IMG/VR virus record: IMGVR_UViG_3300031578_004185
Span: 3,779 to 67,778 of that record
Source of the DNA: a virus
Direction: 5' to 3' (one strand)
DNA: 64,000 nt
Positions 1-64,000 of the stretch are shown here, piece after piece. The position numbers and the translations under genes are program-made. How positions within the stretch are numbered: position 1 is the first letter of the stretch; each line of letters starts with the position of its first letter. The notes under the pieces were generated by a model that worked only from the letters and a program-made list of their open reading frames with translations, made no database searches and was not told the DNA's origin.

Positions 1-1561
1 GACGGACGACTCTGGTGTCGTCGGTATCCGTAATACCCAAGGCAAACTCTGCATATCCTTCGACCCCGCCGACCTGCTAGAATTTCTCCGTTACTCTTCC
101 AAGAAAACAGTGCGGGTTTTCTGGGATCTTGATGCATCTATCGCGTCAGTCCTTAAAACCCTCTCAAAATCGGTTCTGGTGCGTCTGGTGGCGTTTGACG
201 ACGACCTTTCGGTGTCGGGGCACCAGCTCTACTACCTGCCCGACCGGATGTTCCGTGTTGGCCGTTCTCGTTACTACTCTATTAGACAATTCTGGCCAAC
301 CTCTGAGCCGACTCCTGGAACCCTTGAAGAAGTCCAAGCTAAGGCAGACGAACTAGCCGAGACTCTCACCGATTGCGGCATGGGCGACTTCACCCGCTTG
401 GTATCCCCCATATCCGTGTTCGAGGAGACCGAGCTGGGGCAACAGACCTATAACTCTATTCCTAAGGGCTACGAGATACCGCCGTCCTGCTTCGAGTGCT
501 TGGAATATGCGTCCAAGTGTGATAAACGAGAGTGGGTATCAGCATACCAGCTCGGTCATTGGGTAGGGGGCGAGATCTGGGACTACGACGTGAACTCGAT
601 GTACCCTTCCGTAGCATCCAACTTGTTCAATTTACACGAGATGGAGATGTGGAAGTCGGACAAGTTCGGGTCCCGAGAGCAGGGTGCTTACTACGGTTTC
701 CTGCGAGGACGCCTCTACCTTGACCCGTCCTCACCGACTATTCACTGCTCCCCTATTATTGCTGATCTTGAGCGGCTCCCCGGCAACCCCGCCGGAGACT
801 TCGGGGACGACTACCCTCTCACTCTGGACGAACTTCGCCTTATCCAGCGCAACGGCTGGGGGGAGTTCCGTATGAAAGACGGCTGGTTCTTGAAACCTTA
901 CGCTGGTGTCCGCCCTACCAGACCCTTCAAGGAGATTATGGATCATCTCTACCAACAACGCTATAAGTCCGAGCTGGTTAGTTCTATTATAAAGGGTGTC
1001 GCTAATCAGCTAATCGGGAAACTCATTGAGACCCGCGTAGATGGTGATTATGGTAAGTTGAGAAACGATATTTACCACGCTTTAATATTGTCCCAGGCGA
1101 GAGTAAAAGTAGCCGAGTTCCTACTCAATAACGATGTCCAGAAGGACGAGCTGGTAGCCGTGCAGACTGATGGTGTCCGTATGACCAAGTTCGTTCCGGT
1201 GAAGGGCAACGGTATGGGGAGTTGGCGGTGTAATGGAAGCCAAAGCACAATTGTCGCTTCGCCTTACCGAGTTTTCTGTGGTGACAAGAAGCCTGGTCAT
1301 TTGACTCATGATATGCTTGTGTCGATGATACAGGAACATCCTCTCTCAAAATACTATGGAACAAACGTCAAGCATCGTTTAACTTTGCGCCAAGCACTTC
1401 AGATAGGAGATATAGCGTTAGTTGGTACAATTGATAACTTACCTGCACATATTGATTTACTGGCGCTCACTCGCGAGCAAAACAGGAACTTTTCTCGTTT
1501 CCCCCAAACTGGCTCAAGTCTACTTAGCAACCAGTACCAATCCACCCCAATAATTCTTTAG
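1..1561 (+). CDS. Divergent family B DNA polymerase (protein-primed-like), 5' partial
   Basis: Motif A DYDVNSMYPS, motif B KGVANQLIGK, motif C VQTDGV; the frame is open from base 2, so the start lies upstream of the window. Confidence 0.75.
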   Translation, partial: TDDSGVVGIRNTQGKLCISFDPADLLEFLRYSSKKTVRVFWDLDASIASVLKTLSKSVLVRLVAFDDDLSVSGHQLYYLPDRMFRVGRSRYYSIRQFWPTSEPTPGTLEEVQAKADELAETLTDCGMGDFTRLVSPISVFEETELGQQTYNSIPKGYEIPPSCFECLEYASKCDKREWVSAYQLGHWVGGEIWDYDVNSMYPSVASNLFNLHEMEMWKSDKFGSREQGAYYGFLRGRLYLDPSSPTIHCSPIIADLERLPGNPAGDFGDDYPLTLDELRLIQRNGWGEFRMKDGWFLKPYAGVRPTRPFKEIMDHLYQQRYKSELVSSIIKGVANQLIGKLIETRVDGDYGKLRNDIYHALILSQARVKVAEFLLNNDVQKDELVAVQTDGVRMTKFVPVKGNGMGSWRCNGSQSTIVASPYRVFCGDKKPGHLTHDMLVSMIQEHPLSKYYGTNVKHRLTLRQALQIGDIALVGTIDNLPAHIDLLALTREQNRNFSRFPQTGSSLLSNQYQSTPIIL

Positions 1562-1580
1562 AAAAATCTTTGGTTACCCC

Positions 1581-1609
1581 TTGACAAATGTTCAGTAGTA
1601 TGCTATGCT
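1581..1609 (+). promoter_or_regulatory. sigma70-type promoter with extended -10
   Basis: TTGACA(1581-86), 17 nt, TATGCT(1604-09), TG at 1601-02. Confidence 0.85.
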
Positions 1610-1615
1610 ATTTGT

Positions 1616-1783
1616 ATGGACATTAAAGAGGTTCGCAAGCAGTTGGGAATGACTTCTCAGGACTTGGCTGTAGTTCTCGGTGTATCTGTTGCTACTGTGA
1701 GTCGCTGGGAGACCGGGAAGCACAAGCCTTCCAAGTTGGCTCTGTTGCGTCTGAAGGAGTTGATCGACAAAATGAAAACTTGA
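1616..1783 (+). CDS. XRE/Cro-like HTH regulator (55 aa, probably leaderless)
   Basis: Manual translation MDIKEVRKQLGMTSQDLAVVLGVSVATVSRWETGKHKPSKLALLRL; ATG 7 nt after the -10 box, no SD. Confidence 0.9.
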   Translation: MDIKEVRKQLGMTSQDLAVVLGVSVATVSRWETGKHKPSKLALLRLKELIDKMKT

Positions 1784-1862
1784 TGGTTGCCGTGACTTGA
1801 TTTCGTGTGGCTTGAGGTTCCTTGTATTCAATCGGTTTTTATTAAGCTAAATTAAGCAAAAA
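1778..1862 (+). ncRNA. Candidate guide RNA 1: 5-nt-periodic array (KTG-like trimer + variable NN)
   Basis: TTG cc GTG ac TTG at TTC gt GTG gc TTG ag GTT cc TTG ta TTC aa TCG gt TTT ta TTA ag CTA aa TTA ag; pyrimidine at the trimer centre in 14/14 units; leader ACTTGATGGTTG and trailer TTAAGCTA..AGCAAAA shared with array 2. Confidence 0.65.
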
Positions 1863-1879
1863 GTAGAAGGAGGCATTTT

Positions 1880-2497
1880 ATGCCAACAGCAATACCAGTA
1901 TATTTTTGGGAAGCCGAAGTCGAGGTTGAAACAAATGACTTAGCCTTTTCTCCACAGACTAATACCGAAGGTCGAGGGGCATTGGCGAAGCGGATATTCA
2001 CAGCAGACTGGCTCCACGATGGTCAGGTCTGGTTCAGTCCGTCCAAGAGGCTAGGAGGGTGGCTGAAGTCGCAGTTGCCACTGGCTAGGTCAACCTATGC
2101 TAACCAGATGGCTGCGGTCAAGGTCTTCCCCGCAGATGGTGATGGGGAGTATGTCCTTATTGCCGAAGTGAGCGAGTTGGTTGGAGGCAATAATCCTCTA
2201 CCTATGGCTCATGTGCTACCGAAGGGGTTGTCGTGTCCTTACTGGACATATATTAACGTCCCACAGGAGCGTGGGACTGGGACGAGGGTTGCCCCAACTT
2301 ATTGGTATGAGTTGCATAAACCCGTTGTCCACCGAGTCCGCATCCTGAGCTTTGCTAGGGGCATTAGCCCTGAGATTGTGAAAGAGGCCCTGAGCAAGCT
2401 GGGCAGAGCTACCGGGATTGGCGATAAACATAGTGTTGGGAAGGGCAGATTCAAGTTGGTGAAGTTTGAATATAAGCAAGAGAAATTGGCACTTTAG
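1880..2497 (+). CDS. Solitary RAMP-superfamily protein (Cas7/Csm3-like)
   Basis: C-terminal glycine-rich loop LGRATGIGDKHSVGKGRFKL typical of RAMPs, N-terminal beta strand, 205 aa, strong SD AGGAGG; no other cas genes recognised. Confidence 0.75.
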   Translation: MPTAIPVYFWEAEVEVETNDLAFSPQTNTEGRGALAKRIFTADWLHDGQVWFSPSKRLGGWLKSQLPLARSTYANQMAAVKVFPADGDGEYVLIAEVSELVGGNNPLPMAHVLPKGLSCPYWTYINVPQERGTGTRVAPTYWYELHKPVVHRVRILSFARGISPEIVKEALSKLGRATGIGDKHSVGKGRFKLVKFEYKQEKLAL

Positions 2498-2507
2498 GAT
2501 ACTTGAG

Positions 2508-2587
2508 ACTTGATGGTTGAGTGTGGTACGCAGTTCAGTGTCGCGTGTCTCCTTGGATTGTACTGGGTTGTGTTAAGCTAAGCAAAA
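2508..2587 (+). ncRNA. Candidate guide RNA 2: 5-nt-periodic array
   Basis: Same 12-nt leader ACTTGATGGTTG (2508-19); GTG gt ACG ca GTT ca GTG tc GCG tg TCT cc TTG ga TTG ta CTG gg TTG tg TTA ag CTA ag CAAAA; central pyrimidine 12/12. Confidence 0.55.
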
Positions 2588-2604
2588 TATTACCGAGGTT
2601 GGAA

Positions 2605-3030
2605 ATGACGGAAAACGAGATAAACGAGAAGGTCAAAGAGTGGTTGACTAGCCAAGGGTACGTCTATAAGGGTGTCCTAAATGCCAAGCCTAAAGAGGGT
2701 GCTAATCCGAATGGCTATGGTCAAGTAGCAGTCCCCGACGGAACTAGGGATGTTCTTATTGACCATACCGGACACAAAGATAGACCTGTTGACCTTATTT
2801 GGATAGAAGCTAAAGGTTCAGGCATCGGATTGTCTATGCTCCTTCAGGGGTTCGCCAGAGTTGGCTACGCCGTTTATCATGGGGGCGGGCGAGGGTTACT
2901 TGCCTGTCCTGCTACCGAGTTTGATACGATGTTCGCCCAAAGGGATTTTCTGAAGGCTATCGGAGTCGCCAGTGAGAGGTCTTTGGGACTGCTGGATGGA
3001 GAGTCCGGGAGAGTTGAGTGGCTGACCTAA
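2605..3030 (+). CDS. PD-(D/E)XK restriction-endonuclease-like protein
   Basis: DVLIDH...LIWIEAKG catalytic pattern; probable start ATG 2605 after GAGG. Confidence 0.6.
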   Translation: MTENEINEKVKEWLTSQGYVYKGVLNAKPKEGANPNGYGQVAVPDGTRDVLIDHTGHKDRPVDLIWIEAKGSGIGLSMLLQGFARVGYAVYHGGGRGLLACPATEFDTMFAQRDFLKAIGVASERSLGLLDGESGRVEWLT

Positions 3031-3037
3031 GCAACTT

Positions 3038-3226
3038 ATGGGAGTTACACTGAGACAGGCGATCCAGCAGGGGGACGTCAGCAAAGTGGGGGAGCTGGAC
3101 GATCTACCTGCTCACTTGGATCTGATAGGGATTACTAGGGAGCAGAACAGGTACTTCCCGAAGCTCCCTAAGACAGGTAGGGCGTTGCTGAACGGGAGGT
3201 ACCAGTCGAAGGCAGTAGTCCTCTAG
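3038..3226 (+). pseudogene. Orphan C-terminal fragment of the polB-like gene (second allele)
   Basis: TLRQAIQQGDVSKVGELDDLPAHLDLIGITREQNRYFPKLPKTG aligns with TLRQALQIGDIALVGTIDNLPAHIDLLALTREQNRNFSRFPQTG at the end of 1..1561. Confidence 0.85.
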
Positions 3227-3231
3227 GGGTA

Positions 3232-3260
3232 TTGACAAACACTAAAGCCTGTGATAAGGT
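3232..3260 (+). promoter_or_regulatory. sigma70-type promoter
   Basis: TTGACA, 17 nt, TAAGGT with TG extension. Confidence 0.7.
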
Positions 3261-3270
3261 GGTAGGTAGC

Positions 3271-3450
3271 ATGAGAGCAGACGATATCCGAAGAATAAGG
3301 CTCAGTTTGAGTATGTCCCAGCAGCGATTCGCCGAGAGGCTGGGGGTCAGCATTACCACCGTGAACAGATGGGAGCGTGGTCGCTCTAACCCCTCTCCTC
3401 TTGCTCTGACACGGTTGCGAAGGATGCAGCGGAAGGTGGTGGTGGAATGA
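3271..3450 (+). CDS. XRE/Cro-like HTH regulator (paralog of 1616..1783)
   Basis: MRADDIRRIRLSLSMSQQRFAERLGVSITTVNRWERGRSNPSPLAL. Confidence 0.9.
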   Translation: MRADDIRRIRLSLSMSQQRFAERLGVSITTVNRWERGRSNPSPLALTRLRRMQRKVVVE

Positions 3451-4079
3451 CCAATCCTGTATCAATCAGCCCCAGTTCGTTCTCGGATTCCTTTCTGCTA
3501 AAGCGGTCTATGGAGTACGAGATCCCCGCGGACACCGAGAGGCGTTCCAAGTTCTCGGTATCCGGTTTCCCCACAAAGTTACTTAACGCTGTCAACTATA
3601 CTATTCCCAAGAGATTGGATGGCAAGTGGCGGAAGAGCATCGCCAACACGGAGCGGTTCCTGTTGAGCATCGGCATTCCTTTGCTGGACAAGGCGACCGA
3701 GAAGTGTTCTATCTTTAGAGAACTGATGGCAGAGGCTGTTGACACGGATGATGACGTCAAGCAAAACTACCTCCGCTCAATGCGCTTCCTCTATTCGGTT
3801 GATGACATGCGGATTACCGGTGGGAGAGAGATAAACCAAGGGGGTACGCAAGTGCAGTGCCTTGAGAGGGATGTTCAAGCTGTGAAGGAAGTACAGGTGC
3901 GGTTGGGGATGACGGGAGTAACGCAATCGGCACTGGTTGTCCTTTCTCTGGTATGGACACTGTCCACTGACAACGATAACCAGGTAGTGTCTATACCGAT
4001 ACAGAAGATATGCCATCGGGTGGTGACACAGTTCCGTGAGAAGGTAACCCTTTGGGAAGCGGAGTTGCGTCGCGGGTAG
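3447..4079 (+). CDS. Hypothetical protein (210 aa)
   Basis: ORF coupled to the HTH gene by ATGA overlap. Confidence 0.7.
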   Translation: MTNPVSISPSSFSDSFLLKRSMEYEIPADTERRSKFSVSGFPTKLLNAVNYTIPKRLDGKWRKSIANTERFLLSIGIPLLDKATEKCSIFRELMAEAVDTDDDVKQNYLRSMRFLYSVDDMRITGGREINQGGTQVQCLERDVQAVKEVQVRLGMTGVTQSALVVLSLVWTLSTDNDNQVVSIPIQKICHRVVTQFREKVTLWEAELRRG

Positions 4080-4102
4080 CAACAATGCTCTACTGCGCTA
4101 GT

Positions 4103-4174
4103 GCACTAATACACTATTACACTAACACACTATTACACTACTATACTATTGCACTACTATACTATTGCACTATT
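4103..4174. repeat. Nine tandem 8-bp repeats (RYACTANT), iteron-like
   Basis: gcactaat acactatt acactaac acactatt acactact atactatt gcactact atactatt gcactatt. Confidence 0.9.
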
Positions 4175-4183
4175 AAATAGTCT

Positions 4184-4251
4184 CGCGTGCGCGCGCGTAC
4201 GCGCGTGGGGGTCCCGGGGAGGGGGTAAGGGGGTGTGGGGGGAAGGGGGGG
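4184..4251. other. 24-nt purine/pyrimidine alternation followed by G-tracts (Z-DNA/G-quadruplex potential)
   Basis: cgcgtgcgcgcgcgtacgcgcgtg, then six runs of 4-7 G. Confidence 0.75.
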
Positions 4252-4319
4252 TTTTGTAGACTATTGGGAACACCGACCGATTATTTACCAACAACTCGAA
4301 AAATAATCCCTTTGCCCTA

Positions 4320-4348
4320 TTGACAAACATAGAAATCTGTGGTAATAT
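4320..4348 (+). promoter_or_regulatory. sigma70-type promoter
   Basis: TTGACA, 17 nt, TAATAT with TG extension. Confidence 0.8.
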
Positions 4349-4399
4349 TATAGCGTTCATAGTTTGTGCGAAACTTTAATAGCGGAGGTCATAGTTTAG

Positions 4400-4750
4400 G
4401 TGGAATTGAATATCAGTCAAAGGCAAATGGCTTGGAATGCGATAAACCTAGCGAAGAGGGAGTTAGCCAAGGGGGACTACGATTCGGTCCGCTCCGCGAA
4501 CTATATGCTCCGTGATCTGGATGCCACGAGAGAAGCGGGCTTATCGGGTTTGGCTTGGGCGATACATAAAGGCACCGCCCATAAAAACGATGTTCTAGGA
4601 CTGATAGAGTACCTTGAAGATTATTTGCTGCTTTTGACTGATACCGAGAGAGAAACTGTAGGATATGCTTTTATCACGGAGTACAAAGAGGAGCTGAATG
4701 CCTTTCTGTTACGGCAGGTACGCAAGGTTAGGGAGCATTTTGGTGGGTAA
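4400..4750 (+). CDS. Hypothetical protein
   Basis: 116-aa ORF, SD GGAGG, GTG start. Confidence 0.65.
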   Translation: MELNISQRQMAWNAINLAKRELAKGDYDSVRSANYMLRDLDATREAGLSGLAWAIHKGTAHKNDVLGLIEYLEDYLLLLTDTERETVGYAFITEYKEELNAFLLRQVRKVREHFGG

Positions 4751-4774
4751 AGTGACTGTTCTAGGAGGTTAAAA

Positions 4775-5257
4775 ATGCTGATAGATAAAGTAAAGGAGAT
4801 ACTGGGCGATCTGGAGTACACTGAGTACAATGAGTCAGGGAATAAGTTTATTGATGCTGCCCTTGATATAAAGCAAGTCAATGAAACTGCCAAACAAATC
4901 TGCCAGCTCTCTCCCAAATCCCCTGATAATCCAGAGGGGTACGAGGGTAGGTTGCTGACGGATGATGGGGAATTGAGGAGAAGGATTAGTAGGGTGCTAC
5001 ACAAGGCTATCAGGCAATTTGAAATTGAAGAATACCCCGAAGCATTCGACTTAAGTGTGCATATTGACCAAATCATAGCCAATACCCAAGCAAACTACAG
5101 GGAAAGGATAGAGGGGATACTGCAGATTTTCACAGATTGGGACAAATGGTCAGTTGAAGAAGGCGGTGAGAAGAAGTTCCAAAAGAAGTATGGCAGGGAT
5201 ACAGCCAGCATTTTAGACGTGGTAGAGCAAGCTCTCAAGGAGGAATTAAATGGATAA
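4775..5257 (+). CDS. Hypothetical protein
   Basis: 160-aa acidic ORF, SD AGGAGG. Confidence 0.7.
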   Translation: MLIDKVKEILGDLEYTEYNESGNKFIDAALDIKQVNETAKQICQLSPKSPDNPEGYEGRLLTDDGELRRRISRVLHKAIRQFEIEEYPEAFDLSVHIDQIIANTQANYRERIEGILQIFTDWDKWSVEEGGEKKFQKKYGRDTASILDVVEQALKEELNG

Positions 5258-5561
5258 AGAAGCAGTAGAGAAGATAGCAAAGAGTATGTTTCAGTTGGTA
5301 TTTTTGGTAGATGACAAAGAGATTGAGCAGCGCTGGGAGCATCTCCAGTTAAGTGTTAAGAGGCAGTGGAGCGATAAAGCAGAGAACCTAATTGAAGTTT
5401 TTGAGGAATTCGGCTACCGCAAACCAACTGAACCACCATTATTGAGTGATGAGGAGATAGATGAAGTTGCACGGGCAGAGAGTCGTCTTACTTGGCTACA
5501 ATATGGGCGTGATATAGCCCAAGCCCAGTTCCAACTCTGTAAAAAGCACTATGAAGGATAA
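5250..5561 (+). CDS. Hypothetical protein
   Basis: 103-aa ORF, SD GGAGG, overlaps upstream stop. Confidence 0.7.
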   Translation: MDKEAVEKIAKSMFQLVFLVDDKEIEQRWEHLQLSVKRQWSDKAENLIEVFEEFGYRKPTEPPLLSDEEIDEVARAESRLTWLQYGRDIAQAQFQLCKKHYEG

Positions 5562-5967
5562 GGAGGAAGATATGTTTAAGGAATTCAGTAAGAGAGTAAA
5601 GAAGGCTTTCTATCCCAAGAAACCCCCGACAAACTGGATGGCTTATAGCCGGGTAGCTTTTACGTGGTTGGTAGTAGGGTTCTGTAGTGGGTTACTGCTG
5701 ATAGTTATAGGGATAGTTCTTGTCGCAGAGGGTGGTGTTAAGCCAGTGGTCTGGTTCGTTGTTGGAGTTCTAGGTTTCATAACCCTCTACTGGGCTTGGA
5801 TAGCTCTCGATGATGCAAAGAAGGACGGACTGTTTGCGTTGTTAGGTGGCAGAGCCCGGGAATTGTGGTTGAGGAGAAGTGAGAAGCTAGGCATAAAAGG
5901 ATTACAAGAGGCTTTAGATAATTTTAACAAGAAAGGAGATGGCAAAGGAGGTGATAGGTTGAAATAG
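5551..5967 (+). CDS. Membrane protein (2 TM)
   Basis: Two hydrophobic stretches. Confidence 0.65.
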   Translation: MKDKEEDMFKEFSKRVKKAFYPKKPPTNWMAYSRVAFTWLVVGFCSGLLLIVIGIVLVAEGGVKPVVWFVVGVLGFITLYWAWIALDDAKKDGLFALLGGRARELWLRRSEKLGIKGLQEALDNFNKKGDGKGGDRLK

Positions 5968-6013
5968 TCTATTGGTATTTTAGGCAGACTTTAATAAACG
6001 AAAGGAGAAGAAA

Positions 6014-6664
6014 ATGAAAAGGAAACTGGCAATCGCTTTAATGTTGGCTCTAGCGGTATCACTCGTGTTTGGTTCTACTGTACTAGCATGGGACTACGAA
6101 GACCCACAAATCAACAAGAATGCCCAGATGGACAATGGCAAGACAAGAGGCTACTCTCTGGATGATATGAATGACAACGGGCAAGGAAATAGTCCTATAT
6201 ATCCCGATGAGGGCGATAATATCTATGTTGATACCTATAGCCATAACGGAGACCTTGTGCACATATCCTTACTAACCAAAAATGGCAAGCGAGTAAGAAA
6301 GTATTCAACAGAAGAGATGGCTCTCGCTGACCCTGGGAATACAGGTGCTTGGAAAGCCTACGATGGCTGTATGTTCTACTTTGCCCTAGAGCCTATGGGT
6401 TGGAATACTCCGGATGAGAAAACACTCTACTTTACAGTTGTCCTACCCGATGGTAAGCTAAAGGTAAAGCGTAAGGGCACAGTCCGGTACCAGGACATTG
6501 ACTTCTCAGACGATAACTGGCGAGTGCAGATACCTGCTAGAGTCCAATTATGGGTTGGCGGAGTTGGCAACGGCGCTGCCGATAAACTTATCCTGAGTGA
6601 AGACGGGTCTATCTGGAACAGCCTAAAGGTTATTGGCGGTGAGATTACCATCACTAAAGTTTAA
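6014..6664 (+). CDS. Secreted protein with signal peptide
   Basis: MKRKLAIALMLALAVSLVFGSTVLA signal, SD AAGGAG. Confidence 0.75.
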   Translation: MKRKLAIALMLALAVSLVFGSTVLAWDYEDPQINKNAQMDNGKTRGYSLDDMNDNGQGNSPIYPDEGDNIYVDTYSHNGDLVHISLLTKNGKRVRKYSTEEMALADPGNTGAWKAYDGCMFYFALEPMGWNTPDEKTLYFTVVLPDGKLKVKRKGTVRYQDIDFSDDNWRVQIPARVQLWVGGVGNGAADKLILSEDGSIWNSLKVIGGEITITKV

Positions 6665-6834
6665 CCTCTTGACTCAGCCCATCAGCTTAGGTTGGTGGAC
6701 TGGGATGAGGAGATTAAAATGATGGACATACTGACACCTATTGAGATGTTCCTAAGTGGCGTAGCTTGCGGGCTAATACTGGGAGTAATTGCCCGGTGGA
6801 TAGGTAGCAAGGTGTTTAAGGATAAAGAGGTCAA

Positions 6835-7068
6835 ATGAGCGTGAAGGGTTATTTGGTGATAGAGCCTAGATACCGGTTCATTATTACCTTCTTCCATTAC
6901 GTAAGTAGGAAGTATCTCGGGGGTTTGCCAGCGAAGCCCTACATATTCGTAGAGGTAGAAGGGGAGACAGAAGGAGAATTAGAGGCTTGTTATCCTCAAT
7001 CCCCAACGAGTAGGTCATACTGGTTAGGGGAAGGAAGAAAAGTTTGCTTGGAGGAGATACTGAGATGA
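6835..7068 (+). CDS. Hypothetical protein
   Basis: 77-aa ORF with SD GAGG. Confidence 0.5.
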   Translation: MSVKGYLVIEPRYRFIITFFHYVSRKYLGGLPAKPYIFVEVEGETEGELEACYPQSPTSRSYWLGEGRKVCLEEILR

Positions 7069-7169
7069 GAAGACTTGTAATGTTTTACTCCGCTCTGCTC
7101 TTGATAGTGGCAGGTGTGATGTGTGCTTGCTGGGATAGTGTAGTGAATTATAACTTTAGGGCATGGTGA

Positions 7170-7703
7170 ATGAAGAAGGATAGTATCGTAATGTTAGCTC
7201 TAGCTTGTTTAACAGTTGGTGTTGTATCAGGGCATTACTTAACACTAGCAGAGCCAGTAGAAATAGAGACACAGGTTCTAACCATTGCCCAAGTTGAGCG
7301 AGCGCCGGAGTATATTACTAAGGTTGAGTATGTACCCCAACCCTATGAAGTGATTAGAGAAGTTGAGGTAATAAAGGAAGTACCGGTAACACTGCGCAAG
7401 TTCGAGAATACAGAAGAGCTATTGAGGTTTGTTAAGTGGCTCAAACTGAATGTTCCGTTCCAACCGTTCGGTGACCACCGATGTGGTCTGGATGCTGATT
7501 TAGTCCAACAACTAGCTTGGGCGCAGGGGTATAATGTTAATGTGGATATTACGGAGAATGGTAAACATCTAATCCTTAATGCTGTGATGGCGGACGGCGA
7601 TGTTTACACCATGTACCCGCCGTACTACGGGATACACAAGGCGGGTTACATTAAGGGTTGGCACGAGTATAACGAGAACCTATGGCGGGAGATAGTAGGG
7701 TGA
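7170..7703 (+). CDS. Membrane-anchored protein, possible transglutaminase/Cys-protease-like C-terminus
   Basis: N-terminal hydrophobic anchor; HRCGLDADL...KHLILNAV with Cys-His-Asn spacing. Confidence 0.45.
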   Translation: MKKDSIVMLALACLTVGVVSGHYLTLAEPVEIETQVLTIAQVERAPEYITKVEYVPQPYEVIREVEVIKEVPVTLRKFENTEELLRFVKWLKLNVPFQPFGDHRCGLDADLVQQLAWAQGYNVNVDITENGKHLILNAVMADGDVYTMYPPYYGIHKAGYIKGWHEYNENLWREIVG

Positions 7704-7925
7704 GCGGAATAACGAATAAGCTTGACCACCCCTGCCGTGTTTGTGGTAGTAATTGTTGGTGGTTGCGGGATAATCGATGGGGTAGACCGGAGTGGCTTTG
7801 TTGTCGGTGCCCCCCTAAACCGCCTATGTAAACGGTTCTCAATCAGTAATGGAGCTTATATGAACACGCAAAAGAAGGAAGATATGAATAAATGGTACCC
7901 AGAGATAACTAAGGAGATTGGGTAA

Positions 7926-8315
7926 ATGCCGTTAGATTTTAAGCCGACCAAAGCATGGATTAGGGAACACAAAGTTAGACCCAAGGAGTGTATCCACCCT
8001 GACACTCCTTGCTACTGTGTGCTTGATCACTTTGACCATCGTGGTTGTGGGTTCTGTGTCGGTATAGCTCTCGCCCCAGAAGACGACTTGGACATGATTA
8101 GATTCTGTGATATAACTTATGATACCGAGTCAGGAGAGACAGTCAGTACTAGTAGACAGTGGCATCCGAACGAAGCCCAACTGGTCAGCACCTACCTTTC
8201 AGTGGCCGTAATAAATGCTTGGGGTCTCTTGTCCGAATACAGGAAACAACTAGGAAAAATGGGCAGGCAGAGAACAAGAAAGATGCACAAAGGAAATAAC
8301 GCAAAGGGAGACTAG
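7926..8315 (+). CDS. Cys/His-rich hypothetical protein
   Basis: CIHPDTPCYCVLDHFDHRGCGFC. Confidence 0.6.
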   Translation: MPLDFKPTKAWIREHKVRPKECIHPDTPCYCVLDHFDHRGCGFCVGIALAPEDDLDMIRFCDITYDTESGETVSTSRQWHPNEAQLVSTYLSVAVINAWGLLSEYRKQLGKMGRQRTRKMHKGNNAKGD

Positions 8316-8374
8316 AGGAGTGAATTCCAATAAATGTCAAGCAGAGTATTCAGAGACAGGAAGGAGAACAGATA

Positions 8375-8554
8375 ATGAGCGAGGAACTGAGAAGGAAACT
8401 GGAACTGAGAAGGAAACTGGAACTGAGAAGGAAACTGGAGACACTGTCCACCCAAGCCCTCTATAAGCGCAGGGCGTTGGAGTACCTGCTGTTGGTCGAG
8501 TATAGGACACGCGTCCTGCTGGGACACGCAAGCACACGGACCGGGTCTCGCTGA
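8375..8554 (+). CDS. Small protein with (ELRRKL)x3 repeat
   Basis: 18-bp unit gaactgagaaggaaactg x3 at 8384-8437 in frame; SD AAGGAG; TGATG coupling to the next gene. Confidence 0.55.
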   Translation: MSEELRRKLELRRKLELRRKLETLSTQALYKRRALEYLLLVEYRTRVLLGHASTRTGSR

Positions 8555-8775
8555 TGGCGACCGACTCGCACAGACGATCACTGGCGAAGGCACTGGTCTA
8601 CAAATTGGTGAGCATCGCCCTGCTGGCTGGCCTGTCGTGGCTCTTCACCCGTGGCCTCGTGCAGATGTCACTGATAACTGTTACTTATGAGGTTATTGCG
8701 GTAATAGGTTACTATATCCACGAAAGGCTATGGGAGCGGATACGCTGGGGGAAGAAGTACCGACATTCGCCCTGA
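8554..8775 (+). CDS. DUF2061-like small membrane protein
   Basis: DSHRRSLAKALVYK...YYIHERLWERIRWGK pattern. Confidence 0.75.
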   Translation: MATDSHRRSLAKALVYKLVSIALLAGLSWLFTRGLVQMSLITVTYEVIAVIGYYIHERLWERIRWGKKYRHSP

Positions 8776-8828
8776 TATGCGATGGGAATGCATTCAAGTT
8801 GTAGGTCATATAGCGAGAAGTACTAACG

Positions 8829-8860
8829 GAGCGGTCTAACCCCCCGCTCTTTTTTTTTTT
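8829..8860 (+). terminator. Rho-independent terminator
   Basis: GAGCGG/CCGCTC stem followed by 11 T. Confidence 0.85.
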
Positions 8861-8881
8861 GCCAACTTTCCGCAGGGGTAC

Positions 8882-8911
8882 TTGACAAACCCACTATCCG
8901 TATGCTATGCT
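8882..8911 (+). promoter_or_regulatory. sigma70-type promoter heading small-gene array
   Basis: TTGACA, 18 nt, TATGCT with TG extension. Confidence 0.8.
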
Positions 8912-8944
8912 TATTCTAATTAGATTTACTGGAGGTGTTCAGAG

Positions 8945-9214
8945 ATGGCAAGTTTCAGCCCGACCCGAATAAAAGTTGGTGATATAGTCAGTCTGGAAGA
9001 GAACAAGTTTGACCGACCGAGACGTAAGGTCGGTTTTCGTGTTATTGAGAGGAAACCGAGAATGTACCGCCTCGCCAAGATGCCGGGTGTGAAGTATCGC
9101 TACTCTTGGGATTACAAGAATGGTTGGTGGACGGCGAAGGAGTTGTCCTCCCACTACGCTAGCATCTACCGGGGTGGGAAGAAACTCGGAGACATCGTGA
9201 CGAAGTACTGGTAG
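8945..9214 (+). CDS. Small basic protein, SH3/KOW-like start
   Basis: IKVGDIVSLEE motif, SD GGAGG. Confidence 0.6.
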   Translation: MASFSPTRIKVGDIVSLEENKFDRPRRKVGFRVIERKPRMYRLAKMPGVKYRYSWDYKNGWWTAKELSSHYASIYRGGKKLGDIVTKYW

Positions 9215-9227
9215 GGAGGAAGTAACA

Positions 9228-9449
9228 ATGGCTAAGACCAAGAAGAAGTTACAGAGATTTCCGCTCCACGAGCGTAGACCATCTTGGGATCCCCGTAGCT
9301 ACGAGTTCTTTACCACCGACGACTACTGGAAGGCACAGCGTGGGGCTAATCTCAGGGTAGAGCAGGGAGCGAAACACATCTGGATTTACAAACGACCCGC
9401 TATATTTCATAGGGGGTCATCCTATCAAGTGTTTTATATGTGGAGGTAA
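9228..9449 (+). CDS. Small basic protein
   Basis: SD GGAGG, K/R-rich. Confidence 0.65.
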   Translation: MAKTKKKLQRFPLHERRPSWDPRSYEFFTTDDYWKAQRGANLRVEQGAKHIWIYKRPAIFHRGSSYQVFYMWR

Positions 9450-9452
9450 ATA

Positions 9453-9665
9453 ATGGCAAGAAACTGGAGGAAAGACGGCATCCGTGGCTTTGATAAGATT
9501 ATTCGTGAGAATGGTCGTATCTACAAGCTGTGGACGACTAAAGACTCACGGAGCAAGGCTCTGAAAAGGGCAGACAAGGGCGACAAGGTGTATAAGGTGC
9601 AGAATACTCCGTACTACGCAATATACTCACCTTATTCGGGTGCTGAAAGACCTATTCAGAGGTAG
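9453..9665 (+). CDS. Small basic protein (paralog family A)
   Basis: ENGRIYKLWTTKDSRSKALKRA...YYAIY. Confidence 0.65.
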   Translation: MARNWRKDGIRGFDKIIRENGRIYKLWTTKDSRSKALKRADKGDKVYKVQNTPYYAIYSPYSGAERPIQR

Positions 9666-9681
9666 ATGGAGGTAAATAACG

Positions 9682-9975
9682 ATGGCAAAGAATATACCGT
9701 GGAAGGTTATGGGGAGCGAGACAGGGCGGAAAGACTGGCTAAGTGCTTATATCAAAGACCAAGAGCGGGTAGCCCGGTGGTTTATGGGGCAACTGGTAAA
9801 AGCTGGTGTGCCACGTTCGGCACTCGGAACTACCGATTTCCATAGTTCTACTCCTCGTGTGTATATCACAATTCCTTACGGAAGACCGGGAGGTGGCAAG
9901 AGCAAAGGCTACCAGCGGTGGAATCCGACAACGGTCAAGCAGGCTGTGAAGTTCTACAGGTCGGGAGGTAAATAA
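9682..9975 (+). CDS. Small basic protein
   Basis: SD GGAGG. Confidence 0.65.
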   Translation: MAKNIPWKVMGSETGRKDWLSAYIKDQERVARWFMGQLVKAGVPRSALGTTDFHSSTPRVYITIPYGRPGGGKSKGYQRWNPTTVKQAVKFYRSGGK

Positions 9976-10130
9976 TGGCTAAAAGCGTTAAATGTATACG
10001 ATGTGGCAACGAGTGGACTCCGCTGGTCCGTCGAGGTAGACCCAAGCAGTGTCCGAGATGCCGGAACCGGAACTGGTGGAAGCCTTACGAGAGACCACCG
10101 AGGAAGAACTGGAACAGGGAGGGCAAGTAG
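9975..10130 (+). CDS. Zn-finger protein (51 aa)
   Basis: Manual: MAKSVKCIRCGNEWTPLVRRGRPKQCPRCRNRNWWKP. Confidence 0.7.
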   Translation: MAKSVKCIRCGNEWTPLVRRGRPKQCPRCRNRNWWKPYERPPRKNWNREGK

Positions 10131-10133
10131 GAG

Positions 10134-10337
10134 ATGAGAACTTTAGCTAGTTTGAAACGGAAGCGGAAGTTTGACGGTAGGTGGTATGAACTTGACTATA
10201 CCGCCGAGCGAGGACACTGGGATGACTTCAACAAGCGGTTAGCACAAGTCAAGAAGCACGGGTGGAATTATCGAGTGGTCGTCAAGACTTATCCCCAGTT
10301 CGGCACTTACAAGGCACTCTATGTGAGGGGGATATAG
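10134..10337 (+). CDS. Small basic protein (family A)
   Basis: KRKFDGRWYEL...YRVV...ALYVRG. Confidence 0.65.
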   Translation: MRTLASLKRKRKFDGRWYELDYTAERGHWDDFNKRLAQVKKHGWNYRVVVKTYPQFGTYKALYVRGI

Positions 10338-10339
10338 TC

Positions 10340-10558
10340 ATGGCAAAACGGAATGTGTTAACCAAAACCGAGGCAGTAGCTGCGCTCCGAAAAGGTAGGC
10401 TTAACTTGAGCCACGACTATCACCAGTTATCGTCGTCCGATGTGGATAAGGTGTTGTTCGTAGCCAGTCTCTATGGCTACAGGAAACCGAAGAACGCATC
10501 CGGTTCTAAAGGTCGGATGTTCTGGCAGTTCATGCAGAGAGTGGCGAGGAGGAAATAG
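10340..10558 (+). CDS. Small basic protein
   Basis: MAKRNVLTKTEAVAALRKG; start reassigned to ATG 10340. Confidence 0.65.
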   Translation: MAKRNVLTKTEAVAALRKGRLNLSHDYHQLSSSDVDKVLFVASLYGYRKPKNASGSKGRMFWQFMQRVARRK

Positions 10559-10561
10559 ACA

Positions 10562-10759
10562 ATGGCTTTACTTTCCAACCGAAAGCACATCGTATACAAC
10601 AAGCGGATAAACGGCAGGAGCTATTCCCTCTGGGCAACCACAGACCACAAGAAGGAAGCCGAGTCTATTGCCGAAGATGAACGCAAGAAGGGCAATCTGG
10701 CTCGTGTGTTCAAGTTCAAGGGTGTCTACTAAGTCTATGTGAGCTGGAGGAAAAAGTAA
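10562..10759 (+). CDS. Family A protein with in-frame TAA at 10730-32
   Basis: Manual: MALLSNRKHIVYNKRINGRSYSLWATTDHKKEAESIAEDERKKGNLARVFKFKGVY*VYVSWRKK*. Confidence 0.6.
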
Positions 10760-10995
10760 TGCCAAGTGATTTTGGTCCAAAGTATATCGGGGACATAATC
10801 GGGATGGGGCCGAGACGGAAACCGCATCGGATAGTCCGTAAGGCTGGCCCGAACACAATCATTATGCAGGAAATGGCGAGAGACAAGCTGGGTCGGTTGC
10901 GCTCTATCGGTGAAGATGGTCGGTTCTCTACAACCAAGAGCGCTGTCTATTCGGCTCCGCTCTACAAGATGGGCACGAGAAAGACAAAGGTGTAG
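10759..10995 (+). CDS. Small basic protein
   Basis: TAATG coupling, SD GGAGG. Confidence 0.6.
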   Translation: MPSDFGPKYIGDIIGMGPRRKPHRIVRKAGPNTIIMQEMARDKLGRLRSIGEDGRFSTTKSAVYSAPLYKMGTRKTKV

Positions 10996-11201
10996 TTGGT
11001 GCTATGAAGCTGAAAAAGCAACCGCCGAGGGCTAAAATATCACTTTTCGGCGAACGGAAGTTCCGTCGCTGTCGGCGGCGACATGCAGGGTATTGTGAAG
11101 GAGCTGTTGCCTGAAGTTGAGCACTTCAAGAGGTATGTACAGGAGAGATCTTTTGATATGGAGGCGTATTGGAAGAAGGCTCAGAGCAGATTGCAAAAGG
11201 A

Positions 11202-11407
11202 GACACCTACGCACCCACGAAATGGCAAATCGTAGGTGTTGCTTTCTTAAAAAGGAGAATTGACCCTTTGTCAATAGAAACATCTGAAATCCAGAGGCGA
11301 AAAGAGGCGAAAAGAGGCAAAAACGATGCCCATTTAGTAAGTCAAAATGCTCACCAAAGCTCGCTCAAGCTCGCTCAAGCTCGCTCGGACGTTGACACCT
11401 ACGCACC
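11202..11407. repeat. Repeat-rich segment
   Basis: 14-bp direct repeat gacacctacgcacc (11202, 11394); palindrome ATTGAC-N5-GTCAAT (11259-75); agaggcgaaa x3 (11293-322); aagctcgctc x3 (11357-386). Confidence 0.8.
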
Positions 11408-11475
11408 TACTAGTAGGTTAAAAAATAAAAAATACTGGAAAGTGAGTAAAAGGAATAAGGTAATAGAAGGGGGCG

Positions 11476-11793
11476 ATGGGTGTCATGACCAAGTTTGTTA
11501 AGATACAACATCCACGGGCTAAACATCGACGGCTGGCAGTATTCCAATATAGGGAAACTGTTCCTCTAGCTGATCCTGCTCTATTGTTTCGAATCTACGA
11601 CGCTTGGAGGCAGACCAAGAGTCCGCTGGGATATGCACCTTATACTGATATCTATTCAGTTACACGAATACCATATTCCAAGATATTTGGTGTTCTCAAG
11701 TGGTGTCACAAGCAGAATCCACGTGGTATTCGCTTTAATATAGACCGCTTTGGCAACAACGTATATGTTAAGTTTATTGGTGGGACAAGGTAA
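11476..11793 (+). CDS. Hypothetical basic protein
   Basis: 105-aa ORF, TAATG coupling downstream. Confidence 0.6.
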   Translation: MGVMTKFVKIQHPRAKHRRLAVFQYRETVPLADPALLFRIYDAWRQTKSPLGYAPYTDIYSVTRIPYSKIFGVLKWCHKQNPRGIRFNIDRFGNNVYVKFIGGTR

Positions 11794-12149
11794 TGGCAAG
11801 TAGTCACTGGATGAGTCGTCCTCCCAAGACGGCGAGGATAGCCCGCAGGATATGGGATCTGATTACTGTGGCTGATGGTGAGGAGCCTTGTGAATTGTGG
11901 CACAACTGGAATGGGGTAGTATACGGACAGCAGCTAAGCGACGTTGACTATGGTGCGTGGAAGAGAGATGGCGGGGTTTATGGCTATGGCGAGGATGTTG
12001 ACGGTTATATTTTGATTATGGCTGGTACCAGGTTGGGTGGTATGCTGGAGGAGGAGTACCTTGCCAAATATAACCCAAAGGCATTAGACGTTATCAGGAA
12101 ACAAATAGCAGAGTTCAAAGAAAAATACGGAGGAAACCAAAATAGTTAG
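11793..12149 (+). CDS. Hypothetical protein
   Basis: 118-aa ORF. Confidence 0.65.
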   Translation: MASSHWMSRPPKTARIARRIWDLITVADGEEPCELWHNWNGVVYGQQLSDVDYGAWKRDGGVYGYGEDVDGYILIMAGTRLGGMLEEEYLAKYNPKALDVIRKQIAEFKEKYGGNQNS

Positions 12150-12369
12150 GATTCCGAAGACTCGCAAGTTTGGTAACAAGAGGTACGTCCTAAAGTGGGA
12201 TAGCTCAACCTTTGCCACTTACCATGACCCCGACTCCAAAGCCGGGATTGCTGAGAAAAGGAAGATGGCAAAGGTGTGGGCTATGGACTACAATGACATC
12301 AATTGGATGTCTAAGATCACGACTTACAATAAGGGCAGGGATTTCAAGGTATGGGCGGTGCCGAGATGA
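12142..12369 (+). CDS. Family A protein with apparent ATA start
   Basis: IVRIPKTRKFGNKRYVLKW...DFKVWAVPR; GGAGG 8 nt upstream of ATA; no ATG/GTG/TTG back to in-frame stop 12106. Confidence 0.5.
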   Translation: MVRIPKTRKFGNKRYVLKWDSSTFATYHDPDSKAGIAEKRKMAKVWAMDYNDINWMSKITTYNKGRDFKVWAVPR

Positions 12370-12563
12370 CCGACCGAATCCCCGGAACCTACTACAAGTC
12401 CAAGAACTTCCTTCGTTGCCAGAAGTGTGGGAAGCGAACTATGTGGAGGCGGTATACTAAGGGTCTTCGAACTGATAAGCATGGTGTTCAGGGTATGGCT
12501 ATCATAGCGATGCCATACTGCAAGAAGCATGACCTTGAGGACAAACGGAGGTACAAGAAGTGA
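12366..12563 (+). CDS. Zn-finger protein
   Basis: MTDRIPG...LRCQKCGKR...YCKKHD. Confidence 0.65.
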   Translation: MTDRIPGTYYKSKNFLRCQKCGKRTMWRRYTKGLRTDKHGVQGMAIIAMPYCKKHDLEDKRRYKK

Positions 12564-12748
12564 GAGGAATAAGCACCAAGCGCAAGTTCAACGGAGAAGT
12601 ATTCACACTCCGGGACCCTGGAGGGTATGCTATCCGCAAGCGGGATGCCCAGCAGATAGCCGACTTCGTTCGCAGTCTAGGCGAGAAGAAAGTCCGTATT
12701 GTTCCGGCTAGTCCTCACGGGTATTTTATCTACGAGAGGAAGAAGTAG
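12560..12748 (+). CDS. Small basic protein (family A)
   Basis: KRKFNGEVFTL...KRDAQQIADFVRSLGEKKVRIVP...YFIYER. Confidence 0.7.
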   Translation: MRGISTKRKFNGEVFTLRDPGGYAIRKRDAQQIADFVRSLGEKKVRIVPASPHGYFIYERKK

Positions 12749-12749
12749 G

Positions 12750-12932
12750 ATGAGTGCTAAAGTCCACTTGCTCCGAGCCGGTCGCACAACTGCCTGCGGG
12801 TTGCGGGTTGGGAGAGGCATTAACTACGTGGAGCGTCTTTTCCCATGGGAAGGCTATGGCGATGTGGATTGCGAGACCTGTAAGAATTTCATTCGCAAGT
12901 TGAACAAGGAGGCAAAGGGCTACAGGAGGTAG
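12750..12932 (+). CDS. Small Cys/His metal-binding protein
   Basis: VHLL...TACG...VDCETC. Confidence 0.6.
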   Translation: MSAKVHLLRAGRTTACGLRVGRGINYVERLFPWEGYGDVDCETCKNFIRKLNKEAKGYRR

Positions 12933-12936
12933 ACTT

Positions 12937-13113
12937 ATGAAATACGTCTGGCACAGATACTACACCTACGGGCGGAAAGCCGATGCTGAGAAAGCGAAGG
13001 CTAAGCTCAAGAAGAAGTACACCAACGTCCGTATCGTTCGGGAGAAGCAATCACCGGCACATCCGAGGGGTGCGTATCGAGTCGAATGGTACGGCTGGGA
13101 AGGTGCGTTGTAG
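12937..13113 (+). CDS. Small basic protein (family A)
   Basis: Manual: MKYVWHRYYTYGRKADAEKAKAKLKKKYTNVRIVREKQSPAHPRGAYRVEWYG; SD GGAGG. Confidence 0.7.
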   Translation: MKYVWHRYYTYGRKADAEKAKAKLKKKYTNVRIVREKQSPAHPRGAYRVEWYGWEGAL

Positions 13114-13388
13114 TGGGAGAATACCAATGGCTACCCCTTAGCGAGATAGCCAAGTACGAGCCAGAGATGAAACGGTTCGGGGTATCCAAGGTCGCTCGCT
13201 CACCGAGAGGGTTTTTGACCGCATACCGGCGATGGTCTAGATTGTCTCTTGGTGTTCGGGATAAGTGGGTAGTAAAGAGGTCGGCGTTCATAGCCCGCCA
13301 CATGGCGCAGTACAAGGTGAACCCAACATATCGTCGGTGGCTATCGCTGGTAGCGTGGGCTTATAGACCAGACAGGAGGTTTGGCTAG
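13086..13388 (+). CDS. Basic hypothetical protein
   Basis: GVSKVARSPRGFLTAY...WVVKRSAFIARH; true start may be GTG 13113. Confidence 0.6.
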   Translation: MVRLGRCVVVGEYQWLPLSEIAKYEPEMKRFGVSKVARSPRGFLTAYRRWSRLSLGVRDKWVVKRSAFIARHMAQYKVNPTYRRWLSLVAWAYRPDRRFG

Positions 13389-14673
13389 AATGGCTATAAC
13401 AGATAAAGACTGGAATCCCGAGCACAGTTATGGGATAACAAGAAAGAGGGCTATCGAGTTGAGAGAAGATGTGGAATATCCTCGGATAAGTGCCGCTGTT
13501 TTCCACTTTGATAAACTTACCCCTGAAGAGCAAGTCATTGTCATAGGACACAAGGAGAAAGAACTAAAGGACGCTCTAGAGGAACGTAAACAGATATATA
13601 GGTCTGCTAAAGAATCGGCTGTCATAAGTCGTAAACTGAATCTGCGTCCTGGAGAGATGAGTCCCTATCCTCGCCAGAAGAAGCAGGTCAAAGAACGCAT
13701 AGAGATGTTGCAGAAGTCTGTAGATAGACTTAAGAGTAGTGTGAAGGTATCTAAACCAGCGAACAATACGACATCGGGACTTGCTGTCAAGAAAGTCAAG
13801 GGCGGCTACGAGGTAATCCATACCAAATCTGGTAATCGATTAATGCCGTTCTCTTATCCAGAGCGAGAACTGGCTACCGATTTCGCTCGGCGTGCTGGTC
13901 GAGTCGGCGTGGACTGGACACGACCTTTCCCCGAATTACAGAAGGAATCCGAGAAGATAGCAGACCTTATCCGTGGCGGTAGAAAGCCGGGGATGTTCGA
14001 GAAGGTGCTGGATATGCCGACTACCTTTCCAAAGACCCCAAGTCGTAAGCCCTTAAAGGATATGACTAAAGCCGAGCTGAAGAACCTGCGGGTCATTCTC
14101 CACGTTCTTCCCGATGGTACTCTTGAAATCAAAGAGAAAGGTACTGACAGCCTTGAGCGACAAGTGGCATCGTGGAATCCTCCGAACCGACCGGATATGA
14201 CCGAAAGGAGTTGGGTTGGTGGTTATATCAGCGGTGAACGAGTCGCAGATGATGCTAAGAGTTGGCTGGATAAGGTAGCCAAGCGATATGACCTTGATAC
14301 GGACGAGATTGTGTCAGATTCCTGGCGTGGTGGTGGGATGAGACATAAAGCATCTCCGTATAGCCTGCTCACCAATATTGTTACGGGTAAGGTGAAGACC
14401 GTGAGTGGTAGCGATACGGTGATAGACAAGGCTACCGACCTCCAAGCTATCCACGATGCCCGTTCCCAACGCTCTCGTGAATCCGATGAACGGCAATCCA
14501 ATGCCGATACCATAGAGCCGGACGACCCGAGGGTAGAGCGATGGTTACGAGACCCGGGTAGAGTGGATGTTGTCGGGATAGACACCCCCAGAAAGGGCAA
14601 GAGCCAGAAGCCCGTTCGTAAGTCCAAACGAACGGGTAAGATAGAGACACAGGTTCGTGGAGTAAGGAGATAG
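13381..14673 (+). CDS. 430-aa multi-segment protein with C-terminal RGVRR tag
   Basis: SD GGAGG; ends KPVRKSKRTGKIETQVRGVRR. Confidence 0.8.
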   Translation: MARMAITDKDWNPEHSYGITRKRAIELREDVEYPRISAAVFHFDKLTPEEQVIVIGHKEKELKDALEERKQIYRSAKESAVISRKLNLRPGEMSPYPRQKKQVKERIEMLQKSVDRLKSSVKVSKPANNTTSGLAVKKVKGGYEVIHTKSGNRLMPFSYPERELATDFARRAGRVGVDWTRPFPELQKESEKIADLIRGGRKPGMFEKVLDMPTTFPKTPSRKPLKDMTKAELKNLRVILHVLPDGTLEIKEKGTDSLERQVASWNPPNRPDMTERSWVGGYISGERVADDAKSWLDKVAKRYDLDTDEIVSDSWRGGGMRHKASPYSLLTNIVTGKVKTVSGSDTVIDKATDLQAIHDARSQRSRESDERQSNADTIEPDDPRVERWLRDPGRVDVVGIDTPRKGKSQKPVRKSKRTGKIETQVRGVRR

Positions 14674-14675
14674 GA

Positions 14676-14867
14676 GTGGGTATCCGTCGTCCATCAATCA
14701 CGAAGAAAATCGGTAAGCACCGATACGCTATCTACGCCGACCGACCTATGAACAAGGACGAAGCGGAGAGGCTTGCCGAACGATTACGGGGTAAGTATAG
14801 CAGTGTTCGGGTAGTGAGATTACAGGCCGGATGGGTCGTTTATCATTACCCGCAGTATTTGGATTAG
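14676..14867 (+). CDS. Small basic protein (family A)
   Basis: KIGKHRYAI...KDEAERLAERLRGKYSSVRVV...WVVY. Confidence 0.65.
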   Translation: MGIRRPSITKKIGKHRYAIYADRPMNKDEAERLAERLRGKYSSVRVVRLQAGWVVYHYPQYLD

Positions 14868-14884
14868 TTAGGAGGAGAAAGAAA

Positions 14885-15151
14885 ATGTCTAGCAGAAGAA
14901 CTGAACTCAGGGCAGTCAAGGACTGGAGACCTATTGAAAATTCTAGCCCCAAGCCTGTGAAGAAGGTTGCACCTGATGTGCGGATATCAAAGAATCATCG
15001 CTTGTGGAAGTACCCGTACAGCACTGAGGTACGCGAAGGGCGGGGATGGTATATAGCTTCCCAGCACCGCACAATGTCTGGTGCGTTGGCGGACGCGAAG
15101 CTGATTACCCGTAAGTATAAGCCAGTGGCTAAAGTACTCCTTGACAGGTAG
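14885..15151 (+). CDS. Small basic protein
   Basis: SD GGAGG before ATG 14885; HRTMSGALADAK. Confidence 0.6.
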   Translation: MSSRRTELRAVKDWRPIENSSPKPVKKVAPDVRISKNHRLWKYPYSTEVREGRGWYIASQHRTMSGALADAKLITRKYKPVAKVLLDR

Positions 15152-15276
15152 ACACGGGAGGGGGAACTCTAGTGTCTCAGTAGCACAACCACCTTCCTCA
15201 GTAGCCCCGACAGGTATCTGGCTAGACCGGGTTACCGATAGGGAGGCGGCCGTGATAAGGATGTTTTTCACTGCGT

Positions 15277-16170
15277 TTACTTTGGTTTCCTGTAAATATT
15301 ACCGACTTGTCCTGTCTCTTTGAACCACTCATATGTATGGCGTAGACCATCTTCCCATTTTACCTTAGCTTTCCACCCAACCTCTTCCAACATCTTATTG
15401 GCTGATATCTCTTCGTGGAAGGTCTGCCCGATACGCTGTGGAATGTTTACAATCTCCGATATTGACCCAGTGATTTCCTTGATATCCTGCGCTGTCTGGA
15501 TAGCTGATACCATTCTACTCGTAGTCATGTTCCATGTATTGTTAATCTTGCCCGATTGGTATAAGGCAACGATGGCATCTGCCAAATCCCTAATATACGT
15601 TAGCGTCCTAGTCTGCTTGCCGTCCCCATGCACCGTTATTGGTTCCTTTCGCAGTGCTTGCCCCAAGAAGATGTGAGGGGCCAGTGCCGACCTCATTCCC
15701 TCACCGTAGATAGTGGCGAACCGCATGAAGTTGTATTTCAGTCCGAATGAGTGATGCAGTCCTCGTATCACGTTCTCTCCCGCCAGCTTGGTGCAGGCAT
15801 ATATTTCGGCGGGATTAGGTAAAGATTCCTCGGTAGACGGATGGTGGTCTTGGTTACCGTATACGCAGCATGTGCTTGCGTAGTACAGTTTGGCTTTTGC
15901 TTCTAGGCAGGCGATGGCGACGTTCCAAGTGCCGCCAACGTTAATCCCCATAGTCTCTGCAGGATGAGCGTAAGCCCAGTTCAGGTCGGCAATTGCCGCC
16001 AGATGGAACACAATGTCCTTGCCCCGAATGGCTTCCCGTACCTGCTCAAGGTTGCAAATGTCCTGTCCATCTGTGATATCAAACGGTGTAACATTGTCTC
16101 CTAATTGTGATAATCTACCCGCTAGATGTTTCCCGATAAACCCCTCTCCCCCGGTAATGAGTACTTTCAT
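15277..16170 (-). CDS. NAD-dependent nucleotide-sugar epimerase/dehydratase
   Basis: MKVLITGGEGFIG, YACTK (YxxxK), GDGKQTR. Confidence 0.92.
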   Translation of the reverse strand: MKVLITGGEGFIGKHLAGRLSQLGDNVTPFDITDGQDICNLEQVREAIRGKDIVFHLAAIADLNWAYAHPAETMGINVGGTWNVAIACLEAKAKLYYASTCCVYGNQDHHPSTEESLPNPAEIYACTKLAGENVIRGLHHSFGLKYNFMRFATIYGEGMRSALAPHIFLGQALRKEPITVHGDGKQTRTLTYIRDLADAIVALYQSGKINNTWNMTTSRMVSAIQTAQDIKEITGSISEIVNIPQRIGQTFHEEISANKMLEEVGWKAKVKWEDGLRHTYEWFKETGQVGNIYRKPK

Positions 16171-16201
16171 TGTCTCCGTCCTCCTGCTTTTATTTTCCAA
16201 G

Positions 16202-17467
16202 TTATACGTCATACCAGATCTGTAGCGTGAACAGTCCCCAAATCACGTTTGCTAGACTTGTAGCCGCGACCCCGCTACCTATCCTGCCTGACTTCAACGC
16301 TCCTGTTATCCTACTTAGTGATTGCTTCCTGCATATCTCGTTCAGTAGTTTCCCGTTTTCAAGTCTATCCAGCACCATCGGCTTAAGTTCTCTGCTGTTG
16401 AGCCAGTCGGCTATAGGGGTGCCGAAGCCCGCCTTCTTTCTCCAGACTACTGAGTCCGGCAACAAGTGTTCAGCGGCCTTTCTTAACATATACTTATCCT
16501 TTCTTAGCTTGTTAGGCAACCCTGCGGCAAGGGCGACTATTCCGTCATCTACAAGGGGCGATATTATCTTGGGAGTGAATCTGTCGAGCTTGTTAATGAA
16601 CTTGCCTGGTATTAGGTTGAGGTAATCCATGGCTAGTACCTTTTTGTATAGATCCGGCTCGTTTATTGTCCTGTATAAATAGTTTATTTTTGTGCCCTTT
16701 TCAAGAAGCCACTCCACATTCTGCTTGCTCATTGCTGTGGTTGGGTAAAGTATCATCTTGTCCAAGTTGGTTTGTAGTGGGAATAGCAGTATCCTTTCAA
16801 TTCTATTCCTGTACCCCGCAGTCGGGTTGCCGTTTATCAGCAGTTGTCCCGCTCGACGTATTATTGCCGGTATTTTGTTCATTATCCTGATGTATTTAGC
16901 GAAGTGATGCCAAGGGTAGCCGCCAAATATTTCATCACCCCCATCGCCACATATTACTAAATCGCAGTACTCCTTTGCCGCCTGACACAGGAAGTAGTTG
17001 TTGATTGCTCCGGCGTCCCCCAGTGGTTCATCATAGATCTTAGTAATCTCGCTGATGTTCTCGGCTACCATCTTAGCCGTGATTGTTACTTTATGGTGCT
17101 TCAGCCCGATATGTTTGGCAATTACAGATGCTTCATCAAACTCAGAGTGAGTTTCGAACTCCACGGTGAAGGCACCTCCTAGCTTGTTTCCCAGCACTTC
17201 CTTGCCTAGGCAGCCCACAATAGATGAATCTATGCCCCCTGAGAGAAATAGTCCAAATTTGTTACCTTGTGCTTTGTTCTTGATTGAACTCCTTATTGAG
17301 TTGCATAGCTCTTGTGCCACCGCTGATTCACTTAGTCCTGCAGATGCTCTAGGTTGAGGTATAGCCCATTCCTTGACTTCTCTGTGTAGGATATCAGAAC
17401 CTATTGGGTACTGGTACATCAGAAAAGCCGGGACATTAAAGTTCACGAATCTGGTATCCAGTTTCAT
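16202..17467 (-). CDS. Asparagine synthetase-like amidotransferase, synthetase domain only
   Basis: FLSGGIDSS PP-loop, GDGGDEIFGGY, WRKKAGFGTP; no N-terminal CGI glutaminase domain. Confidence 0.85.
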   Translation of the reverse strand: MKLDTRFVNFNVPAFLMYQYPIGSDILHREVKEWAIPQPRASAGLSESAVAQELCNSIRSSIKNKAQGNKFGLFLSGGIDSSIVGCLGKEVLGNKLGGAFTVEFETHSEFDEASVIAKHIGLKHHKVTITAKMVAENISEITKIYDEPLGDAGAINNYFLCQAAKEYCDLVICGDGGDEIFGGYPWHHFAKYIRIMNKIPAIIRRAGQLLINGNPTAGYRNRIERILLFPLQTNLDKMILYPTTAMSKQNVEWLLEKGTKINYLYRTINEPDLYKKVLAMDYLNLIPGKFINKLDRFTPKIISPLVDDGIVALAAGLPNKLRKDKYMLRKAAEHLLPDSVVWRKKAGFGTPIADWLNSRELKPMVLDRLENGKLLNEICRKQSLSRITGALKSGRIGSGVAATSLANVIWGLFTLQIWYDV

Positions 17468-18285
17468 TTTCCTTTTACCCCCAGTCCTCTTATTCCTGTT
17501 GCTGATCCATCCAGCATCCGATACGATATCCGTATGTCTTTGAGACCCGCCTGCTCGAACCACTCTTGGATTTCGTTGGGGTTGTAGTATCTTGCCTTTG
17601 GAGCCGACATCATATCAAAGACGTCGTTCCACTTGGTTTTGAACGGAAAGTGGGTGTAGTGTCTGACGAAGGGTATCCTCGTTCTAAGTCTGCCAACCAG
17701 CTCAAATGCCAGTGCACCCACAAATGCCAAAGGATAAAGTACTCTGAGTGGCAGTCGTGTGGTGATTCTCCGCATTGGCTCGAACAGGTGTATGGTTAGA
17801 CCGTTATCCTTTCTGCCGTACACCCAAACGGATATAGTACCCCCCGGCTTTACCGTCTTCACCAGTCCCCTGAAGCCCTCCTGTGGATCAGGAAGATGGT
17901 GGAGTACTCCGATGCAAAAGGTATAGTCGAACCTGTTGTCCCACTCTGTCGGCAAATTGTATATGTCACCCCGCATGACTCTGGCATTCAGCCCCTTTAG
18001 GTTTTCTGTTGCTGACTCTACCGCCCCCTTACCAATGTCGAAGGCAACGACCTCTGCCCCGTATTTAGCAGCAAAATAGGAATGCCTACCTGCTCCGCAA
18101 CCGGCATCCAAGACTGTCTTCCCTTTGAAGAACTCCTTGTTTATTGGGGCAATGTAGCCTAAGAAATTCTCCTCATACTCCGGAAAGATATCACTGAATC
18201 TTGCCCACTCAAAACCGAAGCTGGACGCCGTGCGTTCCTTCAGTTGCTCATTTGCCCGTACAGCTTTCGTACTACGTTCTCCCAT
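17464..18285 (-). CDS. Class I SAM-dependent methyltransferase
   Basis: VLDAGCGAGR, GVLHHLPDP. Confidence 0.9.
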   Translation of the reverse strand: MGERSTKAVRANEQLKERTASSFGFEWARFSDIFPEYEENFLGYIAPINKEFFKGKTVLDAGCGAGRHSYFAAKYGAEVVAFDIGKGAVESATENLKGLNARVMRGDIYNLPTEWDNRFDYTFCIGVLHHLPDPQEGFRGLVKTVKPGGTISVWVYGRKDNGLTIHLFEPMRRITTRLPLRVLYPLAFVGALAFELVGRLRTRIPFVRHYTHFPFKTKWNDVFDMMSAPKARYYNPNEIQEWFEQAGLKDIRISYRMLDGSATGIRGLGVKGK

Positions 18286-19298
18286 GTATATTGCCCTGCC
18301 TTTCTCTTGTTATTTTCGGCCATGACTTTTGACCAATTGCTGTCACTCAGTATCAGCTTAATCGCTTTAGATGTAGATGCTGCGCTGTTGGGTACGGTTA
18401 GTGTACCGTTAACCCAATCTTCTACTATTTCCGGTATTCCGCATACTCTGGGGGCTACTACAGGTAGTCCGCTCGCCATTGCCTCCAAGATTGCTACGGG
18501 AAAGCCTTCAGAGAGGCTGGTGTTTACCAGAACATCGGCGGCGCTCAAATAAGTCGGTATATCGGTGTTGCTCACGTGCCCGCAGAATACCACCCGTCCA
18601 TCGGCCTGCCTCCTGAGATGATTTGCTTCCGGTCCATCCCCAACTAAGATGTACGTGTTCCTGTTGTCCATTTTAGCTGCTTCGACGAAGACACGCAAGT
18701 TCTTTTCGGGGCGACATCTTCCAACCGCAATTACAGCCTTCCCTTCAGCCGGCAAACTCAGCTTCCTTCTTGCTTTGCTCCGGGAAAGTACACCAAACCT
18801 GCTAGTGTCTATGCCGTTAGGGACGACCTCGACTGGTTTGTGTGTATACTTGCTCATTTCATTTGCCATGTCTGTTGTCTGTGCAATGACTCTGCTGGCA
18901 TTGTTAAATAGTAGCCGCGATATCAATCCTTTTCCAATCCAGTTCACGTATATTTCACCGCGCCCGTAGACAATATATGGTATCCTTGCCATCTTGGATG
19001 CTACGAAGGCTGTCAGAGCCATTTGAGTACCTTGTGCGTGAATTATGTCCGGTCGTACTCTTAGTATAGCTCGTACTGCTCTTGGAAGGTAAAGTAGCCC
19101 GAACAGGTATGGCACGTTAACCGACTTGATCGTGTGAACAGTTACACCCCCAATTTCACACTTAACATGCTTAGTTGCTCCCGCAATCACATGAACTTCA
19201 TGTGACCCCGATGCACATTTAGCTATTGATACTGTAGCTATCTCAGTTCCACCATTACAGAGTGGGGGGAGACCAGAAACAAGTATAGCGATCCTCAT
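18240..19298 (-). CDS. GT4 family glycosyltransferase
   Basis: VPNGID, EGFPVAILEAMASGLPVV. Confidence 0.92.
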   Translation of the reverse strand: MRIAILVSGLPPLCNGGTEIATVSIAKCASGSHEVHVIAGATKHVKCEIGGVTVHTIKSVNVPYLFGLLYLPRAVRAILRVRPDIIHAQGTQMALTAFVASKMARIPYIVYGRGEIYVNWIGKGLISRLLFNNASRVIAQTTDMANEMSKYTHKPVEVVPNGIDTSRFGVLSRSKARRKLSLPAEGKAVIAVGRCRPEKNLRVFVEAAKMDNRNTYILVGDGPEANHLRRQADGRVVFCGHVSNTDIPTYLSAADVLVNTSLSEGFPVAILEAMASGLPVVAPRVCGIPEIVEDWVNGTLTVPNSAASTSKAIKLILSDSNWSKVMAENNKRKAGQYTWENVVRKLYGQMSN

Positions 19299-20266
19299 CT
19301 GTGTACCTCATGGTATCGTTTAACGTAAGACTCGACCATGGTAAAGTAGCTTCTGCCTTCATGCTCTTCTGCTTGCGCTATTTCGACATACTTCTCCACG
19401 ATGTCAGGGTTATTTGTGTCCAGTCCCAAAACCACCATATAAAATACAGCTTCGTCGTAGAATCTCCCTGTTGTTGCTTTGTATATGGCTTCTGCCCTGT
19501 CATATAACCCAAATAACTGATACAGCCGAGCCTTGTATATTGGGAAAAATTCAGCATCAGAATATTCATTTAAATAATAGTCGCTTACGCTGGACGCTTT
19601 ATGTATATCCATTAAGTTACTGCCCTTCCGCAGAGAGTATAGTTCCAACCACCAATCAATATACTGCTTGCTGTAACATCTGTATATTAGATTGTGTACA
19701 CTGCTTAAGTACGACATATTCGATATACTCAGATTAGGACTATAGTTGTTAACACAATCGCCACTGTAATCACCAGACTTGACAGTGTATCTGCCACCCT
19801 TTAAAATAACCTCACAATTAAACGCCGGATCGTAGTACCTCTCCTCCTCATTAATATACACTACCGTAAATGTGTGGCAAGGGAACAATATACTTCTGGC
19901 TTCTATTCCTTTTATTGCTAGTAGCTTGGTTAAGAGGAACGCCTTTTGGTCACACCATCCGATACCACGTACCAAGTCAAATAGACAGGTATAATCGATT
20001 GCACTACTATCCCCCACGCCCATCCAAGGCAGGTTTTGCTCTTCGTTAACATACACCCATGAATTCAGATTCCCTACAACTTCTGTTTTCGTTAACTCGG
20101 TGTTGTCCACAACCCTATCTGCTACCCTGTGATAGGCAAACTCGGATATCATATTATCTGCGGTGACATCTAATAGTAGCCACGTCAACGGGAATACTAA
20201 GTATAAAATTGTTATACAGATGATCACTATAGACGTTATGCGGGTTATCCGTATAGCTGCCTTCAT
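19295..20266 (-). CDS. Membrane-anchored transglutaminase-like protein
   Basis: N-terminal TM; GWCDQKA...CHTF...YYDP (Cys-His-Asp). Confidence 0.6.
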   Translation of the reverse strand: MKAAIRITRITSIVIICITILYLVFPLTWLLLDVTADNMISEFAYHRVADRVVDNTELTKTEVVGNLNSWVYVNEEQNLPWMGVGDSSAIDYTCLFDLVRGIGWCDQKAFLLTKLLAIKGIEARSILFPCHTFTVVYINEEERYYDPAFNCEVILKGGRYTVKSGDYSGDCVNNYSPNLSISNMSYLSSVHNLIYRCYSKQYIDWWLELYSLRKGSNLMDIHKASSVSDYYLNEYSDAEFFPIYKARLYQLFGLYDRAEAIYKATTGRFYDEAVFYMVVLGLDTNNPDIVEKYVEIAQAEEHEGRSYFTMVESYVKRYHEVHR

Positions 20267-22167
20267 TCTAACCCTTCCTTCATCAAGATATGAACTTCAT
20301 CGTTTTTCCAGATTTCACGATATCCTTGCTGTTTAGCTAATTCCACGAGGTCACAGTTCAACCTGTATATTGCTCCGTTGCCAAAGGCAAAAGGTTCCTC
20401 ATGAAGTGCATCCCTGAGCAGCAGTATATTGGCTCGCTGGGCACTGAAGTCGCCCGACAAGATTTCATCCGTCAGGGAAATCACTTTGGCGTTGTCGACA
20501 CCCATGGTTGCAGGAGGGTAGAATACCGGGTCTGTGCCTATAATTCGATGATTATATTCCTGTACTATGGCCAAGCTCCCCATTTCGTCTTCAGTGAAAG
20601 CGTAGCGGGCAATTAGGTTTGGGGACAGTGTTCTATTGGTCATGTTGGATACCAAGCCGATAGCAGATAAGAATGTTATTACAACCACCAACATTGTTAC
20701 CGATACCGCCCATCGGTACCCTGTTGATGCCAGAGATACTATAGCTACCCCCAGCGGTATTGCCAGAAGCACTTCGGCAAAATACCACCACCGATGTTCC
20801 AGCACTGGAAAGTCAAACAGGAGCGGAAAGAATCCAATAGACAGTGTAGCCAAGCCCAATACCACAAAAGTCTTCTGTATTGGCGCGGTAGTCCGTCTCA
20901 GCATTATAAGACAGCCTAAGACCGCTAAGCCGAAATACAAGAACATTCCTACGCTGTCTACTACCATTTCGCTTAACGTACTACCACCTTTGTATTCAAA
21001 GACAGTTTCAGATGTCTGCTCCACTACATAAATTGTTCCATGAATAGGGACAGGTCCGTTCTCGGTTGTGTAACGCAGTGCGTCATCTGCTGGTGTAAAA
21101 TAAAACAACATTGCTACTACTAACACCCCAAGTAGTGGGATAACCGAGAGTTCTCCTGTTTTTTTCGTCTTGGCCTTTACACTCAGTGTCTTGTTAAATA
21201 GTGTCGGTAGTACCCACAGGCAAGCAAACGTTCCCAGAACCCATACAGCGGCGATAAGATGGGTGGCGTATGCTGTCAAGACAATCAGTGCTATGGGTAC
21301 AAGTAACCACTTCGTGCTCCCTTTGCTCATTTTCAGCACCAAGTACGCTACCACCAAGCCATACGTTGCTCCCGTTGCATTTGGTATAATCCACCCCCCG
21401 AAGAATACCACCCAATTGGCACTCGCTGCCATTAGACCCGCTACGCAACCCACTTTCGTGTTCCACAATATTCGCCCTATCAGAAAGGTAAATAAGACAA
21501 TCCCAGCCGTCTGAAAACTACCTACGAAGATCAGAGAAGCCCACTTATAGCTAATGTCCAACAATCCCATAACAGATTTCAAGTATATGTGCATCAGGGA
21601 GTATCCACTACCTATAGATAAGAAACTCGGTTGCCCTGCGGTTATCGCTTGATGTATCCACGGATCCAGCCCAATCAGGCTACCCGGAAACAGGAGGTGT
21701 TCCGTCCAGATATGAGACAAGCCTATAATGCAGGCTATTCCCACTACAATCCATGGTTGTATTTTGCCTTCGCTCTTCAGTACACCGTAGAAAGCCAGAC
21801 TTGTTGCACAAGCCATTAGTACATAATAAGCTGTCGGCTTAATGTACTGCTCGGAGCGGAGAACAAAAGCTAGCCAAGCCGACAAGCAGAGGAGGAGCGA
21901 TCCAGCAATGAATATCCATGAAACTGTCCTATCATTGCCTAGGTCACCTTCTCTCGTCTCACGTCGTCTTAGTATTAGGTATAAGCCGATACTGCCCAAA
22001 CCCACGCCTACTGCAACCAGATATACGGGGTGGAACTCTTTGCATACCAGTATTACTGATGAGGTAGCCATGACCACTAGTCCCGCAACCGCTGCTACAA
22101 TATCTGGGTATCGTAATAGCTTGCTCATTTTCCGTTTCTTGTAACTTGCTGAAACAATTCCATCCAC
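20263..22167 (-). CDS. Polytopic membrane protein, GT-C/glycan-transfer-like
   Basis: More than 12 hydrophobic segments, GLDPWIH motif, soluble C-terminal tail, glycan-cluster context. Confidence 0.55.
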   Translation of the reverse strand: MDGIVSASYKKRKMSKLLRYPDIVAAVAGLVVMATSSVILVCKEFHPVYLVAVGVGLGSIGLYLILRRRETREGDLGNDRTVSWIFIAGSLLLCLSAWLAFVLRSEQYIKPTAYYVLMACATSLAFYGVLKSEGKIQPWIVVGIACIIGLSHIWTEHLLFPGSLIGLDPWIHQAITAGQPSFLSIGSGYSLMHIYLKSVMGLLDISYKWASLIFVGSFQTAGIVLFTFLIGRILWNTKVGCVAGLMAASANWVVFFGGWIIPNATGATYGLVVAYLVLKMSKGSTKWLLVPIALIVLTAYATHLIAAVWVLGTFACLWVLPTLFNKTLSVKAKTKKTGELSVIPLLGVLVVAMLFYFTPADDALRYTTENGPVPIHGTIYVVEQTSETVFEYKGGSTLSEMVVDSVGMFLYFGLAVLGCLIMLRRTTAPIQKTFVVLGLATLSIGFFPLLFDFPVLEHRWWYFAEVLLAIPLGVAIVSLASTGYRWAVSVTMLVVVITFLSAIGLVSNMTNRTLSPNLIARYAFTEDEMGSLAIVQEYNHRIIGTDPVFYPPATMGVDNAKVISLTDEILSGDFSAQRANILLLRDALHEEPFAFGNGAIYRLNCDLVELAKQQGYREIWKNDEVHILMKEGLE

Positions 22168-23357
22168 CGTGTACCGGTAACCTCTGGATTACAGTATGTC
22201 TCAATCCACTCCCTGCCCCTCCTGCCTATATCATTCCTCAAATCTTCATCTTCAGCGAGACGGTGTATGCTTTTAAGTATTTCGTCATCGTCGTGAGCGT
22301 TGATAATAGGAGGTATCTCAGGATACTGTGCGTCCTTGACAATTGGTGCTACATAGGATACTACAGGAGTTCCACATGACATGGCTTCCACGGGTACCAG
22401 AGCAATAACACCAACGACAAACTGATCCAAGACTATATCGGCTATGTTGTACAGGCAACACATTTCAGGTCCCGGAACGGGATCGAGCCATACAACATAC
22501 TTTGATATCTCCAACTCGTGTACCAAGTCCACACTGGACTCCACGTCCCATCCCTTTCTTATAACAAGCAATTTGGCGCGTCCCTTGTAAACGTCTACAA
22601 ACTTGGCGAATGCTCTGAACACCTTGTCGTTGCCTTTGCGGTCGGTAAAGGGTCTATTTAGCCACGACTGTCGAGGTGGATGAAACAGAATGAAGTCGCA
22701 TCCAAACCCACTGTACGCCTTTTGCTTTTCCTGTCGCCTCTGTTGGTCTTCCATTGGTTTGAACAGCTGCGTATCTATGTTGTGGGGGAAGCAGTGCAGA
22801 TTCTTCAGTCCTACCAGCTTGGCGATCTCTATTTGGTGGGGCATGAGTACAGTAGCTTTAGCCTTCCGCAATGACCCCGTCAGGTGATACTTTACGAGGA
22901 AGTGGAATATTCTCTGCCCCAAGCTGAACGGACCATTATCCGTTCCCGACCAACCCTGCACTGCAAGCTGATCGAGGTCCGACCCGTAGGAATAAAAGAT
23001 GAATGGCTTCCCCGTCCAACGCATCCACATTGGAGCGTACCCGGAACACACAATAACATCAAACCTTCTAGCGAAGTCAATAAGTGTTTTCAGCCTTGCT
23101 AGGTATCCGATTGGATTCTTGTATGGAGCGAAGTGCGGTAGGTGTAGGGGGTGAACCCAATCGGAGGCATCTGTGTCATCATTGTGCCAGCTAGGAAGAC
23201 TGTCATCTGGGACAATGGAGTCGAGTCCCAATATTGTGTGAGCGTCAATTCCCGTCTGCCTCAGGCGTTTTGCACACACATATAGCCAGTTCTGTGTGTT
23301 TAGTGGATCACAAAATAATACTTTCAACTTGTCACTTTGTTGTCCTGTCCCACCCAT
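22125..23357 (-). CDS. GT4-like glycosyltransferase
   Basis: VPVEAMSCGTPVV, GT-B layout. Confidence 0.85.
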   Translation of the reverse strand: MGGTGQQSDKLKVLFCDPLNTQNWLYVCAKRLRQTGIDAHTILGLDSIVPDDSLPSWHNDDTDASDWVHPLHLPHFAPYKNPIGYLARLKTLIDFARRFDVIVCSGYAPMWMRWTGKPFIFYSYGSDLDQLAVQGWSGTDNGPFSLGQRIFHFLVKYHLTGSLRKAKATVLMPHQIEIAKLVGLKNLHCFPHNIDTQLFKPMEDQQRRQEKQKAYSGFGCDFILFHPPRQSWLNRPFTDRKGNDKVFRAFAKFVDVYKGRAKLLVIRKGWDVESSVDLVHELEISKYVVWLDPVPGPEMCCLYNIADIVLDQFVVGVIALVPVEAMSCGTPVVSYVAPIVKDAQYPEIPPIINAHDDDEILKSIHRLAEDEDLRNDIGRRGREWIETYCNPEVTGTRWMELFQQVTRNGK

Positions 23358-23683
23358 TATAATTGATTACCCGCTTGTAAGTCTTTATTAAAAGCTATTA
23401 TACCGCACAGCTTGCAACACTGCTTGTCGTCACCATAAGATTCCCATACATGTTTGTGTGGTTCCGAAAATAGCGATGGTATAGGTTTGCCGTCAAACAC
23501 ACTACTCAGAATTGCGTCAAAGTACTGACGCTCTTTTTCCTTCTTGCTTTCATAATCATTGTGCCTTCTTGTGTCATCTTCTAAATGCTTAGCCTGATTT
23601 GGGCAGACACCGTAGTGGTTTAGCCTAGCACCGCATCGATGACAGAATCTATCTATTGGTTGAGGGTACTGAAGATAGGGCAT
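23357..23683 (-). CDS. Hypothetical protein with Zn-finger motifs
   Basis: FCHRCG...VCPN and HVW..CCKLCG; probable start ATG 23683. Confidence 0.5.
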   Translation of the reverse strand: MPYLQYPQPIDRFCHRCGARLNHYGVCPNQAKHLEDDTRRHNDYESKKEKERQYFDAILSSVFDGKPIPSLFSEPHKHVWESYGDDKQCCKLCGIIAFNKDLQAGNQL

Positions 23684-23852
23684 CTGTTTCACTCCCTTCA
23701 TCTTTATGACTTGGTGCGTAGGTTCTCCCGCACTTAGGACAACGGTATCGTTGAACCTGCTTGCGTCCAGACCAAGATTTTCCCATCTTGTGCATCTTGG
23801 AACCACACTCAGGACAGAAAACTGCCCTATCCTTGCTGTCTCCTATTTTCAT
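23649..23852 (-). CDS. InsA-like Zn-ribbon protein
   Basis: CPECGSKMHKMGKSWSGRKQVQRYRCPKCG. Confidence 0.75.
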   Translation of the reverse strand: MKIGDSKDRAVFCPECGSKMHKMGKSWSGRKQVQRYRCPKCGRTYAPSHKDEGSETDALSSVPSTNR

Positions 23853-24039
23853 CACCGATTTCCTAATACCAACAACGCCGCAAGTGTTCGGCAGTAGCCT
23901 TCCTTGCAAGCTCGTCATTCTGTCTTTGTTGTCCCCTTTTGTTCCTCTTAATTGAGGATTTATTGAACTTCTTTTTCACCGATTTCGCTTTCGATGCCCC
24001 TGTCTTCATTGTATACTCCTCCCTGACTTCCTGACATGC

Positions 24040-24288
24040 TTATTTGTTGTGTGGATTATACCACCGAGAGGTTTCTTTACCGTACATTAGTTCACACGCT
24101 CGTCTCCGCTGTCGGGACAGTTGTATACTTCCACGACCCCACCGCATACGTCTATAGGAAAGAACGGTTGAACTAATTATAAAGAAAGCAATAACAGCAC
24201 CGAAAACAATGAGAACTACTCCGTAATAGATTGCCCATTCCCCGTCTCCTGAGAACCAGTACCCAATATTACATAGGAAGTCACCCAT
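24040..24288 (-). CDS. Small membrane protein
   Basis: One TM, SD AGGAGG. Confidence 0.6.
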   Translation of the reverse strand: MGDFLCNIGYWFSGDGEWAIYYGVVLIVFGAVIAFFIISSTVLSYRRMRWGRGSIQLSRQRRRACELMYGKETSRWYNPHNK

Positions 24289-24322
24289 TTCGTCTTCACC
24301 TCCTTGCTAATCTATTGTTACT

Positions 24323-24352
24323 ATTAAAGCACACAGCACAGCACTTTGTCAA
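24323..24352 (-). promoter_or_regulatory. sigma70-type promoter with GTGCTGTGCTGTGT spacer
   Basis: TTGACA, 18 nt, TTTAAT; 14-bp spacer identical to the promoter at 60201-60229. Confidence 0.7.
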
Positions 24353-24370
24353 GTATTAAGGTTTCCCTTC

Positions 24371-25321
24371 CTATGTTACCCACAACCGCTTGAACAGTAC
24401 CGCGTCGAAAACTGTAGCCAGTCCCAGAATCCCAAGAACCCCCACACAAATGCCCAAAGGAATCCTAAGAACTTTCCTGGTACCCTTGTGCCGCAACAAG
24501 GAGACCGCCTTCCCCTTTACGCCTGCAATCTCTGTTGATTCTGGTAGGAAATCACTGTTTACGCAACAGTTATAACCAAAGAATACGGCGTTAATCCATC
24601 CTCGCCCGGACGGATACAGTCTACCGCAAGTCTCCTTAGAGTCGAGGTATCTCTTGAACATCTTAGGAGTTGTAAAGTTAAGCTCGTCGACAAAGTTCGG
24701 GTCCCGCCCGAACAACTTCACATATCCCCTAGCTATACTTCTAGTGATATACGGTATCCAGAACATGTTATAGTGCCCCTCGTAAATGCTGTTGTAATTG
24801 GGGACATTTGCCCACAGGAGTCCCCCCGGCTTCAATACACGGATAGCTTCCTTCATTGACATATCCAAGTCCCTAACGTGCTCCAAGACAGCTACACTGA
24901 TTACCGCGTCGAAGGTATTATCGTCAAAGGGAAGGTTCTCCGCCGTGGCATCAAGTAGTCTAGTTCTCGCATTGGTTATTAAATTCGACTCCAGTAGCTC
25001 AATAGCTCTTTCGTATCTGCCCTCGAAGCCGGCACTTGCTCCAGGTTCAATTCCCACTACATCCAAGCCGAGTTTCAACATGCAACAAAGAGAGAAGCCA
25101 TAGCCGCTACCGATTTCGAGTACCTTCAGTGTTTTGACTTTTTCCCTACCAAGGAGCCTCTCTAGCATTGTTAGAGGATACCTGCAACCACTTACGGACT
25201 TCCTGATAGCTTCCATGGAGTCACGCTTCCCTACTCGCCAAAAGAAATCAGCCTCAGCGTCCGCCATTTTGTGGAGCAACTGATCTGGAGTTACCACGTC
25301 GTAGCCACTCACCTCCTGCAT
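24371..25321 (-). CDS. Class I SAM-dependent methyltransferase
   Basis: VLEIGSGYG, VLEHV, VLKPGG. Confidence 0.9.
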   Translation of the reverse strand: MQEVSGYDVVTPDQLLHKMADAEADFFWRVGKRDSMEAIRKSVSGCRYPLTMLERLLGREKVKTLKVLEIGSGYGFSLCCMLKLGLDVVGIEPGASAGFEGRYERAIELLESNLITNARTRLLDATAENLPFDDNTFDAVISVAVLEHVRDLDMSMKEAIRVLKPGGLLWANVPNYNSIYEGHYNMFWIPYITRSIARGYVKLFGRDPNFVDELNFTTPKMFKRYLDSKETCGRLYPSGRGWINAVFFGYNCCVNSDFLPESTEIAGVKGKAVSLLRHKGTRKVLRIPLGICVGVLGILGLATVFDAVLFKRLWVT

Positions 25322-25558
25322 CTGTCTACCTCTTTTTTATCAAGGCATTAACGTAGGATTTCAAATCGTCTCTAATTTCTTGTCTGGTTTTGTGTCCTTT
25401 GGTACCATGAGATTTGTATATTTCGTGTGATAGATGAGCCACATAGTAGCTGGTACCACGTAGTCCGTTCCTCTGCACCCATAGCCTAAGCCTCTTACGA
25501 ACGCAGAATCTTTTGTTGGAGCTGTCAAATACTGCTATCTCTGCGAAACTCGTGTTAC

Positions 25559-26734
25559 TCATTTTCTGTACTTGGTGGTAACTTTCTTCACGACATCGAT
25601 TACGTCCCGCACATCTTGTACGGTCATGGCAGGGTACAATGGCAATGATATAATTCTATCGGATGCATACTCGGCGTTCGGATAGTCTCCTCGCTTATGT
25701 CCATACAGTTTACGGTAACCTTCCTGCAGGTGCATTGCCCTAAAGTGGATACCAATCCCCACGTTCTCAGCCTGTATGGCGTTCATGACAACGTCCCTGT
25801 CCACCGTAAGTCGGTCCGTGTCTACTACGACAACATAAAGGTGGTAGGAGTGTCGTATATAACTCTTCCGCTCAAGGGGTCTAACTTCAGGTATCTCCTT
25901 GAACGCCTCATCATACATCTCGGTATATCTCTTGCGTACTTCCCAGAACTCTTCCACCTTCTTCAGTTGACAGATACCTATAGTTGCCAAGATATCCGGC
26001 ATGTTATACTTGTACCCCGGATAAATGACCTCCCAGTGCTTGTACCCCTCACTTCCATACCGCTTCCAAGCATCTCGGTCTATACCATTAAAGCTGTATG
26101 TTCTGGCCAGCTCCGCAATTCGACCATCGTTGATAGTTAACATGCCACCTTCGCCAGTGGTTATGTTCTTGGTTGGATAGAAGCTGAAACAGCCAACGTT
26201 GCCTATAATTCCTGTCTTCCTTCCCTTATATTCTGCCTCCAGAGCATGCGCGGAATCCTCTATAACGTAGAGACCATACTTGTCGGCAATATCGTTAATC
26301 TCATCCATATCGCACGGGTGCCCAGCCAAGTGTACTGGAAGTATTGCTTTAGTCCTCTTGGTAATCTTCTCCTCTATCTCGTTTACGTCAATGTTAAGCG
26401 TGCCTAGCTCAACATCAACAAATACCGGTTTCGCTCTCTGGTGTACGATAGAATTGATCGTGGACGGCCACGTTATTGGAGTGGTGATTACCTCATCGCC
26501 GTCCCCTATCCCCCGTGCTACCAGTGCCAGATGCAGGGCAGCTGTGCAGGAACTAACAGCAACAGTATGCTTACACCCCTTAAACTCAGCAAAATCCTTC
26601 TCAAACTGTAGTGTCCTTGCTCCCGTAGTGAGCCACCCCGACCTTAGTACATTCAGTACTGCATCTTCTTCCTCTTTGCCCAGTAGTGGTCTACAGAACG
26701 GTAGGAAATCTTTTCTTGTCGGCTGATTATCCAA
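25559..26734 (-). CDS. DegT/DnrJ/EryC1/StrS sugar aminotransferase
   Basis: SSCTAALHLAL, FSFYPTKNITTGEGGM; probable TTG start at 26734 after GGGGGA. Confidence 0.93.
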   Translation of the reverse strand: MDNQPTRKDFLPFCRPLLGKEEEDAVLNVLRSGWLTTGARTLQFEKDFAEFKGCKHTVAVSSCTAALHLALVARGIGDGDEVITTPITWPSTINSIVHQRAKPVFVDVELGTLNIDVNEIEEKITKRTKAILPVHLAGHPCDMDEINDIADKYGLYVIEDSAHALEAEYKGRKTGIIGNVGCFSFYPTKNITTGEGGMLTINDGRIAELARTYSFNGIDRDAWKRYGSEGYKHWEVIYPGYKYNMPDILATIGICQLKKVEEFWEVRKRYTEMYDEAFKEIPEVRPLERKSYIRHSYHLYVVVVDTDRLTVDRDVVMNAIQAENVGIGIHFRAMHLQEGYRKLYGHKRGDYPNAEYASDRIISLPLYPAMTVQDVRDVIDVVKKVTTKYRK

Positions 26735-26745
26735 AATATTCCCCC

Positions 26746-27765
26746 TTAATGCAGGACTTTCTTCCCATCCTTGGTTGTTATTTGTATTGATCTCATCCAC
26801 AGTTGCCGCTCCCACCATGACCAATTCCGTCTATACCATCCTATGGTTTCATATAACCCATCGGCAAATTTGGTCTCTGCTTTCCAGTCCAGCAATCTCA
26901 GCGCCTTCTCTGTGGACGATGTATGTCTGAGTACCTGACCTGGTCTGTCCTCGACGTGTGTAATTGTGCTCTTGGTGTGTCGATTCATTGCAGATACTAC
27001 CATTTCGGCGATGCGACCTATACTTATACTTTCCCCGGAGCCTATATTTATAACTTCCCCCCTGACAGTATCAATATTACAGTGCAGGGCTTTGTCTATT
27101 GCCTTGCAGGTATCTTCCACATATACCCAATCACGGCTCATGCTACCGTCTCCGTGAATCGTTATTGGTTCGTTCAGTATACAGGATGTGATGAATCTTG
27201 GTAACATCTTCTCCAAGTGCTGGTAGGCTCCGTACTGGTTAAAGGGACGTAGAATAACCACAGGAATACCATAAGTGTACCAATAAGAGTAGACCAGTCT
27301 GTCCGCTCCCGCCTTGGCGCTGGCGTAAGGACTGAAGGGCAATAGCGGGTGCTCCTCGTTCATTATAGGTGTTATTGCGGTGCCGTACACCTCCGAGGTT
27401 GAAATGTGAATGAACCGCTCTATGTGCTTCCCGTGTTCCACAATGGCATTAACCACTGCTTGCGTCCCCAGCACGTCGGTCTCATAGAACAGCAGGTTAT
27501 CAAATATGGACCGAGAGACGTGGGATTCCGCCGCCATATGTACGACTGTATTGCATTGAGTCACCAGCTTGCCCACCAAGCCGGCGTTCCTGACATTTCC
27601 GAATACAAATTGCACTCTTGGGTCTCTGGGGATGTTATCCATGCAACCAGCGTAGGTGAGGGCGTCCAGTATTATTATTTGATAGTCGGGATACTTCTTG
27701 AGCAGGTAGCGTACAAAATTAGATGCAATAAATCCGGCGCCACCAGTAACCAATACGGTTCTCAT
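26746..27765 (-). CDS. rfbB: dTDP-glucose 4,6-dehydratase
   Basis: VTGGAGFIAS, DALTYAG, AAESHV, HISTSEVYG, SPYASAK. Confidence 0.9.
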   Translation of the reverse strand: MRTVLVTGGAGFIASNFVRYLLKKYPDYQIIILDALTYAGCMDNIPRDPRVQFVFGNVRNAGLVGKLVTQCNTVVHMAAESHVSRSIFDNLLFYETDVLGTQAVVNAIVEHGKHIERFIHISTSEVYGTAITPIMNEEHPLLPFSPYASAKAGADRLVYSYWYTYGIPVVILRPFNQYGAYQHLEKMLPRFITSCILNEPITIHGDGSMSRDWVYVEDTCKAIDKALHCNIDTVRGEVINIGSGESISIGRIAEMVVSAMNRHTKSTITHVEDRPGQVLRHTSSTEKALRLLDWKAETKFADGLYETIGWYRRNWSWWERQLWMRSIQITTKDGKKVLH

Positions 27766-28469
27766 AACATTTTCTCCTTCTTGTTGGTGATTATATCCAA
27801 GCTATCCTTCCCACAATTAAATAATAAATCAATTACTGATAGATAGGGGACAAATTCCCCGTAGAGTTGCCCGTACACAGGATGCTGGTAGTCGTGATAT
27901 GTTAGCTTGATACCATTCTGGGCAAATGCTCGTTCGCCCTCCCCAGTCAAGTAGTTCCTACCAGCGCTTCCCTCCAAGAGTTCGTCGGCCCCCAGTTCTA
28001 AGCAAATATTTACCATCCGGTGTACCTTGTCACCGTCAATACACAAGTCGCTGGAGAACTCCATCCTAGACTCTATCCCCAAGATGCTCCTCAGTTCTCT
28101 AATGAGGGTCAAATCAACATCAATCAGGTACTTCCACTCTTTGGAATACATCTCACAGAACACGTCATAGTAATCCGCAAAGAACGGCGCTTTAGAGTAG
28201 TTTTGCTGGATACTCCTCAAGTGATTCTTCCTCCAGTTGGTACTGTTATCTATCAGCACATCTTTGATTAGAGACGTGTAATTTCCTTTGGTTGCCACTG
28301 GAATGGTCAACCACTGTACTCCTTGATGAGTCTTGATTCTGTTTCTGTTTCTCCAGCTGCGCCTATCATACTGGACATCATCGTACACAACAAAGATATC
28401 ACTCCTAACCATTTGATCAAAGAATCCTAACCAAGGGAGGTATCCAGGTTGAAGTACTACAAGCCTCAT
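27762..28469 (-). CDS. WbqC family protein
   Basis: QPGYLPWLGFF...DDVQY...WRNRNRI, SVIDLLFNCG. Confidence 0.92.
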   Translation of the reverse strand: MRLVVLQPGYLPWLGFFDQMVRSDIFVVYDDVQYDRRSWRNRNRIKTHQGVQWLTIPVATKGNYTSLIKDVLIDNSTNWRKNHLRSIQQNYSKAPFFADYYDVFCEMYSKEWKYLIDVDLTLIRELRSILGIESRMEFSSDLCIDGDKVHRMVNICLELGADELLEGSAGRNYLTGEGERAFAQNGIKLTYHDYQHPVYGQLYGEFVPYLSVIDLLFNCGKDSLDIITNKKEKML

Positions 28470-29452
28470 GTTTCCAGAACTCCTTTAGTTCGTCTTTGTT
28501 CGGCAACTTTCAGCACGTTCTGATAATTATAGTTCCAAGATATATATTTCCAAGCGGAACACTTACTGCATACACCAATCTCGTCATACCTGCCTTCCAA
28601 TAACAACTTCCGGTATAGGTTGAACTTCTCTCCTTTCCAAATACTGCTGAGAGATTCATCCATCACATTACCCATATTAGTTTCCCCAGCGACGTCATGA
28701 CTACACAGCAACACTTTGCCCCTACTATCAATTTCAACCCTCTCGAACGGATATGGACAAGGCACTCTGTTAGTAATAAATGGTATAGTATCTCCAGATT
28801 CGGATGCGTATTTATCATCCCAAGTAAGATACTTCCTAACTTGGACATTGTCTACGATACCATTCCAGAAGGCCACAATGGAATCCAGTTTACCAGCTAT
28901 TACTTTCTGGTTAATTATGCTAGCTATTATCTTGGTGTTGCCTCTTATGGCATCCCTCTTCTTTGCAAGGTATCGCACATTACGGACTAGTTTATCAAAT
29001 TTCAATCCCACCCTGATCTTGGCGTAGGTTTCTCCATCGGCTGCGTCGGCACTGATGTCAATGGCGTCAATTCCCACATTCAGCATTCTGTTCACTTTGT
29101 CTGGTGTCAGGAGAGATCCATTAGTAATAAGCCCTACCCTCGCGTTGACGGACTTGGCGTACTTAATCAGCTCAATCACTTGTGGATGAAGCAACGGCTC
29201 GCCGCCGCCAGTAAGACGAAGCAAAGAGCCGAACTCACCACATTCTCTTGCTATCTTCTTAAATATCTCAGGTGGCATGAACGGGGCATCCCCGTAACTC
29301 CCCCTGATACTGGCGGACTGTGTATAGGGGCAGTGTGGGCATCTAGCATTACATACATAGGAAACGTTCACCGCTACCATTAAGGGGAACTCCTCGGCTC
29401 CCTCCTTGATTCCGTAGACTATCGGCAGGTGACTCATTTCAGTGATTTCCAT
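28466..29452 (-). CDS. Radical SAM/SPASM-domain protein
   Basis: CNARCPHC, GGGEPLLH, CPYPF...LCSHD...CSKC; probable start ATG 29452. Confidence 0.9.
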   Translation of the reverse strand: MEITEMSHLPIVYGIKEGAEEFPLMVAVNVSYVCNARCPHCPYTQSASIRGSYGDAPFMPPEIFKKIARECGEFGSLLRLTGGGEPLLHPQVIELIKYAKSVNARVGLITNGSLLTPDKVNRMLNVGIDAIDISADAADGETYAKIRVGLKFDKLVRNVRYLAKKRDAIRGNTKIIASIINQKVIAGKLDSIVAFWNGIVDNVQVRKYLTWDDKYASESGDTIPFITNRVPCPYPFERVEIDSRGKVLLCSHDVAGETNMGNVMDESLSSIWKGEKFNLYRKLLLEGRYDEIGVCSKCSAWKYISWNYNYQNVLKVAEQRRTKGVLET

Positions 29453-29834
29453 TACGATCTCCCTGTTCTGTTTTTTGACTCTGCATTTCCGCCAGTATCT
29501 CTTTAACATCAGCGAGTTCCTTTTCCATTTTCTCAAATATGTCACGGAAAGGACCCCCCGAGTCCCATGACTGCACGTTGTTGGCTCTATAGAAGGAGGG
29601 CAACATAAATACCCACTCAAGTATGGCCATAATAATTACAATCAAGACTAATACCAAACAAAACACCCAGAATGACAACGGTATCCCCCATGCCGTGAAT
29701 ATGGGGTTTATCGTTGTATAGAAACTCATTACTCCTACCAATGCAAGAGACAGCCAGCTCGCATAAGGACTTATATTGCCTATAACTATCTTAACTGCTC
29801 CCATGAATGTACCTGTCTGACGTTGCCTAAACAC
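29439..29834 (-). CDS. Small membrane protein (2 TM + coiled coil)
   Basis: Hydrophobic helices; start may be ATG 29804. Confidence 0.6.
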   Translation of the reverse strand: MFRQRQTGTFMGAVKIVIGNISPYASWLSLALVGVMSFYTTINPIFTAWGIPLSFWVFCLVLVLIVIIMAILEWVFMLPSFYRANNVQSWDSGGPFRDIFEKMEKELADVKEILAEMQSQKTEQGDRNGNH

Positions 29835-30943
29835 TATTCACCTCCCTTTAGATCTTCTAGCAGTTTGCAGTATTGGTCGGTTATTTCATTCCACGAGAAC
29901 AGCTCCAATACCCGCTTCCTACAGGCTTTCGCCATCCGTTGGGCAGCTTCTTTATGCTTCAGTGTCCAAGATATAGACCGTTCTAAGTCATCCACGTTCC
30001 CCGGCTCAATCAATAGCCCAGTAGTTCCCGCCTGTATTATTTCTTCTGTTCCTCCAACACTTGTGGCTATCACGGGAATACCAAACGACGCGGCCTCCAT
30101 CACTGCTGTTGGTAACCCCTCCGAGTATGATGGGTTAACAAAAATACGAGCCGAACGGTAAACATCGTCCAGTTGCTTCCCCGACAACTCCCCAAGAAAT
30201 TGGATACTGTTGCTACCGCCAGCAATCTCCCGCAACTGCCTCCGATACGGACCATCCCCGACAACCACAAGTGGAAGCCTCCCACCTAGTCGCTTGTGGG
30301 CTTCAATCAGATCCTGAACGCCCTTCGCCCGTACCAATCTGCCGACATAGAGTATTGAATCCGCCGTACCGGCAACGTTGCCGTTACCCACTATTCCATT
30401 AGAAATTCTGATTGTTCCCCGTGCCCCCAAATGCTTGGCGAAATTACAGGCAGCTCCGGATACTCCGACCACTCGCTCGGCTCTTCGCATGATCCAGCTC
30501 CCGATACTATGATCGTATGCTTTGCTGATAAGGTTGATCGCTAGATTTGCCACAACAGCATGACGGGAACCCCTTTCCACGTGAACTAGTGGCAACCCAT
30601 GCAACGCCGAGAAGACAACTCCTACAAAGGACAACACAAAGAATCTTGTCTGCGTGATAACTACATCGTAGTCACGTTTCCTCGCTAAGACACTAAGCAA
30701 CATTTTGGATGGCAATGGTACAGGGTACTGCCTATCCAGTAGAAGTAGACTCGGAACACGCCTGACCTCCACCCCGTCTATTGCCTCAATTGCTAGTGAG
30801 TCACCCAATTGACATGTGATCACATCCACTTGATACCCTCGCTCAACCAGCCTCCGGGACAACTCCAGTACGTTCTTTTCGTAACCCCCGACGTGTGGTG
30901 GGAAGAAGGACGCCCACACCAACAATCTTCTGGTACTACTCAC
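29834..30943 (-). CDS. GT4 family glycosyltransferase
   Basis: PPHVGG, YVGRLVRAKG, EGLPTAVMEAA. Confidence 0.92.
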   Translation of the reverse strand: MSSTRRLLVWASFFPPHVGGYEKNVLELSRRLVERGYQVDVITCQLGDSLAIEAIDGVEVRRVPSLLLLDRQYPVPLPSKMLLSVLARKRDYDVVITQTRFFVLSFVGVVFSALHGLPLVHVERGSRHAVVANLAINLISKAYDHSIGSWIMRRAERVVGVSGAACNFAKHLGARGTIRISNGIVGNGNVAGTADSILYVGRLVRAKGVQDLIEAHKRLGGRLPLVVVGDGPYRRQLREIAGGSNSIQFLGELSGKQLDDVYRSARIFVNPSYSEGLPTAVMEAASFGIPVIATSVGGTEEIIQAGTTGLLIEPGNVDDLERSISWTLKHKEAAQRMAKACRKRVLELFSWNEITDQYCKLLEDLKGGE

Positions 30944-31157
30944 TTTTTTTGTTCCATTCTATAATATTCCAGACTCGTTCATGAACATAATACAGTACCA
31001 CTCCTGCAACCAAATCCGCGATGCCTATACCGGTAGACAACCAGAGTTCCCCAGTAAACAGGAAGACTATAGTCATCGTTCCCAGAACCCCAACACATCT
31101 ATAGGAAACAGCTTTTGTTAGTGACCTTGACTTGGTTTCTTTCGTTTCAACCCCCAT
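30936..31157 (-). CDS. DUF2061-like small membrane protein (second copy)
   Basis: RSLTKAVSYR...YYVHERVWNIIEW. Confidence 0.75.
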   Translation of the reverse strand: MGVETKETKSRSLTKAVSYRCVGVLGTMTIVFLFTGELWLSTGIGIADLVAGVVLYYVHERVWNIIEWNKKSE

Positions 31158-31266
31158 TTGTCTTTTATTTGCTCCCGTATTTAGTTATTCTACCGGCGGG
31201 AAAGCTCCTTTATGTCTAAAGACGTACCAAACCAGCCACACCAAAATCAGGTAGTGCTTTACAAAG

Positions 31267-32466
31267 TCAATTGCCCATTCCCAAACCGACATTAGTCTGC
31301 TCATAACCCGCCCTCCTGAATATCAAATCCGATCCAACGGCACTGGTAGCAGATACACCAGCCAGCATCCACCAGAGGGGAGCCAACTGTGACCAAACGA
31401 AATGGTCGAATATGCTGAGAGTTAATATCAGTACCCAAGCATATTTCGTCTTTGTCTTTACCAAACACCACATTGATATCCATAGCCATGCCACTGACGC
31501 CAAAATACCCGGAACCCCCAATTGTTGAATAATTATTAGCGGGACGTTATGAACGGTGTGTACCGTGAACCCCGTCAAGTTGTACCCTTCCCCAAGCGGC
31601 TTTATACTAGTGAGTGCGTCCCTTATAACTAGCGCCCGATGGGTCAGCGGGGATACGTTAGCCGTTTCACCACTTGGTGCAACATAAACCGCCATGGGAT
31701 CCTGTTGGACGGTTCTAACAACATATGAATACAACGACTGTCCCCAACCAACAACAAATACCACAACAATCAGTAAAACTGTTGTGGTACCTATAGCCAT
31801 CAACCTTTTGCTCCAATCTCGTCTTATCAGCAATGTTAGTCCTAGTACCCCCATCGCAAATAATGCCTCGGGTGCACCACTGAAGAGCAACGCTATTACT
31901 GCTAATCCAGCCAGCAACCACTGCCACTTATGAATGAACAGGGCGACCCCCAAGAGGATATACCCCGTAGCAATATCAAAATTGTGTTCAAATATGAACC
32001 CCCCCGTGTGTTGTCCTGGATACACTAATCCACGAATAACAATTCCCAGCGAAGCAATTCCGGCACCGATAGCCAATGGAAGGAATACTTCCTTGCCCAG
32101 AACCCTCGATGCCAAATAGACGGCAAATAACGCAATTCCCATCCCCAGTGGAGCGACCTTGTCCTGCCAGCCATTGGCAGTGATCCCCGATAGTCCTATT
32201 GCCGCAACTATAATAAGAAGGGGAACAACTATTCTCTTATCCCCCCATCCTATCTCTTTAACCTTATCCCAGTTGTAGAGAAGAAACAGCCCCGTTCCCA
32301 TCATTAGGAGCAGGTAGCCGAAAGCAGGAAGAAAGAAGAGGGTTTCACCCTTACTATTTGTGGCCAGATCAGTTAACCATAAATTGTGAATTGGGGACAA
32401 AGCAAACCCGGCACCGATGACAACCACCCACCACTTGCTTACCTTGCTACTTTCTTCTCGTACCAT
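31267..32466 (-). CDS. O-antigen ligase/Wzy-like membrane protein
   Basis: About 10 TM; HNVPLIIIQQLGVPG ligase motif. Confidence 0.75.
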   Translation of the reverse strand: MVREESSKVSKWWVVVIGAGFALSPIHNLWLTDLATNSKGETLFFLPAFGYLLLMMGTGLFLLYNWDKVKEIGWGDKRIVVPLLIIVAAIGLSGITANGWQDKVAPLGMGIALFAVYLASRVLGKEVFLPLAIGAGIASLGIVIRGLVYPGQHTGGFIFEHNFDIATGYILLGVALFIHKWQWLLAGLAVIALLFSGAPEALFAMGVLGLTLLIRRDWSKRLMAIGTTTVLLIVVVFVVGWGQSLYSYVVRTVQQDPMAVYVAPSGETANVSPLTHRALVIRDALTSIKPLGEGYNLTGFTVHTVHNVPLIIIQQLGVPGILASVAWLWISMWCLVKTKTKYAWVLILTLSIFDHFVWSQLAPLWWMLAGVSATSAVGSDLIFRRAGYEQTNVGLGMGN

Positions 32467-32851
32467 TTGCTACTACCCTCGCTAGACTCTCGCTGAAGCC
32501 CGGTATCGCCTTAGCCAGTTGCGCCACCGCCACGGGTCCGTCCCTGACGATGACCTCCGCCCTGTTTGCGCGGTAGTCGTACCTGAACAGGACATCTATG
32601 CAGGGAGTCTCCCCCCAGAGCCAGTCTATAGCAACGCTGGCAGACATGTCCCAGCTCACCTCCACCTCGGGGTACACCTCATAGTATTTTACAAACTTCT
32701 TGCTAGGGAACTGTTCACCCTGAACGGGGTGCTTCGCCCGCACTGTCCCCACTCCCTCGGTGTACTTTTTAGTAGCCCGAATACAGTCCTCTACGTCCCT
32801 AACCAGCACAATTGCTCCGCTGAATAAACTTTGCTTGTCTTTTTTGCTCAT
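32447..32851 (-). CDS. Hypothetical protein
   Basis: 134-aa ORF in tight operon. Confidence 0.65.
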   Translation of the reverse strand: MSKKDKQSLFSGAIVLVRDVEDCIRATKKYTEGVGTVRAKHPVQGEQFPSKKFVKYYEVYPEVEVSWDMSASVAIDWLWGETPCIDVLFRYDYRANRAEVIVRDGPVAVAQLAKAIPGFSESLARVVANGTRRK

Positions 32852-33277
32852 TTAGACCTCCGTAATCCCATGTATCTTCATCCGCTCCTTTGCTAGCCCG
32901 TCGAACCAAGACATCTCCAAACCGATTCTCTCGCACATCGCCACGAAACTCGGTGTGTTACGTGCTTCCTTGGTCAGTGTCTCTACGGTTACAGGTTTCC
33001 CCTTCTCTTGGAAGTCACGAATCGCCTTGTCCATTTCCCTCGGAGCCTTCTTCATAATCGCTTGACGTAGCTTGCTCGGTCGTTGCCCGACCACAGTGCT
33101 ACTTAGAGTCTCAATCTGCTGCTCCGTGGACGCTTGTTCCAGTGTTCTCACTACATCGCGACGGCTAGCAAGGGCAACCGCTTTTCTCGCGACAGGGTTA
33201 CCCAAGGCTTGTGAAGCGATAGACTTCTCCTCGCCCCTCTGGATGCGCTCTATCCGTTCTCTATCCCTTCTTCCCAC
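32852..33277 (-). CDS. Hypothetical protein
   Basis: 141-aa ORF, SD GGAGG. Confidence 0.65.
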   Translation of the reverse strand: MGRRDRERIERIQRGEEKSIASQALGNPVARKAVALASRRDVVRTLEQASTEQQIETLSSTVVGQRPSKLRQAIMKKAPREMDKAIRDFQEKGKPVTVETLTKEARNTPSFVAMCERIGLEMSWFDGLAKERMKIHGITEV

Positions 33278-33515
33278 TCTTACCTCCTACTAGCGCTGAA
33301 TATATTGCTAAGGGCCAGAATAGCCACATAGCGCCAATAATCAAGACTGTTGCCTCTTTTGTACTGACAAACGACCCCGACGTTATCAGCTTGTCCCTCG
33401 TGTCCTGAGATGCAGAGAACAAGCGAGTGCGAATACGCTTGGTCGCCAAGTCTAGTATACCGAGAACTATAACCCCCAAGCAGAGGTATATACCAATACC
33501 AGCTAGAATGTTCAA
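33261..33515 (-). CDS. Small membrane protein (2 TM)
   Basis: Hydrophobic helices, basic tail. Confidence 0.65.
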   Translation of the reverse strand: MNILAGIGIYLCLGVIVLGILDLATKRIRTRLFSASQDTRDKLITSGSFVSTKEATVLIIGAMWLFWPLAIYSALVGGKSGKKG

Positions 33516-33931
33516 AAGCCAAACTCCCCCCTCCGTTTCTTCCGCCTTACTACCCGTTTACCGGGCTTGGGCTTTGCCCGCAGGTTCTCGTCCAAGTCGG
33601 GCATACCATCGTCCGCATAAAAGCTCTCGTCCTTCTTCTCCGTCTCCTCGCCTATTCGCTCGCCACCTCCCTTCTCCATGCTCTGCTCCCCAATAGCATC
33701 CCGTTTCTCGCGCAAACCGTATGCAGCAAACATACAGAACACGGTCATACCAAGCAGGCAGGCAAAGCCGAATATGTAGTACAAGTCCCAAGTGACTACG
33801 GACTGCTGGAAGCAGTACCCGCCGAGTAGCGCCCAGAATATAGCTGAGGGGAAACCGAGCATAGCGTTTCGGGATTGGAACATCGCGTAGGTCAGTATCA
33901 CCGCTATTGCTGTTAACATTCCGAACAACAT
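33512..33931 (-). CDS. Membrane protein (3 TM + charged tail)
   Basis: Hydrophobic N-terminal half, SD GAGGGGG. Confidence 0.7.
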   Translation of the reverse strand: MLFGMLTAIAVILTYAMFQSRNAMLGFPSAIFWALLGGYCFQQSVVTWDLYYIFGFACLLGMTVFCMFAAYGLREKRDAIGEQSMEKGGGERIGEETEKKDESFYADDGMPDLDENLRAKPKPGKRVVRRKKRRGEFGF

Positions 33932-33945
33932 AATATCACCCCCTC

Positions 33946-35505
33946 CTAGTCGTGCTCTGGCATACCAAGTTTGTCACATAAGAATTCAAGACCTATATGC
34001 TGCACTACTACTTCCCCTGCTATCTCATCAGAGGATGCAATCCTGTCTATAATAATCCCCATATTGTCAACAATTTCTACTCCTGTCATATCCAGAGGAA
34101 AGTGTATGCTGTAGGTTTGGAACTGAGCAGCTACGCCGGTTAGGGTCTCTATGATAACAGTATCACCAGTAGCAGGTACAATGTCTGTCCCTACTGTAAT
34201 GCTCTCATATTCTAGCTCAATCCTGAAAGCATCGGTAGCTGCGCCTTGGGCATCGGTTATCCAGCAATGTAAGTGTACCCAAGTGGTTTCGCCTTCGTAT
34301 ACCCAGATGCCATCGCCGTCTTCACAGCTACAGTAGAGTCTTCCATCGTATTCTTTTAGGAACATTGGAACATCAGCACTAACCTTGCTGTAGTCCGAGT
34401 TCTTGTTCCAGAAGTCTCCTATGTTTGACCAAACGCTTGATTGACAGGCACTAAATAGTTTCCCGTCATATTCCTCAAGCCCTATTGGCTGATTGTCCTG
34501 AGTGGTTTGAATATTGGTGCTTACTGCCCAAGCTCCTCCAGATTTTGCCCAGGTTATATCATCTCCCTCACAATTTAAATATAAATCTCCATCGTGTTCG
34601 TGAAACTCAGCAGGGTCGCTGCCAACATCATCATCTTTTGCCCAAGTTCCAGCACTTCTTATCCACACATCGTCATCAGTACCAAGACATCCAACATAAA
34701 GGTCTCCCTCGTATTCAGCCAAGAATCTCGGCATAGCACCAACAGCACCGGCAACACCGCCTGCACCAAGAGCAGGGTCTACAGACCATACCCCACCACT
34801 AAGTCTCCAGATTTCGTCATCATCTTCGCAGGTAACATATAAGTCTCCTCCGAACACTGCCATTCCTTCAGGATGACCACCTACATCACCGCTTTTCGCC
34901 CAAGTAGAACCGTCAAACATCCAGACAGTATCATCAAGGCGACAGGTAACATATAAATTGCCATCGTATGTGCAAGAATAGCGTGGGTTTCTATCTACAG
35001 CACCGCTTATACTAAAGGTTGTGCCGTCATAGACCCATACATTGTCATCGCCATTGCAAGGAATATAAAGTTTGTCCTCATAAACAGCCATCCCTCTGGG
35101 CTTGTCGCCAACGTCCTGCAAGTATGTCCAAGCTGGCTCTGACCACCTGTTAGGAATGCACATATCAATTGTTAGTATCTCATCAGCACCAGCAACAGGC
35201 AAGCTAAATCCACCAAAGACTCCTCTAGTTACCCAAGTGGGCGCTCCCTGTGCCCTGATTGTCTCAAAATCTAGGTCGGGTCTTAACTCTATCCACGCTT
35301 TGCCATCTCCACTGAGGACAATCTGGCCACCAAACTCAGACGTTCCGGTTGTGGTTAGCCCGTCGGTGTTGGCTATCCCGGTAGTATATAACCTATCCGG
35401 CAAAGGGTCATCAGCAGTGCAACTTAGCGGTATTACCAGCGCGATGAGAAGGAGTATGCCAAGCACGGCACCTCCGATTCTCCTAGCTTGGACGCGCCCA
35501 CTCAT
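33946..35505 (-). CDS. Exported beta-propeller protein, putative receptor-binding/virion surface protein
   Basis: Signal/TM, then about 6 repeats of type DVGxxPxxMxxYxGxLYxxCxxDDxVW; probable start ATG 35505. Confidence 0.7.
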   Translation of the reverse strand: MSGRVQARRIGGAVLGILLLIALVIPLSCTADDPLPDRLYTTGIANTDGLTTTGTSEFGGQIVLSGDGKAWIELRPDLDFETIRAQGAPTWVTRGVFGGFSLPVAGADEILTIDMCIPNRWSEPAWTYLQDVGDKPRGMAVYEDKLYIPCNGDDNVWVYDGTTFSISGAVDRNPRYSCTYDGNLYVTCRLDDTVWMFDGSTWAKSGDVGGHPEGMAVFGGDLYVTCEDDDEIWRLSGGVWSVDPALGAGGVAGAVGAMPRFLAEYEGDLYVGCLGTDDDVWIRSAGTWAKDDDVGSDPAEFHEHDGDLYLNCEGDDITWAKSGGAWAVSTNIQTTQDNQPIGLEEYDGKLFSACQSSVWSNIGDFWNKNSDYSKVSADVPMFLKEYDGRLYCSCEDGDGIWVYEGETTWVHLHCWITDAQGAATDAFRIELEYESITVGTDIVPATGDTVIIETLTGVAAQFQTYSIHFPLDMTGVEIVDNMGIIIDRIASSDEIAGEVVVQHIGLEFLCDKLGMPEHD

Positions 35506-35506
35506 T

Positions 35507-35788
35507 CTACTCACTCTCGACCCCTGTATTGGCCGACACGTACTGGATGTACTGCCCAACAGCCAATGGTCGGATAAACCTCTCTACCTGCCCTCTCGAC
35601 AACCCACTCGTTTCGGAGATCTCGTCGATATCGCTCGTTCCTCTAGTCTCCAAAGCCATCAGTATCCTACTCTTGGGATCGCCGGAGAACTCCTGTAGTT
35701 TCTCTCGCCCTTCCTGCGTCAACCTGAAGGTAGCATTCCTCGGTATCCCCGGTCCCTTGTGTCCAAATCGTCCGAAGAAGAAACTCAT
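35507..35788 (-). CDS. Winged-helix DNA-binding protein
   Basis: RILMALETRGTSDIDEISETSGLSRGQVERFIRPL. Confidence 0.65.
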   Translation of the reverse strand: MSFFFGRFGHKGPGIPRNATFRLTQEGREKLQEFSGDPKSRILMALETRGTSDIDEISETSGLSRGQVERFIRPLAVGQYIQYVSANTGVESE

Positions 35789-35962
35789 TTTATCTTCTTA
35801 TCCTCCTTCGTGCTTTATTCAAGTGCCTTTGCGTTTTGGTAGTCTTTATTTTAGGCAACTCCCTAGTTTTTATCACCTTACCACCCCGGACAGTTTGTCT
35901 CACCCGCTTCCCCGATGAGTAGGTTCTTACTCTATGGGTTACTCCACCAAACATAATAGACA

Positions 35963-37069
35963 TTAGCTGTCATCCGCCCTAACTCGCGTAGAAAGTTGTG
36001 GGGCCGACTTCGAGTTGTAAATTTTGAAATAACACGGGTAGTCTACAACCATCTTCGGTCTCTTCCCAGCTAACTTCAATCCTAGCCCTTTCAGGGTACC
36101 CAACACCTCGTCCTCGGTCATATCCCCATCAGTAGCCAGCAGGTCTACCATCTCTTCGTAGTTGTCAACACCTGCCCTCAGTACCTCTAGGACAATCCGT
36201 TCTTCGTCCGTTTCCGGCTGGTACCGCTTGCCATACTCGGTGATTCGTATCTTCCCATCTCCCAGATGGCTTCTCGGTCGCCCGGCGTCTACCGGTATCG
36301 GGAATGGCCGTCCTATCGGTAGTATCAAGTCCTTTCGCTTGTCGTATGCCACTCTCTGCACATAGTAAACGAATCCTGTGATATTGGCGGCGGACTTGGT
36401 ACAGGTTACCATCCAGTTGATGTAGGGCTTCGCGGTAAACCTGTCCAAGTCATCCGTAGTCTGTATCGTTCCCAAGACGAAGCTATCCAGATGCCTGTAC
36501 ACCTTATGGATAGCCCCCATCGTCTTGTTCATGGGACTGTGAGGTTCTCGTTTGTAGCAGTACTTCCAGAACTCGGTGAGGTACAGCACGGAGTTTTTGA
36601 GCATAATCTCCCCCGCACCCTTTACCCACTCGTCGGCAGCCTTCTCCAAGACTGCGTTGACATCGGCTACTTTCGCTACTCCCTTCGTTGCCTGCCTCAT
36701 CTTGGCGAAGTCGTCGTGGAGGACATGTTCATTGAACAACCCGCCATAAGGTCCGTAGAGGTCTCTAGGCGGTTCATCACGCAGTATGCGCTTCCATGGG
36801 AAGTATCGCTTGATAGTGTGGCTCAGGTAGTTACCGAACAAGTCCTTACCTGTGCCAGGGACACCATACACGACACACAAGCCCCACAGACCAGTCACTT
36901 CCCTTGGCACAGTGAACAGGCGGTATAGCAAAGTAGCTCGCCGCCTGTCTAACATAGACAGATCGGAGCCGAACTTGATTCCCGACTCGTCGTCGTACCC
37001 TACAGATTCGTCGTAGAGTTCAAAGGTATTTCTATCCGGCTTATTCCTTCCCCCAAGCGTCGACACCAC
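35963..37069 (-). CDS. Zot/pI-like (FtsK-HerA clade) P-loop morphogenesis/packaging ATPase
   Basis: Walker A GVPGTGKD, Walker B-like VLYLTE, YRHLDSFVLGTIQTTDDLD motif; C-terminal wHTH-like region. Confidence 0.75.
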   Translation of the reverse strand: MVSTLGGRNKPDRNTFELYDESVGYDDESGIKFGSDLSMLDRRRATLLYRLFTVPREVTGLWGLCVVYGVPGTGKDLFGNYLSHTIKRYFPWKRILRDEPPRDLYGPYGGLFNEHVLHDDFAKMRQATKGVAKVADVNAVLEKAADEWVKGAGEIMLKNSVLYLTEFWKYCYKREPHSPMNKTMGAIHKVYRHLDSFVLGTIQTTDDLDRFTAKPYINWMVTCTKSAANITGFVYYVQRVAYDKRKDLILPIGRPFPIPVDAGRPRSHLGDGKIRITEYGKRYQPETDEERIVLEVLRAGVDNYEEMVDLLATDGDMTEDEVLGTLKGLGLKLAGKRPKMVVDYPCYFKIYNSKSAPQLSTRVRADDS

Positions 37070-37541
37070 CAGCTTCCTCTCCTTCTTCGCTCCTAGACTC
37101 CATCTCCGCTAGAGCGATATCCGTAATCTTGGTCAAGTTTATCCCGCCGATAGACTTCTGCCACAAGGCTGTCCTGTGGAGCAGTTCGTCCAGCCAGTTC
37201 GATGTTGTGGGTCTCGCCTTCTTGAAGACCCGCTTGTACTCATCCCTGTCCTGTCTGTAAACAGCAATACTTATTACGTCCTCCCAGATGACGTTTATAA
37301 CATCAATGAGGGGAAACAGTCTCCCTTGGAACTTATCGATAACCGTAACCGAAGGAAGCATCTCACGGGACGGCGCGAACGCTAAGTCCAGAGCTTTATC
37401 TACAGCGGCTGACGAAACGCGCACCTCCTCGGGTTTATCACCCGGTTCGGCGACCTCCTCCTTCTTTCGCCTCAACCTAGCTGGATCTATCTTCGGTTTA
37501 GTATCCTCTGATGTGGTGGCAGTAGCATCCTTCTTTGCCAT
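37041..37541 (-). CDS. Hypothetical protein (morphogenesis module)
   Basis: 166-aa ORF overlapping the ATPase start. Confidence 0.7.
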   Translation of the reverse strand: MAKKDATATTSEDTKPKIDPARLRRKKEEVAEPGDKPEEVRVSSAAVDKALDLAFAPSREMLPSVTVIDKFQGRLFPLIDVINVIWEDVISIAVYRQDRDEYKRVFKKARPTTSNWLDELLHRTALWQKSIGGINLTKITDIALAEMESRSEEGEEAGGVDAWGKE

Positions 37542-37573
37542 CGGTGGTTGACCCCCTTACCATCATTCTGCTC

Positions 37574-38347
37574 CTATTGTACTCCTAGCGCATTCCGGAT
37601 CTTGGCGACATCATCAGCTATCTTGGCTACATCCATACCCGATATGTTAACCAGCTGGTATATCACATAACCGAGCAAGAGCAGTATCAGTGCCAGCCCG
37701 ACATAGACGACAGTCGGGTTGAGTTGTCTCCCCAGTTTCTTAATCGCGTCCTGTAGAGGGTTCATGATATCCTTAGCTACCGTAACGGCCAGTTCAGATA
37801 CTTTCTCTTTGGCTATATTCCCCAGCACAGCAGGACTGGCTACCATCTCCCTAGTGGGCGCGGTCTTTAACTCGTCAGCCATATCCAGCAACTGACTCTT
37901 GACCTTGCTATCAGTCAGCGACTCGGCGAGTTCCCGCAACGAGTCCTTAACGTCAGGACTAGCGACACCCTCACTGTACGAACCTCGGTTAAGCAACGGT
38001 TCCCAGTCATTGGCATCCACGATGAGTGTCCGTATCTTGCGCTGGAGAAATGTAGGGATAAAGCCGTCCCCAGGGTACAGCATCTCAATCGTGCATATCT
38101 CGGCAAACGGCCACGTCTTGGTTGTGCCCGTCTTCGGATCGGTAATCGATACGCTAGTGCTTGTCTTTGGAACATAGTGTGTCGTCGTGCTTCCATCCGA
38201 CTCGCGGACAAGTAGTTTCAGCTCGTTATCTACTCTCTTGTGCCACTGCCACTGGTAAAAAGCAATCATCAGGACGAATATCACAAACAGGTAAAGGACG
38301 ATGTCTAGTCCGCTAAAATAAGTTGCCTCTACTTCTGGTCCAGTCAT
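37574..38347 (-). CDS. Membrane protein with N- and C-terminal TM
   Basis: Two terminal hydrophobic helices. Confidence 0.75.
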   Translation of the reverse strand: MTGPEVEATYFSGLDIVLYLFVIFVLMIAFYQWQWHKRVDNELKLLVRESDGSTTTHYVPKTSTSVSITDPKTGTTKTWPFAEICTIEMLYPGDGFIPTFLQRKIRTLIVDANDWEPLLNRGSYSEGVASPDVKDSLRELAESLTDSKVKSQLLDMADELKTAPTREMVASPAVLGNIAKEKVSELAVTVAKDIMNPLQDAIKKLGRQLNPTVVYVGLALILLLLGYVIYQLVNISGMDVAKIADDVAKIRNALGVQ

Positions 38348-38646
38348 CCGATCCCCCTTTCGAGTCTCCTTTGTTCTCGTTTTCTTAGTCTATCTATGCT
38401 CCGGCTATGCCCGATTCTCCTGCTAGATTCTCTCAAGTTATGCGTATCGTCTAACCTCTTGCCTCGGAGAAACGCACTCGCAGTACCCAAGTCACGCGTC
38501 GGGTACCGTTTCAACTCAAAGTTTGCCCCAGCCAGAAGCTCCAGACCCTTGCGACGAGCTTCCTCCTCGTTTACACCACCGTAAACGAGATACGGGCGAT
38601 TTTGGTCATAGGCTACGATCCAGTAATGGTATCTTCGCTCTCTCAT
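38344..38646 (-). CDS. Hypothetical basic protein
   Basis: Start reassigned to MRERRYHYW at 38646 (SD GGAGG). Confidence 0.6.
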   Translation of the reverse strand: MRERRYHYWIVAYDQNRPYLVYGGVNEEEARRKGLELLAGANFELKRYPTRDLGTASAFLRGKRLDDTHNLRESSRRIGHSRSIDRLRKREQRRLERGIG

Positions 38647-38735
38647 CTTTTCCTCCAAGCGAAGAACAGGTATGCGATAACGATAAAGGCAATGAGTACC
38701 ACAGACCACACAGAGAGAGAACTGAAATCAATCAT
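38643..38735 (-). CDS. 30-aa single-TM protein
   Basis: Manual: MIDFSSLSVWSVVLIAFIVIAYLFFAWRKR; SD GAGG; ATGA coupling. Confidence 0.55.
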   Translation of the reverse strand: MIDFSSLSVWSVVLIAFIVIAYLFFAWRKR

Positions 38736-38752
38736 TGTTCAATACCTCTTGC

Positions 38753-38797
38753 AAAAAAGGGACAGAGAGTACCCTTCTATGGAGTACTCTCTGTCCC
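38753..38797 (-). terminator. Rho-independent terminator after capsid-like gene
   Basis: 14-bp perfect stem GGGACAGAGAGTAC/GTACTCTCTGTCCC followed by T-run. Confidence 0.9.
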
Positions 38798-38819
38798 GTT
38801 CGCCCGGGAGGTGCCATTC

Positions 38820-39005
38820 TTAGCCCTTCCTCCCGATTGACATGACCACGCCTATCAGGATCGCGGCCGCCACGATCACCCGGAGCAGGTTCTGGAGGAT
38901 GACGGAACCAGTATCGGTTCCGGTTATGATGTTGGTGATGAGGCTGTCAATCACGACGAAAGCTACAACGCCGATTACGACGGTAACAAGTCCTCGTACT
39001 GACAT
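38820..39005 (-). CDS. Putative major capsid protein, spindle-virus-like helical hairpin (61 aa)
   Basis: Two hydrophobic helices joined by NIITGTDTGS loop, basic C-terminus; own promoter and terminator. Confidence 0.6.
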   Translation of the reverse strand: MSVRGLVTVVIGVVAFVVIDSLITNIITGTDTGSVILQNLLRVIVAAAILIGVVMSIGRKG

Positions 39006-39050
39006 TAACTATCACCTTCCTTCTCGGGCTGGACGGCCCTGTTAAAAGTT

Positions 39051-39079
39051 ACTTTAGCACTTGTGTTCTGTTTTGTCAA
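39051..39079 (-). promoter_or_regulatory. sigma70-type promoter for capsid-like gene
   Basis: TTGACA, 17 nt, TAAAGT with TG extension. Confidence 0.8.
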
Positions 39080-39114
39080 GGTGTGGTATGGGTAGAGTAG
39101 TACACCCAGTAACA

Positions 39115-40989
39115 TTACACTCTCCTTCCACCTGCCAACGACATAACGAACCCGACAATCATTCCGGCGGCAACCACTATCCAGATGTAGGATAGCGCGG
39201 CCAGATCCGTTCCCAAAAACCCGAGCGGTAGAGTGGAGATAGTTAGTATCAGGTCAAGCAACTTGGCAGGGAACGTGATAAATCCCATAACACCCGCCGT
39301 GTCTGCGATGCGGGCTATCTTGTAGTCTATACTGGCATTCAGTATCGCTGCCTCTCTGGTACGGACGGTAGCGTTCTCAGCATGGGTCGCTGCGTCCGTA
39401 TCATGCTCCCCTCTGGTTAGCGGGTTAACAGTGAGCGGTCCGACTGTGGTACTCTCGAAGGTAGTATCCGTCTTGGAGGGGTAGCCGATATGCTCGTCTC
39501 CAATAACTACAAAACCGCTATCCGGGAAGCCATCCGTGCTGGCTACGTTGATAGTTGCAGTCTCCGTGTCCGTAACAGCGGATGTAAGGTAGGTCGCTAC
39601 CATCGCATTACTGCCCGCAGCGTAGTTCCCGGCGATGGACACGATAACAAACATCCACAACATAAACATAAAGCCTTTGTGGAGGGTCTCCGAGCGGAAG
39701 AACAAGACATAACCAACGAAGGCACCACTAGCTATAAATAACAAAGAGGCGACTAACGGAGACAGCATACCGAGCAATGCTCCTCCGACTATCATTATGG
39801 AGAATACAATCATCACCGACTTGCCACTACCTACTCCCTCGCCGCGACCAGCACTCTCGCCGAACTCGCCACTGGGGGTTTCTACTTTATACACAGCAGC
39901 GCACACCAGCAAAGTTATCAGCATCCAGACAATCCCGGAGAGGAACCACCGAGACATACCGAATGTAGCAGCCAGCGTGGTCAGGTCGATACCTGTGCCC
40001 GTCACGGAGGTATCCATTAAGGTGATTGTGGTAACTTCCTCTACATCCACCGTGAACGTCCCTGCCCCGGTAACAGTCAAGGTATTTATACCTGGGGTCA
40101 GGTCAATAGGGACACCTGCGATTGTTCCCGTGCCGTCGTCTATATCGCCGAATGTCCACCCAGCGAGGTCTATGATGATAGTGCCAGTAGTTACCCCCGT
40201 GTCTATCGTATTCACCCCCTCGGTTAGTGTTACGGGCGAACCGACTATGGTCGCCCCGCCACTGGTCGCTGCCCCCCCGAAAGCGGTGTCGTAGTCCAAC
40301 GGTGTGTACTCGGGGTCGGTCTCCACGCTAGAGAACGCATCAGGAGCAATGTCCCTGAGATGCGGAATAGTGTTAGCGAAGTAACTCTCACCGAGAGTAG
40401 TCAGGGTACTCCCACCTCCGTATATCTCCTGTATCAAATCAAGCGACCAGAGTACTTCCAGCACGTCGGCGTAGTAAAGAACGCGTAGAGCAATAAGACT
40501 GGATGGGTCGCCCACAGTACTCCACTGGTCAATACCCGCTATCGTCTTGGGCGGGTCGGGACCCGGCACCCATCCCAGAGCAGGGTTACCGGATAGCCAT
40601 ACTTCGTGGAGGGCAATGTTGGTGCTGTCCAGTCCGTACGCAGTCGCTTCGGCGGCGGTGAACCGTATCCATATCAGTCCCCTGCCATAGCCGCTATCCT
40701 GATAAACGTATGGTGCTACCGACTTTAGCTGGGTAGTCCCGTCCGTGTCCACGAATATCGCCATATAGGCCTCGGCTGCGGTCTCGCTGGGGAGGGCTGC
40801 GTAGTCGAGGTAGTAGTCAACGAGGACACCGACGTCCCCGTCCTCGTAGCAGTTCTCGTAAACGTAGACGGCGTTGATAGACGGCGCACTATCAGGATCG
40901 GCGATGGCGTAAACAAGAGCAGGAGCGACCAGTATAGCCACAAGAGCAATCAGAGGGACGATTATAATTCGCTTCACAAGCCTTATCAT
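39115..40989 (-). CDS. Exported acidic protein with several C-terminal TM helices (virion/membrane)
   Basis: Start reassigned to MIRLVKRIIIVPLIALVAILVAPALVYA (ATGA overlap); beta-rich ectodomains. Confidence 0.75.
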   Translation of the reverse strand: MIRLVKRIIIVPLIALVAILVAPALVYAIADPDSAPSINAVYVYENCYEDGDVGVLVDYYLDYAALPSETAAEAYMAIFVDTDGTTQLKSVAPYVYQDSGYGRGLIWIRFTAAEATAYGLDSTNIALHEVWLSGNPALGWVPGPDPPKTIAGIDQWSTVGDPSSLIALRVLYYADVLEVLWSLDLIQEIYGGGSTLTTLGESYFANTIPHLRDIAPDAFSSVETDPEYTPLDYDTAFGGAATSGGATIVGSPVTLTEGVNTIDTGVTTGTIIIDLAGWTFGDIDDGTGTIAGVPIDLTPGINTLTVTGAGTFTVDVEEVTTITLMDTSVTGTGIDLTTLAATFGMSRWFLSGIVWMLITLLVCAAVYKVETPSGEFGESAGRGEGVGSGKSVMIVFSIMIVGGALLGMLSPLVASLLFIASGAFVGYVLFFRSETLHKGFMFMLWMFVIVSIAGNYAAGSNAMVATYLTSAVTDTETATINVASTDGFPDSGFVVIGDEHIGYPSKTDTTFESTTVGPLTVNPLTRGEHDTDAATHAENATVRTREAAILNASIDYKIARIADTAGVMGFITFPAKLLDLILTISTLPLGFLGTDLAALSYIWIVVAAGMIVGFVMSLAGGRRV

Positions 40990-43826
40990 AAGGTCGGACT
41001 CCTTTCGGACACGACACCCGCAGCGAATAGTATTATGGACAAAACTACCAGATAAAGAGGGAATATGTTGTGGTCGAAAGCGACCAATCCTCCCAGTGCG
41101 ACCCCCGCGATAATTACCACGATACCTCGATGACCTCGTAACCACCGAGCTGCTCCGACTGTAACGAACAGCAGGAACGCCAAGCCGAGCCAGCGCCATA
41201 CCCATATCTCGGTCAGGGTAGTGTTATCGGATACCATCGTGATAAACGGACGGACAGGGTTAGCCAGCGTCGCCGCTTTGGTTACCGTTCCGTCTCCATG
41301 TATATCTCCCCCTGCAGGCGTAACGAGTATGTCTCTGGTCTCCCTATCCTCGGCTGTTCCCGGTGCAGGTTGGTCTTCAGCAGTAAAGCTACCGAGGGCG
41401 ACGGCTACTCCTGTGGGGTTAACCCCCCAAGTTATTCTGCCGTCGTTAGCACCAGTCTCGTCTACTACAGTCCCGAAGTCGACAGTGAAGGTGTCGCCAG
41501 CGTCTACGTTAGCCGTAAGAGCAGCAAACTGTAGCTCGTCAGTAGCGGCGAGGAAGTCGGTAATCACCGCCGTTTCGCCTTCAGGGGCAAGACCATCGGT
41601 GGTCTCGGTGATTATCAATCTCGCCCCGTTCCAGTAGTCGTCAGCCTGTGTGAGAGCAGCGTCTATAATCTTGACATCGGTACTACCCGCGTCGGCGGTA
41701 CTGTCCTCGCCAGTATTGTCAACTATCGTGTCGGGTTGGTATTTTAGTACCTCTGCCCCGCCGACATCAATGGTCATATAGTCCATATAAGGCATAACAT
41801 TGTTTTGCATCAATAACCAGTCATTAGCAGTGTTAGGAACACTCGCTCCTAATAGTCTAGCATCATCTTCCATAGTCCCATCAATAGAAATACTTAGTGT
41901 ATGTGGTCTAGTACCAACAATCCAAGATGTGTTTGCGCCTGCTGTGCCTGCGTTTGCCCCAGAGCCGTAAGAGGTTATATTAACTCCTGTCCCCTCATCA
42001 ATATACCAGAAGTCTGTCTCATCCCCCGGTGGTGTGCCATTATACAAAGCTGTCTCTTCAGCAGCAGATAAATCATCTGTCCCAACACAGAAATCACATA
42101 TACTCCCGATGAACGGGCTCGCACTGCTTGTATTTGTATAACAGCCTATATAAAAGTTATTTGTAGTGCCGATTGCCTCGGCGTTTGCGTTAGTATCGGC
42201 AACCCCGTTATCTACTCTCAATCTTGCTCCATTACTGGCAGCACCACCACCAACTGCCTGCCCCATACTGGCAATTACATGATACCACTGCCCCCCATTC
42301 CAACTAGCTTGGGTACTGTAATAAGCAAACTTTGTAGCACCTGCTACTACGTTATTAAAATAGAGCTTCCCGTTGAAGCTCCTGAGGTAAAGATTAAAAG
42401 TAGTTGTCCCGCTATACTTGTTAAACAAATACATATTATCGTCTGCACCAGCCTCATAGTCCTCATCCAGTTTGAACCAGAAGCTAATCCACAGTTTAGC
42501 TGAGGCGTCATAAATATCACCGCAGTCTATTCCTTTATTAGTAGCATCGGGGAAGTATAGTAGTGTCCCTTCAGCTAGATTGGAAGTTGTCCCTGCTTTA
42601 GTGTTGATTGTATATTCACCACTGTCAATACTTGTGGCAGTTACATCTAGGTCAGCTGGACAGATAGCTATAGTGTTAGACATCCACTGTTGTCCTGCCG
42701 AAAGAGTAAAAACTCCCGGGTCATCACTTACTGCATTTAACTCTCGCCTAGCACTGCCTATAGCTACACCCTCAGCATTAGCAGCAACATTGTTAAGCCC
42801 ATTCCCATAGTTGGCAGGATAAGCATTGACAGTTACGTTGTCATCATTTAGTTCCATAGCAAACCACAGCGTATTTCTAGCACCCCACGAAGGTACTAAG
42901 TTAGGGGGGTCAGGATTAGCACTATTCCCATTGGTAGCGACCCCGTTTTCTGGCACCTCTGAATAGCCAGTAATGCGGTATATAGTGTAAGCAGTCATTT
43001 CAGCAGCATCGGTAGTAACAGTGAAAGGGTCATCTTCGCTAGCACTAGCTACCTTATACCAAGCCCCACCTCTAGCATCTGGTGCACCAAAAGTGTCCTT
43101 CTGAAACAGATTAGTCCATCCTCCGGGAAAGGCTATAGCAGGAGTCCCATCAGTCCCAAAGAACACTAACAGTAGGTCGCCAGCTACAACCCCAGCAGGT
43201 AGGTTAACAGTATGGTTCAGTCCATTAACGGCGTTATTGCCACCATTAGTTGTTGCAACGGTAGGAAAAGCTCCTCTATGTATCAGTGCAGAGGTAATCT
43301 CATCTTCAGCACTAACATAAGTCCTGAAAGCATCTTCTTTATAAACCAAGTTCTTATCAGCACCAGCGTCAGTATTGATATACCCGCTCTGCTCAATCTC
43401 AAAGGTATCACCAAGCTCAATAGTAGCGTCATCAGGGATAGTTATGTACCCGTCATGCCCGGGGATAATATCCATACTGGAAGCAGGAGTGCTTCCCGTA
43501 GTGTAGTAGAGATTGACCTGCGAATCGGCAGGGACGGCGGTAGCAGTAAGTGTCCTGTCTTGGGCAACCATCCAAGGCTTCTCGGAACCCCCCAAGGTCT
43601 CGACACGGGTATCCAGCGCGTCCGCTCGCATAAAGCCGTTATCCGCCATCCATTGATTATTGGCGTCGGTCTGCGTCGCCAGCATATCGTAGGCGTTGCC
43701 GCTATCCTCGGTGATAGCGAACGAGGCACTGTACGCAGCAGCTAGCACAGGAGCCGCAACAACTACCAGAGCGAGGAACACCAAGGCTAACGATAAAACA
43801 CGACTAAGTAGCTTGGTCTTAATCAC
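40986..43826 (-). CDS. Exported LamG/ConA-domain protein with C-terminal TM anchors (putative spike/tail)
   Basis: Signal peptide; WISFWFK...WYHVIAS...FYIG...FIGSICD LamG pattern; 3 C-terminal TMs. Confidence 0.75.
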   Translation of the reverse strand: MIKTKLLSRVLSLALVFLALVVVAAPVLAAAYSASFAITEDSGNAYDMLATQTDANNQWMADNGFMRADALDTRVETLGGSEKPWMVAQDRTLTATAVPADSQVNLYYTTGSTPASSMDIIPGHDGYITIPDDATIELGDTFEIEQSGYINTDAGADKNLVYKEDAFRTYVSAEDEITSALIHRGAFPTVATTNGGNNAVNGLNHTVNLPAGVVAGDLLLVFFGTDGTPAIAFPGGWTNLFQKDTFGAPDARGGAWYKVASASEDDPFTVTTDAAEMTAYTIYRITGYSEVPENGVATNGNSANPDPPNLVPSWGARNTLWFAMELNDDNVTVNAYPANYGNGLNNVAANAEGVAIGSARRELNAVSDDPGVFTLSAGQQWMSNTIAICPADLDVTATSIDSGEYTINTKAGTTSNLAEGTLLYFPDATNKGIDCGDIYDASAKLWISFWFKLDEDYEAGADDNMYLFNKYSGTTTFNLYLRSFNGKLYFNNVVAGATKFAYYSTQASWNGGQWYHVIASMGQAVGGGAASNGARLRVDNGVADTNANAEAIGTTNNFYIGCYTNTSSASPFIGSICDFCVGTDDLSAAEETALYNGTPPGDETDFWYIDEGTGVNITSYGSGANAGTAGANTSWIVGTRPHTLSISIDGTMEDDARLLGASVPNTANDWLLMQNNVMPYMDYMTIDVGGAEVLKYQPDTIVDNTGEDSTADAGSTDVKIIDAALTQADDYWNGARLIITETTDGLAPEGETAVITDFLAATDELQFAALTANVDAGDTFTVDFGTVVDETGANDGRITWGVNPTGVAVALGSFTAEDQPAPGTAEDRETRDILVTPAGGDIHGDGTVTKAATLANPVRPFITMVSDNTTLTEIWVWRWLGLAFLLFVTVGAARWLRGHRGIVVIIAGVALGGLVAFDHNIFPLYLVVLSIILFAAGVVSERSPTL

Positions 43827-44344
43827 CTAGTACCTCCCATACTGGTCGGTGGAGTATAGGGTCGCTGAGTCCTTTGGGGTCGTTCAGGTCGCTTCGACCT
43901 CGGGGGCGCACCCATAATGTCCTCTTCAGTCACCCGTGTCAGGTCAGCCAAACTCTCCTCGTCTCCCACGTCCTCTTCGTCCAGCTCGAACAAGTCGTCG
44001 GTGTACATGTCGTTATCTTCCTCTTGGGGAACCTCAAAGAGGTCGCTCATATCGTTCTTGGGCTTCTCCGCTTCCGGTCCACCTTTCCCCCAGAGCGTGT
44101 CTCCTGTCCTTTGTAGGGTAGGGGCAACAGGCACAGGAATACTGACAGGACGGGCAACGGCAGGAACGGGCGACGGCTCAGGAGGCTCGGTACTAGTGCT
44201 GGGTACACCTTCGCCTTGCTCGTCCAGCGAGTCCCACCCACCTTCCTGTTCAGTTTCTGCGCTGAGTGCATCCCCGACCTCTAGCTCGGCGAGTTCCTCT
44301 TGTTCCTGCTCGTTCAGGTCATTCAGCTCTTCATCTTTAGACAT
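43823..44344 (-). CDS. Acidic low-complexity protein with C-terminal PTSMGGTR tag
   Basis: D/E-rich, 173 aa. Confidence 0.7.
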   Translation of the reverse strand: MSKDEELNDLNEQEQEELAELEVGDALSAETEQEGGWDSLDEQGEGVPSTSTEPPEPSPVPAVARPVSIPVPVAPTLQRTGDTLWGKGGPEAEKPKNDMSDLFEVPQEEDNDMYTDDLFELDEEDVGDEESLADLTRVTEEDIMGAPPRSKRPERPQRTQRPYTPPTSMGGTR

Positions 44345-44476
44345 TTACTTGACCCCCTTACCGACTCTACTCCGCAGTTTTTTTACAAGGTACCGCATAA
44401 GTGGGACAACTGTGAACACTACTATCCCAATTAGAGCGTAAACAAACACTCCGAACGACGATGGTATTTCACTCAT
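44345..44476 (-). CDS. 43-aa single-TM protein
   Basis: Manual: MSEIPSSFGVFVYALIGIVVFTVVPLMRYLVKKLRSRVGKGVK. Confidence 0.55.
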   Translation of the reverse strand: MSEIPSSFGVFVYALIGIVVFTVVPLMRYLVKKLRSRVGKGVK

Positions 44477-47400
44477 AGTCTCACACTCCTTACCACGGTT
44501 GGCTGGTTGTCCCTTTTGCCGATCCGCTTCGGTTTCTTCTTGCTCATCTTAGCTCGGTTGACCCCCTTGCTACTCACGCCCTCTGTACTATGGGCGTCAG
44601 ACCCTCTGAGCCACCCGGGGTCCTCGTCAAAGTACAAGTCCCTTGGTTCGGGTTCAACCTGCCTTATTCTAGCAGACTCCACCCGCTCTTCAGCTACTCT
44701 CTTTCTCTCCTCCACTACCTCTGGACGATTAACGCCCCGCATCTCGATTTCCCCTTTTACCCTGTCAGGCTTGGTAGTAGCGGATATAGCCGTCCTTGAT
44801 ACGCTGTGAGCGGGCTTGACAGTACCAATCTCCGAGCGAGATATGCCTTGACTCGGCACGGACATGCCCTTCGTAGGACTGTCAACTCCTCTACCGACAT
44901 TGGTCTCCAGACCCTTACCACCGACCTCTATCCGTTGTCCATAGTCGCTGATAAAGAAGTCCACTATGCCGAAATCGGCATTAACCTTCTCAGGGACTTT
45001 AGCCCTTGGTTTGCCTATCATCTGCACCGTCCCCTTGACCGTCTTTAGGTGCGTGTTCTTTGCCCCCATTGGGACTACGCCTCTAGGGAGCGTCTGCATC
45101 TTCGGCTGGTCCCACGGAGGAGGTGCCCATCGCCAGAACAGACCATGCTTCACTGTAATGCTCCCCGGCGGTAACTCTGCTCGCTTACCGGATATCCGTG
45201 GTCTGACCAAGGCAACTGGTGGGGGCGGCGTAACAGGTATTATTCTGGGCGTCGGTCTAGGGGTCACCACAGACATAATAGGTGTTTTCACAGGCGTAAC
45301 CGGCGTTTTTCTCGGTGTCTCTCTCGGTGTCTCTCTCGGTGTCTCTCTCGGTGTCTCTCTCGGTGTCTCCCTAGACGTTGTTCTGGGAGTCGTCCTAGGT
45401 GTTATCTCGGGAACCAATCTTGGGGTGCCCCTAGCACTAATCTCCGGCACAGGCTCCCCTGCTACACGCGTTGGTGCGAACCCGGATGTGACTGGAACTC
45501 TCTCAGCGAAGATTGTTTGTTCCCTAGCCTCGGAGGGTGGGATTTCCCTAATTCCAGCCATAGCACGAGGAACTATTGGGATAACGCGCAACATTCTCCG
45601 TTCACGGAAAGGAACGAGGAAATCAGTAGGCCCGGCTCTTGGAACCTCAGCAAGTGTTGCTTTAACTCGCCTAGCATTGTCGTTCGAGGCGTACAACAAA
45701 TCCCGCTCAGGGGTCTTAAAAGTAGCCTTCAAGTTCTTAACATCCCTAGCCTTCTTTGCTCCCCGTAATATCTCATACTCAGGAGTTCCTTTGGGGTACT
45801 GCTTTATCCCCGCAGTCGGTAGGTGTTTATCCACCACAACCAACTTGGAAGTATCAAACCCCCGCTTGTAAAGTTCTATGTACAGAGACGGGCTGACGGC
45901 TGCTGAATCCCCGGAGCGAAGAACACGGACAGCACCAATCTCCGGCTCGTATACCCACTCTCTCGCCTTCCAGTCGTACCACTTGTTCATTGGTATCTTC
46001 AATTTCAGGCTAGCAGGTTCGCCGTCAAACATATATGTCCCAAAGGCGGAGTGTTCAGTGGTCTTGCCCATGTGGACTTCGGCAGGACGCATATTTTTAA
46101 CTCTAATCCCCAGTTCGGATATTATTTGCTCCTCAGCGAACTCCTTTAGTGTCCCTCTACCAAAGGGTCGACCAACTCTCGGTTGCCCTCTCACATCTAT
46201 TTGCCCACCGATGGTATTCCAGACTCCAGCAAGATCAGTCGCAGCCGTATCGGTTCCTACGATATATGCCCCCTTGATAGTGGGGTGTTTAAGCATCACA
46301 GCCGTTCTCGGAACGACCCAGTTATCACCGAATTCCCGTACCGGGTGATAGTATGGGTCTCTCGTTCGTACCAACCTACCATTTCGGTCAACAAAAGGAA
46401 CGTCAGCCAACCCAGAAGGGTCTCCGGCTTTCTCTAACTTGGAGGCTAATTCAGGGGTAGACAATCTTCGACTTGGGTCTCTACCTTCCAAGAACGCGCG
46501 GACAGCAACGTCGACAGGACTGGATTTCATCTCCTGCAACGTTATTCCCCGGCTGTACCACATCTTCGGCGAGGTGACGATATCACTAGCCCTAGCTCTT
46601 GGTCTAATAGCTTTGCCAGGGTCAAACCAGTTCTCTATCGCCACTTTAGGGCGACTAACGAATTTGGTATGATACAACTGTCGCATAGTTGGTAATACTC
46701 TGCCCTCGGCGATTGCCGCGTTCGTTGCCGTAATGACAATCGGCATACTCTGACCGGCTCTGATACGTTGCCCGGTTACTATATCCATACCCGCGATCGG
46801 GCTGTAAGTTGTTATGGTCGCCACTTCGGGCATCGTCTCCCCACCTGTGGCAACCTTATCTAACCTACGGACAGGAGCGAACACCTTGGAAGTAAACCCT
46901 GCAGGGGTAACCATCTCCAATTCCCAAGTGGGTCTAATTTCACCGCTCGGTTCTTGTGACCAGTGAAACTTGTAAACAGGGTAAACACCTTGGGGCAGAG
47001 CATCGGGATGCCCGGGAGGTAATAGTGCTCTCCGTTCTACTTCACGCCTGAGCAGGTCGTTCGCCGCGGATACGGGGTCGCCAAAGTTGCGCTTCTTGGC
47101 TGCCATCCATATCCTCTCGTTCCGCATCTGCTTAGAAACCGCTTCGTGGACAACCATAGGCAAATCCCGTATGTCTTTAGAGCTGTAGCGGAGCATTTTG
47201 CCACCAGGAGAATACCAATCCTTTATCTTAGGAATCGTATCCTTGGGTATCACGTAGTCCTTGAACTTGGGACTGGACGGGTTCTCTAAAAGTTCACGCA
47301 ATACCGTCTCCGCAGTCTTCTTGGTAACCAACGCACGATTGGCGACGCGAAATGAGTTGACTACTTCCTGCGGTATCTTGCCCAAGTACCACCCAGCGAC

Positions 47401-49902
47401 ATCGCCGGAGAAGTTGGGTGACCACCACTCCATTGAACCCGTGGGAGTGACATCCTTGCCGAGTTTGCCTATCTGCCGGAGATAGGTATTGATGTCGGGT
47501 TTAACGCTAAATAAAATTCGCTGGTCAAGAGACACCTGTGCTGGATTACTCCTAGCCCTGATAGATGTCTCCCTCGGTGTTCCCCCGACGACACCCCCTC
47601 TTACCGTCTTGATCTGACCTGTCAACTTGCTATACGACACAAACTGCTCAGCATAGGCAAGAGCGTCTTCTGGTCGCTTGAACATTTTGAGTGCTTGCTC
47701 TACGGCACGAGGGAGCTTGCCTCCGTATATCTTCTCCACCTGTTGTACCAAATCCACAGCATATTCAGGGGTCATAAACCCCTTCAACTGCGTCCTAGGG
47801 ATACTAATCTCCAACGACAAGTTAGGTGGCTCAAAACTCCCCGGACGTACAGCTTGGCGGACCTCCTTGAACACAAACTTGCCACCACCAATAGCGACAC
47901 CGGCAAACAAAAGGGCTTCGACACCAACAGCCAATACTTTTTCCGTGGGACTAGCTTTAGGGCTAAGAACGGTTTTTGCGGCGTCAGGTAGAAGCAGGAC
48001 GCCTAACCCGGCAGGTACACCCCTCTTTACTATCTCGCCTGTTAAGCGACCAACTGTTGTAATGGCACCCCGGGCAACGGTTGGTATCACTCTCATCCCC
48101 GTCATTCTCGCCAATGTTGCGGAACCGATTGAACTAACAGGGAGACCCAGCATCATAACATCCAGAGCAGCCACCAACCCACCGATAGCCCACTCTTTTG
48201 CTGTTACCCTCGTTCCATAGTTGTAATACTCCAACCCAGCCTTCAGGTCGTCAGATGTCTCATACCCTATATCCTCGGCAATAGCCTGAACCTTCGCCGG
48301 ATCCGCTTTGTCTAGTTTCTTGACATCGAACGAGCCATCGGGTTTCACATAATCGCGCAGGGCGGATAATTCAGTCTTATAGGTCTTTGTTAGCTGTGCT
48401 TTGGCTTCTGGTAAAGTCAACCGCTTCCCAATAGGGGTTGTAATCGGCTGTATCGGGGCAAAGAGCAACTGCAGGGCGAGGTTTTTGCTGGATATGTGTT
48501 CAATGTCTTTCGCAAAGGCGGAGAAGACACTACCCTTCGTCCAATCCTTGTCGAACAGGACGGCAACCGCTCGCTTTTGGTCGTCATTGAGTTGCCGATA
48601 GGCTTCAGTGTATGACCCCTTGACAGGCTTGATATCGAGGTCGTCTAAGGCTCTACCTAACGAGCTTAGTTCCCCAGAGGACAACCCAAGACGCCTCGCA
48701 AATCCTGTTCCGGTAGGTACAACACCCTTGTCTAAGTGGGCGGCGATACTACCAGTAGTTTTATTCCACTGAGTAACTGCGGACAGAATATCGTCCCCAA
48801 AACCAGCATCACGTAGTGTCTTCATTCCATCGGGGTTCTTCCGAACAAACTCAGCCATAGCAGGGAGCGTGTACTCGCGGAGTGAGGGACCGAACGCCCT
48901 CATATATGCCCCTTCGGGAAGTTTCTCCACGAAGCCAGCACTAGATAGTCGTTGCAGGGCAACCTGTTGTCTTGCATACGCTTTGGTGGTAGCAATCTCA
49001 CCCACCTTATACTTACCAGAGTACACCTCCCCTAATTCTTCCGGGGATAACCCCATCTCGTCCCTCTGCTTCGCAAACGCCTCCCACACTAGGACAAACT
49101 TGCCCTTTTTGATGTTCCCAGGGTCGTCGGGGTCAGGCATAAACGCCTTATACTTCCCACTCTGGATCTCGGCTAATTGCTTCTCGGCTTCGGCAAGGTT
49201 CTTGGCATATCCAGCAGAAACCTGCTGGGATATCCAGTCCTGTTTAGCCTTCTCTTGCCCTCTGGCTTGCGCAACAGTATAATATACAAAGCTCCCGTCC
49301 TTCTCGCCGGCGTAGACACTACCTCTAGGGACAAAACCCAGCTGGACAGCCCTATTAAACTTAGCCTTGCCTGTGAGTTTGCTATAATCTGCTAACTGCT
49401 TGTTGATAGTCTCGGATACCCTAGACGGGAGAGCGACATCGGAGTGAGTTTTAATGAAGTCCAGTTGCACAGCCAGTGGAGCACCGGCTTTTCGCATAGC
49501 ACTTAGCTGGATATCAGGTCTGGCTCCACGAACCTTGGCAGGCAGGTAAGCCTCAACCGTAGCAGGTCTCTCCTTGGTAGGAGGAACACCAACGAACTCT
49601 ACAGGCTCTGCAGGTGGAACCACAGCAGGTTCGGGAGCACCGATGAATTCTACAGACGCTTCCGCTTTAGCCCTTGCTTTCTCGGCTCTGGCTTTCTTCT
49701 CAGCCTCCTGAGCCTTGTAGGCTTCTGAACCCTTCCATGGTGTACCCTTCTTCCACGTCCCTGCTTTGCGAGCAGCTTTTTTAGCGTCTACTCTAGCTCT
49801 CTGCTCCGCTTTCTGCTTCGCATAGCTGGGTTGCGGAGTAGTAGGTGGTGCCGAGGTAGTCGCTACCGAGGTAGTCGCTACCCCTCTTGTATCATCAGCC
49901 AT
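44473..49902 (-). CDS. 1809-aa putative internal virion protein with TM hairpin, Nudix-like segment and C-terminal tag
   Basis: Hydrophobic region near aa 570-680; GGQID...EFAEEQIISELG; ETPR repeats; ends PTVVRSVRL. Confidence 0.75.
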   Translation of the reverse strand: MADDTRGVATTSVATTSAPPTTPQPSYAKQKAEQRARVDAKKAARKAGTWKKGTPWKGSEAYKAQEAEKKARAEKARAKAEASVEFIGAPEPAVVPPAEPVEFVGVPPTKERPATVEAYLPAKVRGARPDIQLSAMRKAGAPLAVQLDFIKTHSDVALPSRVSETINKQLADYSKLTGKAKFNRAVQLGFVPRGSVYAGEKDGSFVYYTVAQARGQEKAKQDWISQQVSAGYAKNLAEAEKQLAEIQSGKYKAFMPDPDDPGNIKKGKFVLVWEAFAKQRDEMGLSPEELGEVYSGKYKVGEIATTKAYARQQVALQRLSSAGFVEKLPEGAYMRAFGPSLREYTLPAMAEFVRKNPDGMKTLRDAGFGDDILSAVTQWNKTTGSIAAHLDKGVVPTGTGFARRLGLSSGELSSLGRALDDLDIKPVKGSYTEAYRQLNDDQKRAVAVLFDKDWTKGSVFSAFAKDIEHISSKNLALQLLFAPIQPITTPIGKRLTLPEAKAQLTKTYKTELSALRDYVKPDGSFDVKKLDKADPAKVQAIAEDIGYETSDDLKAGLEYYNYGTRVTAKEWAIGGLVAALDVMMLGLPVSSIGSATLARMTGMRVIPTVARGAITTVGRLTGEIVKRGVPAGLGVLLLPDAAKTVLSPKASPTEKVLAVGVEALLFAGVAIGGGKFVFKEVRQAVRPGSFEPPNLSLEISIPRTQLKGFMTPEYAVDLVQQVEKIYGGKLPRAVEQALKMFKRPEDALAYAEQFVSYSKLTGQIKTVRGGVVGGTPRETSIRARSNPAQVSLDQRILFSVKPDINTYLRQIGKLGKDVTPTGSMEWWSPNFSGDVAGWYLGKIPQEVVNSFRVANRALVTKKTAETVLRELLENPSSPKFKDYVIPKDTIPKIKDWYSPGGKMLRYSSKDIRDLPMVVHEAVSKQMRNERIWMAAKKRNFGDPVSAANDLLRREVERRALLPPGHPDALPQGVYPVYKFHWSQEPSGEIRPTWELEMVTPAGFTSKVFAPVRRLDKVATGGETMPEVATITTYSPIAGMDIVTGQRIRAGQSMPIVITATNAAIAEGRVLPTMRQLYHTKFVSRPKVAIENWFDPGKAIRPRARASDIVTSPKMWYSRGITLQEMKSSPVDVAVRAFLEGRDPSRRLSTPELASKLEKAGDPSGLADVPFVDRNGRLVRTRDPYYHPVREFGDNWVVPRTAVMLKHPTIKGAYIVGTDTAATDLAGVWNTIGGQIDVRGQPRVGRPFGRGTLKEFAEEQIISELGIRVKNMRPAEVHMGKTTEHSAFGTYMFDGEPASLKLKIPMNKWYDWKAREWVYEPEIGAVRVLRSGDSAAVSPSLYIELYKRGFDTSKLVVVDKHLPTAGIKQYPKGTPEYEILRGAKKARDVKNLKATFKTPERDLLYASNDNARRVKATLAEVPRAGPTDFLVPFRERRMLRVIPIVPRAMAGIREIPPSEAREQTIFAERVPVTSGFAPTRVAGEPVPEISARGTPRLVPEITPRTTPRTTSRETPRETPRETPRETPRETPRKTPVTPVKTPIMSVVTPRPTPRIIPVTPPPPVALVRPRISGKRAELPPGSITVKHGLFWRWAPPPWDQPKMQTLPRGVVPMGAKNTHLKTVKGTVQMIGKPRAKVPEKVNADFGIVDFFISDYGQRIEVGGKGLETNVGRGVDSPTKGMSVPSQGISRSEIGTVKPAHSVSRTAISATTKPDRVKGEIEMRGVNRPEVVEERKRVAEERVESARIRQVEPEPRDLYFDEDPGWLRGSDAHSTEGVSSKGVNRAKMSKKKPKRIGKRDNQPTVVRSVRL
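45311..45370 (-). repeat. 12-bp tandem repeat x5 encoding ETPR
   Basis: ctcggtgtctct x5. Confidence 0.9.
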
Positions 49903-50056
49903 TCCTCAACCCCCGCGGTCTAATCGTGACACTATTACATCTTCGGCATCGGTACCGTTGCTTGCCGTCTTGGTTCAACCCGTCCTTTACGAGACGAACC
50001 GAGCGACACTTCCGGCAACGGTATCTTTCCTTATTCTTCCATGGGTTACTGACCAT
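49895..50056 (-). CDS. InsA-like Zn-ribbon protein (53 aa)
   Basis: Manual: MVSNPWKNKERYRCRKCRSVRLVKDGLNQDGKQRYRCRRCNSV. Confidence 0.7.
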   Translation of the reverse strand: MVSNPWKNKERYRCRKCRSVRLVKDGLNQDGKQRYRCRRCNSVTIRPRGLRNG

Positions 50057-50089
50057 CGCACATCCAACCCTTATCCAACATTACTCAAC

Positions 50090-50118
50090 ATTGTATAACA
50101 AAAAGCGAGGGTTGTCAA
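50090..50118 (-). promoter_or_regulatory. sigma70-type promoter for structural operon
   Basis: TTGACA, 17 nt, TACAAT. Confidence 0.85.
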
Positions 50119-50151
50119 TACCCCCGCTACGAAGAAGGGCTAAACCATAGA

Positions 50152-50334
50152 CTAAGGCCACCTCTTGCTCCCCAGTGCTTCACCGAACGTATAGGCTTCG
50201 ACTCGGCCACCTCGAGAGAACTTCCGGCGCTGTGGCGCATCCTCCTTGACTTGGCTGACACTGTACTTATTCTTTCTCTTGGATGTTCGCTTCTTGACTC
50301 CGGTGTTCTTTTTCTTCGCCTTGGATTTCGCCAT
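50152..50334 (-). CDS. Highly basic small protein (DNA-condensing candidate)
   Basis: MAKSKAKKKNTGVKKRTSKRK. Confidence 0.65.
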   Translation of the reverse strand: MAKSKAKKKNTGVKKRTSKRKNKYSVSQVKEDAPQRRKFSRGGRVEAYTFGEALGSKRWP

Positions 50335-50337
50335 ATT

Positions 50338-50733
50338 CTACCTCCGCTTGGTAACCTTCCGTGTAGTCCGTCTTCGTTTAGGGCGTTGTGCTTTCTCTAA
50401 AGCCCGGTATACACCCACTGTCTCCCTACCCAGTCTTGACCCGACGGCACCGAGGCGCTCCCCGACAGTCAAGTCTCCTGCCTCCCTGCGGGCTTTCTTG
50501 GCAGCCGTTTCAGCCTTGTAGGTAGCTACCTTAGCCTCAGACAACTCCTTCCTCAGCGTCGCCTTGTCCCGCCGGAGTTGCAACATAGCCAGCTCCCGCT
50601 CCTGCTTGGTTCGCGCCCTATCTAGCTTGTGTCTAGCACGAACCTCGGCTTCGGCTACTCGCCGATCGTACGCCGCTTCGATGCTGGCAATGTGTTTCTT
50701 AACAATGGATGATACTCTTTGTACAAAGTTCAT
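50338..50733 (-). CDS. Basic coiled-coil protein
   Basis: Heptad-like, R/K-rich tail. Confidence 0.7.
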   Translation of the reverse strand: MNFVQRVSSIVKKHIASIEAAYDRRVAEAEVRARHKLDRARTKQERELAMLQLRRDKATLRKELSEAKVATYKAETAAKKARREAGDLTVGERLGAVGSRLGRETVGVYRALEKAQRPKRRRTTRKVTKRR

Positions 50734-50742
50734 TGCATCCTC

Positions 50743-51036
50743 CTACCTCATACTGGCGAACATCTTGTGCGCGGCTAAGTCGTATATCTTGACCGTCGCC
50801 CAGTACTCGTTCCGCTCCCTGCGGGACAAGTTGCTCCGCTTGACTGAGACTCTGGCACGATTGGCAGCGAGTTGTGTAGCACGGGCTATACGGAGCTTCT
50901 TGGTCTTCGTTTTAGCCCCATCAAACTCGCGCTGGAGTTCCTTAACAGAGCCACGGGCAGCCGACGGATTGCGCAGGGATATCATATCGCCGAGGTACTT
51001 GTGCTTGGTTGGCACGAACATTGTCTTTGTCGCCAC
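50743..51036 (-). CDS. Basic hypothetical protein
   Basis: 97-aa ORF, SD GGAGG. Confidence 0.7.
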   Translation of the reverse strand: MATKTMFVPTKHKYLGDMISLRNPSAARGSVKELQREFDGAKTKTKKLRIARATQLAANRARVSVKRSNLSRRERNEYWATVKIYDLAAHKMFASMR

Positions 51037-51049
51037 GACTATACACCTC

Positions 51050-51226
51050 CTACAGCTTCAGTTCCCGGACGGTCGGCTTGTACGGCCACTTCCCAGTAAG
51101 TCGCTTAGCGACTTTCTCGGCATCCGACCTAGTACCGAAATGGATGAAGCGCTCGGTACGGTATGGCCAGCGGATGCCCCAAGCACGATACGTACCGACT
51201 TTTATTGTTCCCTGTACGTCTTTCAT
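51050..51226 (-). CDS. Small basic protein (family A-like)
   Basis: Manual: ...RFIHFGTRSDAEKVAKRLTGKWPYKPTVRELKL. Confidence 0.65.
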   Translation of the reverse strand: MKDVQGTIKVGTYRAWGIRWPYRTERFIHFGTRSDAEKVAKRLTGKWPYKPTVRELKL

Positions 51227-51229
51227 CTC

Positions 51230-51370
51230 CTACATACCCCCTATTTTGAACATCTTTGTCCCACACACTGGACACGTCCCCCGTACGGCTTTCCTGCCGT
51301 TCTTCAGGGTCACTTCCTGCGGGTCTTTCATCTCCCGCTTGGCTCTACACTTGAAACAATACGCTGTCAT
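51230..51370 (-). CDS. DUF5679 (Cren7-like Cys-containing) protein
   Basis: Manual: MTAYCFKCRAKREMKDPQEVTLKNGRKAVRGTCPVCGTKMFKIGGM. Confidence 0.85.
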   Translation of the reverse strand: MTAYCFKCRAKREMKDPQEVTLKNGRKAVRGTCPVCGTKMFKIGGM

Positions 51371-51372
51371 GT

Positions 51373-51576
51373 CTATTTACCTCCTATAGTCCACACGATA
51401 TAATAAGGACTACGAGAGACCAAAGTCTGCCCCCTCGTCACGCGCGCTAACTTGCCTCGCTTTCGCAGGACAGAAGCAAAGTTGCGCGCTTCCGACTTGG
51501 TATCAAAATCACGAGAGAAGCGATATTTGATACCGCCGAAGGTTCTATAGCCAAACTGTTTCCGCCTGTTAGCCAT
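51373..51576 (-). CDS. Small basic protein (family A)
   Basis: RTFGGIKYRFSRDFDTKSEARNFASVLRKRGKLARV...YIVW. Confidence 0.7.
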   Translation of the reverse strand: MANRRKQFGYRTFGGIKYRFSRDFDTKSEARNFASVLRKRGKLARVTRGQTLVSRSPYYIVWTIGGK

Positions 51577-51591
51577 TGCTGGTTACCTCCA

Positions 51592-51789
51592 CTAAATGTA
51601 AATCTTCCGACCTTTTTTCATAATGTACTTCCCGCCCCGCTCGCCTTGATGGACTTTGAACCGCTTGCGGACTTTTACGACTTTCTTCTTGCCCGTTTTC
51701 TTGTCGAACATTATCCGGGTCGTTTCCGCCACAACTCCCATCCCAATAACGGTCGGAAGGGTCGTCGACATAATCATTGCACCTGTCAT
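51592..51789 (-). CDS. Small protein, hydrophobic N-terminus and basic C-terminus
   Basis: KVHQGERGGKYIMKKGRKIYI. Confidence 0.65.
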   Translation of the reverse strand: MTGAMIMSTTLPTVIGMGVVAETTRIMFDKKTGKKKVVKVRKRFKVHQGERGGKYIMKKGRKIYI

Positions 51790-51807
51790 TTTCGTTTACC
51801 TCCTCTA

Positions 51808-51996
51808 TTACTGGTATTGCTTCGGCAGTAACTGGACAAGCGCCCACCACTTACCGACCTTTCTTACTTTAGCTGTTCTGGGAAAGTCAGATCTCCTGAC
51901 CTGCCTCTTTGCATTGAACTTGGTCCGGTGACGGGACAATACGTAGTACTTGTGTCCCCTGATAACTACTACCGACCGTCCCCCGTAGGTTTCCAT
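51808..51996 (-). CDS. Small basic protein (family A-like)
   Basis: IRGHKYYVLSRHRTKFNAKRQVR...AKVRKVGKWWAL. Confidence 0.6.
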   Translation of the reverse strand: METYGGRSVVVIRGHKYYVLSRHRTKFNAKRQVRRSDFPRTAKVRKVGKWWALVQLLPKQYQ

Positions 51997-52002
51997 CCTG
52001 AC

Positions 52003-52110
52003 CTATCTCCGTCCCCCCTTCTTGCTCTTCTTCTTAGGTTTACAACCACCCAGCTTTCTACCTGTTCTCGGTCCCTTACCTTCGGGGCCGGTTTTATCTC
52101 GATTTGGCAT
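52003..52110 (-). CDS. DUF5320-like 35-aa protein
   Basis: Manual: MPNRDKTGPEGKGPRTGRKLGGCKPKKKSKKGGRR; SD GGAGG. Confidence 0.75.
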   Translation of the reverse strand: MPNRDKTGPEGKGPRTGRKLGGCKPKKKSKKGGRR

Positions 52111-52130
52111 AACTTACCTCCTTACTCTCA

Positions 52131-52376
52131 TCAAGCACTTGTCAGGCAGTCAGCACCCAAGAAGTAGTCCCGCTTCTCACCCTCAAACCTGACCCAGTAA
52201 TTCAGCTTGTATGGGACGTTGCGATACGCTGACCGCATCAGACCGTGCCCTTTAGTCAGTATCTCTTTCCCCCGGACGACACCTACTTTACCCACGAATT
52301 GAGGGTAAATCTTCCTCGCCCAAGAGGTGAGTTTAACTTTACTGCCTACCTTGCGGCCCACTCGCGGCTTAGACAT
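52131..52376 (-). CDS. SH3/KOW-like small protein
   Basis: KVGSKVKL...GKVGVV...YWVRFEG. Confidence 0.6.
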   Translation of the reverse strand: MSKPRVGRKVGSKVKLTSWARKIYPQFVGKVGVVRGKEILTKGHGLMRSAYRNVPYKLNYWVRFEGEKRDYFLGADCLTSA

Positions 52377-52378
52377 AG

Positions 52379-52738
52379 TTATCTCCTTATCCCCCGCATA
52401 CTGGTCGGGGTACTAGATGACCGCTTGGATGATTTCTTAACCCTCGGTTTTCTGGGCTTCGGGCTATCCGGCATATCCGGGAACTGTTTGCCCTTACGGA
52501 TATTGGACAGTATCATTACTGCCTCTTTGCGGTCGAAAGCATCGTAGAGATTGTCGCCGTGTTCTATGTAGAACGGCTCACCCATTTCGCCAGTATCCTC
52601 GTCATACCCAGCACTGTCAATATCAATACGGATTTTTGCCCCCGTCTTGGCATCCACTACGGTCTCACGGGCATCCGTTCCTGCCGTGTAATTTACAATG
52701 TCTCGAACACTACCTGACATTTTAGTATCCATATCCAT
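52379..52738 (-). CDS. Acidic domain + basic C-terminal tag
   Basis: Ends KKSSKRSSSTPTSMRGIRR. Confidence 0.75.
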   Translation of the reverse strand: MDMDTKMSGSVRDIVNYTAGTDARETVVDAKTGAKIRIDIDSAGYDEDTGEMGEPFYIEHGDNLYDAFDRKEAVMILSNIRKGKQFPDMPDSPKPRKPRVKKSSKRSSSTPTSMRGIRR

Positions 52739-52744
52739 ACCTCC

Positions 52745-53068
52745 TTACCTTATCCCTCTGACACTCGTGAGAGTAGATGACCGCTTGCTAGACTTGCGCT
52801 TGGCAGTCGGCTTCTTGGCTCTCGGTTTAGAGTGCTTCCACTCGTATTCCTCCATCGTGTAGGGCATATAGGCTTCGGTTTCCTCTTCAGCACCTTCTCG
52901 CACTAGGGCGGACAGACCAGCAGTGCCGTCCCCCCAGCGGTTAGTCGCCTTGCCCGTACGCCCGTTAACTAAGACACCGATACCGTCCTCGTCTCCATAT
53001 AACTCACCAGGGAACACAAGCAGTTCGGATGTAGTCCCTTTACCTGTTTTCCTATTCACGAATGGCAT
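52745..53068 (-). CDS. Acidic domain + basic C-terminal tag
   Basis: Ends KRKSSKRSSTLTSVRGIRR. Confidence 0.75.
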   Translation of the reverse strand: MPFVNRKTGKGTTSELLVFPGELYGDEDGIGVLVNGRTGKATNRWGDGTAGLSALVREGAEEETEAYMPYTMEEYEWKHSKPRAKKPTAKRKSSKRSSTLTSVRGIR

Positions 53069-53071
53069 AAT

Positions 53072-53455
53072 CTACCTCCTTATCCCGCGAAGGCTAGTCG
53101 GGCTTGAACCGCATCTAGCCCTACTCGGCTTCCGTTTAGGAGACTTTTTAGACCCACCCCGTACTTTGGATAGAGATATTCCGTATCCGTCAGGCAGTGG
53201 CTCAGTCAAGGTATCCTTGACGAACCTCCGTGCCTCATCTGGTAAGCTCTCAAGGCTAACCAGTTTGCCGAGATGGGAATACGAACCCATCTGGCGGTAT
53301 TCGCCCGCATACTGACCGAATCCTTGCGGGTGGTATGGGTTATCATTGAACCCGTACATATCCAGCATCCCCGGCGTATTGACGCTAGGAACTACCAGCG
53401 TGTAGCGGTCTATGGTCTTACCGCCGTTATCATAGATTCTTACCTGTGATGACAT
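53072..53455 (-). CDS. Hypothetical domain + basic C-terminal tag
   Basis: YDNGGKTIDRYT N-terminus; ends GSSPTSLRGIRR. Confidence 0.75.
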   Translation of the reverse strand: MSSQVRIYDNGGKTIDRYTLVVPSVNTPGMLDMYGFNDNPYHPQGFGQYAGEYRQMGSYSHLGKLVSLESLPDEARRFVKDTLTEPLPDGYGISLSKVRGGSKKSPKRKPSRARCGSSPTSLRGIRR

Positions 53456-53568
53456 ATCTTACCTCCTATCGCTTCTCCGACCAGAATACTAGGTCAAACT
53501 TCTTGCCCCCGATGGTCTTGGTTCCGCTGTACCGTGATTTGTATACCCCCATTTGGATTACCTCCTCT

Positions 53569-53766
53569 CTACTTCCCGCTCCTAGACTTCCGTCCACCGA
53601 CTATCGAGCCGGGCTGTCCCCTGTAGAACGAGTGTCCACATTCGGTACACTTGAATCTATCCTTACGCCCGGAAGTAGTAGGGACAAACCCTACTTTCCA
53701 AACGTAGGTAGACCCACACTTGGGACACTTCACCCCGTATTTGTTTTTATGTACTGTTTTTGCCAT
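53569..53766 (-). CDS. InsA-like Zn-ribbon protein
   Basis: CPKCGS...KVG...GRKDRFKCTECG. Confidence 0.75.
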   Translation of the reverse strand: MAKTVHKNKYGVKCPKCGSTYVWKVGFVPTTSGRKDRFKCTECGHSFYRGQPGSIVGGRKSRSGK

Positions 53767-53835
53767 CTTTACTTCCTCCCCTTGAGACTAAAATTTAGCT
53801 AAACTCTCCGTAATCGGACAACCATTCAGATACCC

Positions 53836-54084
53836 TCAAGAGAATACTGCCTTAGTCCCTAGCTCCTTCGCCTTCTGGTTAGCGAACCGTCGTGCTAGCG
53901 ACCAGAGACGGAACCTCTTGACATCGCCCCGTCTTCCTGCTGCGTTTAGATTACCGTCCTGTGCCCAAGACACCTCGTGGTAACGCCCACTGGCAGTCTC
54001 GTCCTTGTGTACAGCGAACACGGACGGCTCAACCTTGTACCGCCCTCTCCTCTCCCGTGGGTTTGTATAAGCATACTTTGCCAT
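53836..54084 (-). CDS. Small basic protein
   Basis: SD GGAGG, first gene after promoter. Confidence 0.65.
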   Translation of the reverse strand: MAKYAYTNPRERRGRYKVEPSVFAVHKDETASGRYHEVSWAQDGNLNAAGRRGDVKRFRLWSLARRFANQKAKELGTKAVFS

Positions 54085-54117
54085 TATCTACTTCCTCCTA
54101 ACACCAGCTAACCACAC

Positions 54118-54146
54118 AGTATACCACCAAAATACCCACCTGTCAA
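54118..54146 (-). promoter_or_regulatory. Near-consensus sigma70 promoter
   Basis: TTGACA, 17 nt, TATACT with TG extension. Confidence 0.9.
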
Positions 54147-54171
54147 GCCCTCCCACCAACTACCCATAAAA

Positions 54172-54210
54172 AGGATAAAAAGAAGGGGAGCCGACCTTAG
54201 CCAGCTCCCC
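54172..54210 (-). terminator. Rho-independent terminator
   Basis: GGGGAGC/GCTCCCC stem followed by TTCTTTTT. Confidence 0.8.
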
Positions 54211-54268
54211 ACGATAAGCAGAGACCCGATACCCCTTCACCTAACCATACCACGGAGGAGGGTGCTTG

Positions 54269-54475
54269 TCAAGACCTGACCACAACGGGCTGTCCCTGCT
54301 CGCACTGCTTCCTCACCGGGCACAACCGACACTTCTCGCTGGACAAATCGGGTTTTTGGGACAGGTAGCAGGCAGGAACGCGATAGAGCGTGGTCGAGGC
54401 GAGGCGGACATAATTGTCGGACTGAGCCAGTATCGGTACTCCTTCAGTCGGTACTTCCTCGGTTGGTACTTCCAC
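54269..54475 (-). CDS. Small Cys-containing protein
   Basis: TAATG coupling; C..C motifs. Confidence 0.5.
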   Translation of the reverse strand: MEVPTEEVPTEGVPILAQSDNYVRLASTTLYRVPACYLSQKPDLSSEKCRLCPVRKQCEQGQPVVVRS

Positions 54476-54942
54476 TATTCATTCTCCTCTAACACCTTAC
54501 TCAAATCAGTGGCTATTGTTGCCTGCGGTTCTACCAAACAAGCCACAAACGGTATCGGGTCTGTCTTAATCTGAGCCTTAGCTATAGCCTTAAATGCTGT
54601 ATCATCAAGTTTGAGTGCCATCTTGTGTTCGACAGCCCACTTGAAGGCTTCCGCACCGTCGTAGCTATAGGTCGTTATTTCCCTGACACCCACGCCTTCG
54701 GCTGGAGATTTACTCCCTGTTTCCCTATATACCCTGAGAGTAAGTTCCCGTAACTTTGACTCCTCTACAGCCACACTTGCTCCAGCCTGTGTCAGGTCAT
54801 CCAGAAGCTCTTGATTATTCTTATTCCAATTCTCCAGCAGTAAATCCCTTTGCCTTTTGAGCTTCGCTGTTCCTGACCGGGCCTCGGCAACAATCATTAT
54901 CTGTGCTTTCAACTCCGCTAATGTAAACCCTTCTGTTGTCAT
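54475..54942 (-). CDS. Coiled-coil phage protein (Gam/Gp157-like, uncertain)
   Basis: MTTEGFTLAELK...GVGVRE...LKLD; SD GGAGG. Confidence 0.5.
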   Translation of the reverse strand: MTTEGFTLAELKAQIMIVAEARSGTAKLKRQRDLLLENWNKNNQELLDDLTQAGASVAVEESKLRELTLRVYRETGSKSPAEGVGVREITTYSYDGAEAFKWAVEHKMALKLDDTAFKAIAKAQIKTDPIPFVACLVEPQATIATDLSKVLEENE

Positions 54943-57644
54943 TATTTCTCCTCCAAACTGTATTTCGCCAAAGAACCCCATTTTTTACCCACCTTGAAAT
55001 CCACTTTCACGGGTACCTCCAGTTTCACGACACCTGTCATGATACCTCGCATCCAAACGAGGAACTCTCGCACGAACTCAGGGTCGTCCTCCAGTTCCAC
55101 TATAAGACTGTCGTGGATCTGCATCAACCATCCCGCCTTATCCCGCCAACCTGTTCTCGGTAGTCCTCGCCACAATTCACCCATAGCCAGTTTTATAATA
55201 CCTTGAGCTGACGATGTGACGGGCATGTTGGCCGCCATCCTCAGACCAGACTCCTGCACTGACCGCACAGGGCAAGACACCTCAGGAATGAACCGCCGAC
55301 GACCGAACATATCAGCAACATACCCGTACCTGCGTGCCATAGCTGCCATCTCCAGCTGGTAATCCCTGACTTCGGGGTATAGCTCGTACCAGTCGGCAAT
55401 AAACTTCTCGCAGTCTTGCTCCGTCCACGGCTCGATGTCGACAGGCTCCCCCTCCATCTCCAAGTCGGCAATATACTCTGCTATCTGCGCCGACAACCCC
55501 TTCGCGCCAATCATGTAGATAACTCCGAAGTTGGCCCGTTTGGTAGGGTACCGATACTTCTCCTTCCCAGCCTCCTCGTATGGCACGCCAAATATCTCGG
55601 AGGCGGTCAAGGTGTGCGGATCGTCCCCGCGCAGGAATAGCTCTATTAAACCTCGACACCGCGCAAGATGGGCTTGCGTACACATCTCTATCTGAGCCAG
55701 ATCCCCCTCAGCCAACAGCCGACCATCAGGGGCAACGAACCCGCTCTTAATCGCCTTACCCTCTTTACTCCTAGTCGGGATGTTCTGCAAGTTCGGGTCC
55801 GCGCTAGCCAGTCTTCCCGTCTCTACTCTGGTCGTTTTCAAGGTCGTATGGACTCTAGGAATACCAGCCTTGCTAGGTCTAGCCCACTCTAGCAGAGCGT
55901 CCGAGTAAGTCCCCTTCATCTTGCTCAGTCGACGATACTCAATAACTCCCTTAGCTACAGGATGCCCGGTCTTTTTCAGTTCCTGATCATCCGTGCTGAT
56001 TAGCCCTGTCGCTGTAGTCCTAGTCGGTTTGAAACCCAGCTCGTTGTATACTACCTCGGCGACCTGCTTGGAACTGGATGGATTGAATGGATGACCAACC
56101 ACCGAAGCCACCTCCGAGGCCTTCGCCCGCATCCGGGCGTCATAATCTACGGATAAGTTGCGGAAGTGGTCGAGGTCAACTGCCATACCCGTGTCCATCA
56201 TCTCCCTGACCATCGGGAGTATGTTGGTGTCCATCCACAGCACGAAGTCCAGCCCTGCCTCGTGGATAAGTTGCTCCATTTTTAGCTTGACACGAAGAGT
56301 GGTGTCTGCATCACGGGTCGCGTACCGCACAGCATCCTCAAAGGGGATATCGACGAGAGACGACTCCGGCATAGTATCCAGCACCTTCTCTACACACTCA
56401 CGTTCGGTATCGGGTATCTTACGCCACTTGTCCCACAGATCAATATCCTCGCCCTTCTCCATATCCTTGAACATCTTGGCTATCTTGCGGGATATATGCC
56501 ATGGGTGCTTGACGCGAGTAACAATTCTCCCTTGCTTGTTATTCCACTTGGTCTCCTCCAGCTCGGGTGGGTCCGGCCACTCCCGCTTAGACGCCTCAGT
56601 AAGGTAGTCCAAAGCGATCCTGTGTTGCCCAGGACGAACCACTTCGGAGTAATCGACCATCTTTACCCCGCACAGGTTCTGGGCGAGCGTCTTTAACCCT
56701 TGTGGCAACCCTAATAGGTAGGCAGAAACCATTGTATCTGTGAAATCATTACCGGGGATATCCAACCATTTAATATCGTGAAGGTAGTAGTGGACTATGA
56801 TATGACCCCAGCTCGCTGTACTACTAACTCCGCTCCGATAAACCTTAGCTGGAATAAAGAATCCACGCCCGGGCGCCACACTCGCCTGAACACTCCACAA
56901 CTCCGAATCCTGCTTGACGGATTCAGTGTCTACGGCAACTTGGCCAAAACCCTTGAAAGTCGACGCGACACGATACAGCTTCTCAGGTGTATCCAGTACT
57001 TGATAATCAGGATTTGGGTACTCGTCTCTTACCATATAGTCCGAGACCGACTTCCCCCGAAGCAACCCTCGCAACACTTGGAAATCCTCGTAGATAAAGC
57101 GCAGGGTGGATGTGTCATGAAGACCAGCGGCGGGGTGGTAGACGGGAAGTATAATCCTGCCGTCCTTCTCGATAGGTCGTCCATGGAGGTGCTCCACCGT
57201 GTCAGCATCGTTCCCCAATATCGCACGGATAGCGAAAGCACCCATAGCCACAATAATCTGCGGTTGGACGATAGACAACTCGATATTGAGCCACTTAGCA
57301 CAAGCACCCACAGGACCGGGCTTCGGGGGAGTGTTGCCACGAGTCAGGCACTTCACGACGTTGGTAATATAGACATCCTCCCTGTTCAACCCACACTGGA
57401 AAAGCAGAGACTCAAGTTGCCGACCATCCTTGCCGATGAATGGCTCTCCCCACTCGTCCTCTTCTTTACCTGGGTTCTGTCCCAGAAACATAACAGATGC
57501 AGGAACGGCACCTTCACCCGGAACAGGGGCAGTGCAACTTGCGCGCAACTCACAGTCCGAACACTGCCGGACAAGGTTGCCCGGGAAGGGGAGAGACTCG
57601 GCAGGAGGCAAGGAGGGCGCGGGGCGACGGTAATAGCTAGGCAC
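54942..57644 (-). CDS. Family A DNA polymerase fused to family-4-like uracil-DNA glycosylase domain
   Basis: N-terminal CSDC..C, GQNPGKEED..GEPFIG, YHPAA; polymerase TGRLASADPNLQNIP, DLAQIE, KRANFGVIY, QIHD. Confidence 0.93.
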   Translation of the reverse strand: MPSYYRRPAPSLPPAESLPFPGNLVRQCSDCELRASCTAPVPGEGAVPASVMFLGQNPGKEEDEWGEPFIGKDGRQLESLLFQCGLNREDVYITNVVKCLTRGNTPPKPGPVGACAKWLNIELSIVQPQIIVAMGAFAIRAILGNDADTVEHLHGRPIEKDGRIILPVYHPAAGLHDTSTLRFIYEDFQVLRGLLRGKSVSDYMVRDEYPNPDYQVLDTPEKLYRVASTFKGFGQVAVDTESVKQDSELWSVQASVAPGRGFFIPAKVYRSGVSSTASWGHIIVHYYLHDIKWLDIPGNDFTDTMVSAYLLGLPQGLKTLAQNLCGVKMVDYSEVVRPGQHRIALDYLTEASKREWPDPPELEETKWNNKQGRIVTRVKHPWHISRKIAKMFKDMEKGEDIDLWDKWRKIPDTERECVEKVLDTMPESSLVDIPFEDAVRYATRDADTTLRVKLKMEQLIHEAGLDFVLWMDTNILPMVREMMDTGMAVDLDHFRNLSVDYDARMRAKASEVASVVGHPFNPSSSKQVAEVVYNELGFKPTRTTATGLISTDDQELKKTGHPVAKGVIEYRRLSKMKGTYSDALLEWARPSKAGIPRVHTTLKTTRVETGRLASADPNLQNIPTRSKEGKAIKSGFVAPDGRLLAEGDLAQIEMCTQAHLARCRGLIELFLRGDDPHTLTASEIFGVPYEEAGKEKYRYPTKRANFGVIYMIGAKGLSAQIAEYIADLEMEGEPVDIEPWTEQDCEKFIADWYELYPEVRDYQLEMAAMARRYGYVADMFGRRRFIPEVSCPVRSVQESGLRMAANMPVTSSAQGIIKLAMGELWRGLPRTGWRDKAGWLMQIHDSLIVELEDDPEFVREFLVWMRGIMTGVVKLEVPVKVDFKVGKKWGSLAKYSLEEK

Positions 57645-58236
57645 CCCGGAACCTCTCGATATCGTCTAATACCTTACGCAAAGCAACTGGGGCAAACTCG
57701 ATAACATCAGCACTAACATTCACGCGACCTCCAGCGAGAAAGCGTCGCTTGTAGATATAGGGCTTGTTGTTATGAACATGCCCATGAACCACCCATCCAC
57801 GCCACCAGTACGGGATGAATAGAGGACTCGGTTCGTGAACGACCAAGACGGACAGCGTGTCAGTTACTATGATAGCAGACAACCCAATACTGACAACACC
57901 ATCCCCCAGAACCGACGTCGGACGAATGCCCTTGTCGTGACTACCCTTTATGTACACCTTCCTACCGGAGAGTTGCGATAACCACCAGCGGGCGGAGCGA
58001 GCACCGCGACCAAAGCACATATCGCCGAGAAAGAACACCAAATCATCGTCGGCAATACACCGCCTCCAATTATCCAGTATAACATTATTCATCTCGGACA
58101 CAGATCGGAACGGCCGGTCGCAGTAGCGTGTAATGTTCTCGTGATCAAAGTGCGGGTCGGAGAACAGCCACGTGTGCGACAACTCACTCTCCGTCACGTG
58201 TATGACCACAGGATCGGCAGAAAGCGGACCAGCCAT
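57637..58236 (-). CDS. Calcineurin-like metallophosphoesterase
   Basis: SDPHFDH, LGD, GSHD, HEP, HGHVH. Confidence 0.9.
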   Translation of the reverse strand: MAGPLSADPVVIHVTESELSHTWLFSDPHFDHENITRYCDRPFRSVSEMNNVILDNWRRCIADDDLVFFLGDMCFGRGARSARWWLSQLSGRKVYIKGSHDKGIRPTSVLGDGVVSIGLSAIIVTDTLSVLVVHEPSPLFIPYWWRGWVVHGHVHNNKPYIYKRRFLAGGRVNVSADVIEFAPVALRKVLDDIERFRGA

Positions 58237-58238
58237 CT

Positions 58239-58454
58239 CTAACCTGCCAAACCCTCTAGGTGTTCTCGGCAGGCGTCTCGCACCATTGGGATAGTCGCGC
58301 CAGCCTGTAGGAACCGAGCCACTACATCGTCGTGGTAGTGAAGCTCCAGCACGTGGTCATCCGGCTCTACTAACTCGAACCCCTTAGTGCCGTATTCGCC
58401 TAGCGTAGCGTCAAGTATTGACTGCAATCCGTGTTCTTTATCGTAAATCGCCAC
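58239..58454 (-). CDS. Hypothetical protein
   Basis: 71-aa ORF, SD GGAGG. Confidence 0.6.
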   Translation of the reverse strand: MAIYDKEHGLQSILDATLGEYGTKGFELVEPDDHVLELHYHDDVVARFLQAGATIPMVRDACREHLEGLAG

Positions 58455-58458
58455 CTTA

Positions 58459-58692
58459 CTAACCCTCCTTCCTACTATCTGTCTGTGCGTCCAAACTACC
58501 GTAGTCAGCTTGATCTCTGTAACGAGGTTCGTTGTCTTTGTATAACCGCTCCGTCCCGTCTCTCAAGACTACTCGGACGGTATCGGAACGCAGTTCCACT
58601 CGCTTTATATCACCTGGTTTTGTAAGCCTGTTAATGAATAGCATTATCGTTAGTCTCCTTACTATTTGATTGCGGGTCAGTTGTCGGTGCAT
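58459..58692 (-). CDS. Hypothetical protein
   Basis: Operon position; start probably MLFINR. Confidence 0.5.
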   Translation of the reverse strand: MHRQLTRNQIVRRLTIMLFINRLTKPGDIKRVELRSDTVRVVLRDGTERLYKDNEPRYRDQADYGSLDAQTDSRKEG

Positions 58693-58825
58693 AGGTTCTC
58701 CCGCACTTGGGACACCGATACCTTTGAACTAAGTGCCTACCCGACCAGACCTTGCCCATACGGTGCATCTTGGAACCACATTCGGGGCAAAGGACTACGG
58801 TGTCGTTATTATTGCCTGTAGTCAT
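58631..58825 (-). CDS. InsA-like Zn-ribbon protein (close paralog of 23649..23852)
   Basis: CPECGSKMHRMGKVWSGRHLVQRYRCPKCGRTYAP. Confidence 0.75.
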   Translation of the reverse strand: MTTGNNNDTVVLCPECGSKMHRMGKVWSGRHLVQRYRCPKCGRTYAPTTDPQSNSKETNDNAIH

Positions 58826-60165
58826 TTTACCACTCTCTGCCTATTCTGCCACTTCATCGTATCTACCCGTTTAGCCACGTCAAAGTTCAGCATCCCATCA
58901 GAGGTAATCAACTCAATCTCTAGTCCCCTCTTCAGTGCATCCCGCTCCGACCTAGCACTATCATCGAACCCGACTTGGGAAACGATAATCGCCCTTTTGA
59001 CTGGTTGGTGTACGACAGGATGTGTCTCAACGGCGGTTGCAAATTGCTGGAGCACATTATACTTTACTAAGAAAGTTTTGGTCTGGATGGGAATGCCGTC
59101 AGGGGTTATCCCATCTACACCTCGGTCTGGATTAGGCTTGGTCGCTCCATAGAACTCATTGACCCATGCTTCGAACTCTAGTGGCTTTAGCCTCTTTACT
59201 GCCTCTAAGTCTCGCTCAATAACAGGCTCGCTTATCAGGCCCGCCCCCAAGTTATTGGGGAGCTGATTACACCTGCTCTGGGTAGCACTGATAGCTTGGT
59301 TGCTAGCGTCTATCCCTATCCACTTCCGACCTAGCTTCTGTGCTGCCACTACCGCCGTCCCGCAACCACAGAATGGGTCAAGAAGGACATCGTTGGGACG
59401 GCTTGAAGCATTGATGACTCGCTCTAACAAGGTTAAAGGCTTCTGTGTAGGGTAGCCCAACATTTCGTTGCCATGAGACGCTGTAGATGATGGTATGTCA
59501 TCCCACCAATCGTAAGGCAACTGCCCGTCCGGGTGCAGATAAACCTTACCTGACTCGTTCTGTCCAGTCTTGTAATATCGCCTCCCGTCAGGGTCAGTAT
59601 GAGCAACTGCTTGTATTTTTTCGGAGTAGGGTATCCTTATCGCATCACTGTTGAACGTGTACTTGCTTGATTTCGTGTAGAACAGGATAATATCATGCTT
59701 CTTCCTGAACTTGTTGGTTGCGTTTCCACCCTTGTAGCACCATACCAACTCATTTCTAAAGTTCTCCCACCCGAATATCTCATCCATAATCATCTTCAGA
59801 TAGTGGCTTGCCTTCTCATCGCAATGCAGGTAGATGCTACCAGTTTGCTTCAGAACTCTGTGGCACTGCTGGAGTCTCAATCGCATATAGTAAAGATACT
59901 TGGCAAAATCGGGGCGCAATCTCCCCAACTCTTTTAACCACCCAGGGGCACTGACGGAGTAACCCTGTTTGCTCCAGAACGCCCTACTGTCATCATAGGA
60001 TACCTCCATCGCCTCCGGTGTCCAAGCATTAGCTTTCACCACCCCTCTCTGCACCTTACCCGTGAAGAAGGGCGGGTCAAGATAAATCAGGTCTATGGAC
60101 TGAGACTCTACATCGTGACTTAATACCGTCAGACAATCTCCGTGGTAGAACACACTGGTTTTCAT
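58822..60165 (-). CDS. N6/N4 DNA methyltransferase fused to Mrr-like endonuclease domain
   Basis: DLIYLDPPF, YPTQKP, DPFCGCGT; C-terminal FEAWV...GVDG...IQTK...SQVGFDDSA. Confidence 0.88.
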   Translation of the reverse strand: MKTSVFYHGDCLTVLSHDVESQSIDLIYLDPPFFTGKVQRGVVKANAWTPEAMEVSYDDSRAFWSKQGYSVSAPGWLKELGRLRPDFAKYLYYMRLRLQQCHRVLKQTGSIYLHCDEKASHYLKMIMDEIFGWENFRNELVWCYKGGNATNKFRKKHDIILFYTKSSKYTFNSDAIRIPYSEKIQAVAHTDPDGRRYYKTGQNESGKVYLHPDGQLPYDWWDDIPSSTASHGNEMLGYPTQKPLTLLERVINASSRPNDVLLDPFCGCGTAVVAAQKLGRKWIGIDASNQAISATQSRCNQLPNNLGAGLISEPVIERDLEAVKRLKPLEFEAWVNEFYGATKPNPDRGVDGITPDGIPIQTKTFLVKYNVLQQFATAVETHPVVHQPVKRAIIVSQVGFDDSARSERDALKRGLEIELITSDGMLNFDVAKRVDTMKWQNRQRVVK

Positions 60166-60200
60166 TTTTGGTTCCCCCTTTTCTTATATATCTACCACAC

Positions 60201-60229
60201 ACTATAACACAGCACAGCACATTTGTCAA
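60201..60229 (-). promoter_or_regulatory. sigma70-type promoter
   Basis: TTGACA, 17 nt (aatgtgctgtgctgtgt), TATAGT. Confidence 0.85.
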
Positions 60230-60260
60230 GAGGTTAGAGGGTTATTTTTCGGGTTATTTT

Positions 60261-60578
60261 TTACCCGCTACTGGTACACGCCTTCCCAACCAGCAATAGT
60301 ACTACTACCAGTAGGCCTATCACTGAGAAAAACTTTATTGGGGTAGGCACTCTCCCCCATAAACTACCGACAGAATCGAAGTCAAACGCACTCCGTGGCT
60401 GATTCTCCCTTATCTTGTCCTCGGCATCCCGTATCCGCTTCCTGACTTGAGCTTCCTTCTCAGCATACGCAGCTTTCTCCTCGAGAGACGAGGCTCGGGA
60501 TTCCAACGCAGACAGCTTCCTCTTCTGCTTCTCCTGCTTGGAGAGAGGTCGTAGTCTCCTTCTAACTTCCTCTATCAT
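60261..60578 (-). CDS. Coiled-coil protein with C-terminal TM
   Basis: 105 aa, SD GGAGG. Confidence 0.6.
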   Translation of the reverse strand: MIEEVRRRLRPLSKQEKQKRKLSALESRASSLEEKAAYAEKEAQVRKRIRDAEDKIRENQPRSAFDFDSVGSLWGRVPTPIKFFSVIGLLVVVLLLVGKACTSSG

Positions 60579-61330
60579 TTGTCTCCTCCCCCGTTATGTA
60601 GTTCCGACACAATACTCTTAGCTAGTTTCTTACCAATACCAGGAACAGACAGCCAGTCCTTCTCGGTAGCACCGACCATCTCGGCTACAGACGAGAACCT
60701 GTGAGCAATATCCGCCGACTTTTCCCAACCTACACCCTTTAACTCGCTCGCCACCCGGCGGACAAAACTCGGTCTGACAAGCTGAACAGTCGGCATCGGT
60801 GGCTTGAATATCTGCTTCAGGGACTGGTGCCTGTCGGGAGGGGTTTGGTAGTTATCCCACAGCGCTTTAATAACAGATACTGTCTCCTTAACATCCTCCG
60901 TTCGCTTAATCATTATCCCGGCATCACGATGCAACTCGGTGAGGAACTGGTCGAACCGACTGTAGGTTATTGTCGGTTTTACCGGAGTCCAGATCTCGGC
61001 ACGATGTAGGGTTCGGGGATTGATGCCCCAGACCGGTATCTCCAGCAACCCGTCATCAGGATTAGAACGGACTCTGCCCTCCGCGATGACAATAAAGACA
61101 TCTATCCCGTTCTCCTTGACTATCTGCGCTTGGTGCAGAAGGCGACCATCATTGATGCACTGAACGAGGTCGCCGATCTTCTTACGTTCAACCCCGATCG
61201 TGAGTGCGGTGTCGTTCTCGCCCTTACCCCAGAAAGCACAGTCGGTGAACAGGGGGCAAGGGACGGCAATAGAGCCGAGGGCTTTTATCATGTCCTGATC
61301 GTTGGGGAGATTAGAGCAGAATACAGGCAT
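60575..61330 (-). CDS. ERCC4-type nuclease with HhH domain
   Basis: TDCAF...GVERKKIGDL; VPGIGKK. Confidence 0.85.
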   Translation of the reverse strand: MPVFCSNLPNDQDMIKALGSIAVPCPLFTDCAFWGKGENDTALTIGVERKKIGDLVQCINDGRLLHQAQIVKENGIDVFIVIAEGRVRSNPDDGLLEIPVWGINPRTLHRAEIWTPVKPTITYSRFDQFLTELHRDAGIMIKRTEDVKETVSVIKALWDNYQTPPDRHQSLKQIFKPPMPTVQLVRPSFVRRVASELKGVGWEKSADIAHRFSSVAEMVGATEKDWLSVPGIGKKLAKSIVSELHNGGGDK

Positions 61331-61974
61331 CAGATTACCTCCTGTTCAGCGATAATTCTAGCCAGCGACACCCGGATATCCTCCCCACTAATAGTAGAAC
61401 CGACACAGTCCCAACTATCTGTCCAAGAAGTAGCAAACAGTTCCAACCTAGGGGACAACCCACACAGCTCTACCAGCTCTCGCATCTCCTCGGGTTTCTG
61501 TGAATGGTCACGAACCTTGGTCTGGATAAAGTTAGGTTTCTGGATACGGAAAGCCTTGACCCTGCCCCTGACACCAAGCAATAGTTGCTCCACTTGACCC
61601 CGGTACCAGAATCCCATACCAAGAGACATTATTTTACGCCAGTACAGCGACGTCTTATAGGTAAACCCCCAAGCGGACATCACAGATAAGGCTTCAGGGA
61701 GCAGTGGCGTAGTCGCCCATAGAAACAGAACACTATCACGATCCGCGACCAAAGCAACGGGAAGAGACAGGATGTCGGGGAGAGATAGTGTCTTATACTT
61801 CTGTGCAGAACCACTGCTCATCGAACCACCAGTCCTCTCATTGCGGTAAGTCCACGGGACATCAGCGTAGATCACCTTGTATTTCGGTCTCACTTCCACC
61901 GCTCCCTGACATACCTCGTTGCACCGACTGGGGACAGCCCTAGACGGCGACAATGATGGTACCTGAATAACCAA
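61330..61974 (-). CDS. MT-A70 family adenine methyltransferase
   Basis: YKVIYADVPW, LFLWAT, HSQKP, RLELFA; start may be later. Confidence 0.9.
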   Translation of the reverse strand: MVIQVPSLSPSRAVPSRCNEVCQGAVEVRPKYKVIYADVPWTYRNERTGGSMSSGSAQKYKTLSLPDILSLPVALVADRDSVLFLWATTPLLPEALSVMSAWGFTYKTSLYWRKIMSLGMGFWYRGQVEQLLLGVRGRVKAFRIQKPNFIQTKVRDHSQKPEEMRELVELCGLSPRLELFATSWTDSWDCVGSTISGEDIRVSLARIIAEQEVI

Positions 61975-62117
61975 CGACGGATACGACTAATCATTACAGC
62001 CCCCTTTGAAACAAAGCCTATATCCTACTACTACTACCATATCGCCTCTTTTAATAGCCGAAATTCTTCCGCTACCCACATTATCATCCCCGCTATTAGT
62101 ACAGATACCATCACCCC

Positions 62118-62348
62118 TTACCTCCTAGCCAATTTGGGTTGATAAACTACACCACCCCATTCGGAGTTCCACGCTGTTACTTGGCTCCCATCCGTGAACA
62201 CAATGGTTACTTCGCCACCATCAGATTCGACAGCTAAACCGCCTTTGCTTTCTACACCGAATCTATCTGCGGATGTGTATTTAACTTCAGCCACCGTCTT
62301 GCCCTTTACCTGCTCACTTAATCGGGTTGTCTCTTTATCTCTTGGCAT
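62118..62348 (-). CDS. Hypothetical protein
   Basis: 76-aa ORF. Confidence 0.55.
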   Translation of the reverse strand: MPRDKETTRLSEQVKGKTVAEVKYTSADRFGVESKGGLAVESDGGEVTIVFTDGSQVTAWNSEWGGVVYQPKLARR

Positions 62349-62495
62349 TACCCCTTACTTCCTTTAGCCATCATCAGTGTGGGCATTACCCACATACTAG
62401 GGGCGTATACTACCCCTAGTTTCGGCTTGTATAGGCTTGTCAATCCCGTTCGCTTTTGACTAATTGGTCAACTGACAAGCTCTCCTCCTGACCTC

Positions 62496-63278
62496 TTATT
62501 TATCGTGTACCAGACTGAGCAGGAACTCAAAATTGCACATAGGACCACGCAATATCTGCCCTGCTATGTACGGATTCTGCCGACAGTCCTTGATATACGC
62601 GGAGAACTGCGGACCATCGCTAGTATCCTCTCGGTACATCACCAAGTTCACCTGAACCATATACCCCATATCAGAATACCCGGACAGTTCAAACTCATTG
62701 GTCTTGGTGAGGGAGCTACGACCACTTGAGGTCGGTACGGCCCGCCATATCGCTTTAGTCTTGTGGATAAAAACAGTGTTCATAGGGGAGTCGTAAGCTA
62801 TACGGAGTACCTCTTTCCACTCGTTGTTCACAATAGAGTAATCCGACGGCTTAACCTCGGTGAGCCTCCCGAAATGGGAAAGGCGGCACAACTCATATAG
62901 TTCGGAAGCAGTGTCCCAGATAACGCTACCCGTCCTCAGCTCGTAGACCTTGCGGACACGTTGCCGGAACTCGGCCCAGAGAGACTGCCACATCTCTGCT
63001 TTCCCCTCCCGAGGGACGCGAACGTCATAGAGATACACCTGTTTCCCTTGATCTTGGAACTTACCGACTACGCCTTCTATACCGAGATCCACGTTGAGAT
63101 AAATGATCGGTTCCGGTGCAGTTAGCGCGAAATGCGACTTCCCCGTCTTCTCTCTACCCTCCTCCGAGATAATAAGGCGGCGAGGGGTCTCCACGTAGTC
63201 ATCGCTGAACCCCATCGCTCTGAGTTGCGCTAAGGTTACCTCGTCTTTTTGCTTCGTTGGGCCTGCTGTAGTTACCAT
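62496..63278 (-). CDS. AAA/RecA-like ATPase (Sak4-type recombinase-like)
   Basis: GREKTGKS Walker A, VIWDTASE Walker B, next to exonuclease. Confidence 0.75.
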   Translation of the reverse strand: MVTTAGPTKQKDEVTLAQLRAMGFSDDYVETPRRLIISEEGREKTGKSHFALTAPEPIIYLNVDLGIEGVVGKFQDQGKQVYLYDVRVPREGKAEMWQSLWAEFRQRVRKVYELRTGSVIWDTASELYELCRLSHFGRLTEVKPSDYSIVNNEWKEVLRIAYDSPMNTVFIHKTKAIWRAVPTSSGRSSLTKTNEFELSGYSDMGYMVQVNLVMYREDTSDGPQFSAYIKDCRQNPYIAGQILRGPMCNFEFLLSLVHDK

Positions 63279-63281
63279 TCG

Positions 63282-63470
63282 CTATCCTCCTTCTTTGTTA
63301 ATTTCGCCGAAATCGGGGCTATACCACTCCCCCGTCAGTCCCTCTATATCGGACAAGAAATCCGTCACAGTGTCCCGTTTCTCATCGTCGGTGATGACGG
63401 CGTGGAGATACTTACCATGGTGAATATCGTAGAAATCTTTCACTTTCTGCCAGAACAAATCAGCTCTCAT
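63282..63470 (-). CDS. Hypothetical protein
   Basis: MRADLFWQKVK; SD GGAGG. Confidence 0.55.
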   Translation of the reverse strand: MRADLFWQKVKDFYDIHHGKYLHAVITDDEKRDTVTDFLSDIEGLTGEWYSPDFGEINKEGG

Positions 63471-64000
63471 CGTACCTCCTCTCCAATCCGAGCAGGAGTA
63501 CACCCCTGGGACAACAGGTAGTCTCTTGTATTCACAATCATCTCCCAAGTCTCGTCAATACTCTGCTGTGTCAACCTGATAATTCGCACCGTAGCACTAG
63601 CGGTTGGTGGTCTACTGGACAGATGACCAGACACATAACACACGAGATCGGTTTCTGCCAAGTAACAGTACGCCCTGACTTGCTGGAGGTGGGAGAGTGG
63701 TATCTCTCCGCTGAGAGTAAACCGCAACTTGGTCTCGCAGACCAACCACCCTAGATCGGGTAGCCACATAACCCCATCCAGTGAACCAAGTATACCATCC
63801 TTTTCCTGCTCCATGTCAGGGACATAGACACCCCCCTTGGATAGAGCATAATCTGTAAGGTAGCGGTCTACCACTGCCTCCCAGATACGCCCCATACTCA
63901 TAATCCCTTTCGGTTCGCCTTCGTACTCATAATATTGGATGTCGCCCTTGGCTATCCTAGTAGCAGACTGGAGCAGGTTCGACACATGCCACTTAGAATA
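63467..64000 (-). CDS. PD-(D/E)XK exonuclease (Cas4/RecB-like), 5' partial
   Basis: HVS.L, GSLDG...VCETK, QVRAY; frame open to the window edge. Confidence 0.8.
   Translation of the reverse strand, partial: YSKWHVSNLLQSATRIAKGDIQYYEYEGEPKGIMSMGRIWEAVVDRYLTDYALSKGGVYVPDMEQEKDGILGSLDGVMWLPDLGWLVCETKLRFTLSGEIPLSHLQQVRAYCYLAETDLVCYVSGHLSSRPPTASATVRIIRLTQQSIDETWEMIVNTRDYLLSQGCTPARIGEEVR

What the first reader, a model, noticed from the sequence alone, without database searches (positions are those of the whole stretch)
1244..1841. Array 1 dinucleotides spell codon positions 1-2 of a homolog of the adjacent polB gene
Seen: the variable dinucleotides at 1790-1841 are CC AC AT GT GC AG CC TA AA GT TA. 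Read as NNx codons they give P-T-I-V-A-S/R-P-Y-K/N-V-Y. The resident polB at 1244-1276 reads agc aca att gtc gct tcg cct tac cga gtt ttc = S-T-I-V-A-S-P-Y-R-V-F. Seven of 11 dinucleotides match exactly and in frame, and three of the four mismatches are compatible with synonymous or conservative changes (TCN/AGY Ser, Arg/Lys, Phe/Tyr). A rough binomial gives about 1e-6 per position (about 0.1-0.2 expected over both strands of 64 kb), so the match alone is not decisive; the proximity (500 bp), the frame and the amino-acid conservation carry the argument. Inference: the guide targets the polB allele of a related competing virus, skips the wobble base so that synonymous escape is blocked, and spares its own mismatched allele.
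Basis: partly seen in the sequence, partly recalled or inferred. Interest (0 to 1): 0.92.

Follow-up and report, generated by a model that had tools for sequence, protein, structure and literature searches.

The report
VIPR guide RNA aimed at polB
The short repeat array beside this virus's DNA polymerase gene is a guide RNA of the recently described VIPR system; its variable base pairs match the polymerase gene of a related virus perfectly, while the virus's own copy carries four escape changes.

Summary
The 11 variable dinucleotides at 1790-1841 match the resident polB at 1244-1276 in 7 of 11 codons, in frame. This is the best such match in the window, but 7/11 alone is at noise level.

Among 23 related polB alleles, 16 read exactly PTIVASPYKVY at this site, which is the peptide the array spells. 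A cassette-free relative (L075) matches 11/11 dinucleotides, with the skipped base at the wobble position. A MAG contig (L076) matches 10/11. The resident allele differs by P>S, K>R, Y>F and a serine codon-family switch (AGT>TCG).

The locus is promoter, HTH, array 1, a 205-aa Cas7-like RAMP, array 2 and a PD-(D/E)xK nuclease. It fits the VIPR system published as 2026 preprints: a Vipr filament presents NN dinucleotides, and the target skips every third base. The mechanism is therefore already known.

New here:
- a clade with NN-(U/G)-Y-G repeats instead of GGY;
- a nuclease partner inside a virus;
- polB as a recurrent target (five independent guides);
- tight linkage of cassette, target gene and resistant allele, with a mosaic polB that hints at homing-like spread.

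The scan had noted VIPR-type arrays on another genome before (e1-3414384).

The parts
1..1561 (+). polB gene; the window starts just after its start codon, and the full gene encodes 529 aa in the 68-kb record
   Evidence: Weak Pfam DNA_pol_B_2 and PHROG DNA polymerase matches. 24 homologues found.
1244..1276 (+). Resident, mismatched copy of the array-1 target site (STIVASPYRVF), 7/11 dinucleotides
   Evidence: It differs from the family consensus PTIVASPYKVY at P>S, Ser AGT>TCG, K>R and Y>F.
877..906 (-). Site in the resident polB matched 9/10 by the first guide of relative L077 (antisense, wobble-aligned)
   Evidence: The same guide is 10/10 on L075 polB and 7/10 on its own polB.
388..423 (-). 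Site in the resident polB matched 9/12 by the solo guide of L075 (antisense, wobble-aligned)
1581..1609 (+). Promoter-like site TTGACA-17-TATGCT with TG extension; the likely start of the cassette operon
   Evidence: No terminator-like site between 1400 and 3500.
1616..1783 (+). 55-aa HTH_3 (Xre-type) regulator, first gene of the cassette
   Evidence: Pfam HTH_3, E 3e-13. The same gene precedes the cassette in L002, L063, L066, L068 and L077.
1778..1860 (+). vrRNA 1 (array 1): leader ACTTGATGGTTG 1778-1789, 11 pentamers NN-KYG 1790-1844, tail TTAAGCTAA..TTAAGCAAA 1842-1860
   Evidence: Perfect 11/11 target in L075.
1880..2497 (+). vipr: 205-aa minimal RAMP (Cas7-like) with G-rich loop GIGDKHSVGKGRF
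   Evidence: AF2 pLDDT 93. Top Foldseek hits are type III/VII Cas7 proteins and Cas7-11 domains, E about 1e-5. Family of 41 close and 30 representative homologues.
2508..2587 (+). vrRNA 2 (array 2): same leader and tail; 11 pentamers at 2521-2575 with NN = GT GT CA CA TC TG CC GA TA GG TG; target not found
   Evidence: Best 1-skip match in the held data is only 7/11 and not wobble-aligned.
2605..3030 (+). vap: 141-aa PD-(D/E)xK-fold nuclease candidate with D53, E68 and K70 invariant in the family
   Evidence: Alignment. AF2 pLDDT 86. Foldseek hits: XisH, AF2093, EndoMS, Hjc, Mrr-type endonucleases.
3038..3226 (+). Remnant of a consensus-type polB C-terminus (62 codons) left behind the cassette
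   Evidence: 47/60 identical to the C-terminus of allele P0073 (35/36 over the first 36 residues) but only 33/60 to the resident polB C-terminus.
3271..3450 (+). Second HTH_3 gene behind its own TTGACA promoter; with the remnant it repeats the 'polB end - promoter - HTH' order
61029..61073 (+). Site inside the ERCC4/HhH nuclease gene (60575-61330, minus strand) matched 10/15 by the upstream guide of relative L064 (antisense, wobble-aligned)
   Evidence: The same guide is 10/15 on the gene beside the L063 cassette.

Best explanation
Window 1581-3030 is a VIPR (Viral Interference Programmable Repeat) operon: promoter, HTH regulator, vrRNA 1, vipr, vrRNA 2, vap.

By analogy with the solved SUSP1 system, one Vipr protomer binds each five-base unit of the RNA. 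It buries the semi-constant trinucleotide, here (U/G)-Y-G, and presents the two variable bases. The 11 presented dinucleotides of vrRNA 1 pair with a DNA strand in which every third base is skipped.

The cognate target is the 33-bp stretch of polB that encodes PTIVASPYKVY. This motif is nearly invariant in this polymerase family and lies about 25 residues after the TDG catalytic motif. Because the skipped base is the codon wobble base, synonymous drift in competitors does not break recognition.

The virus's own polB escapes through four changed dinucleotides: three conservative substitutions (P>S, K>R, Y>F) and a serine codon-family switch (AGT>TCG).

The effect on a co-infecting relative is inferred to be loss of its replicative polymerase, either by transcriptional block as shown for SUSP1 or by cleavage through the PD-(D/E)xK Vap.

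Shown here: the anatomy, the code, the perfect natural target and the mismatched self allele. Inferred: RNA expression and processing, filament formation, binding and outcome.
For: 1. Perfect target. 11/11 dinucleotides at L075 2574-2606 under the 1-nt skip rule, in frame. The chance of 11/11 at a given position is about 6e-14. L076 gives 10/11.
2. Protein level. 16 of 23 non-self polB alleles spell exactly the guide peptide. Other guides score 4-7 on the same protein set.
3. Only the 1-nt skip gives matches of 80% or more for arrays of 10 or more units. Skips of 0, 2 and 3 give none.
4. Independent guides of the same clade also hit polB, all wobble-aligned where DNA was available:
   - L077 guide 1: 10/10 on L075, 9/10 on this virus, 7/10 on its own polB.
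   - L075 solo guide: 11/12 at protein level, 9/12 on this virus.
   - L064 downstream guide: 10/12 at protein level.
   - L003 guide 2: 8/13 on its adjacent polB.
5. The orthologous arrays L063_u and L064_u keep their NN while the 'constant' trinucleotides drift. Selection therefore acts on the NN.
6. Vipr fold is Cas7-like RAMP. The two-gene vipr+vap layout with flanking arrays is conserved while the neighbours change.
7. The published VIPR mechanism and structures explain a 5-in-RNA to 3-in-DNA register.
Against: - No RNA data: no RNA-seq run holds this DNA, so transcription, processing and the ends of the vrRNA are unknown.
- The repeat consensus is not GGY. Sequence similarity to the type Vipr (SUSP1) is confined to the G-loop (hhalign probability 9%), so transfer of the structural mechanism is by analogy.
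- The 3' tail is short and not predicted to fold, unlike the SUSP1 pseudoknot.
- How many mismatches abolish binding is not known for this clade, so 'self-sparing' at 7/11 is inferred.
- No target was found for array 2.
Confidence: 0.9

Rival explanations
1. Coincidence: the array is some other repeat, and its resemblance to polB is a chance match picked out after the fact.
For: 7/11 in the window is at noise level. About 0.12 hits are expected per window, and the wrong skip rules reach 7/11 too.
Against: 11/11 and 10/11 on independent polB alleles. The guide peptide equals the family consensus. Four other guides of the clade also map to polB in the wobble register.
Confidence: 0.01
2. TRAP-like operator: the phased KYG triplets are binding sites for a multimeric RNA-binding protein that controls translation of the downstream genes. 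The dinucleotides are mere spacers.
For: Formal likeness to the 11 (G/U)AG triplets with 2-3-nt spacers bound by TRAP (my own knowledge). Each array ends a few bases before the Shine-Dalgarno sequence of the next gene. The RNAs are unstructured.
Against: Spacers would not be conserved between orthologous arrays while the triplets drift. They would also not match polB perfectly in the codon register. An added autoregulatory role of Vipr binding to its own mRNA is not excluded.
Confidence: 0.03
3. Decoy or counter-measure: the array does not arm this virus. It soaks up or redirects Vipr complexes of competitors, as shown for satellite-borne solo vrRNAs.
For: Solo vrRNAs that redirect foreign Vipr are described (10.64898/2026.10.15.759431). 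A solo array exists in relative L075.
Against: Array 1 sits in one operon with its own vipr and vap. Its target is an essential gene of relatives, not a decoy repeat.
Confidence: 0.04
4. The guide is real, but the outcome is silencing only. The cassette sits next to polB merely because a guide and its resistant allele must stay linked (poison-antidote logic). No nuclease-driven copying is involved.
For: Silencing is the only outcome shown for VIPR so far. Linkage by selection explains the adjacency seen in the window, L077, L003 and L067.
Against: It does not by itself explain the conserved D-E-K nuclease partner. It also does not explain the mosaic polB with a leftover C-terminal fragment or the duplicated polB 5' fragment beside the L075 solo array.
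Confidence: 0.5

Closest known systems
VIPR systems (Vipr + vrRNA; type example Escherichia phage SUSP1; bioRxiv 10.64898/2026.04.26.720920, 10.64898/2026.04.26.720927, 10.64898/2026.10.15.759431)
   Same: - Small single-RRM RAMP with a G-loop.
- Arrays of 10-17 five-base units with two hypervariable bases, followed by an invariant 3' tail.
- A vipr+vap gene pair flanked by the arrays, encoded in a virus.
- Targets found by the 1-nt skip rule, in coding sequence on either strand, with the skip at the wobble base.
- Targets belong to competing relatives, and there is no self match of 80% or more.
   Different: - The constant trinucleotide is (U/G)-Y-G after the NN, not GGY. A 39%-identical relative uses NN-YCA.
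- The G-loop keeps the Asp that reads G1 in SUSP1, but has K-H where SUSP1 has W178-R179.
- There is a conserved 5' leader (GATGGTTG) and a short unstructured tail, with no pseudoknot.
- Vap is a PD-(D/E)xK fold inside a virus, whereas the discovery preprint ties nuclease partners to host-borne types.
- The target is the replicative polB of sister viruses, next to the cassette, with a resistant resident allele.
- I could not tell whether this clade is among the seven published types, because the supplementary data are not held.
Type III / VII CRISPR Cas7 backbone proteins (Csm3, Cmr4, Cas7-11 domains)
   Same: Best structural matches of the 205-aa protein. Both bind guide RNA as a filament with periodic thumb-induced breaks.
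   Different: There is no CRISPR repeat-spacer array, no other cas genes and no adaptation module. The register is 5 nt with 2 pairing bases, instead of 6 nt with 5 pairing bases.
Homing endonuclease genes and phage marker exclusion (e.g. T4 seg/mob genes; my own knowledge)
   Same: A nuclease-bearing cassette sits beside the gene that carries its recognition site. The resident allele is resistant through a few substitutions. The host gene is mosaic around the site.
   Different: Recognition would be RNA-guided and re-programmable. Neither cleavage nor copying has been shown.
TRAP (trp RNA-binding attenuation protein) binding sites
   Same: About 11 phased triplets separated by 2-nt spacers in an unstructured RNA.
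   Different: The protein fold is RAMP, not a TRAP ring. The 'spacers' carry the information.

Membership tests
VIPR | Vipr protein: small (~20 kDa) minimal RAMP with RRM core, G-rich loop and thumb | tested here: met
   205 aa; AF2 pLDDT 93. Foldseek top 50 PDB hits are all Cas7-family RAMPs, E 7e-6 to 2e-4. AFDB clusters give the same result. G-loop GIGDKHSVGKGRF, with G179, G181, D182, G187, G189 and F191 conserved.
VIPR | vrRNA: 9-16 tandem pentanucleotide units, a conserved trinucleotide alternating with hypervariable NN | tested here: met
   23 arrays of 7-17 units. Positions 1-2 are uniform and positions 3-5 are K-Y-G. The consensus differs from the canonical GGY; the discovery preprint allows 'a related consensus'.
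VIPR | Invariant 3' tail after the repeat tract, structured in the SUSP1 clade | tested here: inconclusive
   A conserved TTAAGCTAA(G/A)CAAA tail is present in most arrays. However, no fold is more stable than shuffled sequence, with z from -1.5 to +1.4.
VIPR | Minimal locus: vipr plus one accessory gene (vap), flanked by intergenic vrRNAs | tested here: met
   The window and loci L001-L007, L066-L069, L074 and L077 all carry the RAMP followed by a 140-150-aa gene, and most, though not L071 or the weakly periodic L074, have arrays in the gaps.
VIPR | Targets obey the 1-nt skip rule, mostly in coding sequence with the skip at the wobble base, on either strand | tested here: met
   win_A1 11/11 (sense) and L077_1 10/10 (antisense) on L075 polB, both wobble-aligned. 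Skips of 0, 2 and 3 give nothing at 80% or more for arrays of 10 or more units.
VIPR | No self-targeting at 80% NN match or more | tested here: met
   Best self match of array 1 is 7/11 = 64%. L077_1 reaches 70% on its own polB.
VIPR | Detectable homology to published Vipr proteins | tested here: inconclusive
   hhalign of the family profile against SUSP1 Vipr (KT454805.2 28474-29061, minus strand) aligns only the helix and G-loop, with probability 9% and E 0.004. The authors themselves report that RAMPs lack sequence similarity.
VIPR | vrRNA is expressed, processed and co-purifies with Vipr; the complex binds dsDNA | not testable with these tools
   No RNA run holds the locus.
CRISPR-Cas type III | Repeat-spacer array with contiguous spacers, plus Cas10/Cas5/Cas6/Cas11 partners | tested here: not met
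   No CRISPR-like repeats and no Rfam match. The neighbours are an HTH gene and a PD-(D/E)xK gene only.
Homing endonuclease-type mobile cassette | Nuclease cuts the cassette-free allele at a site beside the insertion point, and repair copies the cassette | not testable with these tools
   Indirect evidence only: adjacency of cassette and target gene in four contexts, the mosaic polB and the leftover fragments. No empty-site joint was seen in contigs of four runs.

The most novel reading that the evidence does not exclude
These VIPR cassettes may behave as RNA-guided homing or marker-exclusion elements. Each sits next to the gene its guide recognises (polB here and in L077 and L003; an ERCC4-type nuclease gene in L063), together with a resistant allele.

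In a mixed infection, the Vipr-vrRNA complex would mark the sensitive allele of the competitor and the PD-(D/E)xK Vap would cut it. Recombinational repair from the armed genome would then copy the resistant allele and the cassette.

Three observations would be scars of such events: the mosaic polB of this window (about 90% identical to allele P0073 up to about residue 420, about 63% after residue 436), the orphaned consensus-type polB C-terminus at 3038-3226, and the duplicated polB 5' fragment beside the L075 solo guide.
Probability: 0.3. Interest if true: 0.8.

Novelty: new variant of a known kind. Interest (0 to 1): 0.6.

Why it matters
The recognition code is already published, so the finding does not reveal a new principle. 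It adds natural history that the three preprints do not contain.

- It gives an independent confirmation of the 1-nt skip rule in a distant clade from environmental viruses, one with a different buried trinucleotide. This shows the code does not depend on GGY.
- It identifies the replicative DNA polymerase as a recurrent battlefield. Five guides from different relatives hit five different conserved polB sites.
- It provides a natural escape allele. Resistance came from conservative amino-acid changes plus a serine codon-family switch, which is the only kind of 'synonymous' escape the wobble-skipping code leaves open.
- It shows tight linkage of guide, nuclease, target gene and resistant allele. 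This makes testable the idea that an RNA-guided system can drive its own spread, as homing endonucleases do.
- The co-variation between repeat consensus (KYG, YCA, GGY) and G-loop residues offers a handle on how Vipr proteins read their repeats.

Tried and rejected
- Rfam, tRNA and tandem-repeat scans of the window found nothing at the arrays.
- IMG/VR holds no relatives. This was checked by Vipr peptide patterns, by the exact 22-base gapped target and by the polB profile. The leader-N(40-70)-tail pattern gave 55 hits without the five-base phase, all consistent with chance.
- tblastn of Vipr against 50,697 phage records found no match.
- An alignment-based scan of metagenome contigs failed for lack of conserved blocks. 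The single-protein scan gave three short loci.
- My first working idea was a TRAP-like operator with spacer dinucleotides. I dropped it after the NN conservation and the perfect targets appeared.
- A shared AG-CC-TA-AA run between array 1 and L067_d2, and the 7/12 match of L067_d2 to its own vipr, are within chance expectation. I do not use them.
- Array 2: no convincing target at DNA or protein level in the held data.
- No RNA run holds the locus. Laying contigs of four DNA runs showed near-identical virus in soil, marine sediment and subsurface samples, but no cassette-free joint.
- The nucleotide comparison of the window with L077 is collinear at about 71%, with no sharp module boundary. 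L077 is therefore not the recent donor of the polB 3' end.
- The profile comparison with SUSP1 Vipr was weak.
- The supplementary tables of the discovery preprint are not held, so the VIPR type could not be assigned.
Full report
**Observation.** Window 1778-1860 lies between a 55-aa HTH gene and a 205-aa gene. Read in fives from 1790, it gives CCGTG ACTTG ATTTC GTGTG GCTTG AGGTT CCTTG TATTC AATCG GTTTT TATTA.

Placed on DNA with one base skipped between dinucleotides, the string matches polB 1244-1276 in 7 of 11 positions, in the polB reading frame. This is the single best place on both strands of the window. The count itself is not remarkable, however. About 0.12 such hits are expected per window, and in a 137-kb control set the wrong spacing rules also reach 7/11. 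A permutation test restricted to 4 kb either side gives p = 0.013.

**Anatomy of the locus.** A second element at 2508-2587 has the same 12-base leader (ACTTGATGGTTG) and the same tail (TTAAGCTAA...), with a different inner string. One sigma-70-like promoter (1581-1609) precedes the HTH gene, and no terminator-like site occurs before 3500. The unit is therefore promoter, HTH, array 1, 205-aa gene, array 2, 141-aa gene.

- The 205-aa protein has no Pfam or PHROG match but folds with pLDDT 93. Its best structural matches are all Cas7-type RAMPs of type III and VII CRISPR systems and Cas7-11 domains. It ends in a typical G-rich loop.
- The 141-aa protein folds (pLDDT 86) as a PD-(D/E)xK nuclease domain resembling XisH, Mrr-type endonucleases, EndoMS and Hjc. 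D53, E68 and K70 are invariant in nine relatives.

**The family.** The RAMP has 41 close and 30 representative homologues in metagenomes. In every contig fetched it is followed by the 140-150-aa gene, while the outer neighbours differ. In most of these contigs the gaps around the two genes hold arrays with the same leader and tail and 7-17 five-base units.

Over 19 arrays, positions 1 and 2 are compositionally flat. Position 3 is T or G in 81% of units, position 4 is always a pyrimidine, and position 5 is G in 64%. Two orthologous arrays (L063 and L064 upstream) keep nearly the same dinucleotides while their 'constant' trinucleotides drift. This shows that the dinucleotides carry the selected information. 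A 39%-identical relative (L070) uses NN-YCA units instead, so the buried trinucleotide co-varies with the protein. The RNAs are not predicted to fold.

**What is known.** A literature search found that this kind of system was described in 2026 as VIPR.

- The discovery preprint reports a minimal RAMP (Vipr) and vrRNAs of 9-16 pentamers with a conserved GGY and hypervariable NN. It reports recognition of double-stranded DNA by the NN with one target base skipped per unit, the skipped base mostly at the codon wobble position, and targets on either strand. It reports natural targets in competing phages and satellites, seven types, and accessory vap genes (10.64898/2026.04.26.720920).
- A companion preprint gives the structures: one protomer per repeat, GGY buried, NN presented, and five RNA bases per three DNA bases (10.64898/2026.04.26.720927).
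- A third preprint shows competition with a satellite and describes solo vrRNAs (10.64898/2026.10.15.759431).

**Test of the specific claim.** I collected 24 polB homologues and aligned the site. Sixteen of the 23 non-self alleles read exactly PTIVASPYKVY, and 19 are within one residue. That is precisely the peptide spelled by the array: P T I V A S/R P Y K/N V Y.

The resident allele is the odd one, STIVASPYRVF. It deviates at positions where the family is at least 87% conserved (P in 20/23, K in 22/23, Y in 22/23).

- At DNA level, contig L075 has no cassette after polB and reads CCC ACG ATT GTT GCC AGT CCT TAC AAG GTC TAT. That is 11 of 11 dinucleotides, with every skipped base at the wobble position.
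- A MAG contig (L076) gives 10/11, the one miss being an Ala>Val change, again with Ser = AGT.
- The resident allele encodes the same serine with TCG. This is a codon-family switch that changes both recognised bases without changing the protein.

With the three conservative substitutions, the self match falls to 64%. This is below the 80% used for natural targets in the preprint, which also found no self-targeting above that level.

**Controls and replication.** On the polB protein set, other guides score 4-7 of 10-17 positions; array 1 scores 11/11. Across 23 arrays and 153 kb, only the 1-nt skip yields matches of 80% or more for arrays of at least 10 units.

The claim replicates with independent guides:
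- L077 carries the same polB-HTH-array-vipr-array-vap layout. Its polB allele is NTVVASPYRVF with Ser = TCC, only 6/11 to array 1. Its first guide matches L075 polB 10/10 on the antisense strand, this window's polB 9/10 (877-906) and its own polB 7/10.
- L075 has a solo array between a duplicated 21-codon polB 5' fragment and polB. That guide matches polB of relatives 11/12 at protein level, this window's polB 9/12 (388-423) and its own polB 7/12.
- The L064 downstream guide matches polB allele P0094 10/12 at protein level.
- L003 guide 2 matches 8/13, in frame, in the adjacent 554-aa gene. A profile comparison identifies that gene as the same polB family (probability 99.7%).
- A guide from L064 matches 10/15, wobble-aligned, in this window's ERCC4/HhH gene (61029-61073) and in the gene next to the L063 cassette.
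- Seven of 22 arrays have a partial match in their own locus at p < 0.04 (Fisher p = 6e-4). All of the matches I checked for register are wobble-aligned.

**Mechanism.** The best-supported reading is a VIPR operon whose first guide is aimed at a nearly invariant motif of the polymerase of sister viruses. The wobble skip makes synonymous drift irrelevant. The resident allele is protected by four changed dinucleotides.

Formation of a Vipr filament on the RNA, with the (U/G)-Y-G buried, is inferred from the SUSP1 structures. The family keeps the G-loop aspartate that reads the first G in SUSP1, but has K-H where SUSP1 has W178-R179. This is in line with a different trinucleotide. What happens after binding is open: transcriptional block, as shown for SUSP1, or cleavage by the conserved PD-(D/E)xK partner.

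**Linkage and possible homing.** The cassette lies beside polB in the window, L077, L003 and L067.

The resident polB is mosaic. It is about 90% identical to allele P0073 over residues 226-420 but about 63% after residue 436, although that part is otherwise well conserved. The switch falls at the guide's target site.

Behind the cassette lies an orphaned 62-codon polB C-terminus (3038-3226). It is 35/36 identical to P0073 over its first 36 residues but only 55% identical to the resident C-terminus. It is followed by a second promoter and HTH gene.

This is what a recombination that brought in the cassette together with a resistant polB 3' part would leave. It fits two readings: nuclease-driven copying (homing or marker exclusion), or selection for keeping guide and resistant allele linked. 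I could not separate the two. No cassette-free joint was seen in contigs of four runs, and L077 is not a recent donor.

**Verdict.** The kind of system is already known from 2026 preprints. This locus is a variant clade, with a different repeat consensus, a short unstructured tail and a PD-(D/E)xK partner in a virus. It also shows biology those preprints do not describe: polB as the target, a natural escape allele, cassette-target linkage, and mutual targeting among relatives.

Noticed in passing
L070 (contig of P0044, 39% identical Vipr), around 470-546 and 1168-1339: Three arrays whose five-base units are NN-CCA / NN-YCA instead of NN-KYG, with a similar leader (AATGGTTG) and an AACTAAAC-type tail. 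The buried trinucleotide seems to co-vary with the protein.
   Followed up: partly
L075 981-1152: A 21-codon copy of the polB 5' end (MTSITAYEVWSEDDLVGIRNI), then a solo vrRNA (12 units, 1054-1113), then the full polB. No vipr or vap lies within the 7.9 kb held. The solo guide targets polB of relatives.
   Followed up: partly
window 1763 onward, in run X5 (marine sediment): A contig identical over 1595-1768 then diverges into a different leader and array (GTAAGAATGTAGAGTCTTGATGGTTGAACT...). Near-identical strains appear to carry different first guides.
   Followed up: no
window 4090-4250: Nine copies of an 8-bp unit (CACTATTA), then CGCGTACGCG x2 and a G-rich 8-bp repeat. Contigs of several runs break or vary here (loose ends at 4138, 4172 and 4216). 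Function unknown.
   Followed up: no
window 45310-45369 and 8383-8439: Perfect tandem repeats: TCTCGGTGTCTC x5, and an 18-bp unit x3.2. Not examined.
   Followed up: no
L071 / L072 (35% identical Vipr) and L065 (48%): vipr and vap are present (overlapping by 4 bases in L071) but no phased array is visible in the adjacent gaps. The arrays may lie elsewhere or use an unrecognised unit.
   Followed up: no
L003 3843-3907 and L067 6192-6251: A third array follows vap and lies directly upstream of the polB-family gene in these relatives. The window has the polB remnant at the corresponding place instead.
   Followed up: partly
window 60575-61330 (minus strand): A 251-aa ERCC4 + helix-hairpin-helix nuclease gene. 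Its allele is matched 10/15 by a guide of relatives L064/L063, so this virus's genes are themselves in the sights of other VIPR cassettes.
   Followed up: partly

Follow-up and report, generated by a model that had tools for sequence, protein, structure and literature searches.

Free-standing homing endonucleases of phages, such as Seg and Mob of T4, are encoded beside the gene they target, in alleles that resist them, and are associated with marker exclusion. Flanking DNA is co-converted from the cut site to the element, which spreads in mixed infections. Paquin et al. are said to have described in 1994 a hybrid atp6 gene of Allomyces macrogynus, in which a mobile endonuclease ORF comes with a foreign 3' gene end. 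In the IS200/IS605 family, the RNA-guided nucleases TnpB and IscB promote transposon retention.

VIPR systems have been described in 2026 preprints (bioRxiv 10.64898/2026.04.26.720920, 10.64898/2026.04.26.720927, 10.64898/2026.10.15.759431). According to the published rule, their guides are read with a one-base skip, aligned with wobble positions, on either strand (bioRxiv 10.64898/2026.04.26.720920). The systems characterised so far act by transcriptional silencing, not by cutting. Two of these preprints do not use the word 'homing' in their main text.

We analysed 64,000 nucleotides of a virus (the window; positions 3,779 to 67,778 of IMG/VR record IMGVR_UViG_3300031578_004185). Near its start, a cassette appears to have overwritten the end of the DNA polymerase gene, and one of the cassette's own guides spells the cassette-free site, which suggests a spread resembling a natural gene drive. 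The features discussed below are as follows.

1 to 1219, + strand: native 5' part of the family B DNA polymerase gene (polB), from identity to relatives L049 and L059 and the 5' tree
878 to 906, - strand: site matching array 1 of L004, the first guide of a different cassette (19/20; motif DGWFLKPYAG)
1220 to 1561, + strand: foreign, apparently co-converted 3' part of polB including the current tail, from identity drop, breakpoint, GC and 3' tree
1244 to 1275, + strand: escape version of the A1 target (S T I V A S P Y R V F), matching at 15/22 (68%)
1581 to 1609, + strand: cassette promoter TTGACA-17-TATGCT with upstream TG (promoter scan, 10/12 matches)
1616 to 1783, + strand: HTH1, XRE-family regulator of 55 aa (Pfam HTH_3, E 3e-13)
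1781 to 1863, + strand: vrRNA array A1, a predicted RNA with leader, pentamers and conserved tail
1880 to 2497, + strand: vipr, single-domain RAMP protein of 205 aa, from its predicted fold
2511 to 2594, + strand: vrRNA array A2, a predicted RNA with leader and tail as in A1 and a different NN string
2605 to 3030, + strand: vap, XisH-like putative nuclease of 141 aa with a predicted PD-(D/E)xK fold
3033 to 3043, + strand: right junction, AACTTATGG, read directly from the sequence
3044 to 3226, + strand: orphan polB tail, last 60 codons and stop with intact frame (identity to L049 and L059, GC3 71%)
3231 to 3450, + strand: resident promoter and HTH2 (ATG at 3271, 59 aa; Pfam HTH_3, E 5e-13)
3447 to 4079, + strand: ORF210, resident downstream gene with no assigned function (exact protein on 8 contigs)

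Two polB tails of different ancestry

The initial annotation described a unit of polB tail, TTGACA promoter and XRE HTH gene present twice around a RAMP cassette, with protein tails about half identical. The proteins bear this out: the current tail (1379-1558) and the orphan tail (3038-3223) share 33 of 60 residues (55%, E 3e-27), and HTH1 and HTH2 share 24 of 48 (50%, E 3e-17). Since nucleotide identity between the two units is only about 55-60%, a recent tandem duplication is ruled out as their origin. A TTGACA follows soon after each polB stop. The first promoter passes our promoter scan; the second (TTGACA at 3232-3237) has a weaker -10 and fails it, but is 79% identical over 28 nt to a scan-passing promoter at 4320-4348. 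The two HTH genes differ in origin. HTH1 belongs to the mobile cassette, because it accompanies the RAMP gene in unrelated contexts (L005, L008 and L053), where the cassette does not lie at polB; its identity to the HTH preceding the L004 cassette is 94%. HTH2 is a resident gene, because the empty-site allele L059 has it; its length of 59 aa is also that called on contigs L057 and L058, which are identical. Between the units lie one RAMP-fold gene and one PD-(D/E)xK-fold gene.

Two strains joined during assembly could also give a duplicated tail, and the record is a metagenome-assembled virus whose related strains share samples. We consider such a chimera extremely improbable: the whole arrangement recurs on 99.8-100% identical contigs from three other samples (L056-L058), and contigs from the marine-sediment runs X4 and X5, of another study, span both the polB tail-HTH1 and the vap-orphan tail joins with 0-2 differences.

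The start of the full polB gene lies 28 nt before the window, and its product has 529 aa. The native 5' part of the gene has a weak DNA_pol_B_2 match and a PHROG DNA polymerase match, and up to about 1200 its DNA is 80-87% identical to the closest relative, L049. Over 1220-1561, where GC is 43%, identity to L049 is about 58-63%, against 80-93% immediately upstream (L049/L059). In the orphan tail, nucleotides 3044-3151 are 85% identical to L049, and 47 of 60 residues match P0002, against 39 of 60 in the current tail. The orphan tail appears free of any sign of decay, because its dN/dS against L049 is only 0.13. Recounting the five 60-nt GC windows of the initial annotation gave the same values (58.3, 56.7, 40.0, 38.3 and 60.0%). 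GC3 is 62% in polB 2-1243, 39% in 1244-1558 and 71% in the orphan tail, making 1244-1561 foreign-like and the orphan tail native-like.

The two parts of polB also differ in phylogeny, as had been foretold. The 5' part is sister to P0002 (support 99/98), the 3' part to the polB of the cassette-bearing L004 (92/93), and the orphan tail groups with P0002-P0007. GC3, identities to L059 and trees thus agree that the orphan tail resembles 5' polB and that the current end is foreign. AU tests on these short segments did not reject alternative topologies (p 0.15 and 0.11). The donor of the foreign end seems not to be among the sampled sequences, the best protein match being only 69% (P0011) and DNA identity to L004 about 55-60%. 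Identity between the window and L004 is lower in the polB tail than in the polB body, and L004 carries its cassette 3' of polB without an orphan tail. The unsampled donor, the arrangement in L004, the non-significant AU tests and the lack of a target match for A2 are observations that count against a homing reading.

Genes and guide arrays of the cassette

We identify the genes between the units as a VIPR system consisting of an XRE regulator, Vipr, two vrRNA arrays and Vap, in a cassette spanning 1562-3043. This identification rests on the predicted RAMP fold, the predicted nuclease fold with its invariant D...ExK, the array architecture and the skip rule. The cassette promoter lies 7 nt before the HTH1 ATG, and the mRNA is therefore probably leaderless.

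The folds of Vipr and Vap can be regarded as established from their models (pLDDT 89.6 and 88.6, respectively). The top fold matches of Vipr are all RAMPs (Cas7-11, Csm3, Cmr4 and type VII Cas7, E about 2e-5), as are the best 50 PDB matches listed and most named AFDB matches; VIA Z reaches 9.4, and the AFDB clusters include Csm3/Cmr6/Csm4. The PADLOC Csm4 model matches a glycine-rich loop (residues 160-198, E 3e-5), so that Vipr is predicted to be small, with one RRM-type RAMP domain and such a loop, as expected of a VIPR. The best matches of Vap are 2okf and 2inb, structures of the XisH family (E 4e-5); the nuclease domains of MspJI, NucS/EndoMS, DdmD and Can2 come next. Its residues D53, H54, E68 and K70 are invariant across 40 homologues, and from fold and catalytic-type residues we consider it a putative nuclease. 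A PD-(D/E)xK-fold gene of 141 aa lies 3' of vipr in all loci examined with downstream sequence, matching the adjoining accessory vap gene of VIPRs, with a putative DNA-related function.

Array A1 opens with the leader TGATGGTTG (1781-1789). Ten pentamers and a last NN occupy 1790-1841, and the conserved tail, TTAAGCTAA, begins at 1842. The NN string of A1 reads CC AC AT GT GC AG CC TA AA GT TA, and that of A2 reads GT GT CA CA TC TG CC GA TA GG TG. Leader and tail are conserved between loci while the NN positions vary, and in 13 of the 14 arrays the variable part is 5n+2 nt long (47, 52, 57 or 62). These are the tandem pentamers (constant trimer plus variable NN) and invariant tail of VIPR guides, with K-T-S as a variant trimer consensus. 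A search for the region in RNA runs found it in none. The right-junction sequence, AACTTATGG, looks like the beginning of the leader of a third array (ACTTGATGG), which L004, L009 and L052 have 3' of the vap stop. It may be a truncated copy of that leader. CRISPR-Cas of type III, IV or VII-like organisation was rejected: there is no repeat-spacer array in 1-4400 and no Rfam match, no multi-subunit effector (a single RAMP gene only), and no adaptation module, with cas1, cas2, cas10 and cas11 unrecognisable in the region.

As in described VIPRs, a lone single-RAMP-domain protein of about 20 kDa is accompanied by one small accessory gene; guides have 9-16 pentamers with two free bases each and a constant tail; the one skipped base is the codon wobble position, on either strand, without self-targets at 80%; and a virus encodes the system, whose targets are related rival elements. 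There are also differences. The constant trimer is K-T-S here (mostly UUG or GUG) and GGY in the published systems; these arrays may be the preprint's 'NNNNG' class. An XRE regulator precedes the operon, and the arrays act as 5' leaders of the next gene. The virus encodes a PD-(D/E)xK XisH-like putative nuclease, whereas the preprint assigns nuclease Vaps to the types of host defence islands and not to the viral ones, which speaks against cutting. Finally, the guides aim at genes flanking their own insertion site, where we find a conversion tract, orphan gene ends and an empty-site allele.

Empty-site allele and foreign tract

Using ORF210 as the anchor of a search for the empty site, we found in L059 the allele expected of a cassette-free relative: polB joined directly to the 3038-type tail, followed by the HTH2 promoter, HTH2 and ORF210. 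The polB-to-tail joint is also present in contigs of run X6, where carrier and empty-site sequences occur together, which indicates opportunity for transfer only. Identity to L059 falls from 93% over 1175-1219 to 59% over 1220-1558, and is 92% over 3089-3226 and 98% over 3227-4171. The tract foreign relative to L059 is thus about 1220-3088, and the recipient segment that it replaced (L059:46-249) includes the A1 target (L059:70-101). Within the orphan tail, identity to L059 is only 64% over the initial 45 nt, and therefore both the precise position of the right junction and the way in which the right-hand side was joined are uncertain.

On the left, the first mismatch to L059 is at 1220 and the maximum chi-square breakpoint at 1236, both against L049 (p<0.001) and against L002 (p=0.002). 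This puts the breakpoint (1220-1236) 8-24 nt upstream of the A1 target, in line with the earlier claim that the shift in composition begins near the predicted target site. The pattern is of the homing type: the empty-site allele has the target at 20/22 and the carrier at 15/22, and the flank between target and element appears co-converted (1220-1561, 59% against 93% upstream).

Guide targets and possible routes of spread

Read by the one-base-skip rule, A1 matches codon positions 1-2 of the motif PTIVASPYKVY in cassette-free polB. The perfect gapped target foreseen in cassette-free relatives is there, at 22/22 in L002, L015, L040, L049 and L050; two other cassette-free sequences have 21/22 (L013) and 20/22 (the empty-site L059), and shuffled-order controls score at most 18. 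The match drops to 15/22 in the polB of the window and in that of L004, the other cassette-bearing one. Relative to the cassette-free target, the escape version in the window has S for P, R for K, F for Y and a synonymous change of one Ser codon from AGY to TCG; L004 departs from the target at these four codons as well. No site in the window's genome matches at 80% NN or above, A1's best match elsewhere being also 15/22. Cassette-free relatives with the same polB 3' end and no better guide match were not found. For A2, no target exceeded the shuffled-order controls among the sequences examined; a lone exact match in viral contigs was judged to be due to chance.

Three further arrays (in L004, L052 and L050) likewise target the gene beside their own position. 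Array 1 of L004 reads polB on the other strand, its skipped bases being wobble positions, at 20/20 in L049 and L050, 19/20 in L002 and the window, and 17/20 in L004 itself. The L052 array 3' of vap matches the downstream HD gene at 28/30 in L050 and 22/30 in L052 itself. The L050 solo array is flanked by an orphan polB head and a polB 5' end that has been replaced. It matches polB residues about 140-151, with scores of 23/24 in L034 and 16/24 in its own genome, and the L050 breakpoints against different relatives (288-459, window-equivalent) flank its target. The best matches (22/22, 20/20, 23/24 and 28/30) compare with control maxima of 18, 17, 19 and 22. All four targets are wobble-aligned and two strands are used, so that these natural targets follow the VIPR rule of a one-base skip at wobble positions on either strand.

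One could argue that the site after polB is simply a hotspot of ordinary mosaic recombination, that guides serve competition only and that the target lies inside the tract by coincidence. Indeed, the region 3' of polB is unlike in almost every relative: L002 has DUF2284 there, L050 has DUF1848 with a fragment of an orphan tail, L049 has an unrelated gene of 238 aa, and L054 has small ORFs. The DUF1848 insertion shows that a tail can be duplicated with cargo that lacks a recognisable nuclease or guide of its own. Yet, four independent arrays target the adjoining gene with reduced matches in their own genomes, all of them wobble-aligned; both mappable replaced polB ends (2/2) have the target in or at the edge of the replaced segment; and both cassette-bearing polB genes depart from the A1 target at the same four codons. 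We therefore find coincidence unlikely.

We tentatively propose, with somewhat less than even confidence, that the VIPR cassette homed into an L059-like virus by gene conversion following guided cutting of a cassette-free polB. Such a route would tie together the observed mosaic, the empty-site allele, the foreign tract at about 1220-3088 and the guide-target match that is absent in carriers. In a mixed infection, vrRNA A1 would be bound by Vipr protomers, which would read codon positions 1-2 of PTIVASPYKVY in the cassette-free genome, and the Vap nuclease would break the DNA at or near this site. The break would be repaired from the cassette-bearing genome, the left arm being polB sequence 5' of the site and the right arm the polB tail. 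Both the cassette and the donor's polB 3' end, which resists the guide, would be copied in, and the resident tail would be displaced and persist as an orphan. The earlier proposal that a resistant polB 3' end arrived with the cassette is thus supported, and its guided-cutting part is what we infer. We likewise infer expression of the vrRNAs, a Vipr-vrRNA complex and cleavage by Vap, and hence a causal link between targeting and insertion.

Guides might instead silence rival polB without cutting, with subsequent selection of recombinants that have a resistant 3' end and with the cassette hitch-hiking. Characterised VIPRs are transcriptional silencers acting on either strand, silencing polB, which is presumably essential, would impose strong selection, and the guide-target data and mosaic structure fit equally well, a similar footprint being expected. 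However, the accessory gene has a nuclease fold whose D...ExK is invariant in 40 homologues, the left edge of the tract lies 8-24 nt from the target despite about 1.2 kb of upstream homology, and the L050 breakpoints at 288-459 (window-equivalent) bracket that array's target. None of these points is decisive, and we regard silencing as a possible but rather doubtful explanation.

The proposed homing resembles that of T4 Seg and Mob in the putative nuclease gene beside its target, the target in element-free relatives, the resistance of the carrier's own allele and the co-conversion. It differs in that recognition would fall to a programmable RNA on a RAMP filament and not to the nuclease's DNA-binding domain, in that a VIPR cassette can carry several guides, and in that cleavage is here a proposal. 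As in atp6 of Allomyces macrogynus, a foreign 3' end yields a hybrid functional gene and the original C-terminal piece is displaced downstream; that case is mitochondrial and involves a protein-only GIY-YIG endonuclease fused in frame, with no RNA guide. With TnpB and IscB the likeness is that an RNA guide of a selfish element recognises the element-free site and repair restores or spreads the element. Unlike VIPR, these belong to RuvC and HNH families and use a contiguous guide from the transposon end instead of a pentamer code. The solo guide of L050, which lacks vipr, is in turn like the orphan vrRNAs of the October 2026 preprint (10.64898/2026.10.15.759431).

The VIPR cassette at the end of polB

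The gene of a family B polymerase (polB) opens the window, which is made of bases 3779-67778 of the 68-kb IMG/VR virus record, and is followed by a group of genes in which its own last residues are encoded a second time.

Layout of the polB region (window coordinates)
28 nt upstream of the window to 1561: polB, 529 aa, with weak DNA_pol_B_2 and PHROG polymerase matches
1581-1609: strong promoter downstream of polB (promoter scan)
1616-1783: HTH1, XRE regulator of 55 aa
1880-2497: vipr, 205-aa gene
2605-3030: vap, 141-aa gene
3038-3226: orphan tail, a 62-codon open frame repeating the last 60 residues of polB
After the orphan tail, before ORF210: HTH2, second XRE gene
After HTH2: ORF210, 210-aa gene

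The initial annotation described a unit of polB tail, promoter and XRE regulator that occurs twice, with tail proteins only about half identical. This holds at the protein level (55% for the tails, 50% for HTH1 and HTH2), and its GC counts proved exact when recomputed. Transcripts of both HTH genes seem to lack a leader. The 205-aa, 141-aa and 210-aa proteins have no match in Pfam or PHROGs, window 1-8000 has none in Rfam, and window 1-4200 has none in the phage and plasmid collections (blastn). When viral_contigs was queried with polB and with a Vipr alignment, no relatives came up. The Atlas features search with ORF210 produced only scores of up to 0.85, which are leads at best.

The model of the 205-aa protein (pLDDT 89.6) has only RAMP proteins among its 50 best PDB fold matches, including Cas7-11, Csm3, Cmr4 and type VII subunits (Foldseek), with VIA Z up to 9.4 and AFDB clusters of Csm3, Cmr6 and Csm4, and a Csm4 HMM matches its glycine-rich loop. 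For the 141-aa protein (pLDDT 88.6), XisH-family structures rank first among the fold matches and PD-(D/E)xK nucleases next, and D53, H54, E68 and K70 do not vary among 40 homologues. The predicted complex of Vipr and Vap scored 0.03, which weighs neither for nor against. A search for RNA runs covering the region returned none. The intergenic regions 1781-1863 (array A1) and 2511-2594 (array A2) are copies of one element, built from a leader TGATGGTTG, 5n+2 nt of pentamers (two free bases and a K-T-S trimer) and a tail TTAAGCTAA; the variable part of A2 has 53 nt, i.e., 5n+2 plus one base. The same architecture with other free bases is present in two or three copies each in the related loci L004, L005 and L009-L011; L006, L008, L052 and L053 each showed one recognisable array.

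The cassette is a VIPR kind of system, known from three 2026 preprints and composed of the Vipr RAMP, a vap gene and vrRNAs. The free dinucleotides of the vrRNAs can read either strand of a target, skipping one base that mostly falls on the codon wobble position (bioRxiv 10.64898/2026.04.26.720920). New here are the UUG-type repeat, a PD-(D/E)xK Vap encoded by a virus, guides pointed at the cassette's own flanking genes, and a conversion tract with orphan gene ends and an empty-site allele.

A replaced polB 3' end and its empty-site allele

The orphan tail is native and the current 3' end of polB is foreign, as had been proposed from base composition. GC3 is 71% in the orphan tail and 39% in the current 3' end, against 62% in the body of polB, and the orphan tail has 47/60 residues in common with the polB relative P0002, against 39/60 for the current tail. 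The closest polB is that of L049 (77% protein identity). At the DNA level the window's polB agrees with it at 80-87% as far as ~1200 and at ~60% from 1244 to the stop codon; the orphan tail (nt 3044-3151) reaches 85% and the current one 58%. The maximum chi-square breakpoint lies at 1236 (p<0.001 against L049, p=0.002 against L002). The orphan tail shows no sign of decay, given its dN/dS of 0.13 against L049, a value that comes from the single usable pair because dS is saturated in most tail pairs. The phylogenies of the two polB parts also differ, as anticipated: the 5' part has P0002 as its sister (99/98), the 3' part has the polB of the cassette-bearing L004 (92/93), and the orphan tail groups with P0002-P0007. 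Support is moderate, and since the AU tests reached significance for neither the 5' nor the 3' tree (p 0.108 and 0.148), the incongruence is backed by branch support (91-99) only.

The predicted cassette-free allele was found. An exact look-up of the ORF210 protein led to four places from eight contigs, namely L056-L058 from other samples, which are the same cassette-bearing virus (99.8-100% identity), and L059, where polB runs uninterrupted into the 3038-type tail, followed by the HTH2 promoter, HTH2 and ORF210.

Identity of window segments to the cassette-free allele L059
1175-1219: 93%, with 36 identical bases up to 1219
1220-1558: 59%
3044-3088: 64%
3089-3226: 92%
3227-4171: 98%

This profile delimits a foreign tract of ~1220-3088. 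The recipient segment that it replaced (L059:46-249) includes the target of A1 (L059:70-101), 24 nt from the segment's left edge. An assembly artefact is excluded, since contigs that another study yielded (runs X4 and X5) span both cassette junctions with 0-2 differences and run X6 contains both carrier pieces and L059-like joints; among the runs, contigs of those other than the source are too fragmentary to span the left breakpoint.

Between the window and L004, a block of high identity (73-95%) extends over ~1580-3030, with HTH1 inside, whereas the current polB tail, at 43-66%, is not part of this shared cassette. HTH1-like genes travel with vipr and vap at sites other than polB (L005, L008, L053), and we therefore assign HTH1 to the cassette and HTH2 to the resident genes. 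We provisionally set aside the idea that HTH2 is a decayed older cassette: it lies directly 3' of polB in the empty-site allele, and no traces of an array or of vipr/vap were found after it. The right end of the cassette may be truncated, as suggested by the 11 nt 3' of the vap stop, which look like the start of the third-array leader seen after vap in L004, L009 and L052. The cassette was found in 0/37 polB loci from metagenomes. In L009-L011 it lies upstream of a 553-aa gene, without an XRE gene; in L009:2550-2707 vipr is preceded by a TTGACA promoter and by a short ORF that resembles a zinc ribbon (CxxC...CxxC). The array just 5' of the 553-aa gene in these loci matches that gene in frame, at a borderline 19/24.

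Guides that read the neighbouring gene

Under the skip rule, A1 corresponds to codon positions 1-2 of P-T-I-V-A-S-P-Y-K-V-Y. As the initial annotation had expected, the perfect gapped target is present in cassette-free relatives, five in number.

Match of A1 to polB
22/22: L002, L015, L040, L049, L050 (cassette absent)
21/22: L013 (cassette absent)
20/22: L016, L054, L059 (cassette absent)
15/22: window (cassette present)
15/22: L004 (cassette present)

The top score in 60 shuffles of dinucleotide order was 18. In both carriers the codons that deviate from the target are the same four, with P to S/N, K to R, Y to F and a synonymous change of serine AGY to TCN. A search of viral_contigs with the A1 pattern in its exact gapped form gave no match. 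No target above shuffled-order controls was found in ~350 kb of sequence for A2, nor for the arrays of L004 (A2, A3), L005, L006, L008 and L053. The only contig with the 18-base A2 pattern is L055, which consists of one 2,269-aa ORF. The match there is out of frame and runs across a stop codon; on a rough guess of the collection size we judged it due to chance.

Other loci show the same relation. Array 1 of L004 reads the opposite polB strand at DGWFLKPYAG, with 20/20 matches in L049 and L050. In L052 a third array (L052:746-870) lies after vap and immediately before an HD-domain gene, whose first codons it reads (28/30 in L050, 26/30 in L002, 22/30 in L052 itself). At L050:983-1151, an orphan polB head (21 codons, MTSITAYEVW...) precedes a solo vrRNA array and the current polB start. 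This array reads polB residues ~140-151 (23/24 in L034, 22/24 in L002, 16/24 in L050 itself), and its target lies within the 5' part of the L050 polB, which is foreign, with breakpoints against different relatives at window-equivalent 288-459. This arrangement mirrors that of the window at the opposite end of polB. The window, L004, L050 and L052, all polB- or HD-adjacent, each have at least one guide reading a gene beside its own position, and all four array targets are wobble-aligned. The carriers' own copies match less well, although that of L004 still does so at 17/20 (85%). The window's own polB matches the first L004 guide at 19/20 (878-906, minus strand) and would therefore be a target of this rival VIPR.

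Possible routes of cassette spread

The replacement, the empty site and the match between guide and target are shown; a causal role of the guide in the insertion is inferred. Our leading candidate, held with a little less than even confidence, is true homing, in which the guide would direct the Vap nuclease to cut and the carrier would then serve as template for the repair. The nuclease fold and the closeness of breakpoints to targets favour it; the published silencing mode of VIPR disfavours it. That mode speaks instead for guide-directed silencing of polB with subsequent selection of rescued recombinants, which we rank second and consider rather unlikely in view of the same fold and breakpoints. 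Mosaic recombination at a variable spot, unrelated to the guides, ranks last and seems improbable, even if the spot is plastic: in L050:2931-3715 (= L014:1696-2480) a DUF1848 gene is inserted directly after polB and followed by an orphan fragment with the last 28 polB residues, which has 61% identity to the orphan tail of the window. It represents a second tail duplication, which arose independently and carries another cargo.

Under guided cleavage, guides would be written against conserved, wobble-proof motifs in genes beside the cassette's own site, the targeting of a cassette-free relative would trigger repair that copies in the cassette and the resistant gene end, and orphan heads and tails from earlier events could act as homology arms in later ones. 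With these guide, repair and arm steps included, we propose, again at a little less than even confidence, that nuclease-paired VIPR cassettes are natural gene drives of viruses, i.e., homing elements guided by RNA.

VIPR entered the literature in 2026 as a weapon with which phages silence one another, and the word "homing" is absent from the main text of two of its preprints. The locus offers comparative evidence for a different use, because a guide addresses the neighbouring gene as cassette-free relatives carry it, an empty-site allele exists, the tract starts at the target and escape codons are common to the carriers. If Vap cuts where the guide binds, a RAMP would here be the basis of a homing element that can be programmed. 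Such an element would connect VIPR biologically with homing endonucleases and with elements of the TnpB type, offer an explanation for the mosaic replication genes of this virus group, and suggest that selfish spread, not defence, could have favoured early RNA-guided nucleases. Since carrier allele, empty allele, guide and target are all in hand, the proposal is directly testable.

Some observations concern the resident genes. The HTH2 promoter region (3230-3257) and the promoter of the following operon (4318-4345, TTGACA-17-TAATAT) share 79% identity over 28 nt, which suggests a shared operator or promoter type among resident early genes. The stretch 4082-4190, which separates ORF210 from the next promoter, holds about ten CTAnnnCA-like units repeated in tandem with a period of 8 nt; they are not pentameric and have neither VIPR leader nor tail. 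Finally, MAG contigs of Acidobacteriota (L060-L064; Chloracidobacterium, Pyrinomonadales) encode proteins distantly related to ORF210 (33-36% identity over ~80 residues), a weak hint at the host range of related elements.

What the first reader, a model, noticed from the sequence alone, without database searches (positions are those of the whole stretch)
1230..3450. Cassette replaced the polB 3' end: possible RNA-guided homing or marker exclusion
Seen: the unit [polB C-terminal 60 aa - TTGACA promoter - XRE HTH] occurs twice (about 1380-1783 and 3038-3450) around the RAMP cassette, and the two protein tails are only about half identical. GC counted in 60-nt windows: 361-420 58%, 1141-1200 57%, 1321-1380 40%, 1381-1440 38%, 3061-3120 60%. 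The orphan tail therefore matches the 5' part of polB, while the current 3' end looks foreign, with the shift beginning near the predicted target site. Knowledge: free-standing phage homing endonucleases cut a neighbouring gene in relatives and co-convert a resistant allele. Inference: the cassette arrived with a resistant polB 3' end and may spread by guided cutting of cassette-free alleles.
Basis: partly seen in the sequence, partly recalled or inferred. Interest (0 to 1): 0.75.

Follow-up and report, generated by a model that had tools for sequence, protein, structure and literature searches.

The report
VIPR cassette that targets neighbouring polB
A phage carries a small RNA-guided "VIPR" cassette right after its DNA polymerase gene; the cassette's guide RNA matches that gene perfectly in related phages that have no cassette at this position, but not the phage's own copy, whose 3' end is foreign, so the cassette looks like an RNA-guided counterpart of a homing endonuclease.

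Summary
The unit [polB tail, TTGACA promoter, XRE HTH] occurs twice: the tails are 55% identical and the HTH proteins 48%.

Between the copies lies a VIPR system, a kind first described in 2026 preprints. It has:
- a 205-aa RAMP (Cas7-like fold);
- a 141-aa PD-(D/E)xK nuclease-fold accessory protein;
- two guide-like RNAs made of 11 NNUUG pentamers each.

Read by the published one-base-skip rule, guide 1 spells the codons PTIVASPYKVY. It matches 22/22 in polB of five close relatives with no cassette on their contigs, 21/22 and 20/22 in two more, and only 15/22 in the resident polB. Shuffled controls reach 18 at most.

The resident polB turns foreign at the first target codon: identity to its nearest relative falls from 90% to 67%, and GC3 from 62% to 39%. 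The orphan tail has resident composition (GC3 71%) and matches the relatives' tails.

Two other contigs with a cassette after polB show the same targeting logic. One also shows the break in polB.

Cutting by the nuclease, and hence true homing, is inferred rather than shown. No relative shows polB joined to HTH2. The target of guide 2 is unknown.

The parts
2..1243 (+). polB, resident 5' part (residues 11-424 of the 529-aa protein; the gene starts 29 nt before the window).
   Evidence: It is 80% identical to P0004 overall and 54/60 over residues 365-424. The body tree places it as sister to P0004, 99/92. GC3 is 62%.
878..907 (-). Site in the resident polB (DGWFLKPYAG) that matches guide 1 of a sibling cassette (contig L058) at 19/20.
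   Evidence: The same guide matches 20/20 in L055 and L006.
1244..1275 (+). Mismatched ('resistant') version of the guide 1 target: STIVASPYRVF in place of PTIVASPYKVY.
   Evidence: It matches 15/22 here against 22/22 in five relatives with no cassette on their contigs. Three dinucleotides are fully changed: CCn to AGC, Ser AGY to TCG (synonymous), and AAG to CGA. The last dinucleotide differs at one base (TA to TT, Tyr to Phe).
1244..1561 (+). polB 3' end of foreign origin (residues 425-529).
   Evidence: It is 67% identical to P0004, while P0004, P0005 and P0006 stay 73-97% alike here. GC3 is 39%. The tree places it as sister to P0010, 98/94, and with P0013 and P0020, 99/93.
1581..1609 (+). 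Cassette promoter: TTGACA, 17 nt, TATGCT, with TG before the -10.
   Evidence: From about 1577 onward the sequence is about 90% identical to the sibling cassette in L058.
1616..1783 (+). XRE-type HTH gene of the cassette (HTH1, 55 aa).
   Evidence: Pfam HTH_3, E 3e-13. It travels with the cassette: 94% identity in L058, 74% in L046, and 62-67% in L047, L051-L054 and L040.
1781..1850 (+). vrRNA1. The 5' handle TGATGGTTG (1781-1789) overlaps the HTH1 stop codon. Eleven pentamers follow (1790-1844), with variable dinucleotides CC AC AT GT GC AG CC TA AA GT TA. The 3' motif is TTAAGCTAA.
   Evidence: The period-5 TG signal has z = 16, and this is one of the two strongest such arrays in the 64 kb. 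The handles are conserved in all cassette copies. It matches polB of relatives 22/22.
1880..2497 (+). vipr: 205-aa (22.8 kDa) RAMP protein with a G-rich loop, GIGDKHSVGKGRF.
   Evidence: AF2 pLDDT 90.6. All 50 listed Foldseek hits (59 at E<1e-3) are Cas7-family RAMPs; the best is 7zol_B at 5e-6. VIA Z is 7.9 to type VII Cas7, Csm3 and Cmr4. There is a PADLOC Csm4 hit on the G-loop at E 3e-5. Forty homologues are known, none with a Pfam match.
2511..2581 (+). vrRNA2. Same handle and 3' motif as vrRNA1, with 11 pentamers (2521-2575) carrying GT GT CA CA TC TG CC GA TA GG TG.
   Evidence: No target was found.
2605..3030 (+). vap: 141-aa accessory protein with a PD-(D/E)xK (restriction-endonuclease-like, XisH-like) fold.
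   Evidence: AF2 pLDDT 94.6. Foldseek finds XisH 2inb at 2e-4. VIA gives Z 10.5 to 2okf_B, then PaqCI, NucS, FokI and Can2 nuclease domains. D53, E68 and K70 are conserved across 37 homologues.
3031..3042 (.). Right junction between the cassette and resident DNA.
   Evidence: The vap stop codon ends at 3030. Homology to relatives' polB resumes at 3043. The third vrRNA that follows vap in L058, L048 and L053 is missing here.
3038..3226 (+). Orphan polB tail, equivalent to residues about 468-529 of the displaced resident allele. It is still an open 62-codon frame.
   Evidence: It is 47/62 identical to the P0004 tail, visibly close at the DNA level to the L055 polB 3' end (about 85% by eye over its first ~90 nt, not computed), and has GC3 71%.
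3232..3450 (+). Resident TTGACA promoter region and HTH2 (ATG at 3271), translationally coupled to ORF210 (3447-4079).
   Evidence: Pfam HTH_3, E 2.8e-13. The promoter resembles the one at 4318-4345 (repeat D5). GC3 is 63%. ORF210 homologues elsewhere follow a small HTH-like gene but not polB.

Best explanation
Window 1577-3030 is a VIPR (Viral Interference Programmable Repeat) cassette. It consists of a promoter, an XRE regulator, vrRNA1, the RAMP gene vipr, vrRNA2, and a PD-(D/E)xK nuclease-fold accessory gene (vap).

Shown:
- Each vrRNA is an array of 11 pentamers with two hypervariable and three conserved bases (consensus NNUUG).
- Read with the published one-base-skip rule, vrRNA1 specifies CCnACnATnGTnGCnAGnCCnTAnAAnGTnTA. 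These are the codons PTIVASPYKVY of polB, with the skipped base at the wobble position.
- That site is perfect in the closest polB relatives that have no cassette on their contigs.
- The site is mismatched in the resident polB, whose sequence becomes foreign at that very codon.
- The displaced resident tail survives as an orphan downstream of the cassette.

Inferred:
- In mixed infections the Vipr-vrRNA1 filament binds polB of sibling phages that lack the cassette.
- The Vap nuclease then cuts there, or at the least the gene is silenced.
- Genomes survive if they repair from, or recombine with, the cassette carrier. That copies in the resistant polB 3' end together with the cassette. This is the logic of a free-standing homing endonuclease and of marker exclusion.
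- In this genome the left exchange was homologous, in the nearly invariant stretch just before residue 425. The right join was illegitimate, just after the vap stop. It deleted resident residues 425 to about 469 and left the orphan tail.
- Tight linkage of weapon and resistant allele is what keeps the carrier from targeting itself.
For: - Fold of Vipr and Vap. Catalytic D...ExK is conserved.
- Pentamer arrays: TG autocorrelation has z = 16, 13 and 16 at lags 5, 10 and 15. The logo has 0.01 bits at positions 1-2 and 0.39, 1.03 and 0.47 bits at positions 3-5 over 235 pentamers. These are the two strongest such arrays in the window. The handles occur nowhere else in the window.
- Published rule and definition of VIPR: bioRxiv 10.64898/2026.04.26.720920.
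- Target: 22/22 in L055, L004, L006, L007 and L036; 21/22 in L005; 20/22 in L008; 15/22 in the resident copy. Only the 1-nt skip gives hits. 300 order-permuted controls reach at most 18.
- No self-target above 64% with 10-11 dinucleotides in a whole-window scan.
- Mosaic at the target. GC3. Trees. Orphan tail affinity.
- Independent replicate in L040: vrRNA1 matches 22/22 on the minus strand of polB in L024, L019, L011 and L017, but 16/22 in its own polB. L040 identity to those relatives drops from 85-100% to 60-75% after the site.
- Independent replicate in L058: polB is followed by HTH1 (94%), vipr (89%) and vap (79%). Its vrRNA1 matches 20/20 in L055 and L006.
- The cassette occurs as a unit in unrelated contexts, so it is mobile.
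Against: - No cleavage, RNA expression or binding has been shown. Published phage-borne VIPRs act by silencing, and the preprint says nucleases were seen only in the host-defence types.
- The orphan tail shows the right junction was not a homologous repair, so this was not textbook homing.
- The guide has to lie where the linked allele differs from its targets. The coincidence of breakpoint and target is therefore partly forced.
- The foreign polB 3' end (GC3 39%) differs in composition from the cassette (51-59%). It is only about 60% identical to the L058 3' end, while the cassette itself is about 90% identical. The two may not have come from one donor.
- The AU test on the 3' segment gives p = 0.11.
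- L058's own site matches its guide 17/20, above the 80% cut-off the preprint uses for calling targets.
- L006 has an orphan polB tail with no VIPR nearby, so orphan tails also arise without this cassette.
- The 'cassette-free' contigs are short. A cassette elsewhere in those genomes cannot be excluded.
Confidence: 0.6

Rival explanations
1. Silencing weapon with linked immunity, and no cutting. Vipr-vrRNA1 only represses polB of competing sibling phages, as the published phage VIPRs do. Vap has another role. The cassette sits beside polB because recombinants that separate the weapon from the mismatched allele would silence themselves. The mosaic and the orphan tail come from ordinary recombination followed by selection.
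For: Published type II VIPRs act by transcriptional repression and gave a 1e5-fold drop in plaquing by targeting an essential gene. All the targeting evidence fits equally well. The illegitimate right junction is not what clean double-strand-break repair homing would leave.
Against: Vap has a confidently predicted nuclease fold with conserved D...ExK in 37 homologues, and it always accompanies vipr. The polB mosaic starts at the first target codon in the window and just after the target in L040. That is what a conversion tract starting at a break predicts.
Confidence: 0.3
2. Ordinary mosaicism at a hypervariable flank. The polB 3' end is a general recombination hotspot, the cassette is just one more accessory-gene insert, and its guide has nothing to do with how it got there.
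For: Nearly every lineage has a different gene right after polB: DUF2284, HNH, HD, a methyltransferase, DUF1848. L006 has an orphan polB tail fragment next to a DUF1848 gene with no VIPR.
Against: A 22/22 in-frame match of the adjacent guide to exactly this gene in five relatives, against a maximum of 18 in 300 controls, cannot be incidental. The same guide-to-neighbouring-polB relation recurs in L040 and L058 with different guides and sites.
Confidence: 0.07
3. Local tandem duplication of [polB tail, promoter, HTH] within this genome, followed by divergence and later insertion of the cassette between the copies.
For: The two copies are collinear and in the same orientation.
Against: GC3 is 39% in one tail and 71% in the other. 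The two tails have different nearest relatives. HTH1 is 94% identical to the HTH of the L058 cassette but only 48% to HTH2. The foreign tract starts inside polB at residue 425, upstream of the duplicated part.
Confidence: 0.03

Closest known systems
VIPR systems (Vipr RAMP + vap + vrRNA), bioRxiv 10.64898/2026.04.26.720920, 10.64898/2026.04.26.720927 and 10.64898/2026.10.15.759431
   Same: - A phage-borne two-gene core: a RAMP of about 20 kDa plus an accessory gene.
- No CRISPR array.
- Intergenic RNAs of 9-16 pentanucleotide repeats, each with 3 conserved and 2 hypervariable bases, and a conserved 3' end.
- Targets are read with a one-base skip that falls on codon wobble positions, on either strand.
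- Targets lie in competing phages, and there is no self-target.
   Different: - The repeat consensus is NNUUG rather than YNNGG. The preprint mentions NNNGG, YNNNG and NNNNG variants only in passing.
- An XRE HTH gene and a promoter travel with the cassette.
- Vap is a PD-(D/E)xK (XisH-like) nuclease fold in a phage. The preprint reports nucleases only for the defence-island types III and V.
- The target is the gene next door (polB) in sibling phages, with a linked mismatched allele, a mosaic breakpoint at the target, and an orphan gene end.
- The three preprints do not use the words 'homing' or 'polymerase' in their main text. The type (I-VII) could not be assigned because their sequences are not held.
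Free-standing homing endonucleases of T-even phages and marker exclusion (SegG, MobE and similar; from general knowledge)
   Same: - A nuclease gene sits beside its target gene.
- The target is intact in relatives that lack the element and altered in the carrier.
- Flanking sequence is co-converted from the cut site.
- The element spreads in mixed infections.
   Different: Here specificity would come from an RNA guide read by a RAMP filament, not from the nuclease protein. Cleavage is unproven, and one junction is illegitimate.
Class 1 CRISPR-Cas effectors (Cas7/Csm3/Cmr4 backbone)
   Same: The Vipr fold matches Cas7-family RAMPs. It has a G-rich loop, and an RNA-guided filament is expected.
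   Different: There is no CRISPR array, no Cas1/Cas2, Cas5, Cas6, Cas10 or Cas3, a 5-nt rather than 6-nt periodicity, and a non-contiguous guide.
XisH (fdxN element excision factor; PDB 2inb, 2okf)
   Same: It is the best structural match of Vap: Z 10.5, rmsd 2.8 over 113 residues.
   Different: Sequence identity is 17-19%. There is no XisI partner and no link to cyanobacterial excision elements. Only the fold and the D...ExK motif are shared.

Membership tests
VIPR system | A small single-RRM RAMP protein (about 20 kDa) with a G-loop. | tested here: met
   205 aa, 22.8 kDa. AF2 pLDDT is 90.6. Foldseek and VIA best hits are Cas7-family RAMPs. The G-loop matches Csm4 HMMs.
VIPR system | Sequence or phylogenetic relatedness to published Vipr proteins and assignment to a type (I-VII). 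| tested here: inconclusive
   The published sequences are not held. tblastn of Vipr against 50,697 phage records found nothing at E<=1.
VIPR system | Intergenic RNAs of 9-16 tandem pentamers with 3 conserved and 2 hypervariable positions, flanking vipr. | tested here: met
   Two arrays of 11 pentamers lie at 1790-1844 and 2521-2575. Lag-5 z = 16. Logo information is 0.01 bits at positions 1-2 and 0.39-1.03 bits at positions 3-5. The consensus is NNUUG, not YNNGG.
VIPR system | A conserved 3' tail after the repeat tract. | tested here: inconclusive
   The 3' motif TTAAGCTAA(G/A)CAAA and the 5' handle TGATGGTTG are conserved in all copies. Secondary structure was not tested, and there is no Rfam match.
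VIPR system | Natural targets found with the 1-nt skip rule at >=80% NN match, in coding sequence, with the skip at the wobble position. | tested here: met
   vrRNA1 matches 22/22 in five polB genes, in frame. Skips of 0, 2 and 3 give nothing above background.
VIPR system | No self-target at >=80%. | tested here: met
   Best matches in the window are 14/22 (64%) for guide 1 and 14/20 (70%) for guide 2, scanned with 10-11 dinucleotides. The site in the resident polB itself is 15/22.
VIPR system | An adjacent accessory (vap) gene with a DNA-related function. | tested here: met
   A PD-(D/E)xK-fold gene lies directly downstream in every copy.
VIPR system | vrRNAs are expressed and bound by Vipr. 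| not testable with these tools
   This needs small-RNA sequencing and a pull-down.
Free-standing homing endonuclease / marker exclusion | The target site is intact in element-free alleles and altered in the linked allele. | tested here: met
   22/22 against 15/22. The same holds in L040 (22/22 against 16/22).
Free-standing homing endonuclease / marker exclusion | A co-conversion tract starts at the cut site. | tested here: met
   Identity to P0004 is 90% in residues 365-424 and 67% from residue 425, the first target codon. L040 shows a similar drop after its target.
Free-standing homing endonuclease / marker exclusion | Site-specific DNA cleavage by the encoded nuclease. | not testable with these tools
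   Only the fold and the conserved D...ExK motif are known.
Free-standing homing endonuclease / marker exclusion | Insertion by homologous repair on both sides, with no duplication. | tested here: not met
   The orphan tail and the 12-nt junction right after the vap stop show an illegitimate right join.
CRISPR-Cas | A CRISPR array plus adaptation or other effector cas genes. | tested here: not met
   There is no repeat-spacer array in 1-4500, no Rfam CRISPR repeat, and only one RAMP gene. Pfam, NCBIfam and PADLOC name no other cas gene.

The most novel reading that the evidence does not exclude
This is an RNA-guided homing element, a selfish VIPR cassette. It cuts the polymerase gene of sibling phages at a site chosen by a gapped, wobble-blind guide. 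It then spreads by being copied in together with a resistant polB end. Repeated rounds of this would drive the mosaic, fast-evolving 3' end of polB and the pile-up of different genes behind it. This would be the first natural case of homing whose specificity is carried by a reprogrammable RNA rather than by the nuclease protein.
Probability: 0.4. Interest if true: 0.9.

Novelty: new variant of a known kind. Interest (0 to 1): 0.8.

Why it matters
VIPR systems were described only in 2026, as RNA-guided silencers used in conflicts between phages. This locus adds three things.

1. It defines a clade with a different repeat code (NNUUG) and a nuclease-fold partner inside phages.
2. Its natural target is an essential replication gene of sibling phages.
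3. It leaves a genomic footprint showing that the weapon and a resistant allele of its target move together: a foreign gene end starting at the target, an orphan native end, and three separate contigs in which a cassette behind polB aims at polB.

If the cutting step holds, these cassettes are natural RNA-programmed gene drives among phages. They would explain why the polB 3' end and its flank are so mosaic. They would also offer a compact guided nuclease: a 205-aa protein, a 141-aa protein, and an RNA of about 70 nt.

The prediction is directly testable with two short synthetic targets that differ at four codons.

Tried and rejected
- Contiguous complementarity between the intergenic units and polB (own, orphan or relatives) by local alignment: nothing beyond shuffles. 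The one 17/18 hit lies at an unrelated polB position in L005. The signal appears only under the gapped rule.
- Other registers and skips (0, 2, 3 nt) for both guides: background only.
- Target of vrRNA2: nothing at 80% or more in the window or the 57 loci. There is no exact match in IMG/VR or in GTDB genomes.
- Exact vrRNA1 pattern in IMG/VR and in GTDB genomes: no match. The close polB relatives are all metagenome contigs.
- Close relatives of polB or Vipr in IMG/VR by protein: none or one distant. blastn of window 1-6000 against phage records: none.
- Pfam, PHROGs and NCBIfam gave no family for Vipr, Vap, ORF210 or the orphan tail. A profile search of PDB sequences with the Vipr family found only noise.
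- Rfam over 1200-4500: no match.
- Vipr-Vap complex prediction: no verdict, score 0.00. This is not evidence either way.
- A cassette-free relative with polB, orphan-type tail, HTH2 and ORF210 in that order was sought through ORF210 homologues. The best contig has no DNA on hand and shows no polB-sized gene upstream. L056 has ORF210 after a small HTH-like gene and no polB.
- Other period-5 arrays in the window on either strand: none with the handles.

Full report
**Setting.** The window is bases 3779-67778 of a 68,001-nt IMG/VR virus record. Its first gene is the end of a 529-aa protein (P0001; L002:3750-5336). This protein has weak but consistent family-B DNA polymerase signatures: Pfam DNA_pol_B_2 at E 0.006 and a PHROG 'DNA polymerase' family at E 6e-7. 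A DNA methyltransferase-like gene precedes it.

**Observation.**
- The duplication is real. polB residues 470-529 (window 1379-1558) and a free-standing 62-codon ORF (3038-3226) are 55% identical, E 2e-27.
- Each is followed by TTGACA and a small XRE HTH gene. The two HTH proteins are 48% identical.
- Raw GC is only mildly unusual. Third-position GC separates the pieces clearly:

| Segment | GC3 |
|---|---|
| polB 2-1246 | 62% |
| polB 1247-1561 | 39% |
| Orphan tail | 71% |
| HTH2 | 63% |
| ORF210 | 65% |
| vipr | 54% |
| vap | 51% |

**What lies between the copies.**
- ORF205 (1880-2497) has 40 homologues of about 205 aa and no Pfam family. Folded with that alignment (pLDDT 90.6), all 50 listed Foldseek matches (59 at E<1e-3) are Cas7-type RAMPs: Cas7-11, Csm3, Cmr4 and type VII Cas7. 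VIA-align agrees, with Z 7.9. Its C-terminal GIGDKHSVGKGRF motif hits Csm4 models.
- ORF141 (2605-3030) has 45 homologues. They share D53, E68-x-K70 and W66. Its model (pLDDT 94.6) is a restriction-endonuclease-like fold, closest to XisH. Foldseek gives 2e-4, and VIA gives Z 10.5 followed by PaqCI, NucS, FokI and Can2 nuclease domains.
- The trio HTH-205-141 recurs as a unit on unrelated contigs. It lies between structural genes in L046 and L047. It lies upstream of distant polB homologues in L053/L054, and in L048-50 without the HTH. It lies downstream of polB in L040 and L058.

**The intergenic units.**
- Windows 1781-1850 and 2511-2581 both begin with TGATGGTTG and end with TTAAGCTAA. These exact words occur nowhere else in the 64 kb. 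The same ends flank the intergenic stretches of every cassette copy, while the interiors differ.
- The interiors have a strict 5-nt period. TG autocorrelation gives z = 16, 13 and 16 at lags 5, 10 and 15. These are the two strongest such arrays in the window.
- Over 235 pentamers, positions 1-2 carry 0.01 bits. Positions 3-5 are T, T, G.
- There is no Rfam match.

**Identification.**
- A literature search found the 2026 preprint that describes VIPR systems. These are phage-borne loci with a minimal RAMP (Vipr, about 20 kDa), an accessory gene (vap), and vrRNAs.
- A vrRNA has 9-16 pentamers. In each, three conserved bases alternate with a hypervariable NN. The usual unit is YNNGG, with NNNGG, YNNNG and NNNNG variants.
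- The NN pairs read DNA with one skipped base, normally the codon wobble position, on either strand.
- Targets are called at >=80% NN match, and no self-targets are seen.
- Some types have nuclease or helicase vaps.
- The cassette here fits every testable feature. It differs in having an NNUUG consensus.

**The decisive test.**
- The eleven NN pairs of vrRNA1 give CCnACnATnGTnGCnAGnCCnTAnAAnGTnTA.
- I scanned 336 kb of fetched loci plus the window with four skip lengths and five registers. Only register 0 with skip 1 stood out.
- Match counts:

| Sequence | Match |
|---|---|
| polB of L055, L004, L006, L007, L036 | 22/22 |
| polB of L005 | 21/22 |
| polB of L008 | 20/22 |
| Best of 300 order-permuted controls | 18/22 |

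- The match is in frame and spells PTIVASPYKVY. The five targets differ from one another at the skipped wobble bases.
- These five are the nearest polB relatives. On their contigs they carry other genes, not the cassette, after polB.
- The resident polB reads STIVASPYRVF at 1244-1275 and matches only 15/22. Three dinucleotides are changed at both bases: Pro CCn to Ser AGC, a synonymous serine switch from AGY to TCG, and Lys AAG to Arg CGA. The last dinucleotide differs at one base (TA to TT, Tyr to Phe).
- Nothing in the window reaches 80% for either guide.

**Mosaic structure.**
- Against the nearest relative, P0004, residues 365-424 are 54/60 identical and residues 425-529 are 70/105 identical. 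P0004, P0005 and P0006 remain 73-97% alike over that stretch. So the switch falls at the first target codon.
- The crossover itself could lie anywhere in the nearly invariant residues 414-424.
- In trees, the body is sister to P0004 (99/92) and the 3' segment is sister to P0010 (98/94), grouped with P0013 and P0020 (99/93). The AU test on the 103-residue segment does not reject the alternative (p = 0.11).
- The orphan tail is 47/62 identical to the P0004 tail, against 41/62 for the current tail. It aligns to the L055 polB 3' end from window 3043, visibly close at the DNA level (about 85% by eye over the first ~90 nt, not computed).
- The incoming piece therefore runs from about 1244 to 3030. 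It replaced resident residues 425 to about 469 and left the rest of the resident tail behind.
- The right junction lies within 12 nt of the vap stop. It lacks the third vrRNA that follows vap in L058, L048 and L053. The right join was therefore illegitimate.

**Replication in other contigs.**
- L040 carries polB-HTH-vipr on a different polB lineage. Its vrRNA1 matches 22/22 on the minus strand of polB (QDKKPQHYTH) in its nearest relatives L024, L019, L011 and L017, with wobble skips again. It matches 16/22 in its own polB (GDKRPQHYTH). L040's identity to those relatives falls from 85-100% to 60-75% after that site, while the relatives stay 83-97% alike.
- L058 is P0010's contig. polB is followed by HTH1 (94%), vipr (89%), vap (79%) and three vrRNAs. 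Its vrRNA1 matches 20/20 in L055 and L006, and 19/20 in this window at 878-907 on the minus strand. It matches 17/20 in its own polB.
- L052's first guide hits a gene next to the VIPR cassette of L053/L054.
- So cassettes of this clade that sit behind polB aim at polB of siblings, each at a different site.

**Mechanism.**
- Shown: the parts list, the code, the target, the mismatched linked allele, and the foreign 3' end with the orphan native end.
- Inferred: Vipr polymerises on vrRNA1, binds the sensitive polB site of a co-infecting sibling, and Vap cuts there. Repair or recombination with the carrier then copies in the resistant end and the cassette. This is the logic of free-standing homing endonucleases and marker exclusion in T-even phages.
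- The main rival is silencing without cutting. In that case the weapon and the resistant allele stay linked simply because separating them would make the weapon target its own genome.
Three VIPR preprints were found; word searches of the main text of the discovery and competition papers found neither 'homing' nor 'polymerase', and only the outline and abstract of the structural paper were read.

**Weak points.**
- Nothing has been assayed.
- The guide must lie where the alleles differ, so its position at the breakpoint is partly forced.
- The polB 3' piece and the cassette differ in GC3. Compared with L058 they also diverge very unequally, about 60% against about 90% nucleotide identity. They may have different histories.
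- No relative shows polB followed by HTH2 and ORF210.
- L006 shows that orphan polB tails also arise next to non-VIPR inserts.
- The vrRNA2 target is unknown.
- The relatives' contigs are short, so 'cassette-free' means only that no cassette lies on the contig.

**Verdict.** The locus is a new variant of the recently described VIPR kind, with a previously unreported homing-like relation to its target.

Noticed in passing
window 878-907 (minus strand): The resident polB is itself a 19/20 match to guide 1 of the sibling cassette in L058. This phage would therefore be a predicted target of a related VIPR carrier.
   Followed up: partly
L006:1696-2483: Another polB relative has a DUF1848 gene inserted right after polB. 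It is followed by an orphan polB tail fragment (FPATGRGLLNGKYQSEAVVL) and has no VIPR genes nearby. The polB 3' flank differs in almost every lineage (DUF2284, HNH, HD, methyltransferase).
   Followed up: partly
L052:253-324 versus L053:4747-4775 and L054:2259-2290: The first guide of one VIPR cassette matches 18/18 (in overlapping windows) a 194-aa gene lying just upstream of another phage's VIPR cassette. VIPR carriers appear to target each other.
   Followed up: no
window 4082-4260: About ten tandem 8-nt units (CTAnTnCA type, 4082-4183) are followed by a GC palindrome (CGCGTGCGCGCGCGTACGCG, 4184-4203) and a long G-rich run. The region lies between ORF210 and the next TTGACA promoter (4320). 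It could be a regulatory or replication-related site.
   Followed up: no
window 3230-3257 and 4318-4345: Two resident promoters share a 28-nt motif, TATTGACAAAC...CTGTG.TAA (79% identical). This suggests a common operator, perhaps for HTH2.
   Followed up: no
L006:1-1668 (protein P0007): This polB homologue carries an insertion of about 55 aa, rich in Cys and His, just before the DxxSxYPS-like motif. It is absent from the other relatives.
   Followed up: no
L002:3750-5336 (polB) and relatives P0004-P0049: The 'polB' family of about 530 aa is below the Pfam threshold for DNA_pol_B_2 (16 bits against a cut-off of 25.8) and has no NCBIfam match. It is an uncharacterised, divergent polymerase-like family known only from metagenomes.
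   Followed up: partly
L046:6622-6824 and L052:974-1239: Some cassette copies carry two pentamer arrays in tandem between vipr and vap. L048, L053 and L058 carry a further array after vap. The number of guides therefore varies from 2 to 4 per cassette.
   Followed up: partly
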